Below are positions 1 to 64,000 of a DNA stretch of 64,000 bases, piece after piece (position 1 is the first letter of the stretch; each line of letters opens with the position of its first letter). Origin of the DNA: Phascolarctobacterium sp. GTDB taxonomy: Bacteria; Bacillota; Negativicutes; Acidaminococcales; Acidaminococcaceae. The notes below the pieces were generated by a model. The model did not search any database, was not told where the DNA came from, and saw nothing but the letters and a program-made list of their open reading frames with translations. Location of the stretch: assembly GCA_003150755.1 (NCBI GenBank), contig QAMT01000023.1, positions 85,474-149,473 on the forward strand. Reading direction: 5' to 3'. Made by a program: the position numbers and the translations under genes.

Positions 1-261
1 GGTATCCATGTGGGCAATAAGCCCGATGACGGGTGCAGCATCCTCCGTATTGGCGGGCAGTTCTGCCAGCACATAGCATTTATCCGTAACTTTAACGCCG
101 GTAAGCCCCAGCGAGTTCAGTTCGTTTTTTAAGTATTCCGCAAGCTGCCACTGGCCTTCGCTGCTGGGCTGCTGCGTGCTTCTTTCGTCCGAAGCCGTAT
201 TTATCTGTGCATAAGCGGTAAACCTTTTTACAAGGCGTTCCGCGTCAAGTTCATAGTTCAT
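1..261 (-). CDS. pepT: Peptidase T (tripeptide aminopeptidase), N-terminal fragment; gene runs off the left edge
   Basis: My own translation of the minus strand from the ATG at 261 gives MNYELDAERLVKRFTAYAQINTASDERSTQQPSSEGQWQLAEYLKNELNSLGLTGVKVTDKCYVLAELPANTEDAAPVIGLIAHMDT. This is a PepT/M20B-like N-terminus ending in the HxD metal-ligand motif. It is absent from the ORF track because it is truncated. Confidence 0.7.
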   Translation of the reverse strand, partial: MNYELDAERLVKRFTAYAQINTASDERSTQQPSSEGQWQLAEYLKNELNSLGLTGVKVTDKCYVLAELPANTEDAAPVIGLIAHMDT

Positions 262-733
262 GGTTAGCCTTCTTTTCTGAATATTCCTGCCATAATTGGC
301 TGATAGTTTTTTGCAGCACCGGGTGGAGTTTCTGCGGCGCTATTTCTGCCAGCGGACGCAGCACAAAGTCGCGGTTCTGCATATCCGGGTGCGGCACAAT
401 AAGATTCTGTTCGTCAATGACCTCATCGCCGTAAAAAATCAAATCCAAATCTATAATGCGCTCGCCCCAATGGCGCAGGCGCACGCGCCCCATTTCAATC
501 TCCGTTGCCAGCAGCATTTTTAAAAGCTCCTGTGCGCCAAGCTCCGTGCGTACCTCGCAAACTCCATTTAAAAAGCGCGGCTGGTCGGTAACGCCGTAAG
601 GGTCAGTGTCGATATATGATGATACCTTTACAATTTGCAGGCCTTTTGCCGCAAGGCGTTTTAAAGCTTCGTCAAGGTTATCCTTTAAGCTGCCGAGATT
701 AGTTCCCAGCGCCACATAAGCCGTTACCTGCAT
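251..733 (-). CDS. folK: 2-amino-4-hydroxy-6-hydroxymethyldihydropteridine diphosphokinase (HPPK)
   Basis: 160 aa. HPPK-like blocks are present (ALGTNLG, DTDPYG, RHWGERIIDLDLI, LIVPHP). It overlaps the folP stop by 10 nt. Confidence 0.9.
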   Translation of the reverse strand: MQVTAYVALGTNLGSLKDNLDEALKRLAAKGLQIVKVSSYIDTDPYGVTDQPRFLNGVCEVRTELGAQELLKMLLATEIEMGRVRLRHWGERIIDLDLIFYGDEVIDEQNLIVPHPDMQNRDFVLRPLAEIAPQKLHPVLQKTISQLWQEYSEKKANHEL

Positions 734-1902
734 AAAACCGCCTCCAGCATGCGCACGGCGCGCAGATTTTCTTTAACGTCATGCACGCGCACCAGCTGCG
801 CACCGGCATATACTGCCTGGCAGCTTAACGCCAGCGTGCCTTCCAGGCGCTCCTGCGGCGGCAAATCGCCCAGCGTCTGCCCGATGACGGTTTTGCGCGA
901 CGCCGCCAAAAGAACAGGATACCCCAAGCCGGTCAACGCATCCAACCCCTGCAAAAGTTCAAGGTTCTGCTGCGTATTTTTGGCAAAGCCAATGCCGGGG
1001 TCTAAAATAATTTTATCCGCACCGATGCCAAGCTCTACAAGGCTTTCTGCACGCTCTTTTAAATAAGCGGCAACCTCCGTTACCACGTTATCATATCCGC
1101 AGTTTTGCTGCATGGTTTTAGGCGTGCCGCGCATGTGCATCAGCACTACCGGCACTTTGGCATCATCAGCTATCTGCGCCATAGCGGCATCGCCCGTCAG
1201 CGCCGTAACGTCGTTTATAATATCCGCGCCCGCGCTGATTGCCGCCTTCGCCGTCTGTGCGTGATAGGTATCAACAGAAACAATGCTCTGCGGAAAGGCT
1301 TTTTTTACAGCTTCTATGGCAGGCACAACGCGGCGGATTTCTTCTTCCGTGCTTACTGCGTCGCTGCCGGGGCGCGTGCTTTCGCCGCCAATATCCAAAA
1401 TATCCGCGCCGTCATTAAGCATCTGCTCTGCCTTTACCAGCACATCTGCGCCAACGCGCGAGCCGCTGTAAAACGAATCGGGCGTAACATTTAAAATGCC
1501 CATAATGCGCATTTTATCATAAACAAGCTGCCGGCCGTCCGCCAGCACCGTTACAGGCTGCTGTGATGCAAGCAACGCCTGCAATTCTTCACGGATTTTA
1601 GAGAGCCCGAAAAACGGCATCTGCGCCAGCTTGCGCACTAAAATACGGTAATGCTTAACCGTGCCCAACAGTACGGCATCGACGTATTTGGTATCGTTTA
1701 AAATGCAGCCGCTGGGCACTGCGCAGTCGCCGCCTGCCGCCAGCATTTCCTGCTTTAAAATATTGGCTGCCGGTGTGCGCACCTGCGTCAGCTTCAGCGG
1801 CAAAATTACGCTTTTAGCGGCAAAAATGCCGCAGCTGGCGGGGTGTACGCCAAGCCGGGCAATTTCGCCTTTTAAATTATGTCCGTTAAGTTTTATAATC
1901 AT
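724..1902 (-). CDS. folP: Dihydropteroate synthase with an extra ~125-aa N-terminal domain
   Basis: 392 aa. The C-terminal ~265 aa carries DHPS blocks (GILNVTPDSFYSG, DIGGESTRPG, SVDTY, INDV, LDPGIGFAK). The N-terminal extension is of unknown function. Confidence 0.9.
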   Translation of the reverse strand: MIIKLNGHNLKGEIARLGVHPASCGIFAAKSVILPLKLTQVRTPAANILKQEMLAAGGDCAVPSGCILNDTKYVDAVLLGTVKHYRILVRKLAQMPFFGLSKIREELQALLASQQPVTVLADGRQLVYDKMRIMGILNVTPDSFYSGSRVGADVLVKAEQMLNDGADILDIGGESTRPGSDAVSTEEEIRRVVPAIEAVKKAFPQSIVSVDTYHAQTAKAAISAGADIINDVTALTGDAAMAQIADDAKVPVVLMHMRGTPKTMQQNCGYDNVVTEVAAYLKERAESLVELGIGADKIILDPGIGFAKNTQQNLELLQGLDALTGLGYPVLLAASRKTVIGQTLGDLPPQERLEGTLALSCQAVYAGAQLVRVHDVKENLRAVRMLEAVLCR

Positions 1903-2672
1903 GCCTGCCAGCCCTTTTCCACACAGGCAAAGGCATTGTGGTTATGGATGCTTTCGATGCTTTCCACAGTTACCTCATACCATTTAATGCGTTTATCCGC
2001 CTCAAGGCGCAGAGCAATTTCACGCACGGCATCCTCTACAAAGCGCGGGTTATCGTAAGCCTTTTCCGTAACAAATTTTTCGTCCGGGCGTTTCAGCAGG
2101 CTGTACACCGGCGCACTCGCACCAGCATCGGCCATTTCTGCCAGCTCTTCAATCCAAACCAAACCGTCCGCTTCGATTTCAATCCGCGCCAGCGCACGCT
2201 GGTTGTGCGCGCCGTAATCGCTGATTTCCTTGCTGCAAGGGCACAGGGTCTGCACCGGCACTTCCGCCATTATGCGCAGCTTAAATTCGTCCTGCTTTTC
2301 GGCAGTCAGCACGCAGTTCAAATCCATCGGCGCACGCTGCCCGGTTACCGGCGACGTTTTATAAATAAAATACGGAAACTCCATGCGGATAAAGGCTTTT
2401 TCGGCCTGCAAATGCGTTTTTAAATTGTCCAGCACTTCTTCAAGCCCTGTGGGGCTGATAGCGCCGACTGTCTGCATACATTCCACAAAACGGCTCATAT
2501 GCGTTCCGCGTATTTCGTGCGGTAAATCCACTGCCAGGCTGATGGTGGCAACACTGTGCTGCTCACCCTGCTCTTTGTCCTTTAAGATAACAGGCCAGCG
2601 CAGGTTTTTAATACCGACATGTTTCAGCGGAATGCGGCGCATATCTGTCTGCGATTGTACGTCTTTCATCAC
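1899..2672 (-). CDS. folE2: GTP cyclohydrolase I type 2 (FolE2/GCYH-IB)
   Basis: 257 aa. FolE2 hallmarks RGTHMSRF and CPCSKEIS..GAHNQR are present. It has 4-nt overlaps with both neighbours. Confidence 0.85.
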   Translation of the reverse strand: MMKDVQSQTDMRRIPLKHVGIKNLRWPVILKDKEQGEQHSVATISLAVDLPHEIRGTHMSRFVECMQTVGAISPTGLEEVLDNLKTHLQAEKAFIRMEFPYFIYKTSPVTGQRAPMDLNCVLTAEKQDEFKLRIMAEVPVQTLCPCSKEISDYGAHNQRALARIEIEADGLVWIEELAEMADAGASAPVYSLLKRPDEKFVTEKAYDNPRFVEDAVREIALRLEADKRIKWYEVTVESIESIHNHNAFACVEKGWQA

Positions 2673-3028
2673 AAATCACCTCTGTAAATGCAGCCGCTGG
2701 TTTTGGTTTCCCACACTTCAACTTCGTATAAATCGTAGTTATCAGCATGCAGCAAGTCTTTTAATTTATTCCACACCCATACGCTGATATTTTCTGCCGA
2801 AGGCTGCGGCAGAATATCGTTGATGCAGGCGTGGTCAAGATGCACCAGCACATTTTCCTTTACGATATTTTTCAGGCGGATAAAGTCAATAACCATGCCT
2901 TCATGGTCGGGCGTGCCCTGCACTTTTACCACCAGCTTATAGGTATGCCCGTGCAGGCGCTCGCACTTGCCGTTGTATTCCGGCAGGTAATGCGCAGCGT
3001 CAAACTCAAATTCTTTTAAAACAATCAT
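2669..3028 (-). CDS. COG0720 protein (6-carboxytetrahydropterin synthase QueD / 6-pyruvoyl-tetrahydropterin synthase family)
   Basis: 119 aa. Motif CERLHGH and C-terminal WETKTSGCIYRG, closely resembling QueD-type proteins. It sits inside the folate operon. Confidence 0.85.
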   Translation of the reverse strand: MIVLKEFEFDAAHYLPEYNGKCERLHGHTYKLVVKVQGTPDHEGMVIDFIRLKNIVKENVLVHLDHACINDILPQPSAENISVWVWNKLKDLLHADNYDLYEVEVWETKTSGCIYRGDL

Positions 3029-3038
3029 ATTTCCTCCG

Positions 3039-3503
3039 TTAAACAGTCAGTCCGGCAAAATCCGGCTGCTGGCGCAAAGCCTCATAAGCCACAATGGCGA
3101 CAGAATTGGAAAGGTTAAGGCTTCTTGCCTCGGCAATCATCGGTATGCGCACGCAGCAATCGGCGTATTCATTGCGCAGTTTTTCCGGCAGGCCTGCTGT
3201 TTCCTTACCGAAAATAAGCAGGCTGTCCGGCCCGTATTTTACGTCCGAATAGCGTTTATGCGCCTTGGTAGTCAGCAAAAATTTAGGGTTATCCTTGTAT
3301 TTTTCCAGCACCTCGTACACGCTGTCATAATAATGTATGTCTACCAGGTGCCAGTAATCCAGCCCGGCACGTTTTAAATATTTATCTTCAACCGAAAAGC
3401 CCAGCGGGCGCACCAGATGCAGATGGCAGCCCGTCGCTGCGCACAGGCGCGCAATATTGCCCGTATTGCCGGGAATTTCCGGCTCAACCAATACGATATG
3501 CAT
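3039..3503 (-). CDS. trmL: tRNA (cytidine/uridine-34 2'-O)-methyltransferase, SpoU/TrmH family
   Basis: 154 aa. N-terminal IVLVEPEIPGNTGNIARLC and C-terminal SLNLSNSVAIV knot motifs; size typical of TrmL. Confidence 0.85.
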   Translation of the reverse strand: MHIVLVEPEIPGNTGNIARLCAATGCHLHLVRPLGFSVEDKYLKRAGLDYWHLVDIHYYDSVYEVLEKYKDNPKFLLTTKAHKRYSDVKYGPDSLLIFGKETAGLPEKLRNEYADCCVRIPMIAEARSLNLSNSVAIVAYEALRQQPDFAGLTV

Positions 3504-3507
3504 TAAA

Positions 3508-4467
3508 TCACTTTCCTTCTCTCAAAATCTTTTCAACACGTTCACGCATCGTCAGCTTGCGTTCCTGCTTGGTTTCCTTATCCTTGTCTTTATCTTTATC
3601 CTTATCTTCGTCCTTATGGCTGCCCATATAATTTTTCAGGTATTCAGCCTTGGCTTTTTCAGCTTCTTTCAGGTCGTCCTTATCCATATCCAGCATATTC
3701 TGGTAAATGCGCATTATTTTTTCGCAGTAATGGCTGCCCATGGCCCAGGTGCCGTTCAGCCCGCTCCAGGTATCTACAATGCCGCGCTCCATGCGGATGG
3801 CATGCGCCAGTTCATAACGCGGGTCAACAATATCCGTAGAAGGATGCTTTTTGGTAGTATAAGCCAGCAAATGCTGAATATGCGCACGCACGCCGATGTC
3901 CGGCTCGTCAAAGTATTCGCCTTCTACACCGCCTCCGGTTGTGCCCAAACCGCAAAAATTATTCTGCTCCGGCTTAACGTCGCCGTTAAAACGGAAAAAG
4001 CCTGTTTCCACAATCGCCTGCGCCAATGCCAAATCCTCACGCACGCCCTCGCGCCCGGCTTCTTCCCAGTACAGATGCACCAGCTCATCAACCGAGCAGT
4101 TCAGCTGCGGGTCGGTATTATTCAGATAAATAAGCGCCGCTGCCTGTTCCGGCGTAGCTTCGGCCTTGCCGAAAATACTTATTTTTTTATAATTTTTAGG
4201 CAGGCCTTTGGTATCATAAGTGCTTTCGCTTTTAGCCTTTGTTTTGGCTGCTTTGGCAGATGACGGCTTGGAAGATACCACAGCTTTGTCGCTCTTATTC
4301 TTTTTAATGTTGTTTTTTATAATTTTGGCCGCTGCCGTTGCTACCGTGCTTTTGGTAACTTTAGGCACAGTAACCGCGCGCGGCGATGCCGAAGCGCTGG
4401 CGGCAAACGCCGTTAAGCACGCCAGGGTTACGGCTGTAATTGTACGCTTTTTAAATTTCACTTGCAT
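3508..4467 (-). CDS. Secreted glucosaminidase-domain cell-wall hydrolase with a C-terminal (KD)n tail
   Basis: 319 aa. Signal peptide (LTAFAASASA), a Lys/Ala/Ser-rich linker, LytD/FlgJ-type block LAQAIVETGFF..NNFCGLG, and tail HKDEDKDKDKDKDKE. Confidence 0.65.
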   Translation of the reverse strand: MQVKFKKRTITAVTLACLTAFAASASASPRAVTVPKVTKSTVATAAAKIIKNNIKKNKSDKAVVSSKPSSAKAAKTKAKSESTYDTKGLPKNYKKISIFGKAEATPEQAAALIYLNNTDPQLNCSVDELVHLYWEEAGREGVREDLALAQAIVETGFFRFNGDVKPEQNNFCGLGTTGGGVEGEYFDEPDIGVRAHIQHLLAYTTKKHPSTDIVDPRYELAHAIRMERGIVDTWSGLNGTWAMGSHYCEKIMRIYQNMLDMDKDDLKEAEKAKAEYLKNYMGSHKDEDKDKDKDKDKETKQERKLTMRERVEKILREGK

Positions 4468-4637
4468 TCTCCTTGCTGTATTTTAATTAAAAATTATTGC
4501 AAACATACAAATAAATTTTACATCAAACAGCGGCAAACTGTAAAGGCGTTTTACAGTTGTTTAAGACAAATTCACAAATGAAAACCTTTCGCCGTTATGT
4601 TATAATAAAATAAAGTTATTCAAAAGGAGATGATTGC

Positions 4638-5324
4638 ATGTCAACCGTTTTTAAGTATATCAACCACGCCTGCTTTATGCTCAGCCACGAAGGCCATAAC
4701 ATTATTTTTGACCCGTACCTGGAAGGCTGCCCTAAATTTAAGCCGGGCGACACCGAAGCTTTGAAAGGGCTGAACGTAGAATACATTTTAGTTAGCCATG
4801 CTCATTTTGACCACATCGGCAGCGCTTTTGAACTTGCAAAAGCCTGCGACGCTACGGTAATTTCTACCGCCGAAGTTGCAGGCCTTGCCGGTGAAGCCGG
4901 TGTAAAAGCACACGGCATGCACCTTGGCGGCACGCACAAATTCGATTTCGGCCATGTACGCTTAACGCTGGCCTTCCACGGCAGCGGCGTTGCAGGCGGC
5001 CATGCCTGCGGCTTTATTGTAGATTTTTACGGCACTAAGCTTTACTTTGCGGGCGATACCGCACTGTTCGGCGATATGCAGCTTTTGCAGCGCCTTGACC
5101 CGTTTGATTATGCCGTACTGCCTATCGGCGATAACTTTACCATGGGCCCCGCCGATGCAGCAATTGCCGCCGAATTTTTAAAGGCCAAATATGTTATCCC
5201 CATCCACTACAACACCTGGCCGCTGATTGCCCAGGACCCCGAAGCTTTTAAAGCCAAGGTTGAAGCAGACGGCAGCGCCGAAGTGCTGATTGTGCCTGTC
5301 GGCGAAAGCATTGAATTGAAATAA
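4638..5324 (+). CDS. UPF0173-type metal-dependent hydrolase (metallo-beta-lactamase fold)
   Basis: 228 aa. VSHAHFDHIG motif and overall YtkL/UPF0173-like layout. SD AAGGAG lies upstream of the ATG. Confidence 0.8.
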   Translation: MSTVFKYINHACFMLSHEGHNIIFDPYLEGCPKFKPGDTEALKGLNVEYILVSHAHFDHIGSAFELAKACDATVISTAEVAGLAGEAGVKAHGMHLGGTHKFDFGHVRLTLAFHGSGVAGGHACGFIVDFYGTKLYFAGDTALFGDMQLLQRLDPFDYAVLPIGDNFTMGPADAAIAAEFLKAKYVIPIHYNTWPLIAQDPEAFKAKVEADGSAEVLIVPVGESIELK

Positions 5325-5340
5325 AGGTCAGCAAAATCAA

Positions 5341-5372
5341 AACCGGGAGTATCTGCTCCCGGTTTTTTATTT
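5341..5372 (+). terminator. Rho-independent terminator after the UPF0173 gene
   Basis: aaccgggag-tatctg-ctcccggtt followed by a T-run. Confidence 0.75.
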
Positions 5373-5539
5373 TGGCAAAGATATATAAATATATACGCCA
5401 TATGCTTTTAATGAATTTGCTAAGCTGTTCAAAGCTGATTCTAACTCAAATCCGTCCTTTGAGAAACAACTGTTTTTATGATAAGATAAATTATAAAACA
5501 AATAGTTATAAAATTTTATCGGATTGGAAGAAACTGAAA

Positions 5540-6187
5540 ATGTCAAAATTAGTGCAGCTAGACGAAAACACACCGTCAATCAGATATTTATGCAAAAAAG
5601 ACAAGCGTTTTCAAAAAGTTTTTTCCATGATAGGCAGCATATCCTATGAACTTCAGGAAGATGGTTATTCTTTTTTGATTCATGAAATCATAGAACAAAT
5701 GCTTTCTGCAAAAGCCGCCAACGCTATATACGGCAGGTTGAAAAAACTTTGCGGCGGCTCTGTTTGTCCGGATATTATCAATTCGCTTTCTGATGAACAG
5801 ATTTTAAGTATCGGTACGTCAAGAGCAAAAGTCAAAGCAATCAGAAGTTTGACACAGGAAATAGAAAATGGCAATATTGTTTTTTCTGAATTTGATAATA
5901 TGACTGATGCCGCTGTGCTGCATACATTAACGCGCGTTCATGGGATAGGAATGTGGACGGCAAAAATGTACCTATTATTTGTGTTGGACAGGCAGGATAT
6001 ATTGCCCTTTGAGGATATCGCTTTTTTGCAAGGATATGGCTGGACTTATAAAACAGACGATTATTCGCCCGCAGCTGTCAAAAAGAAGTGCGGCAAATGG
6101 AAGCCGTATTCTTCTATTGCCGCAAGGTATATGTACCTGGCTGTCGATAAAGGATTAACCAAAAAGGAATTTCATCTTTTCAAATAA
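5540..6187 (+). CDS. DNA-3-methyladenine glycosylase II family (HhH-GPD, AlkA-like)
   Basis: HhH block VHGIGMWTAKMYLLF followed by an Asp-containing loop (FEDIAF). I trimmed the track ORF (5372) to the ATG at 5540, which has GGAAG about 10 nt upstream and begins MSKLVQLDENTPSIRYL. Confidence 0.7.
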   Translation: MSKLVQLDENTPSIRYLCKKDKRFQKVFSMIGSISYELQEDGYSFLIHEIIEQMLSAKAANAIYGRLKKLCGGSVCPDIINSLSDEQILSIGTSRAKVKAIRSLTQEIENGNIVFSEFDNMTDAAVLHTLTRVHGIGMWTAKMYLLFVLDRQDILPFEDIAFLQGYGWTYKTDDYSPAAVKKKCGKWKPYSSIAARYMYLAVDKGLTKKEFHLFK

Positions 6188-6204
6188 GCAAAAAAGAAAA
6201 TAAA

Positions 6205-6236
6205 AAAGCAGCCTTCCAAAGAAGACTGCTGATTTT
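6205..6236. terminator. Bidirectional terminator between the glycosylase gene and the tRNA cluster
   Basis: agcagccttc-caaa-gaagactgct hairpin with A-run upstream and T-rich downstream; on the minus strand it is followed by TTTTTTATTTT. Confidence 0.65.
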
Positions 6237-6239
6237 CGG

Positions 6240-6315
6240 TGGTGGGCGCTAACGGGATCGAACCGCTGACATTCTGCTTGTAAGGCAGACGCTCTCCCAG
6301 CTGAGCTAAGCGCCC
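6240..6315 (-). tRNA. tRNA-Val (anticodon UAC)
   Basis: Reverse complement GGGCGCTTAGCTCAGCTGGGAGAGCGTCTGCCTTACAAGCAGAATGTCAGCGGTTCGATCCCGTTAGCGCCCACCA. Full cloverleaf, loop CTTACAA, encoded CCA. Confidence 0.95.
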
Positions 6316-6318
6316 GAA

Positions 6319-6393
6319 TGGTGACCGGTGGGGGAATCGAACCCCCGATACCGCCGTGAAAGGGCGGTGTCTTAACCGCTTGACCAACCGGCC
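6319..6393 (-). tRNA. tRNA-Glu (anticodon UUC)
   Basis: Reverse complement GGCCGGTTGGTCAAGCGGTTAAGACACCGCCCTTTCACGGCGGTATCGGGGGTTCGATTCCCCCACCGGTCACCA. Loop CTTTCAC, encoded CCA. Confidence 0.95.
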
Positions 6394-6396
6394 AGG

Positions 6397-6472
6397 TGGC
6401 TCCCCGAGTAGGACTCGAACCTACGACGCCCTGATTAACAGTCAGGTGTTCTACCGGCTGAACTATCGGGGA
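6397..6472 (-). tRNA. tRNA-Asn (anticodon GUU)
   Basis: Reverse complement TCCCCGATAGTTCAGCCGGTAGAACACCTGACTGTTAATCAGGGCGTCGTAGGTTCGAGTCCTACTCGGGGAGCCA. Loop CTGTTAA, encoded CCA. Confidence 0.95.
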
Positions 6473-6501
6473 ATTTCTTTGTGGTGCTGACCACATATGC
6501 T

Positions 6502-6530
6502 ATTATACGGTTTTAAGGTGTTCTTGTCAA
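6502..6530 (-). promoter_or_regulatory. Consensus sigma-70/SigA promoter of the tRNA Asn-Glu-Val cluster
   Basis: Minus strand reads TTGACA-17 nt-TATAAT, about 30 nt upstream of tRNA-Asn. Confidence 0.8.
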
Positions 6531-6555
6531 CACTTTTTTTAAAATTTTTTAAAAT

Positions 6556-7023
6556 TTATTTTACAGCAATTTTTACAACGATTTTCTGCACGTCGCAGGG
6601 CGCTTCCTGCGCATTACATCCGGGACGGTGCAGCTCCCACGGAAACAGCACTGCAAAGTCGCCGGCATTTAAAATAACAGCGTCCTTTTCGGCAATATTT
6701 TCAAAAAACAGCAGGTCGCGTTCTTCGGCGTAATCTTCCACAACTTTCACGTCATCCGTGCGCGGAGCAAAATAAATTTTTTCCGTGCCTTTACCTAAAA
6801 ACTGCACATCAATGTATTTATTATGGGCTTCCGGTTTCTTTTTGCTGCTGTCCTCTGTTGTGTATGTATCAACATTGGCATACATCCTATCGCCGTCAAG
6901 TTCATATCTGCCGTTAGGCACTTTGCTAAAATCGGTCGCAGCCAGGTATTTTAACGCTTTTTGCAAATCTTCGCTTACATACGGCAGCAATTTTTCAATA
7001 TCTGTTTTATGTCCAAAAATCAT
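6556..7023 (-). CDS. YhcH/YjgK/YiaL (DUF386, EbgC/TabA-like) family protein
   Basis: 155 aa. The N-terminus MIFGHKTDIEKLLPY and block GRYELDGDRMYANVDTYTT resemble the family. Confidence 0.7.
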   Translation of the reverse strand: MIFGHKTDIEKLLPYVSEDLQKALKYLAATDFSKVPNGRYELDGDRMYANVDTYTTEDSSKKKPEAHNKYIDVQFLGKGTEKIYFAPRTDDVKVVEDYAEERDLLFFENIAEKDAVILNAGDFAVLFPWELHRPGCNAQEAPCDVQKIVVKIAVK

Positions 7024-7081
7024 GTTATCAGCCCTCTCTTGTTAAATATAAGTTATATTCTGCGCCGCCGTTAAAAATCCT

Positions 7082-7110
7082 TTGCAAAAAACTGCTGTTT
7101 AGGATAAAAT
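7082..7110 (+). promoter_or_regulatory. Putative promoter of the ABC-F gene
   Basis: TTGCAA-17 nt-TAAAAT, about 35 nt upstream of the GTG start. Confidence 0.55.
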
Positions 7111-7144
7111 TGTGCATATCGCTATTTAAAGAGAGGACTAAAAC

Positions 7145-8701
7145 GTGAGCTACTTAAATGTCACCAATGTATCGCATTCCTTTGGCGGACGCCAGATTTT
7201 GGAAAACGTTTCTTTTAAGCTGATGCGCGGCGAGCATGTCGGTCTGGTCGGCGCCAACGGCGAAGGCAAATCGACCTTTTTGAATATTGTTACCGGCCAC
7301 ACGCTGCCGGATGAAGGCAAGGTAGAATGGCCCGGCAAAGTAACAGTCGGCTATCTTGACCAACAAAGCACATTAGAAAAGGGCATGACCATCCGCGAAG
7401 TGCTGCGCACCGCTTTTGACGGTATGTACAAAATGGAAGCGGAGATGCTGGAGCTGTACGAAAAGATGGGCGACGCTACTCCGGAAGAAATGGATAAAAT
7501 GATGGAAACCGTCGGCGAAATCCAGACGGAGCTGGAACACGGCGGCTTTTATTCGCTTGACAGCAAAATTGAAGAAACTGCAAATGGGCTGGGGCTTGGC
7601 AGCATCGGCCTTGACCGCGATGTTTCCGAACTCAGCGGCGGTCAGCGCAGCAAGGTGCTGCTGACAAAACTGCTTTTGCAGAACTCCTCCATTTTGCTTT
7701 TGGACGAACCTACCAACTATCTTGACGTTGAGCATATTGAATGGCTGACTAAATTTTTGCAGAACTACGAAAACGCATTTATTTTAATCAGCCACGATGT
7801 AAGCTTTTTGAACAAGGTCGTTAACGTTATTTACCATTTAGAAAACTGCGAACTGACGCGCTACACCGGCAATTATGATAAATTCCAGGAAATGTACGCC
7901 ATTTACAAATCGCAGAAGGAAGCAGCCTATGAGCGCCAGCAGCAGGAAGTTGCCAAGCTGGAAGACTTTATTGCCCGCAACAAAGCGCGCGTTGCTACCA
8001 CCAATATGGCTAAAAGCCGTCAGAAAAAACTAGACAAAATGGAAATGATAGAAAAACCTCGTGAAAAGCCGAAAGCGCACTTCCAGTTTAAAGAAGCACG
8101 CACGCCGAGCCGTTATCTGGCTGTGGCCGAAGATTTGGTGCTGGGCTATGACACGCCGCTGAACCGCCCGGTAAGCTTTAAAATTGAATGCGGGCAGAAA
8201 ATCGCCATCCGCGGTGTTAACGGTCTTGGCAAGACAACCCTGCTGAAAACGATTTTAGGCATTATCCCGCCCATCAGCGGCAGCATTGAACTGGGCCAGT
8301 TTTTGGAACCCGGCTATTTTGAACAGGAAGAACGCGACAAAAACGAAAACACCGCACTGGAAGATGTATGGAACGAGTACCCCGGCATGACTAACTACGA
8401 GGTGCGCGCTGCGCTGGCTGCCTGCGGGCTGACCAACGAACATATTACCAGCAAGGTATTTGTACTTAGCGGCGGCGAGGCTGCCAAAGTGCGCCTGTGC
8501 AAGCTGATGCTGAAAAACGTCAACTGGCTGGTGCTGGACGAACCGACCAATCACCTGGATGTTGACGCCAAAGCGGAACTAAAACGTGCCCTGATTGATT
8601 TTAAGGGCAGCGTGCTTCTGGTATCGCACGAGCCGGAATTTTACGAAGACTGGGTAACAGATGTATGGAACATTGAGGACTGGACAACAAAAATAATTTA
8701 A
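7145..8701 (+). CDS. ABC-F family ATPase (two ABC domains, no membrane domain)
   Basis: 518 aa. Two Walker A motifs (GANGEGKST, GVNGLGKTT), two signatures (LSGGQRSK, LSGGEAAK), short interdomain linker. GTG start with SD AGAGAGGA. Confidence 0.85.
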   Translation: MSYLNVTNVSHSFGGRQILENVSFKLMRGEHVGLVGANGEGKSTFLNIVTGHTLPDEGKVEWPGKVTVGYLDQQSTLEKGMTIREVLRTAFDGMYKMEAEMLELYEKMGDATPEEMDKMMETVGEIQTELEHGGFYSLDSKIEETANGLGLGSIGLDRDVSELSGGQRSKVLLTKLLLQNSSILLLDEPTNYLDVEHIEWLTKFLQNYENAFILISHDVSFLNKVVNVIYHLENCELTRYTGNYDKFQEMYAIYKSQKEAAYERQQQEVAKLEDFIARNKARVATTNMAKSRQKKLDKMEMIEKPREKPKAHFQFKEARTPSRYLAVAEDLVLGYDTPLNRPVSFKIECGQKIAIRGVNGLGKTTLLKTILGIIPPISGSIELGQFLEPGYFEQEERDKNENTALEDVWNEYPGMTNYEVRAALAACGLTNEHITSKVFVLSGGEAAKVRLCKLMLKNVNWLVLDEPTNHLDVDAKAELKRALIDFKGSVLLVSHEPEFYEDWVTDVWNIEDWTTKII

Positions 8702-8711
8702 AACAGGCATA

Positions 8712-8754
8712 AAAAAAGCAATGCAAACCAGTAATGGCTGCATTGCTTTTTTTA
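8712..8754. terminator. Bidirectional terminator between convergent genes
   Basis: agcaatgca-N13-tgcattgct flanked by an A-run and a T-run. Confidence 0.75.
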
Positions 8755-9201
8755 TCAGCGCATGTTTTCGATGAAGTCCTCAAAAGCATTGATTAAAATG
8801 GGATGGCCGGTTACTTTAAGGTCACGCAGGTATGTGCCGTAAGATTCATACCAGGTTTCAGCCAGTTCCATCGTCAGGCCTTCTTTTTTGTATTCTTCAA
8901 TCATTTTTAAAACAAAGCGGTTAGCTTCGCCGGTTTCTTTATTCACATTCAGCGGAATGATGCGGGTTTCAGGCTCGTAACTTTCAACAGTTACATCCCA
9001 GCCGCCGGGTACAGGCGGACGGCGTGTAGCTTTAATCATATAGCCTGGCGCAAAGCCGACATAAGCACCGCCAAGGAAATTGTAAAGTTTGGCTTTAGTC
9101 AGCGGATAGCCGTTGGCGTTGCCCCATTTTACAATCTCGTCGCAAACTTCGTTATTATGAATTACACTGGAAAATTCAGCCGTTGCCAAAACTTCGGACA
9201 T
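8755..9201 (-). CDS. Hypothetical cytoplasmic protein (no family recognised)
   Basis: The track ORF is trimmed to the second ATG (MSEVLATAEF...). The first ATG is itself part of the SD GGAGGT, which sits 7 nt upstream of the second. Confidence 0.5.
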   Translation of the reverse strand: MSEVLATAEFSSVIHNNEVCDEIVKWGNANGYPLTKAKLYNFLGGAYVGFAPGYMIKATRRPPVPGGWDVTVESYEPETRIIPLNVNKETGEANRFVLKMIEEYKKEGLTMELAETWYESYGTYLRDLKVTGHPILINAFEDFIENMR

Positions 9202-9280
9202 GGTAGTTACCTCCAAAATAAAATCTATACTTATTGTACTTTATGTCGTATAAAATTTCAAATCTTTTTGGCTGAATCCG

Positions 9281-9727
9281 TTAAATTTGACCCATATATT
9301 TTAAAATAACCTGGGCAATCAGCGCCGAGCCGATATAAGTGCCGATAAATACAAAGCACGAAATTACGGTAATGCGCCAGCCGCTTTTGGCAAAAGCGTC
9401 CAAATCCTTGCCGATGGCAATGCCTGCATAAGCAAGAATTGGCGTGCAAAGCTGTAAAAAGCCTACTTTTTTAACGTACTCGTCTACATATTCGCTGCCC
9501 GGCACGCCCGGATAAGAAAGCAGGCAAGCCAACGTTACAACATAAGCAACCGCAGGAATGTTGCCCGGTAAAAATTTAGCCATAGCAATGCCTGCAATTG
9601 CCATCAGCATCAGCATTACCAGTCCGGGGATGGATTCCACCACGCCGTAAGGGGTACCGATAACATTTGCCACCAGTGACATTGCACTAACGATAACCAA
9701 TACAATAAAAGTGTCCTTTAAACTCAT
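9281..9727 (-). CDS. Small integral membrane protein (4-5 predicted TM helices), probable partner of the DUF3100 protein
   Basis: 148 aa, hydrophobic throughout. 4-nt overlap with the upstream DUF3100-like gene. Confidence 0.5.
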   Translation of the reverse strand: MSLKDTFIVLVIVSAMSLVANVIGTPYGVVESIPGLVMLMLMAIAGIAMAKFLPGNIPAVAYVVTLACLLSYPGVPGSEYVDEYVKKVGFLQLCTPILAYAGIAIGKDLDAFAKSGWRITVISCFVFIGTYIGSALIAQVILKYMGQI

Positions 9728-10524
9728 TTCGCAGCATCCTCTCCGGTAGGTTCAACCCCATACTTAAATTTATAAATCTTTTTATACATCCATTCACTCA
9801 AAGGCAGCGCCATCCAGATGGACATATACACACCGTCCAGGCCGGACAGCATATTGCTTGCCGCGCCAAAAGCCGCTATCTGCTCAGCCATATCAGGGTA
9901 CATAACAGTCAGCGAGCCGACTGCCGCTGTCATCATACTTGCCGAGCCGACGCCCGCCGCCATGGCCAGCGCATACGGATGGATAGGCAGGTACGCCGCC
10001 GCAAAGCTTGCCAGTATGCCGAAGAAAATTGTACCGAAAACAGTACCGCTGATATAAACGCCCATAACGCCGCGCCCTTCGGCACTGTCCAGGCCATAAC
10101 GCTCACCGATAAGCGCTACATTAGGCTCGCGCGCGATAGAATGTGCCGCGCCGATAGCCTCGCGCTTCAAACCAAAATACATCGCAACCGGAATACCCAA
10201 AAGCACAGTGCCGATGTTGCCGAACTCCTGCAAAATCAGTGCAGGCGATGCCTTTAAAATCTCCGGCAGGGTCGGCCCTACAAGCGTACCGTAACGCGCC
10301 ATTAAAAGCATCAGCGTAATGCCGATAAGCGAACTGGCGTCCGACATATCCTTAAAATTAACGATTTTTAAAAATTTGGGCGCAGTAAAAATACCCATAA
10401 TAAGTGCGTACAGCATCGGCAGCAGCACAATCGTGCCCACGCCGATTTTGAAAGAAATATTGCCGATAAGCTCGGCAGCAATAACAAGCACAAGCACAAT
10501 GCCGTGCAGCTTAAAGTTAAACAC
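9724..10524 (-). CDS. DUF3100-like polytopic membrane protein
   Basis: 266 aa, about 8 hydrophobic segments. It sits directly downstream of an M20 amidohydrolase, an arrangement I associate with DUF3100. The family call is from memory and is not verified. Confidence 0.5.
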   Translation of the reverse strand: MFNFKLHGIVLVLVIAAELIGNISFKIGVGTIVLLPMLYALIMGIFTAPKFLKIVNFKDMSDASSLIGITLMLLMARYGTLVGPTLPEILKASPALILQEFGNIGTVLLGIPVAMYFGLKREAIGAAHSIAREPNVALIGERYGLDSAEGRGVMGVYISGTVFGTIFFGILASFAAAYLPIHPYALAMAAGVGSASMMTAAVGSLTVMYPDMAEQIAAFGAASNMLSGLDGVYMSIWMALPLSEWMYKKIYKFKYGVEPTGEDAAK

Positions 10525-10548
10525 ATTAACCCCTCCTTTTATTTAAAA

Positions 10549-11856
10549 TCAGCCGAAATAACTTTCAAGTTTGGCAATGTATTCGGCTTTAGTCATCAGC
10601 GGTTTATGCTCAGCCTTGATTTTTTTGCCAAGCTCTGCGCCGTCAGCCAGCAGGTCAATAATCGTCATGGCAAAAGCCTTGGCCGGCAGAATTACCGCAG
10701 CATCAAAATCAACAACATGGAAGCCTGCCGTATGCAAAAAGCCGTCCGTACCGCCGATAAACGGATGGATTACCGGCATCAGGTGCGATACGTCGCCCAT
10801 ATCGGTCGAAGCGTTGAAATGCCCTGCATCCCTGATATTAACCTGTGGGTTGACAATCCTGGCATTTGCGGCAAACAGCTTGTTCATTTCGTTGTTGCAC
10901 GCCAGCGGCAGCATGCCCGGCAGCGTATTGATGATAACCTGTGCGCCAATAGCGTCGCCGCCTGCTTTTAAAGCCGCGTCAACCTTTTTATGCGTTCTCT
11001 CGATTGCTTCCATCGTTTTGGCACGCACATAAGTTTCAATGCGCACATCAGACGGTACGTTGTTAACCAGGTCGCCGCCCTTGGTAATAATCGGGTGTAC
11101 GCGCACAACATCCTGCTCGCGGAAGGTTTCGCGCAGGGCGTTAATACCCATCAAGCCCAGCATGGCAGCGTTCAGCGCGTTAATGCCCTGGTCGGGCGCA
11201 TCGGCGGCATGGGCGGCCTTGCCGATATACTGAATGGTTTTGCCGATAAAACCGTTGCTGGTTTCGCCGATGGAAACGGTCGGCTCCGGCATATTTTTAT
11301 CGGCGTGCATCTGCATTGCCATGTCAATATCGTCAAAAGCGCCTTCATAAATAAGCTGGCCTTTGCCGCTTAAAAAGTGCAGCTTGCCTTCGTCAATCAG
11401 GCGCTTTCTGTATTCGATTTCGACATATTCTTCTGCCGGAACGCCGAAAAATACAGCGTCGCCGTTAAGGTACTGCGCCGCGCCTGAATTTACAATACCG
11501 CAGCATGCACCCAGCATAACGGCAATCTGCAAATTATGGCCGCATGCGTGGGCAGCGCCCGTTAGCGGGTCAGCCTTGCAGCTGTCCGGGCAGCTTATTG
11601 CGTCCAACTCGCCCAAAACAGCAACGGTCGGGCCTTCGCCTGCGCCTTTTACGCGCGCTTTAACGCCGGTAATGGCAAGCCCGGTCTGCGGGGTAAGACC
11701 CAGCCCTTCCATAAATTTCTGCACTTTGGCAGAGGTTTTTGTTTCTTTAAAGCCAAGTTCCGGTTCATTGGCAATATCGTCTGCAACAGCGGCAATCTGT
11801 TCGCGGTAAGCGTCGATTGCTTCGCACACCTTTTGTTTAAGCTCGTCTTTGTTCAT
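10549..11856 (-). CDS. M20-family amidohydrolase/peptidase (AbgB-like)
   Basis: AAHACGHN metal-binding block and dimerisation-domain layout. Start moved to the ATG at 11856 (MNKDELKQK), which has SD AGGAGAG 7 nt upstream. Confidence 0.8.
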   Translation of the reverse strand: MNKDELKQKVCEAIDAYREQIAAVADDIANEPELGFKETKTSAKVQKFMEGLGLTPQTGLAITGVKARVKGAGEGPTVAVLGELDAISCPDSCKADPLTGAAHACGHNLQIAVMLGACCGIVNSGAAQYLNGDAVFFGVPAEEYVEIEYRKRLIDEGKLHFLSGKGQLIYEGAFDDIDMAMQMHADKNMPEPTVSIGETSNGFIGKTIQYIGKAAHAADAPDQGINALNAAMLGLMGINALRETFREQDVVRVHPIITKGGDLVNNVPSDVRIETYVRAKTMEAIERTHKKVDAALKAGGDAIGAQVIINTLPGMLPLACNNEMNKLFAANARIVNPQVNIRDAGHFNASTDMGDVSHLMPVIHPFIGGTDGFLHTAGFHVVDFDAAVILPAKAFAMTIIDLLADGAELGKKIKAEHKPLMTKAEYIAKLESYFG

Positions 11857-12078
11857 TTTTGTTCTCTCCTTAATCACAACAATTGTAATATATGTAGAAA
11901 TTATACCATAAGTACCCCCAAAAAGGAATTACCCACAGTGTACTTTTGCATATTTTTGATTTTACTTATATCTTTTGTAAAGTTGTTTGCACTTAGGCTG
12001 TATGCTATGCTAAAATAAATTAGCAATAATTTGTAATATCGGCTAAATTACATAAAATATAACCCGAGGTGAAGAATA

Positions 12079-13470
12079 ATGAGCAGGCGCATGACTACTT
12101 CTGAAGCCATCAACGAAGCAAGGCGCTGTCTGAACTGTGCCCGTCCGCTGTGCAGGACAGGCTGCCCGATAGAAAATAATATTCCGCAGTTTATCCGCGC
12201 GTTAAGCGAAGGCAACATCGGGCTTGCCTACGAAATTATTTCCGAGCGCAGCAATCTGCCCGCTATCTGCGGCAGGGTTTGCCCGCACGAACGCCAGTGC
12301 GAGGCCCACTGCGTAATGGCCAAAAACAAACACGGCATCGAAATCGGCAGCCTGGAAATGTTTATTGCTGATTTTGCGCACGAAAACAATTTGAAACCGC
12401 TGCCGCCTTCTACCGGCAAACGCGGCAAAGTTGCAGTTATCGGCAGCGGCCCGGCAGGTTTAACCGTTGCAGGCGACCTTGCCAAAATGAATTTTGCCGT
12501 AACTATTTTTGAAGCGCAGTCCGAACCGGGCGGCATTTTGCTGTTCGGCATTCCGGAATTCCGTCTGAACAAAGATGTTGTACGCCGCGAAATTAAAGAG
12601 CTGCTGCACCTTGGCGTAGAGATTAAAACCAATGTGCTTATCGGACCGGATTACACCGTTGACGATTTGTTCGGCATGGGCTACGACGCTATCTTTATGG
12701 GCACCGGCACCTCGCTGCCGCGCACGCTGGATTTGCCCGGTAAAGAACTGACCGGTATTTTGACCGCTACTTACTTTTTGCGCATGGTTGTGCTATCCGA
12801 CAGCGGCAAGCTGGACGAAAGCGAAACGCTGCTGCACACCGGCGATAATGTTATCGTCATCGGCGCAGGCAACGTGGCTATGGACGCTGCCCGCACAGCA
12901 ATCCGCCGCGGCGCAAAAAATGTTACGGTTGTATATCATAAAACCGAAGCGGAAATTTCCTGCTTCCCGTCCGAATACGAAGCAGCCGTCAAGGAAGGCG
13001 TGCAGTTTAACTTTTTGCAGCAGCCGATTGCTTACCTTAACAAAAAGCAGATGCGCGCACTGAACGCCATGCGCCAGAAACCCAGCGAAAACGACGAAAC
13101 CGAACTGGCAGGCCTGTTGGTACAGAATATTGTTAAAACCGAGGACGGCCAGTTTATTGAAGAAGGCGGGCAGGAAGCCCTGCCGTGCGACTGCGTGATT
13201 TTAGCCATCGGCCAGCGCCCGGCCGCAAGGATTGTTTCTACCACCAAGGGCATCCAGGTTGACGACCGCGGCTTCGTTATCACGCGCGAGCGCCCCTACG
13301 GCATGACGACGCGCGCTGGCGTATTCAGCAGCGGCGACGTTGTACACGGCCCTGCTACCGTGGTACTGGCAATGAAGGAATCCAAAAAGGTTGCCGCAGG
13401 TATTGCGCAGTATATCGACGCCAAAAAGCTTTTGGCCGAATGTGAAGAAGTACCTGAAAACTTAAAATAA
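12079..13470 (+). CDS. GltD/NfnB/SudA-family NAD(P)H-dependent FAD/Fe-S oxidoreductase (glutamate synthase small-subunit-like)
   Basis: 463 aa. N-terminal Cys clusters (CLNCARPLCRTGCP; CGRVCPHERQCEAHC) and a dinucleotide fold VAVIGSGPAGL. No partner large subunit or NfnA gene lies adjacent. Confidence 0.8.
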   Translation: MSRRMTTSEAINEARRCLNCARPLCRTGCPIENNIPQFIRALSEGNIGLAYEIISERSNLPAICGRVCPHERQCEAHCVMAKNKHGIEIGSLEMFIADFAHENNLKPLPPSTGKRGKVAVIGSGPAGLTVAGDLAKMNFAVTIFEAQSEPGGILLFGIPEFRLNKDVVRREIKELLHLGVEIKTNVLIGPDYTVDDLFGMGYDAIFMGTGTSLPRTLDLPGKELTGILTATYFLRMVVLSDSGKLDESETLLHTGDNVIVIGAGNVAMDAARTAIRRGAKNVTVVYHKTEAEISCFPSEYEAAVKEGVQFNFLQQPIAYLNKKQMRALNAMRQKPSENDETELAGLLVQNIVKTEDGQFIEEGGQEALPCDCVILAIGQRPAARIVSTTKGIQVDDRGFVITRERPYGMTTRAGVFSSGDVVHGPATVVLAMKESKKVAAGIAQYIDAKKLLAECEEVPENLK

Positions 13471-13480
13471 GCAAAAAATA

Positions 13481-13520
13481 ACCACACTGAACTGCCTAAA
13501 CAGCCAGTGTGGTATTTTTA
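13481..13520. terminator. Bidirectional terminator between the convergent gltD-like and ade genes
   Basis: accacactg-N15-cagtgtggt with flanking A-run and T-run. Confidence 0.7.
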
Positions 13521-15239
13521 TGCCCATAAACCGGTCTGTGTAAATTTTTCTACATCCACAAGCCCTTTATCCGTAAGGCGCAGGCGCGGTATAACCGGCA
13601 GCGCCAAAAAGGACAGTACCATAAAAATGTTCAGCCCTTCTGGTACGCCAAGTTCGCCCGTCCAGTAATGCAGCTGCTTTAACTTGCGGTTGACGGCTTC
13701 CAGTTTTTCACCGCTCATCAGTCCGGCAAACGGCAGCGGCAAAATGGCTTTGATTTCACCGTCCAGCGCAATAGCTATGCCGCCTCCCTCTTTACGCAGG
13801 GCAGCAGCCGCCGTCAGCATGTCGGCATCGTTAGTGCCTGCCACAATCAGGTTGTGCGAATCGTGCGCCACGGTAGATGCCACAGCGCCGCGTTTTAAAT
13901 GCAGCCCCTGCACAAAGCCAAGTCCTACGTTGCCGGTGGCGTGATGGCGTTCAAACACCGCTAGCTTCAAAATATCGCGCGAGGTATCGCTCACTGCTTC
14001 GCCGTTAATGCACAGCGGCTTTTCTGTGCGCAGTTCCGTTAAAATCTGTTCCGGCACAACGCGGATAACTTTAATATTTTTATCCGGCTCAGCCGCTATT
14101 TTAAGCCTGCTGCTGTCAAGGTCCTTTATATCAGTTCCGGCAGCAGCTGATTTAAGGTATGGTTCGCTTTCCCACAGCAGCTTGCCGTTCTGCACAACTT
14201 TTATGCCGTTTTTAAATACAAACTGCGGCGTAAAATCCTGCAAATTGGTAAATACGTTAATATCTGCCAGATAACCCGGAGCCAACGCACCCCTGTGGTA
14301 CAGACGGAAACGCTCGGCCGTGTTCAGCGTCGCCATCTGCAAAAGCATTTCAGCCGGATAGCCGTGCGTAACGCCGATTTCCAGCATATAGTTGATGCTG
14401 CCCTGCGTTACCAGTTCGTCCAGATGGCGGTCGTCAGTCGACAGGCAGCAGCGGCGGCTGTTTAGCGGCGTAACGCATTTTAACAGCTCCAGCAGGTTAT
14501 GCGCGCCGCTTGCTTCACGCAGCATTAAATAACACCCGCGGCGGATTTTTTCCAGCCCTTCCGTCCACACGGTAGCCTCGTGGTCCGAGCTGACACCTGC
14601 CGCCAGATAAGCATTTAAATCATTGCCTGTTACGCCCGGTCCGTGACCGTCGCACAAACCGCCGCGCACCAGCGCCAGCTTTTTAAACACGCCCACATCA
14701 CCGGCCAGCACACCTGGGTAATTCATCATCTCGCCAAGTCCCAGCACACGCGGATGGCTTAAAAACGGCTGCAAGTCATCTGCTTCAAGCACTGCGCCGC
14801 TTGTTTCCATGCCCGTTGCTGGTACGCAGGAAGGCAGCATAAAAAATACGTCCAGCGGAATGCCTTCTGTTTCGTCAAGCATCCATTGCAGGCCTTCCGT
14901 ACCCAGCACGTTGGCAATTTCGTGCGGGTCGGCAAAAATGCCGGTAACGCCGTTTAACAAAAGCAGCTTGGCCAGCTCACGCGGAGCCAGCATCGTGCTT
15001 TCAATATGCATGTGCGCATCAAGAAACCCCGGCGTTAAATACTTGCCGGACATGTTGTATTCTTCTGCGCCCTTATAGCTGCCGATACCGGCAATCACGC
15101 CGCCGCACACGGCAATATCGGCAGTTTCCCATTCGCCCGTAAAGCTGTTGAACACCTTGCCGCCCTTTAAAACAAGGTCGGCATGTTCCAGCCCGCGGGC
15201 AACTTTTAGCAGCCTTTGTTCAAATTCTGCCTGTTCCAT
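13518..15239 (-). CDS. ade: Adenine deaminase
   Basis: 573 aa. Amidohydrolase HxH block (FLDAHMHIEST) and adenine-deaminase-like length and C-terminal domain. Confidence 0.9.
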   Translation of the reverse strand: MEQAEFEQRLLKVARGLEHADLVLKGGKVFNSFTGEWETADIAVCGGVIAGIGSYKGAEEYNMSGKYLTPGFLDAHMHIESTMLAPRELAKLLLLNGVTGIFADPHEIANVLGTEGLQWMLDETEGIPLDVFFMLPSCVPATGMETSGAVLEADDLQPFLSHPRVLGLGEMMNYPGVLAGDVGVFKKLALVRGGLCDGHGPGVTGNDLNAYLAAGVSSDHEATVWTEGLEKIRRGCYLMLREASGAHNLLELLKCVTPLNSRRCCLSTDDRHLDELVTQGSINYMLEIGVTHGYPAEMLLQMATLNTAERFRLYHRGALAPGYLADINVFTNLQDFTPQFVFKNGIKVVQNGKLLWESEPYLKSAAAGTDIKDLDSSRLKIAAEPDKNIKVIRVVPEQILTELRTEKPLCINGEAVSDTSRDILKLAVFERHHATGNVGLGFVQGLHLKRGAVASTVAHDSHNLIVAGTNDADMLTAAAALRKEGGGIAIALDGEIKAILPLPFAGLMSGEKLEAVNRKLKQLHYWTGELGVPEGLNIFMVLSFLALPVIPRLRLTDKGLVDVEKFTQTGLWA

Positions 15240-15243
15240 AATC

Positions 15244-15735
15244 TTACCTCATGTTGATAAACTGCAAATCTACGCCGAAATCTCCTGCTTTTAAAGTTTG
15301 GATTACGGCTTGCAAATCGTCTTTTTTAGCGCCGCTGACCCTTACCTGGTCGTCCTGCATCTGCGCATTAACCTTCAGCTTGGTTGCTTTAATAGCGGCG
15401 ATAATCGCTTTAGCCTTATCCTTGGGGATACCCTGCAAAATGTTCAAGGTCTGGCGCACCGTGCCTTTCGTAGCAGGTTCAACTTTGCCAAGCTCCAGGC
15501 AGCGCAGGGGAATGCCGCGTTTAGCCATGCGCGCACGCAGAATGTCGATAATTGCGTTCAGCTTATATTCATCCTCGGCAGCCAGCTTGATGCACTTTTC
15601 TTCCAGCTCGATGCTGGCGTTGCTGCCGCGGAAATCATAACGCTGCGCAATTTCCTTTTTAGTCTGGTTAACGGCGTTGTCCATCTCCTGCATATCCACC
15701 TGAGAAACAACGTCAAAAGAACTGTCTTTAGCCAT
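15244..15735 (-). CDS. yajQ: YajQ family (UPF0234) nucleotide-binding protein
   Basis: 163 aa. N-terminus [33 protein letters not shown] is typical of YajQ. Confidence 0.85.
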
Positions 15736-15789
15736 TTATATAATCACTCCATTCTTGTATTGTGGTTATATTGTAACATACATCCCATT

Positions 15790-15826
15790 AAACAACAAAC
15801 CCCGGCACTGTAAAGCACCGGGGTTC
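15790..15826 (-). terminator. Terminator after the glutamine synthetase gene
   Basis: On the minus strand, aaccccggtgc-tttaca-gtgccggggtt followed by TGTTGTTT. Confidence 0.6.
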
Positions 15827-15851
15827 AAACAGCCTTCCCTCATTTGGCCGC

Positions 15852-17759
15852 TCAGTCGATGATGTTGTGTTTGTATTCGTTGTATTGTGCTTTCAGCCTC
15901 TGCATCATGTCAGCCATTTCCAGCTGCAAATCGGAAGCAGCATCAAAATCATGCCTTGCAAATGCTTCGCGGGTCATGGTAAACAGGCTCGGCTGGTCGG
16001 TAATATCTTTCGCCATGGTGCTGCGCATAGCTGCGATTTTTTCCCACATTGCTGCATCATGCGTGGTATGGTTGTCGTCGTCATGCAGCTTTTTCATTTG
16101 GCAGATTTCTTTGTAATATTCCGGAATAATTCTGTTGAGCAGTTCGGTCTGCCAACGGATTAAAGCGCCTGCTGCAAAGGAATCGATAAATTCTTTTTTG
16201 AAAATACCGCCGCTGGTCAGCACGGCAATTTTTTCCGGGTATTTTTTGATAGCGCACATATTCTCCCAAACGGTTGCAGGCGGCTGGCCAAACAAATGCG
16301 CGCGTTCTTCTTCGTTGTAATCTTCAAATACGTCGTGTTCGCTGCGGTATTCCCTGTCAGTTTCCAGATAGAATCCTTCTTCGCCGGCTTTTTTGGAAAG
16401 CTCGTTTTCCAATTCTTTCAGGCTCTTGCCTGATTCTACGCAGGCCTTGATGCCGTCCAGCATAGCAATGTAGAAAGCAGCAATGGCAAGATAGGTATTG
16501 GTGTACGGATTCGGGGAACGCATTTCGATGCGGGTTGCCAGCGGATTGTCGATATCACGGATAAGTCCTGCCAGGATTGTACGGTTGCGGGACGGTACTT
16601 CCGGGCTGAGGCCGAGCGAAGTAACAATGCAGACCGGAGCTTCAAAGCCAGGTTTCAGGCGGTTCAGAGAATCAATGGTTGAAGAAATAATCGGGTTGAT
16701 TACTTCATAGTTTTTCAAAATGCCCATCATAGAGCCGTAACCAACGGCAGAAAGGAATTCTTTGTGCATATCTTTAGGCGCAAACAGGTTTACAATTTTG
16801 CCGTTTTTCAATTTTGCCGCCAGGCCGACATGGGTATGCTCGCCGCTGCCGGCAACACCCGGTACCGGTTTTGCCTGGAAGGAAACTTCAAGGCCGTTGA
16901 GGCGGAAAATTTCTTTTACGATAATGCGCGCCAGCAGTTCATTATCTGCGGTCTGCACGCCGTAACTGTATTTCCAGTCAACTTCAAGCTGTTCCATAAC
17001 GTGGGTCATGTGGCCGTTGTCGTCAATCTGGCCGCGGACACCGCCGCATTCCTTATGGCCCATTTCCGGCTCAAGGCCGTAAGCTTCAAACATTTCCACA
17101 GTCTGTTCCAATGCGGTGCGTACATTGCCGCGGCAGCGCTGCCAGTACTGTTCCTGCATCATCTGCGAGGAACTCAAAGCTTCAATCGGCGCATCTTCGC
17201 GCGGGGATTTAACCCAGAATTCCAGTTCGGTAGCGCAGGTAAAGATAATTTTTTCGATATCCTCACCGCTGATATGTTCAAGCCCTGCAATCTGCGGATG
17301 CTTTTTAAACAGTCCGGTCAGTTCTTGTTCTACATAATCAAGGGTATCATGCAGAATGGAACGGGAATCAACGCGGACATTATTATGTACAAGGAAGCAC
17401 GGAATACGCAGCGTGCCAATCATTTTGCCGGTAGCGGTATCAAAGTGCTCGTAATTATAATCAATATACCAGTTTACGCTGCGGTCGATTTTCATATCGA
17501 CGCGGGCGTTATTCAAAGTAGCAATGCCGGTCAGCACAACGGAGCTGCCGTCAGTCTGGGCAGCCATGCCTTCCATAATGCCGTCAATATCTTTCAAAAA
17601 CAGGCTGATAGGCACTTTTTCGTCAGTATCGTTGCCTGCAAAATCAACACCCATAAAAGATACGAATTTAATCTCGGGGTGTGCAGTTAAAATTTCAGTC
17701 AGTCTGGCTCTGTTCTGTTCTTCGGGTTTAATAACATACAGCATATCGGGATTCATCAT
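15852..17759 (-). CDS. Glutamine synthetase, large non-type-I form (type-III-like)
   Basis: 635 aa. GS beta-grasp-like N-terminus, catalytic-domain blocks (GSGEHTHVGL, FEAPVCIVTSLG, SRNRT, IEMRSPNP). SD AGGTGA lies 6 nt upstream of ATGATG. Confidence 0.8.
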   Translation of the reverse strand: MMNPDMLYVIKPEEQNRARLTEILTAHPEIKFVSFMGVDFAGNDTDEKVPISLFLKDIDGIMEGMAAQTDGSSVVLTGIATLNNARVDMKIDRSVNWYIDYNYEHFDTATGKMIGTLRIPCFLVHNNVRVDSRSILHDTLDYVEQELTGLFKKHPQIAGLEHISGEDIEKIIFTCATELEFWVKSPREDAPIEALSSSQMMQEQYWQRCRGNVRTALEQTVEMFEAYGLEPEMGHKECGGVRGQIDDNGHMTHVMEQLEVDWKYSYGVQTADNELLARIIVKEIFRLNGLEVSFQAKPVPGVAGSGEHTHVGLAAKLKNGKIVNLFAPKDMHKEFLSAVGYGSMMGILKNYEVINPIISSTIDSLNRLKPGFEAPVCIVTSLGLSPEVPSRNRTILAGLIRDIDNPLATRIEMRSPNPYTNTYLAIAAFYIAMLDGIKACVESGKSLKELENELSKKAGEEGFYLETDREYRSEHDVFEDYNEEERAHLFGQPPATVWENMCAIKKYPEKIAVLTSGGIFKKEFIDSFAAGALIRWQTELLNRIIPEYYKEICQMKKLHDDDNHTTHDAAMWEKIAAMRSTMAKDITDQPSLFTMTREAFARHDFDAASDLQLEMADMMQRLKAQYNEYKHNIID

Positions 17760-17807
17760 GTTCGTTCACCTGCGGCACAGGGCCGCGCTCCTTTCGTTTG
17801 TTTGATG

Positions 17808-17852
17808 AAAATACAAAAGACCCTTCTATTTGGGTATAGCAAATAGAAGGGG
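17808..17852 (-). terminator. Intrinsic-terminator-like hairpin inside the glutamine synthetase 5' leader (possible attenuator)
   Basis: On the minus strand, ccccttctattt-gctatacc-caaatagaaggg followed by TCTTTTGTATTTT. It lies between the predicted promoter and the GS start codon. Confidence 0.6.
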
Positions 17853-17871
17853 CTCCATTGACCACGGTTGT

Positions 17872-17900
17872 ATTATATCAAAAAAATTTCTTTCCGGCAA
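17872..17900 (-). promoter_or_regulatory. Putative promoter upstream of the glutamine synthetase leader
   Basis: Minus strand reads TTGCCG-17 nt-TATAAT, immediately after the holA stop. Confidence 0.6.
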
Positions 17901-17916
17901 GCGGATTTTTAAAATT

Positions 17917-18936
17917 TTACTTTTTGCCCAAAAAGCGGATGAGGATTTCCTCCAGCATTTCAAACTGGCGGCCGCCGTAACGGATTGCCGCGTTAAAATC
18001 TGCCAGCGCCAGCATAAACCCGGCCAGTTCCTTTGCTGTATAACTGCGGCACTGCTCCATCAGCTTTTTAACGGCATAAGGCGAAGTTTTCAGCGACGCT
18101 GCCACTGCCTGCTGGTTCATGCCTTTGGCTGCCAGTTCCTTTACCTGCGCCAAGCGCCGCACCTGAAAAGCTATCAGTCCGCTGACGGCAATAGCGCTGC
18201 CGCCGTGCTTTTTTTCGTTCTGCAAAAGTTCCAGCGCGTCCGGCAGGTTTTTAAGGGCAATGGCATTCAGCAAGGCAAAACGCGAAACCTCCGGCAGGGA
18301 TGAAAACACGGCTTCCACATCGTCCCTGGTCCAGATGCGCCGCTGCCCGGCATAAACGTACAGTTTTTCAATTTCCTGCTCCAGCAAAAGCAAAGGCGCA
18401 GTATCGGCAGCCGAAAGATATTCCATTACCGTCTGTTCGGCTTCGTATTCAAAACGGCAGCCGCGTTTGCGGGCTTCGGCATCAAGCCACGGCTTAAGCT
18501 GGTACGGTTTCAGCGGTTTGCACTCGGCGCACGCACCGTCTGCCAGCAGTTTTTTGTAAATTCGCCCGCGTTTATCCATTTTGGCGACACTGATAAATAC
18601 ATGGCAGAACTCCGGCACGTTCAGCAAAATTGCTTCCAGATTTTCTTTCTGTTTTTTATCGGCCGCAAAAATTTTTTCGTCACTGATTATTATCAGACTG
18701 CTGCCGCCGAAAAACGGATAAGTATTTACAGCGGCATTGAGCCGCTTTAAATCAGTATCGCGGTCAAACACGCTGATTTCCATATCCTCGGCAGGCACAT
18801 CGCCGAACACGTATTTTTTTATGCAGGCAGCCGCTTTGCTGCGGTAGTAATTTTCTTCGCCGTACATCAGAATTACATTAGGCAGCGCTTCGCCCTGCTC
18901 CAGCATTTCTATAAGTTTTTCAGGCGTCAGTTCCAT
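17917..18936 (-). CDS. holA: DNA polymerase III delta subunit
   Basis: 339 aa. HolA-like N-terminus (ILMYGEENYY) and conserved position after comEC. Confidence 0.85.
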   Translation of the reverse strand: MELTPEKLIEMLEQGEALPNVILMYGEENYYRSKAAACIKKYVFGDVPAEDMEISVFDRDTDLKRLNAAVNTYPFFGGSSLIIISDEKIFAADKKQKENLEAILLNVPEFCHVFISVAKMDKRGRIYKKLLADGACAECKPLKPYQLKPWLDAEARKRGCRFEYEAEQTVMEYLSAADTAPLLLLEQEIEKLYVYAGQRRIWTRDDVEAVFSSLPEVSRFALLNAIALKNLPDALELLQNEKKHGGSAIAVSGLIAFQVRRLAQVKELAAKGMNQQAVAASLKTSPYAVKKLMEQCRSYTAKELAGFMLALADFNAAIRYGGRQFEMLEEILIRFLGKK

Positions 18937-18945
18937 AAAATCACC

Positions 18946-21246
18946 TTAAAAAAATTCTTTGTCATATCTATAACTATACCATTGCAGCCGCCCGCCGTCA
19001 AAGCATACTTTTACCGCGCCCAGCTTATCCGTGCGCAATACTTTGGCACCGGCGGCGTTAAGGCGCTGCAAGGCTTCACTGCCCGGATGCCCGTAACTAT
19101 TGCCCGCACCGGCAGAAATCACTGCCAGTTTTGGGCGCGCCTGTTTTAAAAACATATCGGTCGATGAATAATTACTGCCGTGATGCGCCACTTTTAAAAC
19201 ATCGGCAGGTTTTATTTTATCCACTGCCGCCAGCTCGATACTTTCGTCAGCGTCGCCGGTAAATAAAATGCTGCCGTCTTTTTCCGCCACGCGCATAATA
19301 ACGCTGCTTTCGTTACCGCCGCCCTCGCCGCGTCCGGAAGCCAGCACCTCAATCCGGCATGGGCCGAGTGTATAAACGCTGCCAGCCCGAGCCGTGATAA
19401 TATCCTGCGGTCTGATATAACGCAGAAGCCGCTGCACATCTTCCGAAGGTTTTTCCTGCGGCAAAAGCAGTTTGTCTATCTTTACCAGCCGTGCCAGCCC
19501 GGCAGCGCCGCCAGCGTGGTCGTGATGGCCGTGGCTCAGCGCCAGCAAATCAAGCTTATCAATGCCAAGGTAACGCAGATACGGTACAAGTATGCGGCTG
19601 CCGGTATCAAAATCACCCTGTAAACCGCCGCAATCTACAATAATGTTCTGCCCGGCGCTGGTCTGCACCAAGGCTGCGTCACCCTGCCCTACATCAATAA
19701 AATGCACTGTAAAAGGCATAGGCGCAAGGCTTTTAGCCGCCAGCAAAACCGTTATACCCAGGCTGCAAAACAGCAGCGTCATACGCCGTTCCGCCGCAGT
19801 AAACCAATCCTGCTTAAAGCAGGCTAACAACGCCAGGTAATACAAAACGCAGCACGCCAGCGGCAAATGCGGCAGGTTTACCACCGCCGCAGGCACACCA
19901 GCCAGAAAGTGTACCGCGTTTAACAGCGGCTGCATGGCAACCCCGGCTGCGTAAATGATAAACGTACCGGCAAAAGGCAGGCACAACCCGGCAAGTGCAG
20001 CAATAACCAAAAACTCCATGGCTGGTACCAGCAAAATATTGGCGGCAAAGGTAACAAACGAAAGCTGGTTAAAATACCATACCAATAGCGGCAGCGTGGC
20101 CAGCTGTGCCGCCAAGGTAATGGCAAGGCCCTCGCGCACAAGGCTCCATTTAATAAACGCCAGCCGCTCCTTTAACTGCGGGTAAATAAAAATCAGACCG
20201 CCTGTTGCCGCAAACGAAAGCTGAAAGCCAACGTCAAGCAGCCATAAAGGATTGTATAAAAGCAGCAGCACCGCCGCCGCGCAAAAAATGTTGCCGCTTT
20301 GCGCTTTTTTGTAGCTGCCGCTGCCTGCCAATGCAATCGCACTCATCAAAAAAGAACGCCACACCGGCGCCGAACCGCCGCACAAAAGCGCGTACAAAAA
20401 TAACAGTGCCAGCACAATGCCAATTTGCAATTTGCCGCGCCTGCCGATAATTAAAATTAAAAAGCCTGCCACCAACGCCATATGCGTGCCGGAAACCGAT
20501 AAAATATGCGCCAGCCCTGTTGCCGAAAAAGCCTCGCGCGTCGCTTCGATAAGCCCGTCATAGCCGCCAAGCGCCATGCCGCACAGCACTGAGCCTGCTT
20601 CACCGGGAACAGTGCTGCGTATTTTTTCGCGCAAGCTATATGCAAAAAGAAAAAATTTATCGCTGATGCTTGGTTCTTTAGCAATATGCAGCGCAGATTT
20701 TTTTGCACTAATGCGCCCTTTAAGCCCCTGCTGTAAATTCCAGTTTTCGGTATCAAAACTGCCGGGATTGGCAAAACCATGCAGGACTTTCAGCGTACCG
20801 CTGACTGTAATATTGCCCGACACAAAATCCGAAACATCTGCCCCGGCTGCAAACACGCGCACCCTACCGCTGGCATTTTGCACTGTGCCGTTTTCCTGCT
20901 GCACTGCGCGGCAATCCATAATAAAACTTACACCGTCGCCGCGCTGCTTAAGGCTGAGCAAATCGGCACTGCCATATACTGTTACCATGCGCCCGGCGTA
21001 GTTATCTATTGCCGCTGCATCCGGCTGCATAGCCCTGCTGCCAACTGCCAGCCCAAAGGCGCAGAATAACGCCGCACCGCAAACAGCTATATAACACCCC
21101 TGCGGCTTAAACTTTGCCAGCACTGCCAGCAAAACGGCAAGCACCAGTGCAGCCAGGCAGTAAAAATATAAATACTGCGGCGCTAAAATGCCAAAATAAT
21201 CACCGGCAGCAAATAATCCTGCAGCAAGCAGAAACCAAATCTTCAT
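18946..21246 (-). CDS. comEC: DNA internalisation competence protein ComEC/Rec2
   Basis: 766 aa. Polytopic competence domain plus a C-terminal metallo-beta-lactamase domain (LALSHGHHDHAGG, KVAHHGS). Confidence 0.9.
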   Translation of the reverse strand: MKIWFLLAAGLFAAGDYFGILAPQYLYFYCLAALVLAVLLAVLAKFKPQGCYIAVCGAALFCAFGLAVGSRAMQPDAAAIDNYAGRMVTVYGSADLLSLKQRGDGVSFIMDCRAVQQENGTVQNASGRVRVFAAGADVSDFVSGNITVSGTLKVLHGFANPGSFDTENWNLQQGLKGRISAKKSALHIAKEPSISDKFFLFAYSLREKIRSTVPGEAGSVLCGMALGGYDGLIEATREAFSATGLAHILSVSGTHMALVAGFLILIIGRRGKLQIGIVLALLFLYALLCGGSAPVWRSFLMSAIALAGSGSYKKAQSGNIFCAAAVLLLLYNPLWLLDVGFQLSFAATGGLIFIYPQLKERLAFIKWSLVREGLAITLAAQLATLPLLVWYFNQLSFVTFAANILLVPAMEFLVIAALAGLCLPFAGTFIIYAAGVAMQPLLNAVHFLAGVPAAVVNLPHLPLACCVLYYLALLACFKQDWFTAAERRMTLLFCSLGITVLLAAKSLAPMPFTVHFIDVGQGDAALVQTSAGQNIIVDCGGLQGDFDTGSRILVPYLRYLGIDKLDLLALSHGHHDHAGGAAGLARLVKIDKLLLPQEKPSEDVQRLLRYIRPQDIITARAGSVYTLGPCRIEVLASGRGEGGGNESSVIMRVAEKDGSILFTGDADESIELAAVDKIKPADVLKVAHHGSNYSSTDMFLKQARPKLAVISAGAGNSYGHPGSEALQRLNAAGAKVLRTDKLGAVKVCFDGGRLQWYSYRYDKEFF

Positions 21247-21881
21247 AAATCAAGGTATGGGCGCATTTTATTAAACTTAGCCTGCCCAATGCCTTTCACA
21301 TTCATAATATCTTCAATTTTGGCAAAGCCGTGCTGGCTGCGGTATTCTACAATGCGCTGGGCCGTTACCGCACCGACGCCCGGAAGCTGTTCCAGTTCTT
21401 CTGCCGCAGCGCTGTTCAGCCGTATTTTGCCGCCGTCAGCAACAGCCGGTGCAGCAGCTTCAACAGGCAATGCCGCACTGCCTGCCGCTGCATTAACAGT
21501 TGTGCCATAAGCAGCACTATTTTGCGCCTGTTGCAGCTTGCGCAGCTCCTTAGCGCTTAAACGAGGCACGTTTATCTGCATGCCGTCTTTACAGATTTTA
21601 GCAAGGTTCACCTTGTCGAGGTTAGCTTCCTCCGTCATGCCTCCGGCTGCTTCTATCGCTTCAACAGCCCGGCTGCCCGGTGCAATTTCGTGCAGGCCTG
21701 GTTTAGCTACTGCACCGCTTACATATACCGTTATTTTTGCATCTGTCGTTTCTTCTACCTGTGCTGCTGCCTGCTGCACCTCCAATACAGTTTCTTCACG
21801 CTGCTGCGGCCCAAAGCTGGCCAGCACGCAAAACAGCACCGCCACAGCAACGGCGATAATCTTTTTATTAAGCTGCGCCAT
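21243..21881 (-). CDS. comEA: Competence DNA receptor ComEA (SLBB + helix-hairpin-helix)
   Basis: 212 aa. N-terminal TM, SLBB block VYVSGAVAKPG, C-terminal HhH (LEQLPGVGAVTAQRIVEYR..GIGQAKF). 4-nt overlap with comEC. Confidence 0.85.
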   Translation of the reverse strand: MAQLNKKIIAVAVAVLFCVLASFGPQQREETVLEVQQAAAQVEETTDAKITVYVSGAVAKPGLHEIAPGSRAVEAIEAAGGMTEEANLDKVNLAKICKDGMQINVPRLSAKELRKLQQAQNSAAYGTTVNAAAGSAALPVEAAAPAVADGGKIRLNSAAAEELEQLPGVGAVTAQRIVEYRSQHGFAKIEDIMNVKGIGQAKFNKMRPYLDL

Positions 21882-21894
21882 CAGTTCAACTCCT

Positions 21895-21937
21895 TATAAA
21901 AAAATAAAAACTCCCCGGATTTCTCCAAGGAGTTTTT
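21895..21937 (-). terminator. Terminator after leuS
   Basis: aaaaactcc-N14-ggagttttt hairpin followed on the minus strand by ATTTTTTTAT. Confidence 0.65.
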
Positions 21938-21951
21938 GTTAAATAAACCAA

Positions 21952-24459
21952 TTACGGTTTTACAACGATATTGACCAGACGGCCCGGCACGCAAATAACC
22001 TTCACAATTTTTGCGGTATCAACGGTTTCTGCAATATGCGGTTCGGCAAGCGCCAGTTTTTCCAGTTCAGCCTTACCCGCATCGGCAGGCACAACCAGGC
22101 GGCCTCTTAATTTGCCGTTAACCTGCAAAGCAATTTCCACGCTGTCCACTTTCATGGCTTCATTATCATATTTCGGCCATTTTTCGTTGTGGATGCTGCC
22201 TTCTTCAGAAATTACACCGTGCCACAGTTCTTCCGTGATATGCGGAACAAACGGCGAAAGCAGTTTCAGCAGGTTGGAAATAACTTCAAAAATCAAGCCT
22301 GCATGCGGTGTTTTTTCAGCTTCTTTGTAAGCATACAAAGCGTTAACCAGTTCCATCATCGAGCTGATAGCAGTATTAAAGTTGAAGCGCTGTTCAATGT
22401 CGTCCGTTACCTTTTTAATGCTGGTATGCAGCACACGGCGCAGGTTTTTACCCGCTTCGTTCAGTTCAGCCGGGTCATACTGCGTAACCTTCTGCGCCAG
22501 CACATCCTGATAATGGTAAACAATACGCCATACCCTGCCGAGGAAACGGAACGAGCCTTCAACGCCCTGGTCGCTCCATTCCAGTTCTCTTTCAGGCGGT
22601 GCGGCAAACATAATAAACAATCTTGCCGTATCAGCGCCGTATTTGCCGATGATTTCTTCCGGCGATACAACATTGCCAAGGGATTTACTCATCTTAGCGC
22701 CATCTTTAATAACCATGCCCTGAGTCAGCAGGTTGGTGAACGGTTCTTTATAATCTACAAGGCCCGCGTCATGCAGCACCTTCATAAAGAAGCGGGAATA
22801 CAAAAGATGCAGGATTGCGTGTTCAATGCCGCCAATGTACTGGTCAACCGGGGACCAGTAATTTACTTTGGCTTTGCTGAACGGCGCGTCAGCATTTTTC
22901 GGGTCGGTATAACGCAGATAGTACCAGGAAGAACACAGGAAGGTGTCCATGGTATCGGTCTCGCGTTTTGCAGGCTTGCCGCATTTCGGGCAGGTGCAAT
23001 TTACAAAGCTTTCAGAGGTTGCCAGCGGCGATACGGCACCGGCATCGAATTTAACGTCTTCCGGCAGCATTACCGGCAGCTGGTCTTCCGGCACAAGCAC
23101 TTCGCCACAGTCCGGGCAGTAAATAACCGGAATCGGCGCGCCCCAATAGCGCTGGCGGCTGATAAGCCAGTCGCGCAGGCGGTAATTAACGCGGCGGTGG
23201 CCGATGCCCATTGCTTCGATTTTGTCCTTGATTGCTTCCATGCCTTCATGCAGCTCCATGCCGCTGAATTCACCGGAATTTACAAGCACGCCTTCTTTTT
23301 CCTCATAGGCGTCGGTCATATCTTCTAATTTAAGCTCTTTATCCTTGGGGTTAATTACAACAATTTTATCAATACCGTATTTACCGGCAAACATCCAGTC
23401 GCGGGAATCATGGGTAGGTACGCCCATAACAGCGCCCGTGCCATAATCGTAAAGTACATAGTTTGTAATCCAGATCTGCACTTTGCGTCCGGTCAGCGGA
23501 TGGATGCAGTAGCAGCCTGTAAACAGGCCTTCTTTTTCAGATTCGCTGGAAGTACGTTCAATATCGGACTGATTTCTTACGCGCTCGCAGAAAGCTTTGA
23601 TTTCTTCGGCTTTCGGGTTGTTTTCGCACAGTTTTTCAACCAGCGGATGCTCTGCGGCAAGTACCACAAAGGTAACGCCGTAAATCGTATCCGGGCGGGT
23701 AGTGTAAACAGGCACGCGCTCGCCAAGTTCCGGAATTTCAAAGCTGAATTCCAAACCTTCGCTGCGGCCAATCCAGTTGCGCTGCATAGTTTTAACGCGC
23801 TCAGGCCAGCCTTCCAGAAGGTCAAGGTCTTTCAGCAGGTCTTCGGCATAATCAGTAATTTTAAAGAACCACTGTTCCAGGTCTTTTTTTACAACTTCGT
23901 TATCGCAGCGCCAGCATTTGCCGTCGATAACCTGTTCGTTGGCAAGTACCGTGTTGCAGGTATTGCACCAGTTAACGGCAGATTTCTTTTTAACTGCCAG
24001 GCCGCGTTTATAAAACAGTTCAAAAAACCATTGCGTCCATTTATAATAATCGGGCTTGCAGGTAGTTACCTCGCGGTCCCAGTCATAGGAAAGGCCGAGT
24101 CGTTTCTGCTGGCGCGTCATGTTGGCAATGTTTTCCATCGTCCATTTTTTCGGCGGAATGCCGTGTTTGATAGCAGCATTTTCAGCAGGCATGCCGAAAG
24201 AGTCCCAGCCCATCGGATGCAGCACATTATAACCGTTCATCGTGCGGAAGCGCGCAACAACGTCGCCGATGGAATAGTTGCGCACATGGCCCATGTGCAG
24301 GTTGCCGGAAGGATACGGGAACATTTCCAGCACATAGGATTTCGGACGGCTGCTGTCCATTTCTGTTTTAAAGGTTTTGTTGTCTTCCCAGTATTTCTGC
24401 CATTTGGCTTCAATCTCATGGGGATTATACTTTTCTTGAATCATATTTTTCAACCTCAC
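21952..24459 (-). CDS. leuS: Leucyl-tRNA synthetase
   Basis: 835 aa. HIGH-type motif ([11 protein letters not shown]), KMSKS motif, CP1 editing domain length. Confidence 0.97.
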
Positions 24460-24615
24460 ACAATAAAGATAAAGCTATTTTAAGAATAATACCCTTAAAA
24501 TTATATAGCTTACAGGATTTAAAGTCAATTATAAAAGCCTGCTGCCGTGTACAAATATCGCCAAAGTGTAAAAAATATGATACAATCAAAGTAAATTTTA
24601 CATAAAGGAGACACT

Positions 24616-25311
24616 ATGAGCCTTTTTGCCATTGGCGACTTCCATTTATCCGGCGAGCCGCCAGCCAAACCCATGGAGGTTTTTAATCCTGCCTGGGCAG
24701 GACATTTTGAAAAAATACGCCGTAACTGGCTGAATATTATTGCACCGGAGGACACCGTCATTATCTGCGGCGATACCTCGTGGGCAATGTCGCTTGAAAC
24801 TGCTATGCAGGATTTAAACCGCATTGCCGCCTTGCCGGGACACAAAATAATTTTGCGCGGCAATCACGATTACTGGTGGACCAGCCTGAAAAAAATGCAG
24901 CAGGCGACAGAAAACAAATTTATGTTTTTGCAGAACAATTTTTTTGCCTGCGGCGATGCAGCTATTTGCGGTTCGCGCGGATGGCTGCTGCCTTCATCCG
25001 ATAATTTTACGGACGATGACAAGCATATTTATGAACGCGAAGGAACAAGGCTGGAACTTTCGTTAAGCGCCGCCAAAAACGCCGGCTTCAGCAAAATTGT
25101 TGCCGCCATGCACTACCCGCCTCTATACAAGGCAGACGAAGTTACCATTTTTACGGAACTTTTTGCCAGATACGGCGTGACGCACTGCGTATTCGGGCAC
25201 ATCCACGGGCAGGACGCCGCCAATGTTTTTGAAGGCGAAACGCGCGGCGTAACCTACAAACTGACAAGCTGCGATACGCAGAACTTTGTGCCGCAGCTTG
25301 TGCTGCCTTAA
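24616..25311 (+). CDS. Metallophosphoesterase family protein
   Basis: 231 aa. Motifs GDFH, GDTSW, GNHDYWW, GHIHG. Confidence 0.75.
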   Translation: MSLFAIGDFHLSGEPPAKPMEVFNPAWAGHFEKIRRNWLNIIAPEDTVIICGDTSWAMSLETAMQDLNRIAALPGHKIILRGNHDYWWTSLKKMQQATENKFMFLQNNFFACGDAAICGSRGWLLPSSDNFTDDDKHIYEREGTRLELSLSAAKNAGFSKIVAAMHYPPLYKADEVTIFTELFARYGVTHCVFGHIHGQDAANVFEGETRGVTYKLTSCDTQNFVPQLVLP

Positions 25312-25325
25312 AACAAAATATTTGC

Positions 25326-25358
25326 AATCCGCATGGTTATTCTGTGCGGATTTTTTAT
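25326..25358. terminator. Bidirectional terminator
   Basis: aatccgca-N11-tgcggatt followed by TTTTTAT. Confidence 0.7.
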
Positions 25359-26278
25359 TGCTGTTTTAAACGCAGCGCCGTTATAAACGGCTGCAAAACC
25401 GTTTCATCACGCGTAAAGTTTGCGCCGCTCTCTATGGTTAAATTACCGTCGCACAATGCAATGCCGCTGACGGAAGCGCCGCTTTTTATTGTAATATCAT
25501 ACTTGGAAATAAGTAAAACTTTACCCAGCACGGCATTTTTGCCGATTTCAATCTGCCCGTCGCTGATGATGACGCAAAAATCAGGTATCTTCGTTCCATC
25601 CGCCACAAAAATGCTCATCATAGCAACAAGGCAGCCCTGCCCTTTGATATTTTTAGACGCTGCGGCAATGCTTTTGCTGTAATGCCCATCGTCATAATAT
25701 AACGCGCCGGAAAGTCCGTATTCTTCAAATTCCGTTTTGGTTGGAAAAGCCATTTCCTTAAAATTAGCATAGTTTTTAATATCAAGGCTGTCCAAAATGC
25801 CGCCCAGGTTATCAGCATACGCCGTGCCTTCCGGCAGATTTTCCGCACCGGTAAGTTTTTTGCCTGCCGCCAGTGTATAACGCCTGCCAAGCTCAGCAAT
25901 GTCCTGCGGCAAATTTAGTTTAAGCTGCTGTAAGGCAAGGCTTTGCCCGCCCGCATCGGCGCTTATGATATAGCGTGCCAGGCCGTTCTGTTCTTCCGCA
26001 TCAATGCCTGCACGCAAAATATAGCCGCCGGGATACAGCTTCTGCGGCGGTAATTCAATACTATTCTGCAACGTGCTGTCCATAAAATCAGACTTAGCCA
26101 AAGCCTGCACAGCCAATTGCAGCTGACGGCGCACAAGTCGCTGCTGTGTTTCTTCAGCCTCCTGCCGCAGCCAGTACGCCGCTGCATGCAGGAAGGCCGC
26201 AACGGCAAGCACGCCCGCCAATACAGCAACGCCTATGCCGCCGCGCCTGTCGCTTAAAATTTTGTTAAAAACTGCCAT
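25355..26278 (-). CDS. Membrane-anchored protein in the ComGG position of the pseudopilus operon, with a C-terminal beta-helix-like repeat region
   Basis: 307 aa. Single N-terminal TM (GIGVAVLAGVLAVAAFL). C-terminal segment with a short-repeat pattern (IISDGQIEIGKNAVLGKVLLIS..ITIKSGASVSGIALCDGNLTIESGANF). Confidence 0.4.
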   Translation of the reverse strand: MAVFNKILSDRRGGIGVAVLAGVLAVAAFLHAAAYWLRQEAEETQQRLVRRQLQLAVQALAKSDFMDSTLQNSIELPPQKLYPGGYILRAGIDAEEQNGLARYIISADAGGQSLALQQLKLNLPQDIAELGRRYTLAAGKKLTGAENLPEGTAYADNLGGILDSLDIKNYANFKEMAFPTKTEFEEYGLSGALYYDDGHYSKSIAAASKNIKGQGCLVAMMSIFVADGTKIPDFCVIISDGQIEIGKNAVLGKVLLISKYDITIKSGASVSGIALCDGNLTIESGANFTRDETVLQPFITALRLKQQ

Positions 26279-26747
26279 TTGCCATTACATAAACTTCCGT
26301 AAATTTTTTACTGCGCCCCGCAGCATTATCCTTTAGCTGTAAGGTAACCTTCAATTTATCTGCTGCAATCTGTTCAGCCTTAATGCTTTCCAGTGTAACT
26401 TCTGTCAGCGACAGCGGATTAACACCGCGGGATGAATTATATTTTATCTCACGCGCCAGCGAACCGCTGCTGCGGTAAAAAGTTACCTGCCTGTTGCCGC
26501 GTGTTTCTTTGCAGACTATTTTATCGTTGCTGCCGCTGGTAATTTTTATGTTAGCAGTATGCAAAAATAGTTCCTGTTCAATAAAACTCTGGCTGTAACG
26601 GGCAGCGCGGTACAAAAGCAAATCGCTTTGCAGCTTTTGCCACGAGCGGGCAAACCCGGACAAACCGTTATACATAATAACGGCAGCAATAAAAGTAACT
26701 GCCACGGCAAGGCAGATTTCCGTCAGCAGATAGCCTTTGTTATTCAC
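26265..26747 (-). CDS. Minor pseudopilin (ComGF-like), prepilin-type N-terminus
   Basis: 160 aa. MNNKG|YLLTE has Gly-1 and Glu+5, followed by a hydrophobic helix. Confidence 0.55.
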   Translation of the reverse strand: MNNKGYLLTEICLAVAVTFIAAVIMYNGLSGFARSWQKLQSDLLLYRAARYSQSFIEQELFLHTANIKITSGSNDKIVCKETRGNRQVTFYRSSGSLAREIKYNSSRGVNPLSLTEVTLESIKAEQIAADKLKVTLQLKDNAAGRSKKFTEVYVMANGSF

Positions 26748-27045
26748 CGGCAGTTACCACGGCAGCAGCAATCTTACCGACAGCATTTTTTACCGTTACA
26801 TAATAAAAAGGCCTTGCCAAGCCTTCGCAATAAAATTCCTGCCGTTCTGTTTCTAAACCCAGCGCCGCCATTTCTTCCTCACTGTATGCGCCGGTTGCCG
26901 CGTTAAACGCAGCCAAATCAGCGTTACGCTGCGCAACAAGCTGCACGCCGCTTGTGTAAGCCGTTACGGCACTTACACTTACCATTGCCGCAGCCGCTAG
27001 GCACACCAGCATCTCTGCCAGCACAAAACCTTTGCTGCCCCTCAT
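26740..27045 (-). CDS. Minor pseudopilin (ComGE-like), prepilin-type N-terminus
   Basis: 101 aa. MRGSKG|FVLAE has Glu+5, followed by a hydrophobic helix. Confidence 0.55.
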   Translation of the reverse strand: MRGSKGFVLAEMLVCLAAAAMVSVSAVTAYTSGVQLVAQRNADLAAFNAATGAYSEEEMAALGLETERQEFYCEGLARPFYYVTVKNAVGKIAAAVVTAGE

Positions 27046-27500
27046 TTAAACACAACCCTTCCTGTTACTGGCTGCACCTGTAACCAATAGCTGATATCCT
27101 TATCATGGCGGCATTTGATAATATAGTTAAGCGTCTGAGACGGCGCACCCTCCTGCGAAAATTTCAGGTCATTAAGATGCTGGCTGAAATATAAGCCGCT
27201 GGCTGCGCCGAAATTTCTTTTCAAAAAGACATCTTTACCGTGGTAAATCCGGTAGCCATCTTTGTCCTTGTCCATTTCCAGCCGGCTTCTGCCGGATACA
27301 TCATAAAACGAATACTGCTGCAACGCAGCAATATCGTCCGCCATTTGCTGCGCGGCATGCTGCGCCTGCATCTTATACAAATAACTGCTTACGCCTATAT
27401 AAGACGGCACCAGTAAGGCTGCCATTCCTGCCAAAATACCTGCCGCTGCAATAAGCTCTATCAGTGCAAAGCCTTTATTCTTCAGCTGCACTGCTGCCAT
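27042..27500 (-). CDS. Minor pseudopilin (ComGD-like), prepilin-type N-terminus
   Basis: 152 aa. MAAVQLKNKG|FALIE has Glu+5. Confidence 0.65.
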   Translation of the reverse strand: MAAVQLKNKGFALIELIAAAGILAGMAALLVPSYIGVSSYLYKMQAQHAAQQMADDIAALQQYSFYDVSGRSRLEMDKDKDGYRIYHGKDVFLKRNFGAASGLYFSQHLNDLKFSQEGAPSQTLNYIIKCRHDKDISYWLQVQPVTGRVVFK

Positions 27501-27855
27501 CAGAAGTTACAAGCTCACCTGCTGCATTTTTGCCTTTAAGAGTATAAGTTAGCTTATCGCCTGCCGGTGTATAGGTAAACTGCGTCCCGGTAGCGTCTTT
27601 AAACTCCTTGCCTTTGGCAATATATTCATCCACCAAGTCATCCAAAGCATCCGGGCAAGTGCCTTTATCCATTTTGTACAGCAAAATAGCATTATCAACC
27701 GTTGCCAGGTCGCTTTCAAGACGCGCATTTTTAGCACGGTCTGCCGCACTGTCCAGCGAAGGCATCAGCATAGCGCCCAAAATGCCCAAAAGTGCAACCA
27801 CAGCCAATACTTCCAGCAATGTAAAACCAGCATTGCCTTTTAATTTTTTCAGCAA
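27475..27855 (-). CDS. Major (pseudo)pilin, ComGC/type IV pilin-like
   Basis: 126 aa. MLKKLKGNAG|FTLLEVLAVVALLGIL is a canonical class III signal peptide with Glu+5. Confidence 0.75.
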   Translation of the reverse strand: MLKKLKGNAGFTLLEVLAVVALLGILGAMLMPSLDSAADRAKNARLESDLATVDNAILLYKMDKGTCPDALDDLVDEYIAKGKEFKDATGTQFTYTPAGDKLTYTLKGKNAAGELVTSDGSSAAEE

Positions 27856-27873
27856 AATAAATCCCCTTTCCTG

Positions 27874-29088
27874 TCAATATCCGGGAAGTGCTCCCGACAG
27901 GGAAAACATTGGTGCAGCCACAGCCAGAATAATAGCCGAAACAAACGCCGCTACAAATAACAGCAGCAGCGGCTCCAGCACAACCTTTAAATTTTTCAGC
28001 GTATCGTCAAAACGTATCTGCAACAGCTCAGCTGCCCGCGCCAGCATTTCCGGCAAGCGCCCGGTTTCAGCCCCCACGCCGATAAATTCCGTGCTTAAAC
28101 TGCCAAAAAGAGAACCGGCATTCAGCGCTGCTTTTTCAGGTGCTGTGCCGCGCAGAACGTCAGCAGCAAAATTTTCTGCCTGCTGCTTCAGCCCGGCGTC
28201 CCCCAACGCCGCTCCGGCAATCTGCGCAGCCTGCGGCAATGATATGCCGCCGTGCAGCAAAAGCGCCAGCACCTTGTTAAAACGTATTTCCAGATACAGC
28301 TGTTTTTGTGCTTTTAAAAACGGTATGGCAAACAACGCCTGCATAAGTGCCTGCCGCTTTAGCACAGCCAAAACTACAAAAACAGCAAGCACCGCTAAAA
28401 ACTCCGGTAAATTATCCGCAAGCGCGCCCTGCACAGCAAACATAAAGTTTAAATAAGCAGGTATTTCAGCATTCATCGAAGCATACAAATCAGCAAAAAG
28501 CGGCAATACTTTTACAATAAACATCAACGCAACCGCAAACGAAGCTGTTAACAGAAAGAGCGGATACAAAGAAATATTTTTTATAAATCGCTTCATCTGC
28601 GCCTGTAATTGATAGTACTTTGCAAGTTCATCCAGCATTTCGCACAAAATGCCACCTGCTTCTCCTGCCGCTATTACCGCCCCAGCCAGGCTGCCCCACG
28701 CAGCCCTGTTTTTGTTCATGCACTCCGCAAGGCTTTCACCGCATTGCAGTTCGCGCTGCATATCCTTACATAATTGCGCTGTTTTGCGCGGCAGGCGTTC
28801 TTGTAAAATCTGCAAAGCTTTCAGCACCGGCAGGCCGCTGTCAAGCATCAGTGCCAGCTGACTGAAAAACACAGCCTTTTCTTCATCGCCCAGCCCGCGT
28901 TTTTTAAACCTAAGCTTAGGCAACTCAAACGATGGCTTTGCCTCCACACACTGCAAAAATGTTAAATAACCGTAATTAGTGCGTACATAAGCTGCTGCGT
29001 CGTCCCGGCTGGCGGCCTTATAAACGCCGCCGAAACTTTGTCCTTCAGCATTTACGGCCTTCCACCTGTATTGCTGCACCAACTGCAC
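27874..29088 (-). CDS. Type II secretion / type IV pilus platform protein (GspF/PilC/ComGB family)
   Basis: 404 aa. Duplicated T2SF-like cytoplasmic domains and three TM segments. Confidence 0.85.
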   Translation of the reverse strand: MQLVQQYRWKAVNAEGQSFGGVYKAASRDDAAAYVRTNYGYLTFLQCVEAKPSFELPKLRFKKRGLGDEEKAVFFSQLALMLDSGLPVLKALQILQERLPRKTAQLCKDMQRELQCGESLAECMNKNRAAWGSLAGAVIAAGEAGGILCEMLDELAKYYQLQAQMKRFIKNISLYPLFLLTASFAVALMFIVKVLPLFADLYASMNAEIPAYLNFMFAVQGALADNLPEFLAVLAVFVVLAVLKRQALMQALFAIPFLKAQKQLYLEIRFNKVLALLLHGGISLPQAAQIAGAALGDAGLKQQAENFAADVLRGTAPEKAALNAGSLFGSLSTEFIGVGAETGRLPEMLARAAELLQIRFDDTLKNLKVVLEPLLLLFVAAFVSAIILAVAAPMFSLSGALPGY

Positions 29089-29181
29089 CCCTTTTCCGAA
29101 GCTTTTATATTCGCTTTTATTAACGCACCTTCCCAGCTGTTTATTTTTATTTTGTAAATAATTTGTAAATTTATTGCTTAT

Positions 29182-29210
29182 TTGCTTTTAATGCACGCCT
29201 AATTTATAAT
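29182..29210 (+). promoter_or_regulatory. Putative promoter of fic
   Basis: TTGCTT-17 nt-TATAAT, 30 nt upstream of the ATG. SD AAGGAG follows. Confidence 0.55.
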
Positions 29211-29239
29211 AAAAGTATCCAAATATAAGGAGCGTCTAT

Positions 29240-29842
29240 ATGCTTGAAAATAAACTCGGCCTTACCAATTCAGCCCAACTTGCTTTGGCAGAAGAAAAAA
29301 TAACAAAACAAAAAGCCTTGCAGCTTTTTAACTCCGGTTTTCTGGATAATTTGCCGCCCGGTACCTTTGAAACGCTTGCCGCAATACATAAATACCTGTT
29401 TGAAGATGTTTATGATTTTGCCGGAAAAATGCGCAGCGTTAATATCGCGAAAGGCAATTTCCGTTTTGTACCTGCTTTGTATCTGCCGGAAGCGTTAAAA
29501 AACATCAGCAGCATGCCTCAGAATACTTTTGACGAAATCATTGCCAAATATGTAGAAATGAATGTAGCGCATCCATTTCGGGAAGGTAACGGCCGCAGCA
29601 CTCGCATCTGGCTTGACCATATTCTAAAGGCAAAGCTTGGCAGAGTAGTTGACTGGAGCATTGTCGATAAGGAAGATTATCTGCTGGCCATGGAACGCAG
29701 CCCAATCAAAGATACTGAAATCAAACTGCTTTTACAATCTGCCCTTACGGATAAAATCAATGACCGCGACGTTTATATGAAAGGCATAGACGCCAGCTAT
29801 AACTATGAAGGTTACAATACCTTTAAAACAGAAAATTTATAA
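29240..29842 (+). CDS. fic: Fic-domain protein (AMPylase-type), single-domain with a C-terminal inhibitory-helix motif
   Basis: 200 aa. Canonical Fic motif HPFREGNGRSTR and a C-terminal SYNYEG that matches (S/T)xxxE(G/N). Confidence 0.85.
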   Translation: MLENKLGLTNSAQLALAEEKITKQKALQLFNSGFLDNLPPGTFETLAAIHKYLFEDVYDFAGKMRSVNIAKGNFRFVPALYLPEALKNISSMPQNTFDEIIAKYVEMNVAHPFREGNGRSTRIWLDHILKAKLGRVVDWSIVDKEDYLLAMERSPIKDTEIKLLLQSALTDKINDRDVYMKGIDASYNYEGYNTFKTENL

Positions 29843-29847
29843 CCAAA

Positions 29848-29886
29848 AAGCCTGTACCAGCACTTACGCCGGTACAGGCTTTTACC
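29848..29886. terminator. Terminator after fic (bidirectional-looking)
   Basis: aagcctgtacc-N12-ggtacaggctt followed by TTAC, with an A-run upstream. Confidence 0.7.
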
Positions 29887-29951
29887 ATTGTATTCATTTG
29901 TAAAAAACTCTAAAATTGCATTCTTTTATTATGCCGGAAGTTCTAAAATTT

Positions 29952-31439
29952 TTAAACCAGCCCCATCCAGCTCCAATAGGTTGCGCCCAAAATCATAATC
30001 AGCGCAAAAGCAATTAAAGTCAGCGGAATACCGGATTTTACAAAATCATTAACCTCAAAGGTATTCGTTCCGTAAGCAATCATGTTCTGCGGCGCATTAA
30101 CCGGCAGTATAAAACCAAAGCTTACAACATATTGCAAAATCATCGTCATGCCTACTACGTTTACGCCCGGAGTTTTAAGCTGCTGCAACACAGAAATGAT
30201 AATCGGGATAATGGCCGATGCCAAGCCCGTTGCACTTGCAAAGCCCATGTGAATAACAATAAGGAAAATCGCCATTATCGCCAGCACAATTAAAGTTGTA
30301 GAATTCTCCAAAGCAAAAATGGTTACGATTTCGTTGGCCAGCCAGGTTGCCGCTTTGGTGGAAAGCAGTGCGGAACCCAGCGAAATGCCTACGCCAAACA
30401 ATACAACCGTACCCCAGTTAATTTTGTTAACGGTTTCTTCCCAATGCATTACGCCGATTTTCGGCAGCATTAAAAGTGCAATAGCAACCATTGTACTGGT
30501 TGATGTATCAATATTATGCACTATTTTCTCTGTTGTCCAGAAGAATAACAGGCACAGGGAAATTATAAGCAGTTTCTTTTCGTCAGCGCTGATTTTGCCC
30601 ATCTCTTTCAGAAGCCTGCTGACAGTAGCCTGCCCGCCGGCAATTTCATCAATTTCCGGCGGCATGATATGCAGCATTAAATGATACAGTGCAAACGACA
30701 TCATAATCGCAAACGGAGCTGCCGCAATAAACCAATCCAGCCACGAAATATCCACGCCCAGCGTCTGGCTGATGAAGTTGACGGCAACCATATTCTGCGC
30801 CGCCGCTGTTTTAATGCCGACGTTCCATACACTGTCTACCTGCGCAACGGCAATCATCAGCATCCCGGCAAAACGGCTTTTAAGCGGCACGCCGAAAGCT
30901 TTAATCATGCCCATGACAATCGGCACCAGGCAGGCTACACGCGCTGTCGTGCTTGGCACAAAAAAGCTTAAAATAAAGCCGCACAAAATAACGCCCAGCA
31001 ATACACGGTTAGCCTTAGCGCCGACTTTGGATAAAATTATCAGCGCAATGCGTTTATCAAGCCCTGTTTTGGTCATGGCAGCCGCTAAAAACATTGCCGC
31101 CGCCACAAGGCAGAAGGCTGTTGAAGAAAAGCCCTTCAATGCCATAACCAGCCCGGCGCTTGTACCATACAGCTTTCCCGTTGCCGGATTAGGCGCAAAA
31201 CCAATCAGCACCGCCATCAGCGACATAATAACGCCTGCACTTACAGGATAAGAAATTGCAGTTGTCGCCCACACAATTACCGAAAACACCATTATGCCTA
31301 TCATGCGCTGCCCCGCTACCGATAAACCTTCCGGAGTCGGCAGCATGACAATAACCGCCAGTATTATAAGCGCCAAATAAAAACCATAGCGTTTCATAAA
31401 GCCGGGCGGTGCCTGTTTTTTAGCAGTTGTTTCAGTCAT
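29952..31439 (-). CDS. DASS/SLC13-family anion:Na+ symporter
   Basis: About 495 aa polytopic protein with DASS-like N-terminal layout. Start set to the ATG at 31439 (MTETTAKK), 10 nt after SD GAGGGGA; the track start at 31448 is a GTG directly abutting the SD. Confidence 0.75.
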   Translation of the reverse strand: MTETTAKKQAPPGFMKRYGFYLALIILAVIVMLPTPEGLSVAGQRMIGIMVFSVIVWATTAISYPVSAGVIMSLMAVLIGFAPNPATGKLYGTSAGLVMALKGFSSTAFCLVAAAMFLAAAMTKTGLDKRIALIILSKVGAKANRVLLGVILCGFILSFFVPSTTARVACLVPIVMGMIKAFGVPLKSRFAGMLMIAVAQVDSVWNVGIKTAAAQNMVAVNFISQTLGVDISWLDWFIAAAPFAIMMSFALYHLMLHIMPPEIDEIAGGQATVSRLLKEMGKISADEKKLLIISLCLLFFWTTEKIVHNIDTSTSTMVAIALLMLPKIGVMHWEETVNKINWGTVVLFGVGISLGSALLSTKAATWLANEIVTIFALENSTTLIVLAIMAIFLIVIHMGFASATGLASAIIPIIISVLQQLKTPGVNVVGMTMILQYVVSFGFILPVNAPQNMIAYGTNTFEVNDFVKSGIPLTLIAFALIMILGATYWSWMGLV

Positions 31440-31475
31440 AAATAACACATCCCCTCATATAATTTCTAAAACAGC

Positions 31476-31517
31476 AAACAAAAAAGCTTGTGTATGCTTT
31501 TAACACATACACAAGCT
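31476..31517 (-). terminator. Terminator after the sufB-like gene
   Basis: agcttgtgtatg-N9-catacacaagct followed on the minus strand by TTTTTGTTTG. Confidence 0.7.
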
Positions 31518-31582
31518 CCCTTGCTTAAGCTAATTATAGCATTTACATTCAGCGCGTACAATAGTTTTTATTGTAAGTATTG

Positions 31583-32803
31583 TTACATTCCTTTGTTATA
31601 TTTAAAACTGTCAAGAGTTTTTTCGATTTTCTTCGCCAGGCTATCAGGCAGGCCTTCGATATTAACATTAAGGAAGCCGCGCACGATGGTTGCCGTTGCG
31701 TCATCCTCACTCATACCGCGCGCCATCAGGTACTCAATTTCTTCCGGGTTAATGCGCCCTACTGCTGCTTCGTGGCTCATCTCGGCGTTGCCGGTCTGCG
31801 CGTCAAGTTCCGGAATGGCGTAAATATAACCTTTGTTGCTCAGCATCAGACCGTCACATTCCAGGTGCGCACGGATGCCTTCAACTGTACCTGTCATGCA
31901 GCCGCGGTTAATAACCTCACCGCCGGTAGAAATCGTGCGGGTAATGGATTCTGCTCTGCATCCTTCCGCATTTAAAATTACCTTGCCGCCGATGTCAAGA
32001 TGCGAGCCTTCCGGCGCAACCAAAATCGAATTCAAACGCGCCACAGCATCCTTGCCGTTTAAATGCACGGTCGGGTACATCTGCACATCCTTGGCTTTTT
32101 CGATAGAAACATAGTTGGAAATATACTGCCCGCCTTCTTCAACCATAGCCACAGTACGCGGGCGTACAATTACGTTTTCGCCCCAGCTGTGAATCATGGT
32201 AAAACTCAGCTTGGCATTTTTGCCGATGTACATTTCGCTGATGCCGATGTGCATGCCGCTTTCAACCTCATGGGCAGAAGTACAGCCGGAAATAATGCTC
32301 AGCTCAGCGCCGTCCTCAATAATTACCACGTTATGCACATGCTGCAGCTGCTGGTCATGGCTGATGCACATGCACGCCTGCAGCGGCGTAGTAATTTTTT
32401 CACCGGCGCGCACGCGGATAAAATAGCCCTGCTCTTTTTCGAGCGCAGTTTTGGCAGTGTATTTATCGGTATCAGGCTTAACTGCTTTCCACCAGTATTT
32501 TTCTACCAGCTCCGGATATTTTTCAGCAGCCTTGCCGGTGCTCATCAGCTCCAGCGGAGTTTGCTTTTTAACCTTGACTTCAACCGCATTGTTATCAAGC
32601 TGTACAAACGATGCGCTGCGGTTTTCTTCTTCTGCCTCACCGGTTTCAATACCTACATATTCCAGGCGGTCGCGCGTTTCCTGCGAAAGGTCCTCCACGC
32701 TTTTTAAATCATTTTTATCGGTGTCGCTGTAAGCGTTTAAATCTATGTCATTGCCGTAAACGGCTTTTTTCTCAAGGGCAGCCTTTAAAGTTTCGTTGCT
32801 CAT
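31583..32803 (-). CDS. SufB/SufD-family Fe-S cluster assembly scaffold protein
   Basis: 406 aa. C-terminal beta-helix SufBD domain (SHEAAVGRINPEEIEYLMARGMSEDDA). Start overlaps the sufC stop by 1 nt. Confidence 0.8.
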   Translation of the reverse strand: MSNETLKAALEKKAVYGNDIDLNAYSDTDKNDLKSVEDLSQETRDRLEYVGIETGEAEEENRSASFVQLDNNAVEVKVKKQTPLELMSTGKAAEKYPELVEKYWWKAVKPDTDKYTAKTALEKEQGYFIRVRAGEKITTPLQACMCISHDQQLQHVHNVVIIEDGAELSIISGCTSAHEVESGMHIGISEMYIGKNAKLSFTMIHSWGENVIVRPRTVAMVEEGGQYISNYVSIEKAKDVQMYPTVHLNGKDAVARLNSILVAPEGSHLDIGGKVILNAEGCRAESITRTISTGGEVINRGCMTGTVEGIRAHLECDGLMLSNKGYIYAIPELDAQTGNAEMSHEAAVGRINPEEIEYLMARGMSEDDATATIVRGFLNVNIEGLPDSLAKKIEKTLDSFKYNKGM

Positions 32804-33606
32804 TATTTTTTCACCTCACAATTGCCGCGTTTTACACAGGTTTCATATCCGGCCTGACCGATGCAATTCAACACATCAAGCGGGTCGCCGCAGGCACAGG
32901 TCATTTTGCCTTCATAAAGAATATGGGCGTGGCTTGCCGGAACATATTTAAGGATATGGCCCGAATGGGTAATAATCAGGCCGCTGCGTTTGCTTTCCAG
33001 CGGATTATGCCCTTCAAAGCCCTGGTTTTTAATGCAGCACGGCCTGTCGCATCCAGCACCTCCGCAAGGTTCGGTATGCAGGATGTAATTTACAGCCTTG
33101 CCTACAAGCACAATGTTTTCAAGGTCAACGCCGCTTTCAGGCTCGTCCAGCAAAAGCAGGTCAGGGTTCTGCGCCATCAGCTGCAAAAGCTCACAGCGTT
33201 TCAGCTCACCGCCGCTGAAGCCATCGTTTACGCTGCGGTCAAGGAAGGTATCCATACCCATCCATTTGGCCATGGTTTCTGCTTCTTCCGGAGTTGCTCC
33301 GCAGATTTCAACCATTTTGCGCAGTGAAAGGCCCCTTATCGTCGGCGGGCGCTGAATCATTACGCCAATACCGAGCCTTGCCCTTTCGTCGCAGCTCATC
33401 TCTGTAATGTCCTGTCCTTTAAAATAAATTTTGCCTTCTAAAATTTCGTAACGGTCAAAACCCATAATCGCGCCGATAAGCGTGGATTTGCCGGTACCGT
33501 TAGGGCCGAAAAGCACATGCACTTCGCCCGGTTTAATATGTAAATTAATATCGCTAAGTATTTTGCGTCCGCGGACAGCCACGGATAAATGCTCTATTTT
33601 TAACAC
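32803..33606 (-). CDS. sufC: SufC-like ABC ATPase with Cys-rich insertion and tail
   Basis: 267 aa. Walker A GPNGTGKST, signature FSGGELKR, Walker B LLLLDEPESGVD, H-loop IITHSGH. It also has a ~30-aa insert PCGGAGCDRPCC and a C-terminal CACG..C..C..C. GTG start. Confidence 0.8.
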   Translation of the reverse strand: MLKIEHLSVAVRGRKILSDINLHIKPGEVHVLFGPNGTGKSTLIGAIMGFDRYEILEGKIYFKGQDITEMSCDERARLGIGVMIQRPPTIRGLSLRKMVEICGATPEEAETMAKWMGMDTFLDRSVNDGFSGGELKRCELLQLMAQNPDLLLLDEPESGVDLENIVLVGKAVNYILHTEPCGGAGCDRPCCIKNQGFEGHNPLESKRSGLIITHSGHILKYVPASHAHILYEGKMTCACGDPLDVLNCIGQAGYETCVKRGNCEVKK

Positions 33607-33769
33607 GTAATTTACCTTCTTTCTTTAGGATTTGCTTTGATTGCGTTACCATTATAACACAGCCTTTGAATTAATTCCATACTTTTTTTGTAGGAATTTG
33701 TGCATAGCCAATTAATTTCACATGTGCTACAATAATAGAAGCCCTTTTTATTACAAGCAGGAGGTAGTT

Positions 33770-34576
33770 ATGCATCAGTATCTATTTTTTATCGGCGATT
33801 TTCCCATCCGCATGTACGGATTGGTTTTATGTATGAGTATTTTTTTAGCGACCGGCGTGGCTTACTTTTTGGCCAAGCAGGACGGACGCTGGCACGAACA
33901 CGTTGTTGACATCGGCATTTACGGCGGCTTTGCCGGACTTATCGGCGCACGTCTGTGGGATGTATTCTTTTTTGACTGGGATTATTACCAGCATCACCTG
34001 CTGGAAATCCCCTTCGTCTGGCAGGGCGGCATGGCGGTGCAGGGCGGCATTATTGCCGGCGTGCTGACCGGCATCTGGTACTGCAAGCGGCACAATATCG
34101 ACTGGGTAGCCTTTGCCGATATCGTAACGCCGTCCATCCTTATCGGCCAGGCAGTAGGGCGTATGGCCAATCTTTTAAACGGCGACGCTTTCGGCACGCC
34201 TACCGGCGGCAACTTCGGCATTTTATATCCGGCCGGTACACTGGCGTACAAAACATATGGCGAACAGCCACTATGGCCAGCAGAAGTATGGGAAGGCCAG
34301 CTTGACGTTGTTATTTTTGCGCTGCTCTTAATCTTCCGCGCCTGCGGGCATGCCCGCGGACAGGTTATGTGCCTGTACGTCATGCTTTATTCCGCCGTCC
34401 GCTTTGGGCTGGAAATGCTGCGCGGCGACTATGTAGAACCGCTGATGTTCGGTTTAAAATCCGCCCAGGCCACAAGCCTGATTTTCTTCCTTTTAGCGCT
34501 GGCAGCTTTCATTTACTGCGGCATAAAGGATAAAAAGGTCAAACCGGCTTTAAAAACAGAGAAAAATAAAAAATAA
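33770..34576 (+). CDS. lgt: Prolipoprotein diacylglyceryl transferase
   Basis: Lgt-like N-terminus (FPIRMYGLVLCMSIFLA) and GRxxN block (GRMANLLNGDAFG). Start moved to the ATG at 33770, preceded by SD AGGAGG. Confidence 0.9.
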   Translation: MHQYLFFIGDFPIRMYGLVLCMSIFLATGVAYFLAKQDGRWHEHVVDIGIYGGFAGLIGARLWDVFFFDWDYYQHHLLEIPFVWQGGMAVQGGIIAGVLTGIWYCKRHNIDWVAFADIVTPSILIGQAVGRMANLLNGDAFGTPTGGNFGILYPAGTLAYKTYGEQPLWPAEVWEGQLDVVIFALLLIFRACGHARGQVMCLYVMLYSAVRFGLEMLRGDYVEPLMFGLKSAQATSLIFFLLALAAFIYCGIKDKKVKPALKTEKNKK

Positions 34577-34686
34577 TAATGATATTAAACTTATCATAAA
34601 TTGCAAATATTTTACTTACTGTAAGTTTTTCACAAACTGTTCAAATTCCGTCTATTTGTTTGTCACAATTTATGTGTATAATAAAA

Positions 34687-34793
34687 CCATAGCAAGTGAG
34701 AACTTGCTAAACCCTTCCCATCAAATTCATCATAAACAGCTTTCCTAGAGAGCGGCGCTTGCATTAATCCCCTGCAAGCGCTGTTTCTCTTTA
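34687..34793 (+). ncRNA. Candidate small RNA (orphan promoter-hairpin-terminator unit); could alternatively be the distal 3' end of the lgt transcript
   Basis: TATAAT at 34676-34681, a 5' hairpin agcaag-tgagaa-cttgct, a single-stranded C-rich stretch aaacccttccca, then the terminator gcgcttgca-ttaatcccc-tgcaagcgc plus TGTTTCTCTTT. No ORF with an ATG lies inside. Confidence 0.3.
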
Positions 34794-34841
34794 TATACGC
34801 TATTATCAATTTAATATTTTATTTTTGTACAAAAATCCCCG

Positions 34842-34891
34842 CAAATAAAATGCACCCCAAAAGTTTTTTATCCGGCTTTCAGGGTGCATTT
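34842..34891 (-). terminator. Terminator after the 125-aa gene; member of a repeated hairpin family
   Basis: aaatgcaccc-N24-gggtgcattt followed on the minus strand by TATTTGC. The 5' arm is nearly identical to the hairpin at 51109-51149. Confidence 0.6.
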
Positions 34892-34924
34892 AAAATTACG
34901 GGGACTTTTTATTTTTGCCTGCAA

Positions 34925-35302
34925 TTACCTGTAACGCTGTATAGGGCGCATTATTTCCGCGTGCAGCCCGTCAGCATCTTTCAGCATAACATTTACTGCC
35001 CAGATGCCGCGTCCTGCGTCGTCTTTTATGCGCGCAGCCTGCAAATACGGGCCGTCCTTAAATTGCAAAACATCCTCCAGTTCCAGCAGCAGTGCAAAAT
35101 CCAAACGGTTCCACGCCGTTAAATAACGCTCATCCAAAAGGACTGTTGCCATAATCAGTTCTTCCATGCACCAGCATTCCAGGCGGTAAGGCCTGCCGTC
35201 GCTGAAAGTGCCTTTGGTAAAACCAATGTCAAGCACGCCCTCATCACTCGGCTTGTGCGCCGATATAAGCTGTTTGCTGCGGTCAGGTTCAATAAATTTC
35301 AT
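34925..35302 (-). CDS. Hypothetical protein, no family recognised
   Basis: 125-aa ORF, 20 nt downstream of the HTH gene with SD GGAGAG. No TM segment or signal peptide. Confidence 0.45.
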   Translation of the reverse strand: MKFIEPDRSKQLISAHKPSDEGVLDIGFTKGTFSDGRPYRLECWCMEELIMATVLLDERYLTAWNRLDFALLLELEDVLQFKDGPYLQAARIKDDAGRGIWAVNVMLKDADGLHAEIMRPIQRYR

Positions 35303-35322
35303 ATTCCAGGTTTCACTCTCCG

Positions 35323-36039
35323 TTATTTGTATTGGCTGATAATTTTTTTGCAGTATTTTACAAATTCCTTGCGGCGTTCCGAAGGCGCAGAAAGTTTAAC
35401 GCCGCTTCCCCATCTGATAAGCTGCAAATAAAAAGCTTCGCCGCATACTGCCTGTCCGCTGATAACAACATTGCTGCCCTTTGTTTTTACAACCTGCGCA
35501 GTTGGGCCAAGATAAGCCATCACGTCATCCTGCAATTCAGCCGCACATTTCAGCTCAACAGTTTCTGCATCCTGCATATTTACAGGCTCAGCCGCTTTTG
35601 CTGCTTCCGGTTCTGCGGGCGGCTCGGCCTTAGCCGCTGCGGCAGCTTTTGCTTTTTTAGGCACAGCGGCAAGCGCGGTTTTAACTGTTTCGGCATCATA
35701 TTTACTAAGTAGCGAGCACAGTAAAGTAATAATGCCGTCTGCCCCGGCAGTGCCGGTTTCTTTCAGTGCTTTGCCTGCTTTTACAACATCCTGCGGCGCA
35801 AGCGTGCGGCTTACAAGTTTATAGCTGTTGGCGCGCCCGCGGATAGTTTCGATGTTCATGCCGATGCTGCGCAGCACTTCAATATCATCATACAGGCTTT
35901 TGCGCTCGGCAGCAATGCCAACTGCCGCCAGCTTTTCAGTCAGCTCAGCAATAGTGATGCCGTGTTCAGCGTCGGTGTCTTCCATTAAAAATTTTTGCAG
36001 ATATAGTAATTTTGCTTTTTGATTGCTTTGTTTTGCCAT
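35323..36039 (-). CDS. HTH transcriptional regulator with a YafY/WYL-regulator-type N-terminal wHTH and a WCX-like C-terminal domain, but an Ala/Lys/Pro/Glu low-complexity linker in place of a WYL domain
   Basis: N-terminus KAKLLYLQKFLMEDTDAEHGITIAELTEKL..SLYDDIEVLRSIGMNI; linker AAVPKKAKAAAAAKAEPPAEPEAAKAAEP; C-terminus ..IRWGSGVKLSAPSERRKEFVKY. Start set to the ATG at 36039, 7 nt after AGGTG. Confidence 0.55.
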   Translation of the reverse strand: MAKQSNQKAKLLYLQKFLMEDTDAEHGITIAELTEKLAAVGIAAERKSLYDDIEVLRSIGMNIETIRGRANSYKLVSRTLAPQDVVKAGKALKETGTAGADGIITLLCSLLSKYDAETVKTALAAVPKKAKAAAAAKAEPPAEPEAAKAAEPVNMQDAETVELKCAAELQDDVMAYLGPTAQVVKTKGSNVVISGQAVCGEAFYLQLIRWGSGVKLSAPSERRKEFVKYCKKIISQYK

Positions 36040-36125
36040 GTTCAGCACCTGCCAATGCAATATAATATATTTATTATTTAAACAAAAATCTGATATTACC
36101 TGCTAAAAATAAAAATTTTACGTAA

Positions 36126-36161
36126 AAAATAAATAACCCCAAAAGCATTTTGCCTTTGGGG
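36126..36161 (-). terminator. Terminator after the ArnT-like gene
   Basis: On the minus strand, ccccaaagg-caaaatg-cttttgggg followed by TTATTTATTTTTT. Confidence 0.7.
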
Positions 36162-36168
36162 TATAGAC

Positions 36169-37779
36169 TTACACTTTTCTTAATATGTAATATTCATCCT
36201 TTTCCTTAAGCAGCGACCACTGCTTATCCTGCTCCTTCATAAAGTTTTTCATATCTTTTTCGGCAACAACAACGATATTTGCAGATTCTCCGTAGGCGCG
36301 TATGCCGGCAAATGGCATTACGTTTTTCACCTTCCACGAATATGCCTCCGGCATATATTCGGCCAGCCTGCCGTCGCTGACCAGTTTTACAATCCGTTTA
36401 TCCGAATAAAACACCGCGGAAGTCGGGTATTTTCCGTACAGGCCTATAACCTTTACATCAGGGTAATCTGCTTTAAGCTCCAGCCCCACATCTTTGGCCG
36501 AGCGCATGCCCGCAAACGGTACGGCAACTGCCGGTATTAACAGCAAATTAAAAACAAACGCCGTTAGGGCGATAACAAAAGCAGGCCTGAAGCTGCTTCC
36601 GGAAATAAATTTGTACCATGTCAAAGCAACGCCTGCAATGATTACAACGCCAATCAAAATAAATGCAGCAGTAGATGCAAGGCCTTTAAACCAGCACCAC
36701 AGCGCGCCGCCAAAAAGCGCTAAATAAACTATGTCGCGTATAACAAGCACTGCCGCATTAACGGCGTTTTTGCCGTACACGCTGATATAATCCGCCGTTA
36801 ACAGCGCCAACGGCAGCATCATCGGGTAAGTATATGTCAGATATTTGGTTGCCATATTCTGAAAGAAGAAAAATACCGTAGCTGCCCAAATCAGCAAAAA
36901 CAGCTTTTTCTCCTCCGGTTTGTGCCAGACGCCGCCGCTGTAAACACAATCGCGCAGCACGCGCGGCAAAAAACCGCACCACGGAAAGAACGCCAACAGC
37001 AGCACCAGTGTGTAATAATAAAATACATCATCACGCGGATGTTCGGACACAGTTGCACGCAAAAAGTTATGCGTGCCGAAGAACTGGTCAATAAACGCAC
37101 TGCCGTGCAGATTTACCATAGCCGCATACCAGGGCACAGCAATTACTGCAAAAAGCAGTGTGCCGCTGAATAGCTTCATGTGTTTTAATTCGCGCCAGCC
37201 GTGCGCCGCCGTTAAAAACAGCACCATAATAAGCCCGGGCAGCAAAAAGCCTATCGGCCCTTTGGTTAAAGTTGCCAGAGCCATTGCCGCATACATGCCG
37301 TAATACCAGTTTTTATTTGCTGTGCTGTATGCAAGATAAAAAGATACCAGCGCGCCGCTGAAAAAGAAAAACAGCGTGCTGTCTGTAATAATTGATTTGC
37401 TGATAAGAAAAAACTCTGTGTTTGTAAGCAGAACAATGCCGCTTATAAAAGCTGTTTTTTCGTTAAACAGCTTTTTGCCTGCATATACAGTAAGCCACAG
37501 CGATAAAAGCCCGAACACCGCCGGGAAAAAGCGTGCGGCAAATTCAGTAAAGCCAAAAATTTTAAAGCTCAGGGCAGTCAGCCAGTAAAAAAATACCGGC
37601 TTATCATACCAGTACTGACCGTAAATCTGCGGGGATACCCAGTCCCCGCTCAACACCATTTCTTTGGCGGTCAGCGCATAATTGGATTCTACCGAATCAG
37701 TAATCAAAAGCTGCCCGTTGCCAAAAAACAGCAGCAATAAAGCAGCTCCCCAAAAAATATACCATCTGTAACGCAACAT
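36169..37779 (-). CDS. ArnT/PMT-like (GT39/GT83-type) undecaprenyl-phosphate-sugar-dependent glycosyltransferase
   Basis: 536 aa with 12 or more TM segments. N-terminal block ESNYALTAKEMVLSGDWVSPQIYGQYWYDKPVFFYW is typical of ArnT/PMT_2 enzymes. Confidence 0.75.
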   Translation of the reverse strand: MLRYRWYIFWGAALLLLFFGNGQLLITDSVESNYALTAKEMVLSGDWVSPQIYGQYWYDKPVFFYWLTALSFKIFGFTEFAARFFPAVFGLLSLWLTVYAGKKLFNEKTAFISGIVLLTNTEFFLISKSIITDSTLFFFFSGALVSFYLAYSTANKNWYYGMYAAMALATLTKGPIGFLLPGLIMVLFLTAAHGWRELKHMKLFSGTLLFAVIAVPWYAAMVNLHGSAFIDQFFGTHNFLRATVSEHPRDDVFYYYTLVLLLAFFPWCGFLPRVLRDCVYSGGVWHKPEEKKLFLLIWAATVFFFFQNMATKYLTYTYPMMLPLALLTADYISVYGKNAVNAAVLVIRDIVYLALFGGALWCWFKGLASTAAFILIGVVIIAGVALTWYKFISGSSFRPAFVIALTAFVFNLLLIPAVAVPFAGMRSAKDVGLELKADYPDVKVIGLYGKYPTSAVFYSDKRIVKLVSDGRLAEYMPEAYSWKVKNVMPFAGIRAYGESANIVVVAEKDMKNFMKEQDKQWSLLKEKDEYYILRKV

Positions 37780-37880
37780 AAAAAAATCAACTCCCCTGTT
37801 TCGTTTACGGGTATATTTTATAAAAACACCCTTAACGCTCTATGAAACAGGAGAGCCTGAACCTTAAACCAATATTAAAT

Positions 37881-39149
37881 TTATCTTGCCAGCGGCAATT
37901 TTACTACAAAAACAGTGCCTTGCGGCTTGTTGGGCTTAACGTAAATTTCGCCTTTATGGGCGGAAATTATTTTTTTGGCAATACTCAGCCCCAGGCCAAA
38001 GCCGCCGTTTTGACGGGAACGCGCCTTATCGACGCGGAAGAAGCGCTCAAAAATTTTCTGCGAATCTTCTTTACTGATGCCGATGCCCTCGTCGCTTACT
38101 TTAATTACAGCGTTATGCAGATTGCTTGTAACTTCAAGCTTGATTGTCCCACTTTCGGAATATTTTATAGCATTGTCAATCAGGATAATTAAAAGCTGCT
38201 CAATTTTATGGATATCGCATTTTGCAAAAACATAACTCTCTGTATCAATTTGCAGGTTTAAGCCCTTTTGCTTTGCCAGCGGCAGCATATTTTTATAAAC
38301 TCCGCGGGCAGCCGCTGTTAAATTTTCACGGTGCATATCATAAACAATAACCCCCGCATCGCTGCGCGAGATATTCAGCAAAGTTTCTAAAAGGCGCGAC
38401 ATATACACTGTTTCTTTTTTTAAATCGGCAATAATGCCGGAAGCAAAACTGCTGTATTTGCTGTCGGTATCGCCCTCCAGCGCTTCTACGCCTATGGTTA
38501 AAACGGCAAGCGGCGTGCGCAGCTCGTGCGAAGCGTCAGATGTAAATTCGCGCTCGCGCAAAAACAAAACCTCCATCGGGTGTATGACCCTGGCAGCCAT
38601 AAAATAACCGCCAAGCAACGCCACAGTCAGGCAGGCCAGGCACAAAAGCAGCACAAAATAAATACCGCTTACAGCTGCATCGTAATAATCGCTGATATCC
38701 TTGAAAGTGTAAAGCACGCCAAAATCATTATTATCACCGCGCGCGGAAAGATAAAAATGCCTGCTGCCGTCGGGTTCTTTAAAATACAGCAGAGCGGTTT
38801 CGCCATCCGCCTCGGGCCAGCTTGAACGCAAAGCCTTTATTTTATCTGCCTGCACATATTCCGAAAGCTGGTCTAATATCAGGTTACCAGCGGCATCATA
38901 CATTACCGCCATGCGCTCGCCAGAAGCAATACCGTCCGGATTTACCGGCACTTCCCGGCTGTTGACGTATTCGCGCCATTCATCGCGCACATCGTCAACA
39001 AGCATTTTTTCTTCGTTGCTTAAAACGGCATAGGCAAATACTGCCGACGACGCCAGAACCACTACTGCCAGCACCAATGCAAAAATGCCACCAAAAATTA
39101 TGGTTAAGCGTCTTTTTAATCTTTCAAATGACATCTGTTCCGGCTGCAT
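37881..39149 (-). CDS. Sensor histidine kinase (two TM segments, HisKA + HATPase_c)
   Basis: 422 aa. H-box FTSDASHELRTPL, N-box LIILIDNAIKYS, G-boxes DEGIGI and GGFGLGLSIAKK. Confidence 0.85.
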   Translation of the reverse strand: MQPEQMSFERLKRRLTIIFGGIFALVLAVVVLASSAVFAYAVLSNEEKMLVDDVRDEWREYVNSREVPVNPDGIASGERMAVMYDAAGNLILDQLSEYVQADKIKALRSSWPEADGETALLYFKEPDGSRHFYLSARGDNNDFGVLYTFKDISDYYDAAVSGIYFVLLLCLACLTVALLGGYFMAARVIHPMEVLFLREREFTSDASHELRTPLAVLTIGVEALEGDTDSKYSSFASGIIADLKKETVYMSRLLETLLNISRSDAGVIVYDMHRENLTAAARGVYKNMLPLAKQKGLNLQIDTESYVFAKCDIHKIEQLLIILIDNAIKYSESGTIKLEVTSNLHNAVIKVSDEGIGISKEDSQKIFERFFRVDKARSRQNGGFGLGLSIAKKIISAHKGEIYVKPNKPQGTVFVVKLPLAR

Positions 39150-39801
39150 AACCCACTCCGCGTATCGTTTTAATCAAAGTCCCAGCGTTTAATTTTTTCA
39201 GCTTACGCCTAAGTGCGCTGATATGTACGTCAAGGTTGTTTTCTGTAATATCGCCGTCAATACCCCAGATGCGCTCCAGCAAAACATCCCTGGGAATTAT
39301 CTTGCCGGCATTGCGCAAAAGAAACTCCAGCAGCTTATATTCCCTCGGGCGCAGCTCTACGCTTTCTCCGTTATAGCTTATAGTGTAGTCGTCGCCCTTA
39401 AGGACAAAGCCTTTATATTCAAGATTTTCGTTGATGTAACTGCCCTGACGCCTGTTTAATGCATGCAGGCGCGCTGTAAGTTCTGATATGGCAAAGGGCT
39501 TTACAAGATAATCATCTGCGCCGGAGTTTAAGCCCTGCACCCTGTCATCAATGCTGTCACGGGCGGTCAACAGTAAAATTTTGCCCTGATAATCTTCGCT
39601 TCTGAGCTGTTTGCAAACACTGATACCGTCCATTTTGGGCATCATCCAGTCAAGCACAAGCACGTCAAAACCATCTTTATAACATTCCTGACAGGCCGCT
39701 TTTCCGTCTGTCACCCATTTTACCGAAAAGCCCTGCTTGCCTAAAACATTTTTCAGCATCCGGCCCAAAGTCAGGTCGTCTTCAGCCAGTAAAATCTTCA
39801 T
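39124..39801 (-). CDS. OmpR/PhoB-family response regulator
   Basis: 225 aa. Receiver domain (DVLVLDWMMPKMDG, KP) and winged-helix output domain (LTxREYKLLEFL..IRGVGY). Overlaps the kinase gene by 26 nt. Confidence 0.9.
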   Translation of the reverse strand: MKILLAEDDLTLGRMLKNVLGKQGFSVKWVTDGKAACQECYKDGFDVLVLDWMMPKMDGISVCKQLRSEDYQGKILLLTARDSIDDRVQGLNSGADDYLVKPFAISELTARLHALNRRQGSYINENLEYKGFVLKGDDYTISYNGESVELRPREYKLLEFLLRNAGKIIPRDVLLERIWGIDGDITENNLDVHISALRRKLKKLNAGTLIKTIRGVGYAAGTDVI

Positions 39802-39884
39802 CGCAACACCCCCATTTTATATAACAATTTTATGAAATATATCTTAAAATAATCTTAAAAAGCTGAATTTACGCTTAAATTTTT

Positions 39885-39917
39885 TTATTAAAAAACAGCG
39901 GCCAAAGCCGCTGTTTT
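39885..39917 (-). terminator. Terminator after the Na+/solute symporter gene
   Basis: aaaacagcggc-caaa-gccgctgtttt followed on the minus strand by TTAATAAAAAAA-type T-rich context. Confidence 0.7.
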
Positions 39918-39942
39918 AACTGTATTCATTAAATTTTACAAA

Positions 39943-41331
39943 TCAGGCCGCTTTTCTGCCGGGTTTAATTACCGCAACCACAGCATAAGCAATAATGCAA
40001 ATCAGCCATTCCATATAAATAATGTTAGGCAAAATGCGCACTGCCGGCACAAGCTGCCACAAAATAAGCATTACAAAACCGGCAAGCAGCGTCCAGAAGC
40101 CTGCCTCTTTGCAGCTGTGCTGCGGAAAGAACAGCGCCACAATAACAATAACGCTGAACGCCGCCGTAAGGCTGAGGCCTATCATAATAGTACCCAAAAT
40201 GCTCGATACCGTCATGGCTAGGCCCAAAGTCATCAGTCCGGAAACCATAACGCACAGCCTGGTCATTAAAATCTGCTTGGAACCATCCGCCTCGGGATTG
40301 ATAAAGCGTTTGTAAATATCGTTGCTGAACAGCGTGCCAGCCGATAAAAGCAGGTTGCATGCCGTCGATACGTCTGCCGCCCACAGCGCAGCAAGCGTAA
40401 TGCCTGCTAGAACCGGCTGCAAACTTACGATAACTTCCGGCAATGCCAGTGCAGCCTGTGCGTCCGGGTACATTGCCTTGGCGCAAATGCCCAGGAACGC
40501 AGCCAGAACGCCTACCGGCAGCATAATAATGCCGCCCCATACAAAGCCTTTTTTAGCGGTTTCCGCATCTTTTGCCCCAAGTGAAATCTGCAAAATGCTT
40601 TGCAGAGAAAGATTTACAGTTATCAGCGTTACTACCCAGCTGGTAATTGTCATCATGCCGACGCCTTCAGTGAAGCTGAACCAGGGCACATCCGGCGGCA
40701 GCGATGCTGCCAGCCCTTCCATCCCGCCGACGCGGTAAAACTGCACCACTGTGGCAATTAAAATGCCGGCGTATATCAGCACAATGTTCATTACATTAGA
40801 CAGCGACGCTGACCACATTCCGCCGATAAAGGTGATGCCGATAAATACAATTGCACTGACAACCATGCCGGTATGAAAATCAAACACATCAGGCATAATA
40901 GCGTGCAGAATACTGCCGCCTGCAATATATTGAAGCGAAATAATAACCAGCTGAATTACAATCTGGCAAAAAACGCCCAACACAACGGCTTTCATGTCAT
41001 GGTGGCGCTCAATAAGCTCCGAAATTGTAGTAATATTCTGCTCGCGGTATTTTTTAGCCATAAAAAGACCCATCACAATAGCGCCAAGCGCCCAGGCAAT
41101 GGTATACCAACCGGCAGAAAGCCCAACGCGGAAGGCATGCTCCGACACACCAATGGTAGAAGCGCCGCCGACGGCAAGGCCGATAATTGTTACGGCAATC
41201 AGCGGCACCGAAAGCCTGCGCCCTGCAAGCGCATAGTTTTCGGCTTCGCCTTCGCTGCGCTTTTTAGCGTACCAGCTGATGGCAAAAAGCGCAACAATGT
41301 ACAAAATTAAAATTGCTAATGAAACTGACAT
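39943..41331 (-). CDS. Sodium:solute symporter family (SSF) transporter
   Basis: 462 aa, about 13 TM segments. N-terminal block ENYALAGRRLSVPLIAVTIIGLAVGGASTIG is typical of SSF. Confidence 0.8.
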   Translation of the reverse strand: MSVSLAILILYIVALFAISWYAKKRSEGEAENYALAGRRLSVPLIAVTIIGLAVGGASTIGVSEHAFRVGLSAGWYTIAWALGAIVMGLFMAKKYREQNITTISELIERHHDMKAVVLGVFCQIVIQLVIISLQYIAGGSILHAIMPDVFDFHTGMVVSAIVFIGITFIGGMWSASLSNVMNIVLIYAGILIATVVQFYRVGGMEGLAASLPPDVPWFSFTEGVGMMTITSWVVTLITVNLSLQSILQISLGAKDAETAKKGFVWGGIIMLPVGVLAAFLGICAKAMYPDAQAALALPEVIVSLQPVLAGITLAALWAADVSTACNLLLSAGTLFSNDIYKRFINPEADGSKQILMTRLCVMVSGLMTLGLAMTVSSILGTIMIGLSLTAAFSVIVIVALFFPQHSCKEAGFWTLLAGFVMLILWQLVPAVRILPNIIYMEWLICIIAYAVVAVIKPGRKAA

Positions 41332-41537
41332 TAAATCCTCCCCCTCTTTTCAGCTTTCCATCAAATTCAATGATTTAATTTTACGAAATGTCCGCTATAA
41401 AGTCAATAGAAGTTACATTGCAGGCAGTAAAAAGATTGTATTTTAGCCAATTATTACATTTTTTGCCTGTAAAACATATACAGACAATCCACGCGAAATA
41501 GCCGTAAAAATTTTTTAAATTTTTTCTAAAAATATGC

Positions 41538-41566
41538 TTGACAGTACGATAATAAAACAGTATAAT
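41538..41566 (+). promoter_or_regulatory. Consensus promoter of the stand-alone tRNA-Arg gene
   Basis: TTGACA-17 nt-TATAAT, 35 nt upstream of the tRNA 5' end. Confidence 0.8.
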
Positions 41567-41600
41567 ATCTTTTGTCAGCAGCAAGGCTGATAAAAAACGT

Positions 41601-41677
41601 GACTCCGTAGCTCAGTTGGATAGAGCGTTTGACTACGAATCAAAAGGTCGCAGGTTCGAATCCTGCCGGGGCCACCA
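41601..41677 (+). tRNA. tRNA-Arg (anticodon ACG)
   Basis: GACTCCGTAGCTCAGTTGGATAGAGCGTTTGACTACGAATCAAAAGGTCGCAGGTTCGAATCCTGCCGGGGCCACCA. Loop CTACGAA, encoded CCA. The acceptor stem has an A2-C71 mismatch. Confidence 0.9.
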
Positions 41678-41689
41678 TTTAAAAAATAG

Positions 41690-41720
41690 CACCGCAGAAT
41701 ATGCGGTGTTTTTTATTTTC
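41690..41720 (+). terminator. Terminator after tRNA-Arg
   Basis: caccgca-gaata-tgcggtg followed by TTTTTTATTTT. Confidence 0.8.
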
Positions 41721-41838
41721 CATATACATTCTCCATAATATAGCAAAAGCGATGGCAAACACCATCGCTTTTTTATTACCAAAAAATCCCGGAAAACTGA
41801 GGTTTCCGGGATTTTTCATTATATACTTTATATACTTT

Positions 41839-42408
41839 TTAAAACGGCAAACCGTAAAAACTGTCGTACAAACCAACAAGGCCAAACAGAATAAAGATGC
41901 TGGCTGCAAACCATTTAACTGCGCGCTCGGGAATGCGTTTGCCAAGCACATTGCCTACAATAACGCCGAAACCGTCGGCAATCATCATACCGGCAGTAGT
42001 TCCCATCCATACCGGCAAAATAGTGTGGAACTGCGCCGCCAGCGCCACGGTTGCCAGCTGAGTTTTATCGCCCATTTCCGCAATAAAAAAGGCAATGGCA
42101 ACTGTCCAGAACGGGCTGCGCCCTGTTTCTTTATCTTCGCCGTCCAGCTTGTCGCCGCGGATTGTCCAAAGGCCGAAGATTATAAACGAAATGGAAGCCG
42201 CTATCTGAATGGTTTCCATCGGTATAAATTCATTTAAGTAAGAACCTACTGCAACAGCCAGAAGATGATTGAAAACCGTCGCCGCAAAAACACCTGCCAT
42301 AACTGTCTTCCAGTTATACCTGGTAGCAAAAGCCATCGCCAAAAGCTGGGTCTTATCTCCCATTTCTGCCAAAACTACAAAAATACATGCTGTCATAAAC
42401 GCTGTCAT
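41839..42408 (-). CDS. UPF0016 (GDT1/TMEM165/MneA-type) Mn2+/Ca2+ exporter
   Basis: 189 aa. Two copies of the E-x-G-D-K-T motif (LAEMGDKTQLLAM; IAEMGDKTQLATV) and 6 TM segments. Confidence 0.85.
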   Translation of the reverse strand: MTAFMTACIFVVLAEMGDKTQLLAMAFATRYNWKTVMAGVFAATVFNHLLAVAVGSYLNEFIPMETIQIAASISFIIFGLWTIRGDKLDGEDKETGRSPFWTVAIAFFIAEMGDKTQLATVALAAQFHTILPVWMGTTAGMMIADGFGVIVGNVLGKRIPERAVKWFAASIFILFGLVGLYDSFYGLPF

Positions 42409-42511
42409 AAAAATTTAACCCTCCTAAAATCTCCATAAAATAAAATTTAAGTGTCAGCGTTATGGCGTATCTGCCGTTTTATCACATCCCTCATCCAGTT
42501 TATCTATAAAA

Positions 42512-42660
42512 TAAAAAAACGAGACACCTTAGCACAAAAGAAATACACGTACTTCTTCTGTGCTAAAGGTCTCGTTTTTAGCTGTTAAGCTAAAGAATAA
42601 GCCAAACCGCAAGCGGCTAGTATGTTGACTTATTGCCGGGAACTACTCCCCTTTAGTTGA
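42512..42660 (-). promoter_or_regulatory. yybP-ykoY manganese riboswitch with terminator expression platform, controlling the UPF0016 gene
   Basis: The minus-strand RNA reads CUAAAGGGGAGUAG...GUCAACAUAC...GAGACCUUUAG (P1 = CUAAAGG/CCUUUAG). The 3' P1 strand is shared with the terminator cgagacctttagcacag...ttgtgctaaggtgtctcg plus U7. Confidence 0.85.
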
Positions 42661-42685
42661 TTTTCGGTTTTCGGTTAATGTAAAG

Positions 42686-42714
42686 ATTTTAACAGAACAG
42701 CAAAAACAAGTCAA
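42686..42714 (-). promoter_or_regulatory. Promoter of the riboswitch/UPF0016 transcript
   Basis: Minus strand reads TTGACT-17 nt-TAAAAT, about 25 nt upstream of the aptamer. Confidence 0.7.
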
Positions 42715-42776
42715 GTAAAATTTTAAATTTTCTTACGCGCTGTGCTGACAAAAGTCCGCGTGTATACAGAATTTCA

Positions 42777-42805
42777 TTGATATTTTACATAAAAAATGTT
42801 ATACT
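42777..42805 (+). promoter_or_regulatory. Promoter of the second riboswitch/P-type ATPase transcript
   Basis: TTGATA-17 nt-TATACT with TG at the extended -10 position (TGtTATACT). Confidence 0.65.
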
Positions 42806-42835
42806 TTTGATAAGTTATATTATAGCAGTATGACT

Positions 42836-42935
42836 TATGATGAGGGAGTAGTTACCGCAAAAATGCGGGGGCATCTCAACAAGCACGGCTGAGATAATCA
42901 CCTGGTTTGCCTTAATTAACGAGACTCATGCGGGC
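42836..42935 (+). promoter_or_regulatory. Second yybP-ykoY-like manganese riboswitch aptamer, upstream of the P-type ATPase
   Basis: AUGAG-GGAGUAG-UUACCGCAAAAAUGCGG...UCUCAACAAGC...UUAAC-GAGA-CUCAU. It has the same GGAGUAG / UCAACA / GAGA+P1 layout as the copy at 42512-42660. No U-tract terminator follows. Confidence 0.65.
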
Positions 42936-42995
42936 TAAAGTCATAAAGCTATGAGCTTGCGCAGATGTTCAAAAAAATTAAGGGAGGCAACATCA

Positions 42996-45674
42996 ATGAA
43001 ATTCTACCTGGAATCTGTGGAGAATACTTTTAAAGAAGTTTCTTCCAATCCAAACGGCCTCACAACCCAGGAGGCTGAAGCAAGACTTCAAAAGTATGGC
43101 AAGAACAAACTTGCCGAGGGTAAAAAAGTTACCCTGCTGCAGCGCTTTTTAGCGCAGCTGTCTGACCCGATGTTAATCATCCTGATGGTAGCAGCAGTCG
43201 TATCCGGTATCACAAACTATCTCTCTGGTGAATCACCGGTCGACGTCTTTATCATCATGTTTGTTGTTATTTTAAACTCGGTTCTCGGCGTTATCCAGGA
43301 AAGCAAGGCTGAAAAAGCCATTGAAGCTTTGAAGGAAATGTCCGCAGCAACCTCTAAGGTTTACCGCGACGGCAGCCTTATCACCATCAAGAGCGAAGAC
43401 CTCGTTCCCGGCGACGTTATCGCACTTGAAGCAGGCGACGCTGTTCCTGCCGATTCCCGTATTATCGAATGCGCCAGCCTGAAGGTTGAAGAAGCAGCCC
43501 TCACCGGCGAATCCGTACCGGTTAACAAAAAGGTTGATACCCTGACCACCGGTGACGAAAAAGACGTTCCGCTGGGCGACCGCAAAAACATGCTTTATAA
43601 CGGCACGGCTGTTGTATATGGCCGCGGCAAAGCTGTTGTTGTAGGCACAGGCATGGATACTGAAATGGGTAAAATCGCTACCGCAATCACCGAAGCAAGC
43701 GAAGGCGAAACCCCGCTTCAGAAGAAACTGAGCCAGCTCAGTAAAATTCTTACCTACATGGTACTTGTCATCTGCGTATTTATCTTTGCATTCAGCGTAT
43801 GGCGCGCCGACGCTATTGACACCCGCCTGGTACAGGATTCCTTCATGGTTGCAGTAAGCCTTGCAGTTGCAGCTATCCCGGAAGGCCTGGCCGCAGTTGT
43901 TACCATCGTGCTTTCCATCGGCGTTACCAAAATGTCCAAACGCCATGCAGTTATCCGCAAACTGACCGCAGTTGAAACCCTGGGCTGCACCGAAATTATC
44001 TGCTCTGATAAAACCGGTACTTTGACCCAGAACAAAATGACGGTTGTTGACCATTTCCATTTCACCAAAGACCGTCCGTATCTGGCAAAAGCCATGAGCC
44101 TTTGCTGCGATGCTGAAATTGACGACAACGGCAAAGTTACCGGCGAACCTACCGAGGCTGCGCTCGTAACCTATTCCTACACCGTCGGCAACCCGAAAAA
44201 CAAGCTGGTTCCGGAATATCCGCGTATCGGCGAAGCTCCGTTCGACTCCGTAAGAAAGATGATGTCTACGGTTCACGAACGTCTGAACAAAGAATACCTC
44301 AAACTCCCTGGCGTCTGCGATTATGTACAGTTCACCAAGGGCGCGCCGGGCGAAGTATTAAGGCTCTGCACGCATTACCTTGATGAAAACAGCGTTATCA
44401 GGCCTATGACCGACGATAAACGCGAACTTATCCAGAGCCACATCAGCCGCATGGCTAACAACGCACTGCGCGTACTGGCCTGCGCAAAACGCGAATACGA
44501 AAAACCGCCTACGGACTTCAGCCCGGAAGCACTTGAACATGATTTGATTTTCGTTGGTATTACCGGCATGATTGACCCGGTTCGCCCCGAAGTTGTTGAC
44601 GCTATCAAAGAATGCCATAACGCAGGCATCCGCCCGGTTATGATTACCGGCGACCACATCGACACCGCTGTTGCCATTGCTAAAGAACTGGGCATTGTTA
44701 AAGATGCCAGCCAGGCAATTACCGGCGCACAGCTTAATGAAATCAGCGACGAAGAATTCAACGGCGGCGCTGTTGAAAAATACTCCGTATATGCACGTGT
44801 ACAGCCTGAACATAAGGTACGTATCGTAAAAGCTTGGCAGGCACGCGGCAAAGTAACCGCTATGACCGGCGACGGCGTAAACGATGCACCTTCCATTAAA
44901 AACGCTGATATCGGTATCGGCATGGGCATTACCGGCACCGACGTTACCAAGAACGTTGCCGATATGGTACTGGCCGACGATAACTTTGCAACCATCGTTG
45001 CAGCCGTTGAAGAAGGCCGCCGCATTTACGACAACATCCGTAAATCCATTCAGTTCCTGCTTTCTTCCAACCTTTCCGAAGTTATCAGTATTTTCGTAGC
45101 TACAATGATGGGCTTTACCATCCTGCTTCCTATCCACCTGTTGTGGATTAACCTCATTACCGACGCTTTCCCGGCACTTGCACTGGGCATGGAAAAAGGC
45201 GAAGCCGATATTATGAAACGCAAACCGCGTTCTTCCAACGAAGGTATTTTTGCCGGCGGCATGGGCTTCGATTGCTTCTATCAGGGCATAATGCTGGCAG
45301 GTGTAACGCTGGTATCCTACTTTGTAGGCCACTATGTTGAATCCGGACGTTGGGAAATTGTAGACAGCCTTGACGGTATGACCATGGCGTTCATTACCCT
45401 GGCAATGGCCGAAATCTTCCACTCCTTCAACATGCGTTCCCAGCACAGGTCCATTTTCAGCGCCAAAGGGCACAACCCTTACCTGTATGCTTCCATGATT
45501 TTCTCTCTGGTACTCAGCACCGGTATCGTTTACATGCCTGTTATCTCTGATATGTTCAAATTCCAGCATATCTCCTTTGAAGAATACTTCATCGCAATGA
45601 GCATGGCTTTCTCGGTAATTCCTATCGTAGAAATCGTAAAATTCATTCAGCGCAAACTTCGCCATCAGGCATAA
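42996..45674 (+). CDS. P-type cation-transporting ATPase, Ca2+/Mn2+ (P2A/PMR1/YloB-like)
   Basis: 892 aa from the ATG at 42996 (SD AAGGGAGG). Motifs TGES, CSDKTGTLTQN, MITGDH, TGDGVNDAPS; 10-TM layout. The track start at 42951 lies inside the leader RNA. Confidence 0.9.
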   Translation: MKFYLESVENTFKEVSSNPNGLTTQEAEARLQKYGKNKLAEGKKVTLLQRFLAQLSDPMLIILMVAAVVSGITNYLSGESPVDVFIIMFVVILNSVLGVIQESKAEKAIEALKEMSAATSKVYRDGSLITIKSEDLVPGDVIALEAGDAVPADSRIIECASLKVEEAALTGESVPVNKKVDTLTTGDEKDVPLGDRKNMLYNGTAVVYGRGKAVVVGTGMDTEMGKIATAITEASEGETPLQKKLSQLSKILTYMVLVICVFIFAFSVWRADAIDTRLVQDSFMVAVSLAVAAIPEGLAAVVTIVLSIGVTKMSKRHAVIRKLTAVETLGCTEIICSDKTGTLTQNKMTVVDHFHFTKDRPYLAKAMSLCCDAEIDDNGKVTGEPTEAALVTYSYTVGNPKNKLVPEYPRIGEAPFDSVRKMMSTVHERLNKEYLKLPGVCDYVQFTKGAPGEVLRLCTHYLDENSVIRPMTDDKRELIQSHISRMANNALRVLACAKREYEKPPTDFSPEALEHDLIFVGITGMIDPVRPEVVDAIKECHNAGIRPVMITGDHIDTAVAIAKELGIVKDASQAITGAQLNEISDEEFNGGAVEKYSVYARVQPEHKVRIVKAWQARGKVTAMTGDGVNDAPSIKNADIGIGMGITGTDVTKNVADMVLADDNFATIVAAVEEGRRIYDNIRKSIQFLLSSNLSEVISIFVATMMGFTILLPIHLLWINLITDAFPALALGMEKGEADIMKRKPRSSNEGIFAGGMGFDCFYQGIMLAGVTLVSYFVGHYVESGRWEIVDSLDGMTMAFITLAMAEIFHSFNMRSQHRSIFSAKGHNPYLYASMIFSLVLSTGIVYMPVISDMFKFQHISFEEYFIAMSMAFSVIPIVEIVKFIQRKLRHQA

Positions 45675-45697
45675 TCGCTGATAAAGCGCTAAACTTT

Positions 45698-45732
45698 AAA
45701 GCGGTATGGCAAAACGCCATACCGCTTTTTTG
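45698..45732 (+). terminator. Terminator after the P-type ATPase gene
   Basis: gcggtatggc-aaaac-gccataccgc followed by TTTTTTG. Confidence 0.8.
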
Positions 45733-45914
45733 TACGCTTATTTTAAAGGTAATCTTAAGCAGTTTGCAGTGATGAAATAACATTTTTATAACTCAACAGC
45801 TTATAAATATTTAGCAGCATATACCCTCTGCATCGCTATAATTTGCCTGTGAGCGGTTTTATATGGCAAAGAAGAAAAAGTTACACGCGGGCGTACTATA
45901 AACGCCATAGAAGC

Positions 45915-45955
45915 AAAATAAGCCGCCTTCAAATAATGAAGGCGGCTTATTTTTA
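45915..45955. terminator. Terminator after the sugar-operon isomerase gene (bidirectional-looking)
   Basis: aataagccgccttca-aataa-tgaaggcggcttatt flanked by A-run and T-run. Confidence 0.75.
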
Positions 45956-45968
45956 CTTATTTATGTTT

Positions 45969-46739
45969 TTACTTGACTATTTCTTCAAGTTTGGCAAGGC
46001 TTTCTGCTACCATGCCATACTGATTAATTGCAGCGTATTCGCAAACCTGTGTAGCCTGCGGTGCATATTTTTTAAGAGCGCTGAAATATTCAGCCCAATA
46101 AATATTGCCGCTGCCTACCGGCAAATGGCTGTCTGCCGTACCGTCATTATCATGAATATGCACACCGACAAGCTTCGTATTTAAATCACGTAGCACATCG
46201 CTCAAATTCCAGCCGTTAACATGCGCATGACCGGTATCAAGCAGCGCTGCTGCCTGCGGAAAACGTTTAAAGAGCCCTAAATATTCCTCGTATTCAAACA
46301 ACAGCGTACCGGTAGTACGCAAGCCTACATTTTCAAGGACAACTGTCACACCGTATTTCTCAGCCAGTTTCAGCAGCTTTTCAATGCGCCCGCATACAAG
46401 TTCCTGCACCGCCAGTTTTTCTTCTGCCATGCGCCAGGCTTCGTTGCTGTGTACCACTACAAAGGCCGCATTGATTTTAGCTGCATACGCAAAAGTTTTT
46501 TCGTATACATCAAGATACGCCGTATCATTCGGGTCAGCAAGGTTTACTGCAACGCACGGGCCATGGATGCTGAAGCGGCGAGTTACACCGTCGCGTTCTT
46601 TTAAATCCTTCAAAATATAATCCCAATAATGGTCAGTACCGAATTCGTAAAAAATTTCAATGTCATACTGCATCGGTAAATTTTTTAAAAATGCTTTGCT
46701 AAAGCTGCCAAACGGCAAATCACTTACAGAAAATTTCAT
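45969..46739 (-). CDS. Sugar phosphate isomerase/epimerase (xylose-isomerase-like TIM barrel)
   Basis: 256 aa. AP-endonuclease-2/TIM-barrel pattern (VVHS, VVLEN, DTGHA, HIHDND). Confidence 0.7.
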   Translation of the reverse strand: MKFSVSDLPFGSFSKAFLKNLPMQYDIEIFYEFGTDHYWDYILKDLKERDGVTRRFSIHGPCVAVNLADPNDTAYLDVYEKTFAYAAKINAAFVVVHSNEAWRMAEEKLAVQELVCGRIEKLLKLAEKYGVTVVLENVGLRTTGTLLFEYEEYLGLFKRFPQAAALLDTGHAHVNGWNLSDVLRDLNTKLVGVHIHDNDGTADSHLPVGSGNIYWAEYFSALKKYAPQATQVCEYAAINQYGMVAESLAKLEEIVK

Positions 46740-47821
46740 TTTATAATCTCACCCTTTTGTACATAACCAATATTTGCTTTTGTTTCTGCATCAAACAGAC
46801 TTGCTTCATCCCAGTTGAAATCAAGGCTGATGTTGCCGCTTATTTCTTTACCAATGCCAGGCAGCGTAACAAAAATTGTTTCTCCATTAGCTTCAACAGT
46901 TAAAGTGCGCTGGTTGCCGGTATTTTCCTGATAACTTACGTTGCCCTTAATTTTACCGTTAGCAGAAGGAGTTAAATGCTCCGGCCTGATGCCGATGAGG
47001 ACATTATTGCGCCCTGCCAGTACCTTTTGCCAAAGTTCCGGAACGTCGCTGACTACATCGCCAATTTTCATTTTGCCGCTGCTGTAATAACCGGTAATGA
47101 TATTCATTGCAGGAGAACCAATAAAACCTGCTACAAAAGTATTTGCTGGATGATGATAAATCACGTCAGGAGTGCCGGCCTGCTGCAAAATGCCATCCCG
47201 CATTACAACAATACGGTTAGCAACCGTCATAGCTTCAATCTGGTCATGCGTTACATAAATCATCGTCGGTTTATAAATTTCGTGAATACGGACCAGTTCC
47301 GTCCTTGCCTGCTGACGGAGCTGCGCATCAAGATTGGAAAGAGGTTCATCCAGCAAAAAGTACGGAGATTGCTTAACAAGAGCCCTGCACAAAGCAACCC
47401 TTTGTTTCTGCCCGCCGCTGAGCTCTTTCGGTTTATGGTTTTCGTAGCCCTGCAAATTCAAAATTTTCAAGGCTTCCGTAGTACGTCTTTTTATCTCATC
47501 TTCCGGCAGTTTTTGAATCTTCAGCCCAAAGGTAATGTTATCCCATACGGAAAGATGCGGAAACAGCGCATAGCTTTGGAATACCATCGCCACATTGCGT
47601 TCTCCGGGCGGAACATCGTTAATGACCCTGCCGCCCATAATAAGCTCGCCGCTGGTAATTTCTTCCAACCCTGCAATCATACGCAAAGTTGTTGTTTTGC
47701 CGCAGCCGGAAGGCCCCAATAAAATAAGCCTTTCTCCTTCTTTTATTTCCAGATTCAGTGATTTTACAATTTTAGCGTCGCCGTAGGATTTGCAGACATT
47801 ATTGAAAACTATGCTATTCAT
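46736..47821 (-). CDS. Carbohydrate ABC transporter ATP-binding protein (MalK/UgpC/MsmK type)
   Basis: 361 aa. GPSGCGKTT, LSGGQKQRVAL, FLLDEPLSNLD and a C-terminal TOBE-like domain. Confidence 0.9.
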   Translation of the reverse strand: MNSIVFNNVCKSYGDAKIVKSLNLEIKEGERLILLGPSGCGKTTTLRMIAGLEEITSGELIMGGRVINDVPPGERNVAMVFQSYALFPHLSVWDNITFGLKIQKLPEDEIKRRTTEALKILNLQGYENHKPKELSGGQKQRVALCRALVKQSPYFLLDEPLSNLDAQLRQQARTELVRIHEIYKPTMIYVTHDQIEAMTVANRIVVMRDGILQQAGTPDVIYHHPANTFVAGFIGSPAMNIITGYYSSGKMKIGDVVSDVPELWQKVLAGRNNVLIGIRPEHLTPSANGKIKGNVSYQENTGNQRTLTVEANGETIFVTLPGIGKEISGNISLDFNWDEASLFDAETKANIGYVQKGEIIK

Positions 47822-47823
47822 TA

Positions 47824-48648
47824 TTAACCTTTAACCCCCGATTGCATAAATGTATTAAGGATAAATTTCTGGCAGAACACATACAGAACCAGCGGCGGCA
47901 AACTTGTCAGCACGGCAACAGCCATGGCAATGCCCCATTCGCTGCCGCCCTCGGCGCTGATAAACATTTGCAGCGCCAGAGGAAGGGTATACATATCCTT
48001 GTCCTGCAAAACAAGCAGCGGCCAGAAATATTCGTTCCACGAATTGATAAAGAACAAAATAGCTACTGCGATGACAGAAGGTTTAATCAATGGAAAAATT
48101 ACGCGGCGTAAAATTACAAACGGTTTAGCGCCGTCAAGAATTGCCGCCTCAAGCAGTGCTTTCGGAATACCACGCATTGTCTGACGCATTAGAAAAATAC
48201 CCATGCCATCGGCAAAAGCCGGAAGCATTACGCCGAGCGGATGATTTAAAAGATTCATCTTACTCATAAACAGATAGTTAGGCATAATCAGCACCGTAAC
48301 CGGAATAAAAAACGTCAGCAGCATGCTGTTGAAAATCGTTTCTTTGTATTTAAAGTCATAATAGATAAAGGCAAATGCCGCCAGAATACTGGTAATAACT
48401 TTCATGGCAGTAGTGCCTGCGGCGATGATAAAAGTATTGTAAATATAGGTCAGCAGCGGGAAATCTTCCAGCACTGTCGTATAGTTAGCCAAAGTTGGCG
48501 GAAACGGCAGCGGATTCAGCGTAGCCCTGAAAATCTGGTCCATATCTTTCAAAGAAGTGGATATCATAAAAACAATCGGCCACAGCTGAATAAAAACTGC
48601 AATTAAAAGCGGAATATGCCACAAATACTCTTTTTTATCAGTTTTCAT
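47824..48648 (-). CDS. Carbohydrate ABC transporter permease (CUT1 family, MalG/UgpE-like)
   Basis: 274 aa, 6 TM segments, EAA loop (LLEAAILDGAKPFVILRRVIFPL). Confidence 0.85.
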   Translation of the reverse strand: MKTDKKEYLWHIPLLIAVFIQLWPIVFMISTSLKDMDQIFRATLNPLPFPPTLANYTTVLEDFPLLTYIYNTFIIAAGTTAMKVITSILAAFAFIYYDFKYKETIFNSMLLTFFIPVTVLIMPNYLFMSKMNLLNHPLGVMLPAFADGMGIFLMRQTMRGIPKALLEAAILDGAKPFVILRRVIFPLIKPSVIAVAILFFINSWNEYFWPLLVLQDKDMYTLPLALQMFISAEGGSEWGIAMAVAVLTSLPPLVLYVFCQKFILNTFMQSGVKG

Positions 48649-49516
48649 AATATACCTTCTTCTCTAAATATTTAGTCCTGAATAGCAGGAACGCTATATA
48701 GCAAACCATTGTAATAATGGCAAAAGCAGCTGATTTACCGGTTTGGAAAAATACAAACGCATACTGGTAAATGATGTATACCAGATTTGAACTGCCCTGG
48801 TCAGGCCCGCCCTGCGTCAGCATATTTACCGGTACCAGCACATATTGAAGCCCGAATACCACTGTAATCGTAAAAACATAAATTGCAGTAGAAGATGTCA
48901 TCGGCACAATAATCTGCTTGAAAATCTGCCAGTTGCTGGCATTTTCCAGCTTGGCTGCTTCAATCATTTCTTTAGGAACAGCAAGCATGGCTGCAAGCAT
49001 TACAATAAGGTTATAACCAAAAACCTTCCAGCCAATAATAGTGCAGATAGCAAAAATTACAAGCCAGTTTTCTTTAAACCAGCGCGGCGATTCTATATCA
49101 AACCACGAAAGCACTATGCTCAGCGGACCTGCCAGCGGATTATAAATCCACAGGAACAAAATACTTGCAACCGCCAGAGATAATGTTGCAGGCATAAATA
49201 ACGTTGAACGGTAAAAGCCCTTACCGTGCTCAATTAAATGCCCAAGCACAAACGAGAACAGGTAGGGCAGCACAAAGTTAAGCACCAGCATAATTGCAAC
49301 AAATACAACAGTATTGATAAGTATTTTAACAAGTTCCTCGCTGCCTAAAACAGCGGTATAGTTTTCAAGGCCGACAAATTTCATTGTGGGGCTGACCATA
49401 TTCCAGCTGAAAAAGCTTAAATACAGATTTTGCAGCAGCGGCCAGTATGAAAACACTGCAAAAAAGAAAATGCTTGGCAGCAAAAATAAAAAGGCATGCC
49501 ATTTATTCTTTTCCAT
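48638..49516 (-). CDS. Carbohydrate ABC transporter permease (CUT1 family, MalF/UgpA-like)
   Basis: 292 aa, 6 TM segments, EAA loop (MIEAAKLENASNWQIFKQIIVP). Confidence 0.85.
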   Translation of the reverse strand: MEKNKWHAFLFLLPSIFFFAVFSYWPLLQNLYLSFFSWNMVSPTMKFVGLENYTAVLGSEELVKILINTVVFVAIMLVLNFVLPYLFSFVLGHLIEHGKGFYRSTLFMPATLSLAVASILFLWIYNPLAGPLSIVLSWFDIESPRWFKENWLVIFAICTIIGWKVFGYNLIVMLAAMLAVPKEMIEAAKLENASNWQIFKQIIVPMTSSTAIYVFTITVVFGLQYVLVPVNMLTQGGPDQGSSNLVYIIYQYAFVFFQTGKSAAFAIITMVCYIAFLLFRTKYLEKKVYYEN

Positions 49517-49540
49517 TTTTTCTTCTCCTTTAGTTAAAAA

Positions 49541-49569
49541 TCAGGCTGCCGCAGAAAGCAGCAGCCTGA
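49541..49569 (-). promoter_or_regulatory. Intercistronic stem-loop after the binding-protein gene (partial terminator or mRNA stabiliser)
   Basis: tcaggctgc-N11-gcagcctga followed on the minus strand by TTTTTAAC. It lies between the SBP stop and the first permease start. Confidence 0.45.
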
Positions 49570-49586
49570 AGTTTATCGTCCTGATA

Positions 49587-50897
49587 TTACATCAGTGCGT
49601 TAATTTTTTCTGCGGTTTCATGCAGAGCCTGCGCAGCAGATTCTTTGCCGCTCAGGATAATGTCGCGGGCATCAATGAGAAGCTGTTCAGCCTGAAGTCC
49701 GTTAGCACCAGGGAAACTTGCCCAGGGAACAAGGTTAGGCATTAAGGAAAGGGCAACCTGTACGTTTTTGTTGGTATCAACAAGTTTCTTAAAGCCGTTC
49801 GGGTCGTTTTCTACACCTTTGCGAGGAGGCAGATAGCCGGTGCCAGTGCTCCATTTCAAAAGAGCTTCAGGAGATTCCAAGTATTTGATAAATTCAACGG
49901 CAGCCTGTTTTTTAGCATCATCGGTAGAGAATACCATCAGGAAATTGCCGCCAGCCGGAACTTTAAGCTCTTTGCCTTCGAATACAGGGAACGGAGCAGC
50001 CATTACTTCAAAATTAGCACTCTTTTCAAAGTTAGCACGTTTGCCGATAGTGGTGCAAACCATACCGAGCTTGCCGCTGAGGTAAGCCTGGAAGCCTTCT
50101 TCGTTTGTAGCATGCAGACCGCTGCCATCTTTAACCATGTCAGCCAAAAGCTGGTATGCTTCCGCAGCTTCAGGAGTATCGAAGCCTGCTAAAGTTTTGC
50201 CGTCAACCTTTTTCAGCATGCTGCCGCCGTTGGATTCAATAATAGCCTGCTGGGTCCAGTTATCTGCATATTCCTGCATAAAGAAGCCCATGTTGCCGGT
50301 TTTTTCTTTAATCTGTTTGGCAGCGGCTTTAACTTCGTTCCAGGTTTTAGGCGGGTTAGCCGGGTCAAGGCCTGCTGCTTTAAAAATATCCGGGTTGTAA
50401 TAAAGTACCGGTACGCTAATAGAATACGGAACGCCAATCTGTTTTCCGTCGTCAGTTTGTGCCAAAGCCAATACATTAGGCAGGAAGTTATCTTTTAAGA
50501 AGTTAGGGTCTTTAGCGCCTTCAAATGCCTGATTGATGTCCTGATATTTCAGGTTTTCGGCAGCATAGTTAAGGAAAGACCAACCCATCTGGACTACGTC
50601 CGGATTTTTACCGGAAGCGATTGCTGCCTGAAGATTCTGGGTAAGGCCTTTATACATATCCGGATTATATTTTTCTACAACTTCAATATTCGGATGTTTT
50701 TCATTAAAATCTTTAACTAATTCTTTTACAGTTTGTCCGCCAAAGCTTTCAGAAGCAACATGCCAATATTCAATTTGTACTTTTTTGCCGCTGCCGGTAT
50801 CGGCAGATTTGGTGTCACTGCCGCAGCCTGCAAATACTGCTGCGCACATGGTAGCCAGTAAAACACCGGCAATTTTTTTCTTTAAGTTCATTTTCAT
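49587..50897 (-). CDS. Extracellular sugar-binding lipoprotein of the ABC transporter (SBP family 1)
   Basis: 436 aa. Lipobox VFAGC and SBP_bac_1-like sequence. Confidence 0.85.
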   Translation of the reverse strand: MKMNLKKKIAGVLLATMCAAVFAGCGSDTKSADTGSGKKVQIEYWHVASESFGGQTVKELVKDFNEKHPNIEVVEKYNPDMYKGLTQNLQAAIASGKNPDVVQMGWSFLNYAAENLKYQDINQAFEGAKDPNFLKDNFLPNVLALAQTDDGKQIGVPYSISVPVLYYNPDIFKAAGLDPANPPKTWNEVKAAAKQIKEKTGNMGFFMQEYADNWTQQAIIESNGGSMLKKVDGKTLAGFDTPEAAEAYQLLADMVKDGSGLHATNEEGFQAYLSGKLGMVCTTIGKRANFEKSANFEVMAAPFPVFEGKELKVPAGGNFLMVFSTDDAKKQAAVEFIKYLESPEALLKWSTGTGYLPPRKGVENDPNGFKKLVDTNKNVQVALSLMPNLVPWASFPGANGLQAEQLLIDARDIILSGKESAAQALHETAEKINALM

Positions 50898-51100
50898 ACC
50901 CTCCGTAAAATTATTGGTTGCCTGTATAATATCAAGCGAATTTAAAATGTAATATATGTAACAGATTAAATAAAAATAAAATAAATGTAGATTTCGTTAA
51001 GCAAAGGTAAAATTTGTAAAATTTTCTTTACAAAGCTATGTAAACAGACTGAAAATTTTATCACAAAATACTTTAAATGCCCTGCTTTTTCTCTTACTGC

Positions 51101-51149
51101 AATCAAAAATGCACCCCCAAAAGCTTTTTAAAAGCCTTTGAAGGTGCAT
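51101..51149 (-). terminator. Terminator after the TRAP operon; second copy of the repeated hairpin family
   Basis: atgcacccccaaaagcttttt-aaaa-gcctttgaaggtgcat imperfect hairpin followed on the minus strand by TTTTTGATT. Confidence 0.6.
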
Positions 51150-51183
51150 AGCAAAATTGCAAATTTAGTTTTAATTCAAGCCG

Positions 51184-52461
51184 TTATTTTAATACACTCG
51201 GCAGCCAGGTAGCAATTTCCGGGAAGAAGCAGAGGATAAGGATTTCTGCCGCCATAGCAAGGCCGAACGGCACAACGCCTTTGATAATATCCGTCATCCT
51301 GCTGTCCGGGCTGATGCCCTGCAATACAAACAAGTTCATGCCGACAGGAGGCGTAATCAGCGCCAGCTCCAAGTTTAACAGCATTACTACGTTAAACCAA
51401 ATTGGGTCAAAGCCAAGGCGCATAATCAGCGGGAACAGTATCGGCAGTGTAATAAAGATAATGGAAATGGATTCCAGAATGCAGCCGAGGAACAGCAGCA
51501 GAATGTTAATTGCCACAAATACTGCCCAGCGTCCCATGTCAAGCTCGGCAACGTATTCCGTAAGCGCCTGCGGTGCATTTAAAATCGTCAGTACAAAACC
51601 AAACAGGCTTGCGCCAATCATAATGGCAAAAATCATGCAGCTGGTCTGGATTGTATCGCGCAAAATTTCGGGTAAATCCTTAATTGTTAATGTTTTGTAA
51701 ACAAAGAAGGTTATAAACAGGCTGTACACCGTGCCGACACCGGCCGCTTCAGTAGGAGTAAAAGAACCGGTGTAAATGCCGCCGACGACTATAACCGGCA
51801 GCAGCAAGCCCCAAAATGATTTTTTCAGCGAGCTTACGCGCTCATCCCATGAAGCCGCTTCCTGCAAAGGCAAATTGCGCGAACTGTAAACAACAATAGC
51901 TATAAAGATAACTGTCAGCAGCACGCCAGGCACTACGCCGGACATAAACAGTTTTCCGATAGATTCATCGGTAATAGCGCCGTACAAAATCATCGGTATT
52001 GAAGGCGGAATCAAAATGCCCAGCGTACCGCCAGCGGCGACTGTACCTAAAACCAAATGGCGGCTGTAACCACGCGAAAGCATTTCCGGTATAGCGATAG
52101 AACCGATTGTTACGGCACACGCTACGGAAGAACCTGTAATTGCAGCAAAGATAGCGCAGGCAATAACCGTCGCCACGCCAAGCCCGCCCGGCAGATGGCG
52201 CAGCCATTTATTGGCAAGCTCAAACAAGTCGTTGCCAACCTTGCCGGTCAGCAAAATCTGGCTCATTAAAATATACATCGGCACTGCCGTTAAAACAAAA
52301 TCGTCCAGCGATTTATAACCGATAATAGGCAGCTGCGCCAGTGCGCCCTCGCCGCCCAAAAACAGCACCATACCGGCAACGCCCGAAAGCCCGAGCGCAA
52401 AGGCAACCGGCAATCCTGAAAATAATAACACCAGAAGGAGAACAGTAAACATTACAAGCAT
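51184..52461 (-). CDS. TRAP transporter large permease (DctM family)
   Basis: 425 aa, 12 or more TM segments, DctM-like sequence throughout. Confidence 0.9.
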   Translation of the reverse strand: MLVMFTVLLLVLLFSGLPVAFALGLSGVAGMVLFLGGEGALAQLPIIGYKSLDDFVLTAVPMYILMSQILLTGKVGNDLFELANKWLRHLPGGLGVATVIACAIFAAITGSSVACAVTIGSIAIPEMLSRGYSRHLVLGTVAAGGTLGILIPPSIPMILYGAITDESIGKLFMSGVVPGVLLTVIFIAIVVYSSRNLPLQEAASWDERVSSLKKSFWGLLLPVIVVGGIYTGSFTPTEAAGVGTVYSLFITFFVYKTLTIKDLPEILRDTIQTSCMIFAIMIGASLFGFVLTILNAPQALTEYVAELDMGRWAVFVAINILLLFLGCILESISIIFITLPILFPLIMRLGFDPIWFNVVMLLNLELALITPPVGMNLFVLQGISPDSRMTDIIKGVVPFGLAMAAEILILCFFPEIATWLPSVLK

Positions 52462-52462
52462 T

Positions 52463-52987
52463 TTATTTTACCTCCCCTTCAAAATTATTGGCAGCAATTT
52501 TGCTGATATCGTGCAAAAGCGTGCCGATTATCTGCAAAAGCAGCACAAACATGCCAACCGGCAAAGAAAGCTGCGGAATCCACAGCGGCGTGCTTAAAGT
52601 AGTAGGCGCGCAGTTATTGTATTCCAGCGAAAGCTGCATCATTTTCCACGCTTCTACTGTAAAAATAAAGCTGAAATAAATACCGGCAATAGAAGTCAGA
52701 ACCTCAATATAGCAGCGCGTTTTGGCTGATAAATGCGTCAGGATAATATCGACATGGATATGTTTTTTGCCTGCATACGCTACGCCCATGCCCAGAAAGC
52801 CGGCAATAATAATGCAGTAAGTAGAAATTTCCATAACCCATTCAGTCGGTGAGTTGAAAATGTTGCGGGCAACGATTTCATAAACAATCATAAAGCCTGT
52901 CAGCAAAATCAGCGCACCGGCAATAACACCGACCACATTGGTCAGCAGCGCTACAATTTTATCATAAACATTGATAAATGATTTCAC
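52463..52987 (-). CDS. TRAP transporter small permease (DctQ family)
   Basis: 174 aa, 4 TM segments, positioned between the DctP and DctM genes. Confidence 0.8.
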   Translation of the reverse strand: MKSFINVYDKIVALLTNVVGVIAGALILLTGFMIVYEIVARNIFNSPTEWVMEISTYCIIIAGFLGMGVAYAGKKHIHVDIILTHLSAKTRCYIEVLTSIAGIYFSFIFTVEAWKMMQLSLEYNNCAPTTLSTPLWIPQLSLPVGMFVLLLQIIGTLLHDISKIAANNFEGEVK

Positions 52988-53019
52988 GTTAACACTCTCA
53001 TTCCCTTAAAATTTAAGCC

Positions 53020-54036
53020 TCAGGATTTGGTTGCAATGTCGATAAGTTCTTGTCCCAAGGCGCCGTTTTCTTCAACAAACAAATCCCAAACGCTCTTGGT
53101 TGCCTGCTGCCATGCACCGATTTCGTTTTCGGGAACAACATAAACCTGCATGCCGTTTGCCTTCAAATCTTCAAGTGCTTTCAGGTCTTCTGCCTTCGCG
53201 TTGGCGCGGATATCGTTGCGTACTTCGTTTGCCGCATCATTCAAAGCTTTTTTCTGCGCATCGGAAAGCTTAGCATAGGATTTTTCATTTATCGTAAGTA
53301 AAAATTCCGGAGAAGCATGGTTGGTAACGGTTAAATATTTATGTACTTCATACATTTTGCGGTCGCGCATAGCGGTTGTACCGGAGGTCTGTCCGTCAAT
53401 CGTGCCGCGCTGAATAGCCATGTAAACTTCGCTGGAGCCCATGGTTGCAGAAGATGCACCCAAAGCCTTAATGGTTTCGGAAGAATATTTGCTGTAACCG
53501 CGGATTTTTAAGCCTTCAAAATCAGCCGGAGTTTTAACCTCGCGCAGGTTATTGGCAAACTGTACAAAGCCGTAATCTGCCCAAATCAGCGGGCGCACGC
53601 CTTTTTTCAAAAGCTCGCTGCCCAGTTTTTCGCCAATGCCGTTGTCAATCGCTTTATCTACCTTATCGTAATCGGGGAACAAAAACGGCACGTCAAATAC
53701 GTCCATGGCAGGCACAATGCTGGCCCAGCGCCCTACTGTGTTAAGCCCCATATCTACGCCGCCGGAAATAACAGCGTCATTCATATTTTTATCATTATAA
53801 AGCTGCCCGGCAGGATAAATGGTAACATCCAGGCTGCCGCCGGATTTTTCCGCAACTTTGGCTTTAAAACTGTCCATGGCCTTAACCAGCGGATGGCTGG
53901 ATGGCAGGGCCGTTGCCAGTTTTAAAGTAACCTGTCCGCCGGAAGCGGATTTTTCGCCGCCGCTGCCTCCGCAGCCTGCAACAAGCGTCATTGCTGCAAC
54001 AAGCGCCGCAGCCGTAAATTTTTTCCACATTTTCAT
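53020..54036 (-). CDS. TRAP transporter substrate-binding lipoprotein (DctP family)
   Basis: 338 aa. Lipobox LVAGC and DctP-like blocks (LKLATALPSSHP, NDKNM, FDVPFLF). Confidence 0.85.
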   Translation of the reverse strand: MKMWKKFTAAALVAAMTLVAGCGGSGGEKSASGGQVTLKLATALPSSHPLVKAMDSFKAKVAEKSGGSLDVTIYPAGQLYNDKNMNDAVISGGVDMGLNTVGRWASIVPAMDVFDVPFLFPDYDKVDKAIDNGIGEKLGSELLKKGVRPLIWADYGFVQFANNLREVKTPADFEGLKIRGYSKYSSETIKALGASSATMGSSEVYMAIQRGTIDGQTSGTTAMRDRKMYEVHKYLTVTNHASPEFLLTINEKSYAKLSDAQKKALNDAANEVRNDIRANAKAEDLKALEDLKANGMQVYVVPENEIGAWQQATKSVWDLFVEENGALGQELIDIATKS

Positions 54037-54054
54037 AATAAAACTTCCTTTCCC

Positions 54055-54918
54055 TTATTTATATTTTTTATCTAATTCATTGTATTTATCAAGACCGATA
54101 AAGCTGTTAAACTCGCTGAAATGCAGCATTTTATCATCACAGCTGATGGTCGTCCCTTCGCAGCGCAGCGTGCGCATTACCTCGCCAAAGGCTTTGGTAA
54201 TGGTGTACAGCGCCGTGCAGGGCCAAAATACAATGTCAAAACCCATGTTTTCAAGGTCTTTCGCTGTCAGTTCAGGCGTTTTGCCGCCCTCAATCATATT
54301 GGCAATCAAAACCGTATCCGGAAAGCTTGCCGCGATTTTTTCAAGTTCCTGCGCGCTTTGCGGGGCTTCAATAAACAAGGCTTCCGCTCCGCTGTCCAGA
54401 TACATTTTTCCGCGTTCAATGGCTGCGTCAAGCCCAAACACAGCCCTTGCATCAGTACGCGCAATCAAAAGCGTGCTTTCTTTTAGTTTGGCATCTGCCG
54501 CCGCGCGGATTTTTTTACCGTGCAGTTCAGCATCTACAACCTGTTTGCCTGCCATGTGCCCGCACCGTTTGGGCCACACCTGGTCCTCAAACAGCACGGC
54601 CGCCGCACCTGCCCATTCATATTCACGCAGTGTACGCTGCGCGCTCAGCGCATTGCCGTAACCCGTATCGCCGTCGGCAACCACGGGCACATCCACAGCC
54701 CTTGCAATCGTGCGCACGGCATCTGCCATCTCCGTCATCGAAAGATAACCCACATCCGGTTCGCCCAGGCGTGATGCCGCAACGGCATAACCGCCCATAA
54801 CGACGCCGTCAAAGCCTTCGGCAACGGCTATTTTAGCCGTCAACGCATCGTATACTCCGGGCAGCACAAGTATTTCTTTCTGCGCCAGCCTTTTACGTAA
54901 TTTTTCTCCCGGTTCCAT
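54055..54918 (-). CDS. Isocitrate lyase / PEP mutase superfamily enzyme with a KRCGH catalytic loop (methylisocitrate-lyase-like C-C lyase)
   Basis: 287 aa. LVLPGVYDALTA, ADGDTGYGN and WPKRCGHMAGKQVV; the catalytic Cys loop is present, as in ICL/PrpB-type lyases. Confidence 0.8.
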   Translation of the reverse strand: MEPGEKLRKRLAQKEILVLPGVYDALTAKIAVAEGFDGVVMGGYAVAASRLGEPDVGYLSMTEMADAVRTIARAVDVPVVADGDTGYGNALSAQRTLREYEWAGAAAVLFEDQVWPKRCGHMAGKQVVDAELHGKKIRAAADAKLKESTLLIARTDARAVFGLDAAIERGKMYLDSGAEALFIEAPQSAQELEKIAASFPDTVLIANMIEGGKTPELTAKDLENMGFDIVFWPCTALYTITKAFGEVMRTLRCEGTTISCDDKMLHFSEFNSFIGLDKYNELDKKYK

Positions 54919-54936
54919 TTTTGCGCCCCCTGTTTT

Positions 54937-55172
54937 GATAAATATAAAAGCCCCTACCGGAAATCCGGTAGGGGCGAAATACGCGGTACCACCCTACATT
55001 ATACTCTTTACCATAACGCCGGCCAGCGCTTTTTCCTACTTTGCTTTCAAAAAAAGGACTCCGGGGCGAGCTATGCGCTTACGCTTTACCGGCTTGCACC
55101 AACCGCCGGCTCTCTTAAAAACTTCAGCGTTTTATTCCCCTTCATAGTTTTTTGTTTAATAATTTGAGATGA
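54937..55172 (-). promoter_or_regulatory. T-box riboswitch leader (tRNA-sensing antiterminator) of the lyase-TRAP operon
   Basis: The minus-strand RNA contains an AG bulge (AAGAGAG), a distal stem-loop CCGGC-GGUUGGUGCAA-GCCGG, the T-box sequence AGGGUGGUACCGCG (plus-strand 54982-54995), an antiterminator pairing UAGGG/CCCUA with a UGGU bulge, and the terminator gcccctaccgg-attt-ccggtaggggc plus UUUUAUAUUU. Confidence 0.8.
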
Positions 55173-55176
55173 ATAC

Positions 55177-55205
55177 AGTATAGCAATCCTGTCCGTTCCT
55201 GTCAA
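55177..55205 (-). promoter_or_regulatory. Promoter of the T-box leader
   Basis: Minus strand reads TTGACA-17 nt-TATACT. Confidence 0.7.
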
Positions 55206-55391
55206 TACAAAAAATTAAAAACTTTCATTTTGTGATACACTATGCTATTTTTAGTGTATTTTATGTAAATATTTTACACTTTTTTAAAGATTACTCACAA
55301 TATTTTCACACAAAACAAGCCCCTAAAGTTGACACCGGCACACCGTTTTAGCTACAATATAAGTAATATATTAAGGAGGTTAACTAATCAA

Positions 55392-55946
55392 ATGAATAAA
55401 AATTTAATGTTGGTTATCGCAGCCCTTTTAGTTATTTTCGGGCTCGTAATGAGCGGCTACAACAATCTTGTAAGCATGAACGAAAATATCAACGGCAAAT
55501 GGTCGCAGATTGAAAATCAGCTGCAGCGCAGAAATGATTTAATCCCGAACCTTGTAAACACTGTTAAAGGCTATGCCGCCCACGAAAGCGATGTATTTAA
55601 AGCTGTTGCAGACGCACGTGCCAAACTCGGCGGAGCTAAAACCGTTGCCGAAGCCAGCCAGGCTGACGGCGAGCTGAGCAGTGCCCTGAGCCGCCTTTTA
55701 ATGGTTGCCGAAAACTATCCGCAGCTTAAAGCTAACACCAATTTTACGCAATTGCAGGATGAACTTGCCGGAACGGAAAACCGCATTGCCGTATCCCGCC
55801 AGGATTACAACAACGCCGTGCAGGAATTCAACGCCAGCATCAAACAATTCCCGACCGTTATTTATGCCGGCATGCTTGGCTTTACCCAGCGTGATTATTT
55901 TGAAGTGCCCGAAAGCGCCAAAGCTGTGCCGCAGGTACAATTTTAA
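55392..55946 (+). CDS. LemA family protein
   Basis: N-terminal TM, then NNLVSMNENINGKWSQIENQLQRRNDLIPNLV, typical of LemA. Start moved to the ATG at 55392 downstream of SD AAGGAGG. Confidence 0.85.
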   Translation: MNKNLMLVIAALLVIFGLVMSGYNNLVSMNENINGKWSQIENQLQRRNDLIPNLVNTVKGYAAHESDVFKAVADARAKLGGAKTVAEASQADGELSSALSRLLMVAENYPQLKANTNFTQLQDELAGTENRIAVSRQDYNNAVQEFNASIKQFPTVIYAGMLGFTQRDYFEVPESAKAVPQVQF

Positions 55947-55969
55947 TATGCGTTAAGGAAGCTTAAACG

Positions 55970-56719
55970 ATGATTAAGCATGTTTTACTCCTGCTGGTGG
56001 TGCTGCTGCAAACCTTCTGCGCCGCCGCAGGGCTGGAAGCAGCGGAGATACCGCCAAAACCGCAGGCAGGCACCAATATTTATGTGCAGGACTATGCGGA
56101 TGTAATCTCACCTGCTTCTGAAAAAATAATTTATTCGCTCGGACGCGAGCTGGATGCCAAAACAACAGCACAAGTAGCCGTTTTGACCGTGCCGACGCTG
56201 GACGGTGAACCGATTGAAAGCTATGCGCTTAACGTGCTGCGCAGCTGGGGCATCGGCAGCAAGGATAAAAACAACGGCGTGCTGATTGTAGTTGCCACGC
56301 AGGACAGGCAAAGCCGCATCGAAGTAGGCTACGGGCTTGAAGGCGCACTGCCTGACGGTTTGACCGGACGCATACAGGACCAGACCATGCTGCCGTTCTT
56401 CCGCGAAGGGCAATATGATAAAGGCATTGTCAATGGTTATGCAGCAACAGCTGCTACCGTAGCACAGGAATATAACGTCAAGCTTGAAGGCGTAAGTTAT
56501 AACCCGCCTGCACAAAAGCAGCAGGAAGACAGCCTGCCGCTGTGGGCAGAACTTTTGCTCGGCGCAGCAGTTGTAGTATTACTAATTGTTGATAACCTGT
56601 TCTTCGGTGGCTTTATCACCCGCATGCTCATCTTCTCACTGTTCCGCGGTGGACGCGGAGGCGGCGGTGGATTTGGAGGAGGCAGCGGCGGTGGCGGCGG
56701 CTCATCCCGAAGATGGTGA
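55970..56719 (+). CDS. TPM-domain (YgcG-like) membrane protein with a Gly-rich C-terminal tail
   Basis: 249 aa. Signal/TM, TPM block (YVQDYADVIS..QVAVLTVPTL), TM, and tail GGRGGGGGFGGGSGGGGGSSRRW. LemA-TPM pairing is a common arrangement. Confidence 0.8.
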   Translation: MIKHVLLLLVVLLQTFCAAAGLEAAEIPPKPQAGTNIYVQDYADVISPASEKIIYSLGRELDAKTTAQVAVLTVPTLDGEPIESYALNVLRSWGIGSKDKNNGVLIVVATQDRQSRIEVGYGLEGALPDGLTGRIQDQTMLPFFREGQYDKGIVNGYAATAATVAQEYNVKLEGVSYNPPAQKQQEDSLPLWAELLLGAAVVVLLIVDNLFFGGFITRMLIFSLFRGGRGGGGGFGGGSGGGGGSSRRW

Positions 56720-56758
56720 ATCTTATCAACGCAATAAAAATTAAATAATCAAACAACG

Positions 56759-56788
56759 ACGGCGTAAGTGAAAATTCACTTACGCCGT
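56759..56788. terminator. Bidirectional terminator at the left edge of the AT-rich island
   Basis: acggcgtaagtga-aaat-tcacttacgccgt followed by TAAATTTTATT. Confidence 0.75.
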
Positions 56789-56794
56789 TAAATT

Positions 56795-57862
56795 TTATTG
56801 TTTACATAAACTATTATAAGGATAATTAGAATATAATACCCGTAAATTAGTAATATATTGTTTGTAATTTCCTTTTGTCAAAAGCCCTGTATTATTCTTC
56901 ATATATTCTAACATTTTCGTATTTATCCATTCTCCATAATGCAACGTATCTTTAAAATTATTTAAATTTGTCGTAATATCAGTCATTGTGTTAAACGAAA
57001 ATAACTTAATATTTGTCTGCTGTAAAATAAGTTCAATTGCATATTCTTCAATACTAATCTGCTTGTTTAAATCGCCTTTTTCGTATAACTCACCCCAATA
57101 TGTTGCACTATACGGTGGGAAAAAATAATAAAATGTTGTTTCTGGGTGCTTTTCTGCCAGCGAAATTACATTTTGTTCAACATTGGCCTTAATAATTTTT
57201 CTCTCATTATCACTTAAATTTGCTTCTTCTATCGGTTGTTTATACTCTTTTCTATCTTTTAAAACAAATTTAGCTCCAAACTTATAATCATTATTCCAAT
57301 TAGCATATTCATCAAATGATGTTATTCCGCCAATCTTACCTCTTAATTTATTTTTTATCATTTTCAATGAAATTTCAGCAGCATCTTTATTAACTATATA
57401 TTTCACGTCATCTAACAAATTATCATTATATAAATAAACAGGATAATTACCCAAATCATTACGCATTTTATCTTTATCTTGTAAAAAATTATAAGTATCC
57501 AAGCTGCGAACAACATATTTGATATTATGCCCTGCTTTAAAACCTGTTTCAATATTATCATTTATTTCTTTGAAACTTCCGCCGGAAAATGGTACTTTAA
57601 TAGCATTGGCATTAAAAATTGCGTTAAACTCTGATGTTTTGAAATTCTCTGTCATGGATGTACCTGTTATGATTGCGTCATAATCAAAATGCTTTAAAAT
57701 ACCGTCATTCTGATAACGTTCATTATATAATTCGTAAAACAATTGCGGCAGTGGTTTACGGTAATGGGAAAACGGATCTACGATTATATTTATGCTTGCA
57801 GAACAAATTACTGCTAAACAAGCTTCTATAAGAAAAATATATGTCCACTTTTTAAAATTCAT
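56795..57862 (-). CDS. Membrane-anchored DltD/SGNH-like protein, probable extracytoplasmic partner of the MBOAT acyltransferase
   Basis: 355 aa. N-terminal TM, candidate nucleophile block IITGTSMTENF and C-terminal DxxH block (FKDTLHYGEW). 17 nt downstream of the MBOAT gene. The family call is tentative. Confidence 0.4.
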   Translation of the reverse strand: MNFKKWTYIFLIEACLAVICSASINIIVDPFSHYRKPLPQLFYELYNERYQNDGILKHFDYDAIITGTSMTENFKTSEFNAIFNANAIKVPFSGGSFKEINDNIETGFKAGHNIKYVVRSLDTYNFLQDKDKMRNDLGNYPVYLYNDNLLDDVKYIVNKDAAEISLKMIKNKLRGKIGGITSFDEYANWNNDYKFGAKFVLKDRKEYKQPIEEANLSDNERKIIKANVEQNVISLAEKHPETTFYYFFPPYSATYWGELYEKGDLNKQISIEEYAIELILQQTNIKLFSFNTMTDITTNLNNFKDTLHYGEWINTKMLEYMKNNTGLLTKGNYKQYITNLRVLYSNYPYNSLCKQ

Positions 57863-57879
57863 TTATCAACTTTCCTTTA

Positions 57880-59292
57880 CTAAAATTGAAAATATAAAAA
57901 TGTAGTGACAGAACTTAGTTTTAATACAGTATAGACAAAAACCATTGCTATTAAACTTGCTGTTATATACACATTAAATCTCTCAATTTTCTCTACTTTT
58001 AACGGCAAAACAGAAACTGCAATTAAACCTAAAATTACTAAAAGATTATCAGTTATTATTAAAGTAGCATCTTTATCCCCAAAAACTTCAAAATATTTTG
58101 CTAAAAATTTACTATACGGATAAACAAACTTACTTACATCAAACATCGCCGTTAAAATATTTATAGCATCATTAAAGTTTGCTGCTCTGAAAAATATCCA
58201 GGCGATATTGACGGCATTAAATGTTATAAACCAGTTCAGCCATTGCGGCAAAACATATTTTGTTTTGCGCCACAAATGGTTTATGCAAATATAAATTCCG
58301 TGAAGCACTCCCCAAAAAATAAAAGTCCAGCCTGCACCATGCCATAACCCGCCTAAAAACATGGTTATCATAATATTACGCAGATGATGGCCTGTTCTGT
58401 TGCCGCCTAACGGAATGTACAAATAATTCTTTAAAAATGCAGATAACGTCATGTGCCAGCGGCGCCAAAAATCAATTATGCTTGTCGCCCTGTAAGGCAG
58501 ATTAAAGTTCAACGGCAGATTATAATTAAACATCAGCCCAAGGCCGATAGCCATTTCGGAATAACTGGAAAAATCAAAATAAAGCTGCAAGGTATAAGCA
58601 AGCGACCCGCCCCAGGCATCAAGCATGGTCAGATTATCAGCCGCATTAAATACCCTATCGGCATAAATTGCCAGTTTATCGGCAATTACCACCTTTTTAA
58701 ATAAACCAACAGTAAACCATAAAATACCATAGGTTAAATTTTTATAGTTTATTTTGTAACGTTTTGCTTCAGAAAACTGCGGTATCATATCGCGGTGATA
58801 TAAAATAGGACCGGCAATTAAATGCGGAAAAATCGTTACAAATAAAAGGTAATCGCTTTTGGAATATGCTTTGGTTTCATTGCGGTAAACATCTACCAGA
58901 TAAGCAGTTTGCGTAAAGGTAAAGAAAGATATGCCCAACGGCAAAACAATATTTTGCATGGCAAATCCAGAATCAAATAAGTAATTGCAATTTTCAAGAA
59001 TAAAATTTGTATATTTAAAATACCCTAAAAACAACAAGTTAAACGCTATGCCAGCGATGAGTACTTTTTTGCTGCGGTTTTGCGTAAGCCATCTGCCAAA
59101 TAAATAGTTGACACAGATTGATGTTAAAAGTATGGGCAGGTTATTTATATCCCAGTAGGAATAAAAACAGATAGAAGCAAAAATTAAGAACAGTTTTGCA
59201 GCCTGATTTTTAATAAATTTTGCAGCGGCATAATAGCCAATTAAAGTAACAGGTAAAAAAATAAAGATAAATTCATAAGAATTAAATAGCAT
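57880..59292 (-). CDS. MBOAT-family membrane-bound O-acyltransferase (AlgI/DltB/PatA-like)
   Basis: The N-terminus MLFNSYEFIFIFLPV is typical, and the conserved His region is present (FWRRWHMTLSAFLKNYLYIPLGGNR). Start moved to the ATG at 59292 after SD GGAGAG. Confidence 0.85.
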   Translation of the reverse strand: MLFNSYEFIFIFLPVTLIGYYAAAKFIKNQAAKLFLIFASICFYSYWDINNLPILLTSICVNYLFGRWLTQNRSKKVLIAGIAFNLLFLGYFKYTNFILENCNYLFDSGFAMQNIVLPLGISFFTFTQTAYLVDVYRNETKAYSKSDYLLFVTIFPHLIAGPILYHRDMIPQFSEAKRYKINYKNLTYGILWFTVGLFKKVVIADKLAIYADRVFNAADNLTMLDAWGGSLAYTLQLYFDFSSYSEMAIGLGLMFNYNLPLNFNLPYRATSIIDFWRRWHMTLSAFLKNYLYIPLGGNRTGHHLRNIMITMFLGGLWHGAGWTFIFWGVLHGIYICINHLWRKTKYVLPQWLNWFITFNAVNIAWIFFRAANFNDAINILTAMFDVSKFVYPYSKFLAKYFEVFGDKDATLIITDNLLVILGLIAVSVLPLKVEKIERFNVYITASLIAMVFVYTVLKLSSVTTFLYFQF

Positions 59293-59402
59293 AGGACTCT
59301 CCAAATTTAAATAATATGACACTATTTTATCACACACTTCCCCCCCTGCAATACATTCTAACTTCCGCTCTGCTCATATTTACTATATTGCATTGCAAAC
59401 AC

Positions 59403-59440
59403 AAAAAATCCGGCATATCACAGGTATGCCGGATTTTTTT
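59403..59440. terminator. Bidirectional terminator between hsp20 and the MBOAT island
   Basis: aaatccggcata-tcacagg-tatgccggattt flanked by A6 and T7. Confidence 0.75.
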
Positions 59441-59490
59441 CACATGGCACAAAGCAGCATAACAAAATTATGCCGCTTTGTGTTTTATAA

Positions 59491-59529
59491 AACATAAAAA
59501 CAGCCGCAGTGCCTAAGCACCACGGCTGT
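59491..59529 (-). terminator. Terminator after hsp20
   Basis: On the minus strand, acagccg-N16-cggctgt followed by TTTTATGTTTT. Confidence 0.6.
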
Positions 59530-59550
59530 CAATCACTTTAGCTTATGAAA

Positions 59551-60003
59551 TTATTTGCCTTCGATGGCGATGTATTTTTTAGCTTCAACGGCTTTCGGGT
59601 CTTTTTTAGGAATGGACAGGCTCAAAATACCATCTTCGTATTTAGCTTTAATGTCTTCTTCGCTGATAGCGTCGCCAACATAGAAGCTTCTCGTCATGCT
59701 GCCGCTGTAACGTTCACGGCGGATGTAACGGCCTTCTTTGTCTTTTTCGTCTTTATCAACGCCTTTGGCAGCAGATACGGTCAGATAACCGTTTTCAAGA
59801 TGAGCGGTGATTTCATCTTTTTTGAAGCCCGGCAGGTCAATGTCAAGTTCATAACCGTTGTCGGTTTCTTTAACATCGGTTTTCATCAGGTTTTTGCTGT
59901 GTTTGCCGTACAGCGGATTCCTGTTGCCGAAAAAGTTTCTTTCAAAAGCATCGTCCATAAAATCATCAAATAAATTTTCACCAAAAATAGCAGGTAACAT
60001 CAT
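59551..60003 (-). CDS. Hsp20/alpha-crystallin small heat-shock protein
   Basis: 150 aa. Alpha-crystallin domain (MKTDVKETDNGYELDIDLPGFKKDEI..ENGYLTVSA..GILSLSIPK). Confidence 0.9.
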   Translation of the reverse strand: MMLPAIFGENLFDDFMDDAFERNFFGNRNPLYGKHSKNLMKTDVKETDNGYELDIDLPGFKKDEITAHLENGYLTVSAAKGVDKDEKDKEGRYIRRERYSGSMTRSFYVGDAISEEDIKAKYEDGILSLSIPKKDPKAVEAKKYIAIEGK

Positions 60004-60117
60004 AACAAAAGACTTCCTTTCAAAACTTGCAATCTATTTCAGCAGCTTTAAAAGCTGTTGCTTTAGAACTTTTTGAAGGCCCCGGTCTCTTTCGGGGCCT
60101 TCCTTCGTTCTGAATAT

Positions 60118-60146
60118 AATATACCACTTGTTGTTAGCACTGTCAA
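60118..60146 (-). promoter_or_regulatory. Promoter of hsp20
   Basis: Minus strand reads TTGACA-17 nt-TATATT. The -35 box lies inside the CIRCE spacer. Confidence 0.65.
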
Positions 60147-60160
60147 TAGGTGAGTGCTAA
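60134..60160. promoter_or_regulatory. CIRCE operator (HrcA binding site)
   Basis: TTAGCACTG-tcaataggt-GAGTGCTAA, compared with the consensus TTAGCACTC-N9-GAGTGCTAA (one mismatch). Confidence 0.85.
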
Positions 60161-60196
60161 AATTTTAAAAAATTTTTTATTTTTTTCTATTTATAA

Positions 60197-60230
60197 TTAA
60201 AAAACTGCCGTGATATTTCTTCACAGCAGT
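60197..60230 (-). terminator. Terminator after the degenerate ATPase-like gene
   Basis: actgccgtga-N7-tcacagcagt (one G-U pair) followed on the minus strand by TTTTTAATTA. Confidence 0.65.
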
Positions 60231-60236
60231 TTTATT

Positions 60237-61808
60237 TTATAAATGGCGGCTGTTAAGCCATACCGCCAAGACAGAAAACATCAGCATTACCGCAAGCACT
60301 GCGCCAGGCAGCACACTTTTATAAACCAAAGGCCAAACGCACGCCGCCGTAAGCACCCAAACGCCGCCCAGCCACAAAGCAATCCTGTTATTTTGCCTGC
60401 ACAGTTTTTGCAGTTTTTTACTCTGTTTTATGGCTTCCGCCAGATTATTTATTTTTCCGTCCATCAGCACAAGCCCGCCGGACTGCGCTGCCTGGCGGCT
60501 GTAAAAAACAACTTGGACTTCCGCAGCATTGCCGCGCTTGAGCACTGCCAAAAATTCACCGGCACGGCAAAAGGTTTCTGCCAGTTCTTTTTGGTGTTCT
60601 TCCGTAAGTTCTGCTACCGTCTGCGCAAAGCCCGCTTTGCTGCCTGCGTATTCTGCCGCCTGCTTGCCGCCGCCAGCAAACATTACCGTGCGCACGCCCA
60701 AAGCAGCAAGTTCTGTAAGCGCAGGCGTAATGCCCATATCAATACGCTGGCCAATAGCAATAATGCCCAGCAGAGCCCTGCCCGCAGTTATGTAAAACAC
60801 AGTTTTGCCTTGCGCGTTAAAATCAGCTTCGCATTTGGCAAATTCCGGCGGTATATTAGCCACACCGGCAACAAAAGCCAACCGCCCCAAGCGGATATTT
60901 TTACGGCTGCACTGCGCCGTTATGCCGCCGCGCAGTTTGATTACATTACTGCATACCGGCAGTTCCATACCCGCAGCTTCTTTTTGCAGCAACACCGCCT
61001 GCGACCAACCTGCCGCACTTGTTACAGCCGCCGCCAGTGCCAGAAGCTGTGCTTCGCTGGTGCTGACGCCGATAACATCTGTAATTTCCTGCTCACCGGT
61101 TTGAATAAAGCTTTCATCAAATACGGCCATTGTAAGCTGCCTGCTGTTGGCAGCAGAAGCCGCATCGTTAAACCTGTAACCCTGGCTTTGCGCTTTTTGT
61201 GCAGCATAATATAGCGGCAAACTTTCTCCCAGCATAAATACGCCTGCACCTGCTGCTATAAGCACACTGCCAAGCACCTGCCACGCTGCCGCCGCGCCAA
61301 GTCCGTAAAACCACCAGCTAAGCGCCGCTGCAATTGCCAGCGCAAACACAACCGGCAGTACAAACGCCGCCGTTTTTTCCGGCAATTCACTTTCGTCCTC
61401 AACCGGTTCAGCAAGGCCGCTTTGTTCTTTTGCGTAATCTGCGGCAAAAATTATAAGCAGCATCAGCGCCAGCGGTGCAAATAACAGGCTGTTAAGATTT
61501 GCCGCGCCATGCACGCTGCTTATGCCAGCAGCAACACTTGCAATAAGCCCGCCGGTGCAGCTTGCAAACGCCAGTCCGCTCATTGACGGTATACCGCTGA
61601 ACAAAAGCTGCCTGCCTCTGCGCAAAACCGGCCTGGCATAATACAAAAGCGGTGCCAAAAGCACGATTTGCCCAGCAAAAAGCGCAGCTTTAACACGCCA
61701 ATCCGCCTGCGGCGCAAAAAACGGCACCGCCGACAGCACCAATAAACATGCGGTCAGCCAAAAGCATATTTTTAAATTTTTTCTGCTTTCTTTTTTTTCA
61801 GTTATCAT
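60237..61808 (-). CDS. Degenerate P1B-type (heavy-metal) ATPase homologue lacking catalytic motifs
   Basis: 523 aa. P1B-like TM core (YYARPVLRRGRQLL..) and a recognisable P/N-domain scaffold. DKTGT is replaced by DESFIQT, the CPC region by AGAGVFMLGESLP, and TGD by AGG. There is no GDGxNDxP, actuator domain or HMA domain. Confidence 0.55.
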   Translation of the reverse strand: MITEKKESRKNLKICFWLTACLLVLSAVPFFAPQADWRVKAALFAGQIVLLAPLLYYARPVLRRGRQLLFSGIPSMSGLAFASCTGGLIASVAAGISSVHGAANLNSLLFAPLALMLLIIFAADYAKEQSGLAEPVEDESELPEKTAAFVLPVVFALAIAAALSWWFYGLGAAAAWQVLGSVLIAAGAGVFMLGESLPLYYAAQKAQSQGYRFNDAASAANSRQLTMAVFDESFIQTGEQEITDVIGVSTSEAQLLALAAAVTSAAGWSQAVLLQKEAAGMELPVCSNVIKLRGGITAQCSRKNIRLGRLAFVAGVANIPPEFAKCEADFNAQGKTVFYITAGRALLGIIAIGQRIDMGITPALTELAALGVRTVMFAGGGKQAAEYAGSKAGFAQTVAELTEEHQKELAETFCRAGEFLAVLKRGNAAEVQVVFYSRQAAQSGGLVLMDGKINNLAEAIKQSKKLQKLCRQNNRIALWLGGVWVLTAACVWPLVYKSVLPGAVLAVMLMFSVLAVWLNSRHL

Positions 61809-61812
61809 AATT

Positions 61813-62625
61813 TCAACGCTTTACGCCTACCTCTATCCTCATTAAATAATCGTCCGCATAACGCTCGGACATGTAATTGGTAATATCGTTCTGATATAGA
61901 TTACCGCACACGGTATAGCCCAGCTCTGCAATCTCTGCGCAAAACCTGCGGTATTCGTCCGTAAGTGCATAATAAGAGTTGCGGATGTATTTTACTGCAT
62001 AAGTTCCCGCCGGTTTAATATGCAAATAGCGGCTTTTAATTTTTTTATTTATATATGAAGAAAAAGAACTTACAGCAAAGCTGCCGTTTTTAATATTTTC
62101 GTAATTTATTATTTCGCCGGTTACAAAATCATCGTAAGAATTGTGCTTGCTGCAATAATCCCACAGGCGCGATATTGCTTCAAACTGCGCTTTTTCCGAA
62201 CTGTTTTCCGGCTTGTCGCTGGCAATGTAATATTCTTCCGGCATTTCTTCAATAGTGATAACGTCTTCTTCAACGTCAGAAGCCTCGCGCGCCAGCGCCA
62301 GTGTGTTGCGCAAAAGCCTGCGGCGGCGTGTAAGCTGGTCAATTTTTTCTTTCAGGCGCTTGTCCTGCTCTTTTAACAGTTCCACAAAAGCGTCCGTGCC
62401 GCGCTTATCCATATAGTTTTTTATTTCTTCCAGCGACAGTCCAAGCTCTTTTAAAGTTGTTATCAAATCAAACATGTAAATCTGATTCAGCGAATAATAC
62501 CGGTAGCCGTTGGAGGCTGTGCGCAGCGGCTTTAACAGTCCGATATCGTCATAATAAAAAAGCGTATCTTTGGTTGTATTGCAAAACGCGGCAAACTCGC
62601 CAGTTTTTAAAAATCTTTGCGACAA
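61813..62625 (-). CDS. MerR-family regulator with a C-terminal GyrI-like effector-binding domain (BmrR-type)
   Basis: HTH LKTGEFAAFCNTTKDTLFYYDDIGLLKP, a coiled-coil, then an ~150-aa GyrI-like domain. The track ATG at 62661 lies inside the operator dyad. A likely start is the TTG at 62625 (or 62631) after SD AAGGGGG, so the start is uncertain. Confidence 0.8.
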   Translation of the reverse strand: MSQRFLKTGEFAAFCNTTKDTLFYYDDIGLLKPLRTASNGYRYYSLNQIYMFDLITTLKELGLSLEEIKNYMDKRGTDAFVELLKEQDKRLKEKIDQLTRRRRLLRNTLALAREASDVEEDVITIEEMPEEYYIASDKPENSSEKAQFEAISRLWDYCSKHNSYDDFVTGEIINYENIKNGSFAVSSFSSYINKKIKSRYLHIKPAGTYAVKYIRNSYYALTDEYRRFCAEIAELGYTVCGNLYQNDITNYMSERYADDYLMRIEVGVKR

Positions 62626-62640
62626 AATCAAGCCGCCCCC

Positions 62641-62671
62641 TTGACTATGGTGTAGCACCATACTTTAAGAT
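62641..62671 (+). promoter_or_regulatory. MerR-type promoter/operator of the SMR pump genes
   Basis: TTGACT-19 nt-TAAGAT. The 19-nt spacer contains the perfect dyad ATGGTG-tag-CACCAT. Confidence 0.75.
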
Positions 62672-62672
62672 T

Positions 62673-62701
62673 ATTATAGCGGTTAAATTGTTTTACCGCA
62701 A
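62673..62701 (-). promoter_or_regulatory. Divergent overlapping promoter of the merR-type gene
   Basis: Minus strand reads TTGCGG-17 nt-TATAAT. Its predicted transcript start falls on the operator. Confidence 0.6.
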
Positions 62702-62719
62702 GTGAAAGGGTGAAATATT

Positions 62720-63055
62720 ATGAAACATGTCTATATGCTGCTGGCAGCCATTGCGCTTGAAGTATGCGGTACCACATTCATGAAGTTTTCCGTAACGCAC
62801 GAATGGTTCATCGGCTATCCGGTAATGATTATAACCATGGCCTGCTCGTATTTCTGCTTGAGCAAGGCCGTTAAAAAAATTCCCATCAGCGTAGCTTACG
62901 CAATCTGGGAAGGCATCGGGCTTGCAGGCACAGCGTTTATGGCCTGGCTGATTTTTAACGAAACCATGCCGCCTGTAAAACTTATGGCTTTCGGCATCAT
63001 CATCGCCGGGCTGATAATGATTAAAAAAGGCACTTTTAAAATAGGATGTGAATAA
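62720..63055 (+). CDS. Small multidrug resistance (SMR) family protein, paired-type subunit (MdtJ-like)
   Basis: 111 aa, 4 TM segments, conserved membrane Glu in AIALEVCGTTFMKFS. Confidence 0.85.
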   Translation: MKHVYMLLAAIALEVCGTTFMKFSVTHEWFIGYPVMIITMACSYFCLSKAVKKIPISVAYAIWEGIGLAGTAFMAWLIFNETMPPVKLMAFGIIIAGLIMIKKGTFKIGCE

Positions 63056-63377
63056 AATGAAAACAACGGGGCTAATTTATATTATACTCGCCGTAATTAC
63101 AGATGTTACCGCAAACTTCTGTCTAAAAAAATCCAACGGCTTCAGCAGAAAAAAATACGGCTTTGCCTCACTGGCACTTATCGGCGTTGCTTTTATGTTT
63201 ATGGCACAGGCACTGATAACACTTGATTTAAGCATTGCTTACGCCATTTGGGGTGCTTTGGGCATTTTGCTTACCACTTTTGTGGATAAACTGTTTTTTG
63301 GCCTCAGGATAAAACCTCTTGGCTTTTTAGGCATTGCCACTATGATAAGCGGCATTGTCATTTTAAAAATGGTATGA
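63048..63377 (+). CDS. SMR family protein, second subunit (MdtI-like), with Asp at the conserved Glu position
   Basis: 109 aa, 4 TM segments. LAVITDVTANFCLKKSNGF aligns by eye to the MdtI-type LEIVANVFLKFSDGF. 8-nt overlap with the first subunit. Confidence 0.8.
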   Translation: MNKMKTTGLIYIILAVITDVTANFCLKKSNGFSRKKYGFASLALIGVAFMFMAQALITLDLSIAYAIWGALGILLTTFVDKLFFGLRIKPLGFLGIATMISGIVILKMV

Positions 63378-63407
63378 CCCCCCTTATTCTGCTGGATAGG
63401 CAGCAGA

Positions 63408-63438
63408 CCCCCGAAGGCTATACTTCGGGGCTTTTTTG
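63408..63438 (+). terminator. Terminator after the SMR pair
   Basis: cccccgaag-gctata-cttcgggg followed by CTTTTTTG. Confidence 0.8.
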
Positions 63439-63551
63439 TTTAACAATAATATTAAATTTTACATATTTTTAGCGGGTAATTTCATGTAGTGTTTTTTAAT
63501 CTATGGTAAAATATATTATATACAAATTTATTTATGAAAGGGTGGTACCGC

Positions 63552-64000
63552 ATGAAAAAAACCTTATTGACTCTCGCAATTGCCGCAGGCCTTTTTGCCG
63601 CGCCTCTTACAACCGACGTTTTTACAGCTACTGCAGAAGCAAAACCGCTGCCGCCGCGCCCGGCTGCACGCGAAGGTCTGGTGCCGCATCAGGTACGCAT
63701 AGATAACGAACTCAATTCCATCAGCGCACGCTTTAGCATTGATGAATCAACTGTCGAAAAATATTATAACCAGGGCTGGGGCTTTAAAGAACTGCGCCGC
63801 GCAGCATTTTTGGCCTATGCCTCCGGTAAGGATATGGGCGCTGTTTTGGATTTAAAAACAACTAACAGCTGGCCGCGCGTTGAATATAAACTGGGCCTTA
63901 CCCCTAACGATATCAAAGCAGCACACGAGAAAAACGATGCTGAATATTTAAAAACGGTACTTGGCATCGATGAAAGCACCTCGCTGCCGCTTCTTAAGCA
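63552..64000 (+). CDS. Secreted hypothetical protein, 5' part; runs off the right edge
   Basis: My own translation from the ATG at 63552 (SD AAAGGGTGG) gives MKKTLLTLAIAAGLFAAPLTTDVFTATAEAKPLPPRPAAREGLVPHQVRIDNELNSISARF... and stays open to the window end. It has a signal peptide. It replaces the out-of-frame track ORF 63503..63706. Confidence 0.5.
   Translation, partial: MKKTLLTLAIAAGLFAAPLTTDVFTATAEAKPLPPRPAAREGLVPHQVRIDNELNSISARFSIDESTVEKYYNQGWGFKELRRAAFLAYASGKDMGAVLDLKTTNSWPRVEYKLGLTPNDIKAAHEKNDAEYLKTVLGIDESTSLPLLK

Follow-up and report, generated by a model that had tools for sequence, protein, structure and literature searches.

A T-box leader with a predicted leucine specifier ahead of a petal-death-protein-like lyase and TRAP transporter operon in Phascolarctobacterium

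The leader and the genes behind it

The window (the whole stretch of 64,000 nucleotides of Phascolarctobacterium sp. DNA that was analysed) carries on its minus strand an operon with the gene order lyase-dctP-dctQ-dctM (54918-51184), and a T-box leader is confirmed directly ahead of it (Table 1). The leader aligns with RF00230 over the complete model (positions 1-219 of 219) and scores above the gathering threshold. The first-pass annotation had read by eye a TTGACA-17-TATACT promoter, a Stem-I-like region with an AGAGAG bulge and a distal loop, the canonical T-box sequence with UGGU, and an antiterminator competing with a strong terminator. All of these elements were recovered, Stem I with its bulge and loop being placed by the covariance-model alignment. 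The promoter is the top-scoring promoter-like site within 49000-56500, and a homologous TTGACA...TATAAT promoter is kept at three other loci (L105, L170 and L081). Since the sequence CGCCCCUA is common to the terminator and the antiterminator, the two folds are mutually exclusive.

Table 1. Features of the operon and its leader in the window
Feature	Position	Strand	Details
Promoter, sigma-70 type	55177..55205	minus	TTGACA-17-TATACT with TG extension; 11/12 consensus matches
Promoter boxes	TTGACA 55205-55200; TATACT 55182-55177	minus	17-nt spacer
T-box leader (RF00230)	54967..55154	minus	109.4 bits (gathering score 93), E 2.9e-23
Stem I	55058..55148	minus	RF00230 covariance-model alignment; GA/K-turn base AUGA...GGAG, GGGG/CCCC helix
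Stem I AGAGAG bulge	55115-55110	minus	covariance-model alignment
Stem I distal loop GGUUGGUGCAA	55104-55094	minus	covariance-model alignment
Specifier codon CUC (Leu)	55068..55070	minus	purine G next at 55067, then CCCC strand of GGGG/CCCC helix
Stem II and Stem IIA/B	55014..55057	minus	GAA...AGUA S-turn in Stem II; IIA/B ends in conserved CGUUA
T-box sequence UAGGGUGGUACCGCG	54996-54982	minus	carries UGGU bulge
Antiterminator	54969..54996	minus	-9.3 kcal/mol; 7-nt bulge holding UGGU; computed fold ((((((.......(((.....)))))))))
Intrinsic terminator GCCCCUACCGG/CCGGUAGGGGC	54940..54975	minus	11-bp stem 54975-54950 plus U-run; -23.8 kcal/mol
RBS AGGGGG	54931-54926	minus	lyase ATG at 54918
Lyase, ICL/PEP-mutase family, petal-death-protein-like (predicted)	54055..54918	minus	287 aa; PF13714 at 1.3e-44
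DctP solute-binding protein, lipoprotein type	53020..54036	minus	338 aa; PF03480 6.9e-78; TIGR00787 204.4 (cut-off 175)
DctQ small membrane subunit	52463..52987	minus	PF04290 1.5e-27, 96.5 (cut-off 28.3)
DctM large membrane subunit	51184..52461	minus	PF06808 5.8e-108; TIGR00786 411.5 (cut-off 268)
Operon-end terminator	51109..51149	minus	19-bp hairpin plus T-run

The columns of Stem III are deleted in the RF00230 alignment of the window leader and of most orthologous leaders, with the conserved linker AGAGUAUAAUG in their place; Stem II and Stem IIA/B do align. Solved T-box structures show Stem III within the discriminator domain. The leader of one lyase-TRAP locus (L004) and a leuA leader (L117) do have a Stem III hairpin, upstream of the linker. 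The Specifier-Loop S-turn consensus (AGUA...GAA) is matched poorly in the window leader. In an alignment of 12 leaders double changes preserve the pairing at 29 of the 52 consensus pairs: Stem I pairs 24/110, 25/109 and 61-66/78-83 stay paired through two-sided changes, and the terminator displays compensatory changes at alignment columns 241/263, 242/262 and 245/259. The T-box sequence, including UGGU, is invariant in these leaders. RNAalifold adds a helix between CGUUA and the T-box sequence, both strands of which are invariant in the alignment. Taken as a riboswitch, the leader is ordinary, with little new to it apart from being a natural variant without Stem III.

The lyase (accession PWM76531.1, from a MAG of Phascolarctobacterium sp.) also matches PF00463 (2.7e-12). 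It contains the KRCGH catalytic loop, with the catalytic Cys retained, as well as DGDTGYGN and NMIEGGKTP motifs. Across 20 lyase orthologues neither DGDTGYGN nor WPKRCGHM varies. The best match in the PDB is the petal death protein of carnation (1zlp; E 8e-71, 46% identity over 274 residues), a 2-alkylmalate/oxaloacetate C-C lyase of the ICL/PEP-mutase superfamily. The window protein is, judged by these matches, a petal-death-protein-like C-C lyase of the same superfamily. Its closest relatives that lack a T-box are found at L089 and L090, and more distant homologues (L005-L012) occur in Desulfovibrio, Synergistaceae and archaea; the lyase family is therefore not confined to branched-chain amino acid contexts. 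It occurs widely in Thaumarchaeota and further phyla as well. A Pfam survey of the genes next to the distant homologues (L004-L012) gave no clue to a pathway: the neighbours included a sigma-54 PrpR-type activator, an MFS transporter, a CoA-transferase and others, and several of the open reading frames are probably spurious.

The TRAP set is complete, its three subunits being encoded together and matched by their family models above all cut-offs. The combination of an ICL/PEP-mutase-family lyase bearing a KRCGH loop with TRAP genes downstream, as proposed at first sight, is thus borne out by the matches to PF13714 and to the DctP, DctQ and DctM families. The nearest solved relatives of DctP (4P47, the best, followed by 4NQ8, 4PDH and 4P9K; E 1e-45 to 1e-36) belong to the pantoate/erythronate-binding group, whose members bind small hydroxy-monocarboxylates (PMC11668362). 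The carboxylate-binding Arg173 (4P47 numbering) is kept in the window protein as Arg179, whereas Arg152 is replaced by Val158, and Tyr196 and Asn213 are both replaced by Ser, leaving only one of the four residues usual in the binding site of DctP proteins. A T-box-linked DctP ortholog (L160) has the same Val at the Arg152 site and Ser at the Asn213 site, and Gly in place of Tyr196.

No branched-chain amino acid genes were found among the ten large open reading frames annotated in the window, and no tRNA-Leu gene within it; the tRNAs there are those for Val, Glu, Asn and Arg only. The window does contain leuS (21952-24459; TIGR00396, 1146 bits). The upstream spacer of this gene measures only 156 nt and yields no RF00230 match even at E<=1, in agreement with the initial impression that leuS lacks a T-box.

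Specifier and distribution of the leader

In the covariance-model alignment to RF00230, CUC occupies the codon columns and is followed by the conserved purine; this is the codon that the first-pass annotation had placed by a hand fold, as Leu followed by G. The codon is invariant in 11 orthologous leaders (the window, L001, L002, L003, L004, L084, L086, L088, L091, L092 and L093), with a purine on its 3' side and adjoining the closing helix. In one lineage (L081/L082) it is replaced by GUC, specific for valine, ahead of the same lyase-dctPQM cassette. The UGGU bulge agrees with the discriminator base A73, which bacterial tRNA-Leu and tRNA-Val carry. An alternative raised at the outset was a specifier one register upstream, GCU, by which the operon would answer starvation for alanine (pyruvate family). 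The window taken alone, with AGCUCG, permits GCU followed by C, and UGGU fits A73 of tRNA-Ala too. The two bases in front of CUC, however, vary among the orthologous leaders (AG, UU, UA, AC, CU and others), and where UU, UA, AC or CU precede the invariant CUC the codon GCU is absent; the covariance-model alignment likewise sets CUC and not GCU before the conserved purine. The alanine specifier, to which we attach almost no credence, is ruled out by these two comparisons.

The leader is kept, with covariation, across lineages in which the lyase is 63-99% identical to that of the window, and the specifiers stay Leu or Val throughout. The lyase-dctPQM cassette is retained in differing genomic neighbourhoods, and its genes are tightly linked in most loci of the Acidaminococcaceae. 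In Desulfovibrio and Synergistaceae the lyase and TRAP genes are adjacent in the absence of a T-box. Each module is also found on its own: a Leu T-box (CUC) precedes dctPQM genes that lack the lyase (DctP 67-77% identical), and a Val T-box (GUC) precedes a lone lyase (~56% identical) in Dialister sp. UBA1703 and at nine metagenome loci. Because the lyase and the TRAP system thus occur independently, their substrates may be different molecules.

Several of these loci suggest a connection with the branched-chain amino acids. At L094 a spacer of 48 nt separates the lyase from a true ilvD downstream of it (TIGR00110, 630 bits, cut-off 618), and at L004 the Leu T-box of the lyase-TRAP cassette is immediately preceded by a ykkC-like aptamer that has a hairpin of its own; the score of this aptamer (48.5) is below the guanidine-I gathering score of 63. 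A pattern scan located the same core and linker sequence in front of livH-like, livJ-like, ilvC, ilvN, leuA and aminotransferase genes, in leaders of the same T-box clade with Ile, Leu or Val specifiers. Loss of Stem III together with the AGAGUAUAAUG linker, considered as a trait unique to the lyase-TRAP operon, is rejected on the same scan, in which the liv, ilv and leu leaders share the linker and core. Given the ilvD adjacency and a T-box clade common to livJ/H, ilvC, ilvN and leuA, the operon most likely belongs to the branched-chain amino acid T-box regulon. The switch of the specifier from Leu to Val, the ilvD adjacency, the ppGpp-type tandem and the liv/ilv/leu clade support a probable link of the lyase and the TRAP system with the supply of valine and leucine.

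Predicted mechanism and rival explanations

The leader would operate by transcription attenuation, the steps of which follow from the matches of its sequence and structure to the T-box family. Transcription would start at the TTGACA/TATACT promoter, after which the specifier CUC in Stem I may read the anticodon of the tRNA, with the distal loop and the AG bulge docking on the tRNA elbow. When the tRNA-Leu is uncharged, its 3' ACCA is predicted to pair with UGGU in the antiterminator bulge; this pairing would stabilise the weak antiterminator against the far stronger terminator and allow read-through into lyase-dctP-dctQ-dctM. Charged tRNA-Leu would be unable to stabilise the antiterminator, and transcription would then stop at 54950-54940. 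The roles of the proteins are deduced from genomic context only. The TRAP system probably takes up a small hydroxy- or oxo-carboxylate, and the lyase may cleave the C2-C3 bond of a 2-alkylmalate-type acid to a 2-oxo acid and acetate; together they would raise the supply of a 2-oxo acid precursor of valine or leucine, either pyruvate or 2-oxoisovalerate/2-oxoisocaproate. Import of a carboxylic or 2-oxo acid and its conversion to an amino acid precursor had also been supposed in the initial reading. The overall reading, a class-I T-box responding to tRNA-Leu(GAG) that controls a lyase and a TRAP system of the Val/Leu regulon with a presumed function in precursor supply, has in our estimate a probability of roughly 85%.

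The names in the public records tell another story: methylisocitrate lyase, carboxy-PEP mutase or oxaloacetate decarboxylase for the enzyme and C4-dicarboxylate transport for the TRAP system, in which case the operon would serve succinate/propionate energy metabolism and the T-box would be incidental or decaying. This fits with the life of Phascolarctobacterium on succinate, and prpB (TIGR02317) is indeed the best NCBIfam model for the lyase. Its score of 280.6 nevertheless remains below the equivalog cut-off of 354.4, and every other equivalog fails as well: the lyase scores 225.1 against carboxy-PEP mutase (cut-off 420), 116.1 against PEP mutase (319.6) and 109.5 against phosphonopyruvate hydrolase (374.4); NF008455 is likewise missed (214.8, cut-off 353). 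The NMIEGGKTP motif is of the petal-death-protein type and not of the PrpB type, and the retained catalytic Cys speaks against a decarboxylase of the PA4872 type. A decaying T-box is difficult to reconcile with a leader that covaries between lineages and always keeps a Leu or Val specifier, and C4-dicarboxylate transport with the three changed DctP residues. We therefore consider it highly unlikely that the public names hold and the T-box is incidental. In a further alternative the two modules would act independently: a branched 2-oxo or 2-hydroxy acid, or 2,3-dihydroxyisovalerate, would arrive through the TRAP system and feed straight into the pathway, and the lyase would make pyruvate from an internal metabolite. 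The lone TRAP system and the lone lyase behind homologous T-boxes argue for such a division, as do the small hydroxy-monocarboxylates bound by the solved DctP relatives, the ilvD adjacency, and the three substitutions, which would widen the predicted DctP pocket. The tight linkage of lyase and TRAP genes in most Acidaminococcaceae loci and their T-box-free adjacency in Desulfovibrio and Synergistaceae suggest, on the contrary, a shared substrate, and independence of the modules is at best a possibility.

We hold it as a tentative proposal that the lyase and the TRAP system form an unrecognised route to the 2-oxo acid precursors of valine and leucine in asaccharolytic gut Negativicutes. In one version of such a route an imported 2-alkylmalate-type acid would be salvaged to pyruvate or 2-oxoisovalerate plus acetate, although we know of no plausible environmental 2-alkylmalate substrate. 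In the boldest version the lyase would run in reverse and condense acetate with 2-oxoisovalerate to 2-isopropylmalate, a CoA-independent bypass of LeuA, with the 2-oxo acid brought in by the TRAP system. Free acetate is abundant in the colon, and reactions of the ICL family are readily reversible. Lu et al. are said to have found in 2005 that petal death protein accepts (2R)-2-alkylmalates, which share the spatial configuration of the natural (2S)-2-isopropylmalate. The Leu specifier and the position of a leuA leader in the same T-box clade are in line with a condensation as well, but it leaves the Val-specifier clade with its lone lyase unexplained, and we judge it quite unlikely.

Few features legible from sequence alone hint at what an uncharacterised gene does for the cell, and T-box specifiers are among them. 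Here the clue agrees across lineages, with eleven leaders specifying Leu and two clades Val, the ppGpp-type tandem and the ilvD adjacency, and it points the bacterial petal-death-protein-like lyases and a TRAP binding protein of the pantoate/erythronate group toward the supply of branched-chain amino acids. The organisms concerned, Phascolarctobacterium and gut bacteria of the Dialister type, subsist on succinate, and pyruvate is accessible to them only to a limited extent. If the link holds, a widespread misannotation (methylisocitrate lyase, carboxy-PEP mutase, oxaloacetate decarboxylase, C4-dicarboxylate transporter) would be corrected, an extra link of nutrient cross-feeding in the gut would be added, and homologs in many phyla would acquire a testable function. 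The unrecognised route, in either of its versions, would moreover provide the first physiological role for the lyase family and the first TRAP transporter dedicated to branched-chain amino acid supply.

Comparison with known systems

Leu-specific T-box leaders of branched-chain amino acid genes are known in the Firmicutes, as in the ilv-leu operon and leuS of Bacillus subtilis. The window leader resembles these in its transcription attenuation layout, with CUC followed by a purine and a terminator overlapping the antiterminator, and in its AG bulge, distal loop, Stem II, Stem IIA/B and 14-nt T-box with UGGU. It differs in that Stem III is replaced by AGAGUAUAAUG, in the weak Specifier-Loop S-turn, and in its cargo, a petal-death-protein-like lyase and a TRAP system in place of a synthetase or ilv/leu genes.

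Within the literature searched, this cargo is new for a T-box. Neither a TRAP system nor an ICL-family enzyme is mentioned as T-box cargo in PMC2494555 or PMC3766115. A full-text literature search returned no report that combines a T-box with TRAP, DctP or methylisocitrate lyase, an earlier mention outside its coverage being possible; it returned none either on petal death protein with isopropylmalate, or on Phascolarctobacterium with branched-chain amino acids or isopropylmalate. Among T-box-controlled transporters, such as the Leu-regulated yvbW, the specifier can serve to predict the amino acid concerned (Wels et al. 2008, PMC2494555). Such cases resemble the window in that a Leu T-box precedes uptake genes, whereas their transporters carry the amino acid itself and are of the permease or ABC type (PMC2494555).

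A tandem of a ppGpp riboswitch and a Leu T-box is a published layout of branched-chain amino acid leaders (Sherlock et al. 2018, PMC6003355; PMC9481103). The ykkC-like aptamer and Leu T-box at L004 are arranged alike, whereas the window leader is without such an aptamer. Finally, petal death protein (1zlp) shares with the window lyase the motifs WPK(R/K)CGHM, DGDTG and NMIEGGKTP, but it is a plant enzyme without a transporter partner, whereas the bacterial lyase clade appears tied to Val/Leu regulation.

The leader RNA and its specifier

The Rfam 15 scan, which spanned the whole window, returned a single T-box match (RF00230), scoring 109.4 bits where the gathering score is 93 (E 2.9e-23, model positions 1-219). 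The covariance model thus bears out the T-box proposed in the first-pass annotation from the sequence alone, and all the elements named there are present on the minus strand (54940-55205). The promoter and the hairpins were taken from a consensus scan.

Coordinates of the leader, the operon it precedes and the tRNA genes in the window
Feature	Position	Strand	Basis or detail
Promoter TTGACA-17-TATACT, TG extension	55205-55177	minus	consensus scan, 11/12
T-box leader	54967-55154	minus	RF00230 match
Terminator, 11-bp GC-rich hairpin + T-run	54975-54940	minus	consensus scan
ICL/PEP-mutase-family protein (lyase)	54918-54055	minus	287 aa
DctP	54036-53020	minus	
DctQ	52987-52463	minus	
DctM	52461-51184	minus	
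Operon-end terminator	51149-51109	minus	19-bp hairpin
tRNA cluster Asn(GTT)-Glu(TTC)-Val(TAC)	6240-6472	minus	
tRNA-Arg(ACG), lone	41601-41677		

The antiterminator (-9.3 kcal/mol; two short helices flanking the 7-nt bulge UGGUACC) and the terminator (-23.8 kcal/mol) are mutually exclusive because CGCCCCUA is common to both. RNAalifold recovered Stem I, Stem II and the terminator from 12 leaders, and in 29 of the 52 pairs at least one sequence preserves pairing despite changes on both sides. Family match and covariation suggest that the riboswitch would work according to the established T-box model. The Stem III columns are deleted in the window leader (54997-55013) and in most orthologous leaders (columns ~186-212 of the 12-leader alignment), leaving CGUUA separated from the T-box sequence by just the near-invariant linker AGAGUAUAAUG. 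The hairpin is retained upstream of the same linker in the leader of L004 (Negativicutes bacterium SKW2) and in a leuA leader (L117).

Aligned to the covariance model, the window leader has CUC (55070-55068) at the codon position, followed by G and then by the CCCC strand of the helix closing the Specifier Loop, the same Leu register that was the first choice at first pass. The GCU (Ala) register, offered there as the alternative, is unsupported, since the alignment places CUC in the codon columns and 11 orthologous leaders keep CUC while the bases preceding it vary. UGGU is invariant among the aligned leaders; in T-boxes its partner is an acceptor end of the A73-CCA type, which bacterial tRNA-Leu and tRNA-Val have. 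The 64-kb window holds no tRNA-Leu gene, and leuS (21952-24459; TIGR00396, 1146 bits) lacks a T-box, as had been noted before: its 156-nt upstream spacer gave no match even at E<=1.

The lyase and the TRAP binding protein

The window lyase has the same sequence as PWM76531.1, deposited from a Phascolarctobacterium sp. MAG, and falls below every NCBIfam equivalog cut-off (prpB, 280.6 vs 354.4; carboxy-PEP mutase, 225 vs 420; PEP mutase, 116 vs 320). Among solved structures it comes closest to the carnation petal death protein (1zlp; E 8e-71, 46% identity), with which it shares WPK(R/K)CGHM, containing the catalytic Cys, and NMIEGGKTP; neither motif varies in 20 lyase orthologues. The petal death protein reportedly cleaves (2R)-2-alkylmalates and oxaloacetate. 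In this superfamily a retained Cys loop goes with C2-C3 lyase chemistry, which releases a 2-oxo acid and a carboxylic acid, and by analogy its retention indicates such cleavage by the window lyase; the public label "oxaloacetate decarboxylase" is therefore doubtful. The family is widespread, since lyases 45-51% identical to that of the window were met in a very large number of Nitrosopumilales and Nitrososphaerales genomes, and in Binatia, Methylomirabilota, Nitrospirota and others as well (genome-contig matches L010-L079); we know of no physiological role assigned to it.

The solved proteins closest to the window DctP (4P47, 4NQ8, 4PDH and 4P9K) are apo or have pantoate or erythronate bound, the carboxylate being contacted by Arg152, Arg173 and Asn213 (PMC11668362). 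Compared with this group, the window DctP retains only the main carboxylate-clamping Arg (Arg173 in 4P47 numbering, as Arg179), whereas Arg152 is replaced by Val (Val158), and Tyr196 and Asn213 by Ser. A T-box-linked orthologue (L160) has the same Val and the same Ser at the Asn213 position, with Gly for Tyr196. The substitutions suggest a larger and less polar pocket than in the pantoate and erythronate binders.

The operon terminator is followed at once by a separate operon of four genes for a sugar-type ABC transporter (46736-50897, minus strand; binding protein, two permeases and ATPase, read by eye from ORF translations), with its own terminator (49569-49541) 3' of the binding-protein gene.

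The cassette and its leader in other genomes

Scanning a genome collection with the lyase alignment placed the nearest relatives in the Negativicutes. Lyase-dctPQM is kept in four of these loci, each immediately preceded by a T-box (L003, 101.8 bits; L001, 93.9; L004, 87.7; L002, 82.8). Six further lineages obtained by exact-protein look-ups (L084, L086, L088, L091, L092 and L093) share this arrangement (80-104 bits, specifier CUC), so that leader and CUC recur ahead of the cassette in orthologous loci, a comparison proposed at first pass. The cassette follows LemA in the window, is flanked by RNase J and BipA in L084 and L086, and follows AdoMet decarboxylase in L081; in view of these differing neighbourhoods the leader travels with its cargo.

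At the same site just upstream of BipA, L165 has T-box-dctPQM whereas L084 and L086 have T-box-lyase-dctPQM; RNase J is upstream in the latter two, and the L165 sequence is truncated at that flank. A gain or loss of the lyase has thus occurred downstream of a leader that is otherwise homologous. Lyase homologues of ~50% identity also adjoin DctP/Q/M genes in a Desulfovibrio (L008, 6001-9716) and, as two tandem paralogues, in a Synergistaceae locus (L009, 3148-7745). Neither locus has a T-box at the gathering score or by the core pattern, and the linkage of lyase and TRAP system therefore predates T-box control.

Branched-chain amino acids and the proposed role of the cargo

The L081/L082/L083 lineage, whose lyase is 70% identical, has a leader ahead of the same cassette with the specifier GUC-G (Val) beside a GAAG/CUUC helix. 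The leader core with linker, GAGTAYAATRYAGGGTGGTACCGCG, was found at 80 loci in metagenome contigs, with specifiers ATC, CTC, GTC or TTC. The genes that come first after these leaders, assigned by eye on cluster representatives, encode livH-like permeases in 26 (Ile specifier) and livJ-like binding proteins in 19; the others include ilvC, ilvN, leuA (L117, 118 bits), an aminotransferase and a membrane protein. A 70% identical lyase without a T-box (L094) is followed after 48 nt by a true ilvD (TIGR00110, 630 bits, cut-off 618). In L004 a ykkC/guanidine-I-like aptamer (5545-5645; 48.5 bits, under the guanidine-I gathering score of 63) directly precedes the cassette's Leu T-box (5703-5917), with an apparent terminator-like hairpin and U-run of its own (by eye) in between. 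Of the branched-chain amino acid leaders carrying ppGpp riboswitches (ykkC subtype 2a), ~40% are reported to combine them in tandem with a T-box for Leu (PMC6003355, PMC9481103), and the L004 layout matches this published AND-gate. The GUC leaders, the liv/ilv/leu leaders, the ilvD adjacency and the L004 tandem are sequence-based evidence that the lyase-TRAP cargo is part of the branched-chain amino acid response.

Pointing the same way, the two components also occur separately. A Leu T-box stands immediately before dctPQM without the lyase at four loci (L105, L160, L165 and L170; DctP 67-77% identical to that of the window), and a Val (GUC) T-box precedes a monocistronic lyase (~56% identical) at ten metagenome loci and in Dialister sp. 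UBA1703 (L005). This suggests a benefit from either component by itself under Leu or Val shortage, and the Leu/Val specifier switch points to a shared precursor, pyruvate or 2-oxoisovalerate. Our best guess is that the lyase would split a 2-alkylmalate-type acid into acetate and either pyruvate or 2-oxoisovalerate, and that the TRAP system would take up this acid or a precursor of it, a small monocarboxylate of the hydroxy or oxo type. A minority reading has the lyase running in reverse, with acetate and 2-oxoisovalerate predicted to give 2-isopropylmalate.

Past the first terminator, some Val lyase-only leaders (L123, 9600-9760; L155; probably L005, after 3083) have a second module of antiterminator (AAGAGUGGUACCGCGCCAAAGCGCCUCUU), terminator hairpin and U-run, in which neither Stem I nor Stem II is repeated; a single tRNA-reading domain would then be followed by two termination decisions in succession. 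Another T-box, apparently with a UGC (Cys) specifier, is seen just past dctM in L081 (11182-11431) and L082 (10894-11144), at 72-75 bits, below the gathering score; it precedes an amino-acid ABC transporter (ABC_tran/SBP_bac_3/BPD_transp_1).

In the T-box surveys searched we found no TRAP system or ICL-family enzyme as cargo, and this combination is apparently unreported there. The operon is of real value for annotation and may represent a new salvage or biosynthetic step. The RNA itself is a member of the known RF00230 family, from which the window leader departs structurally only in the absence of Stem III.
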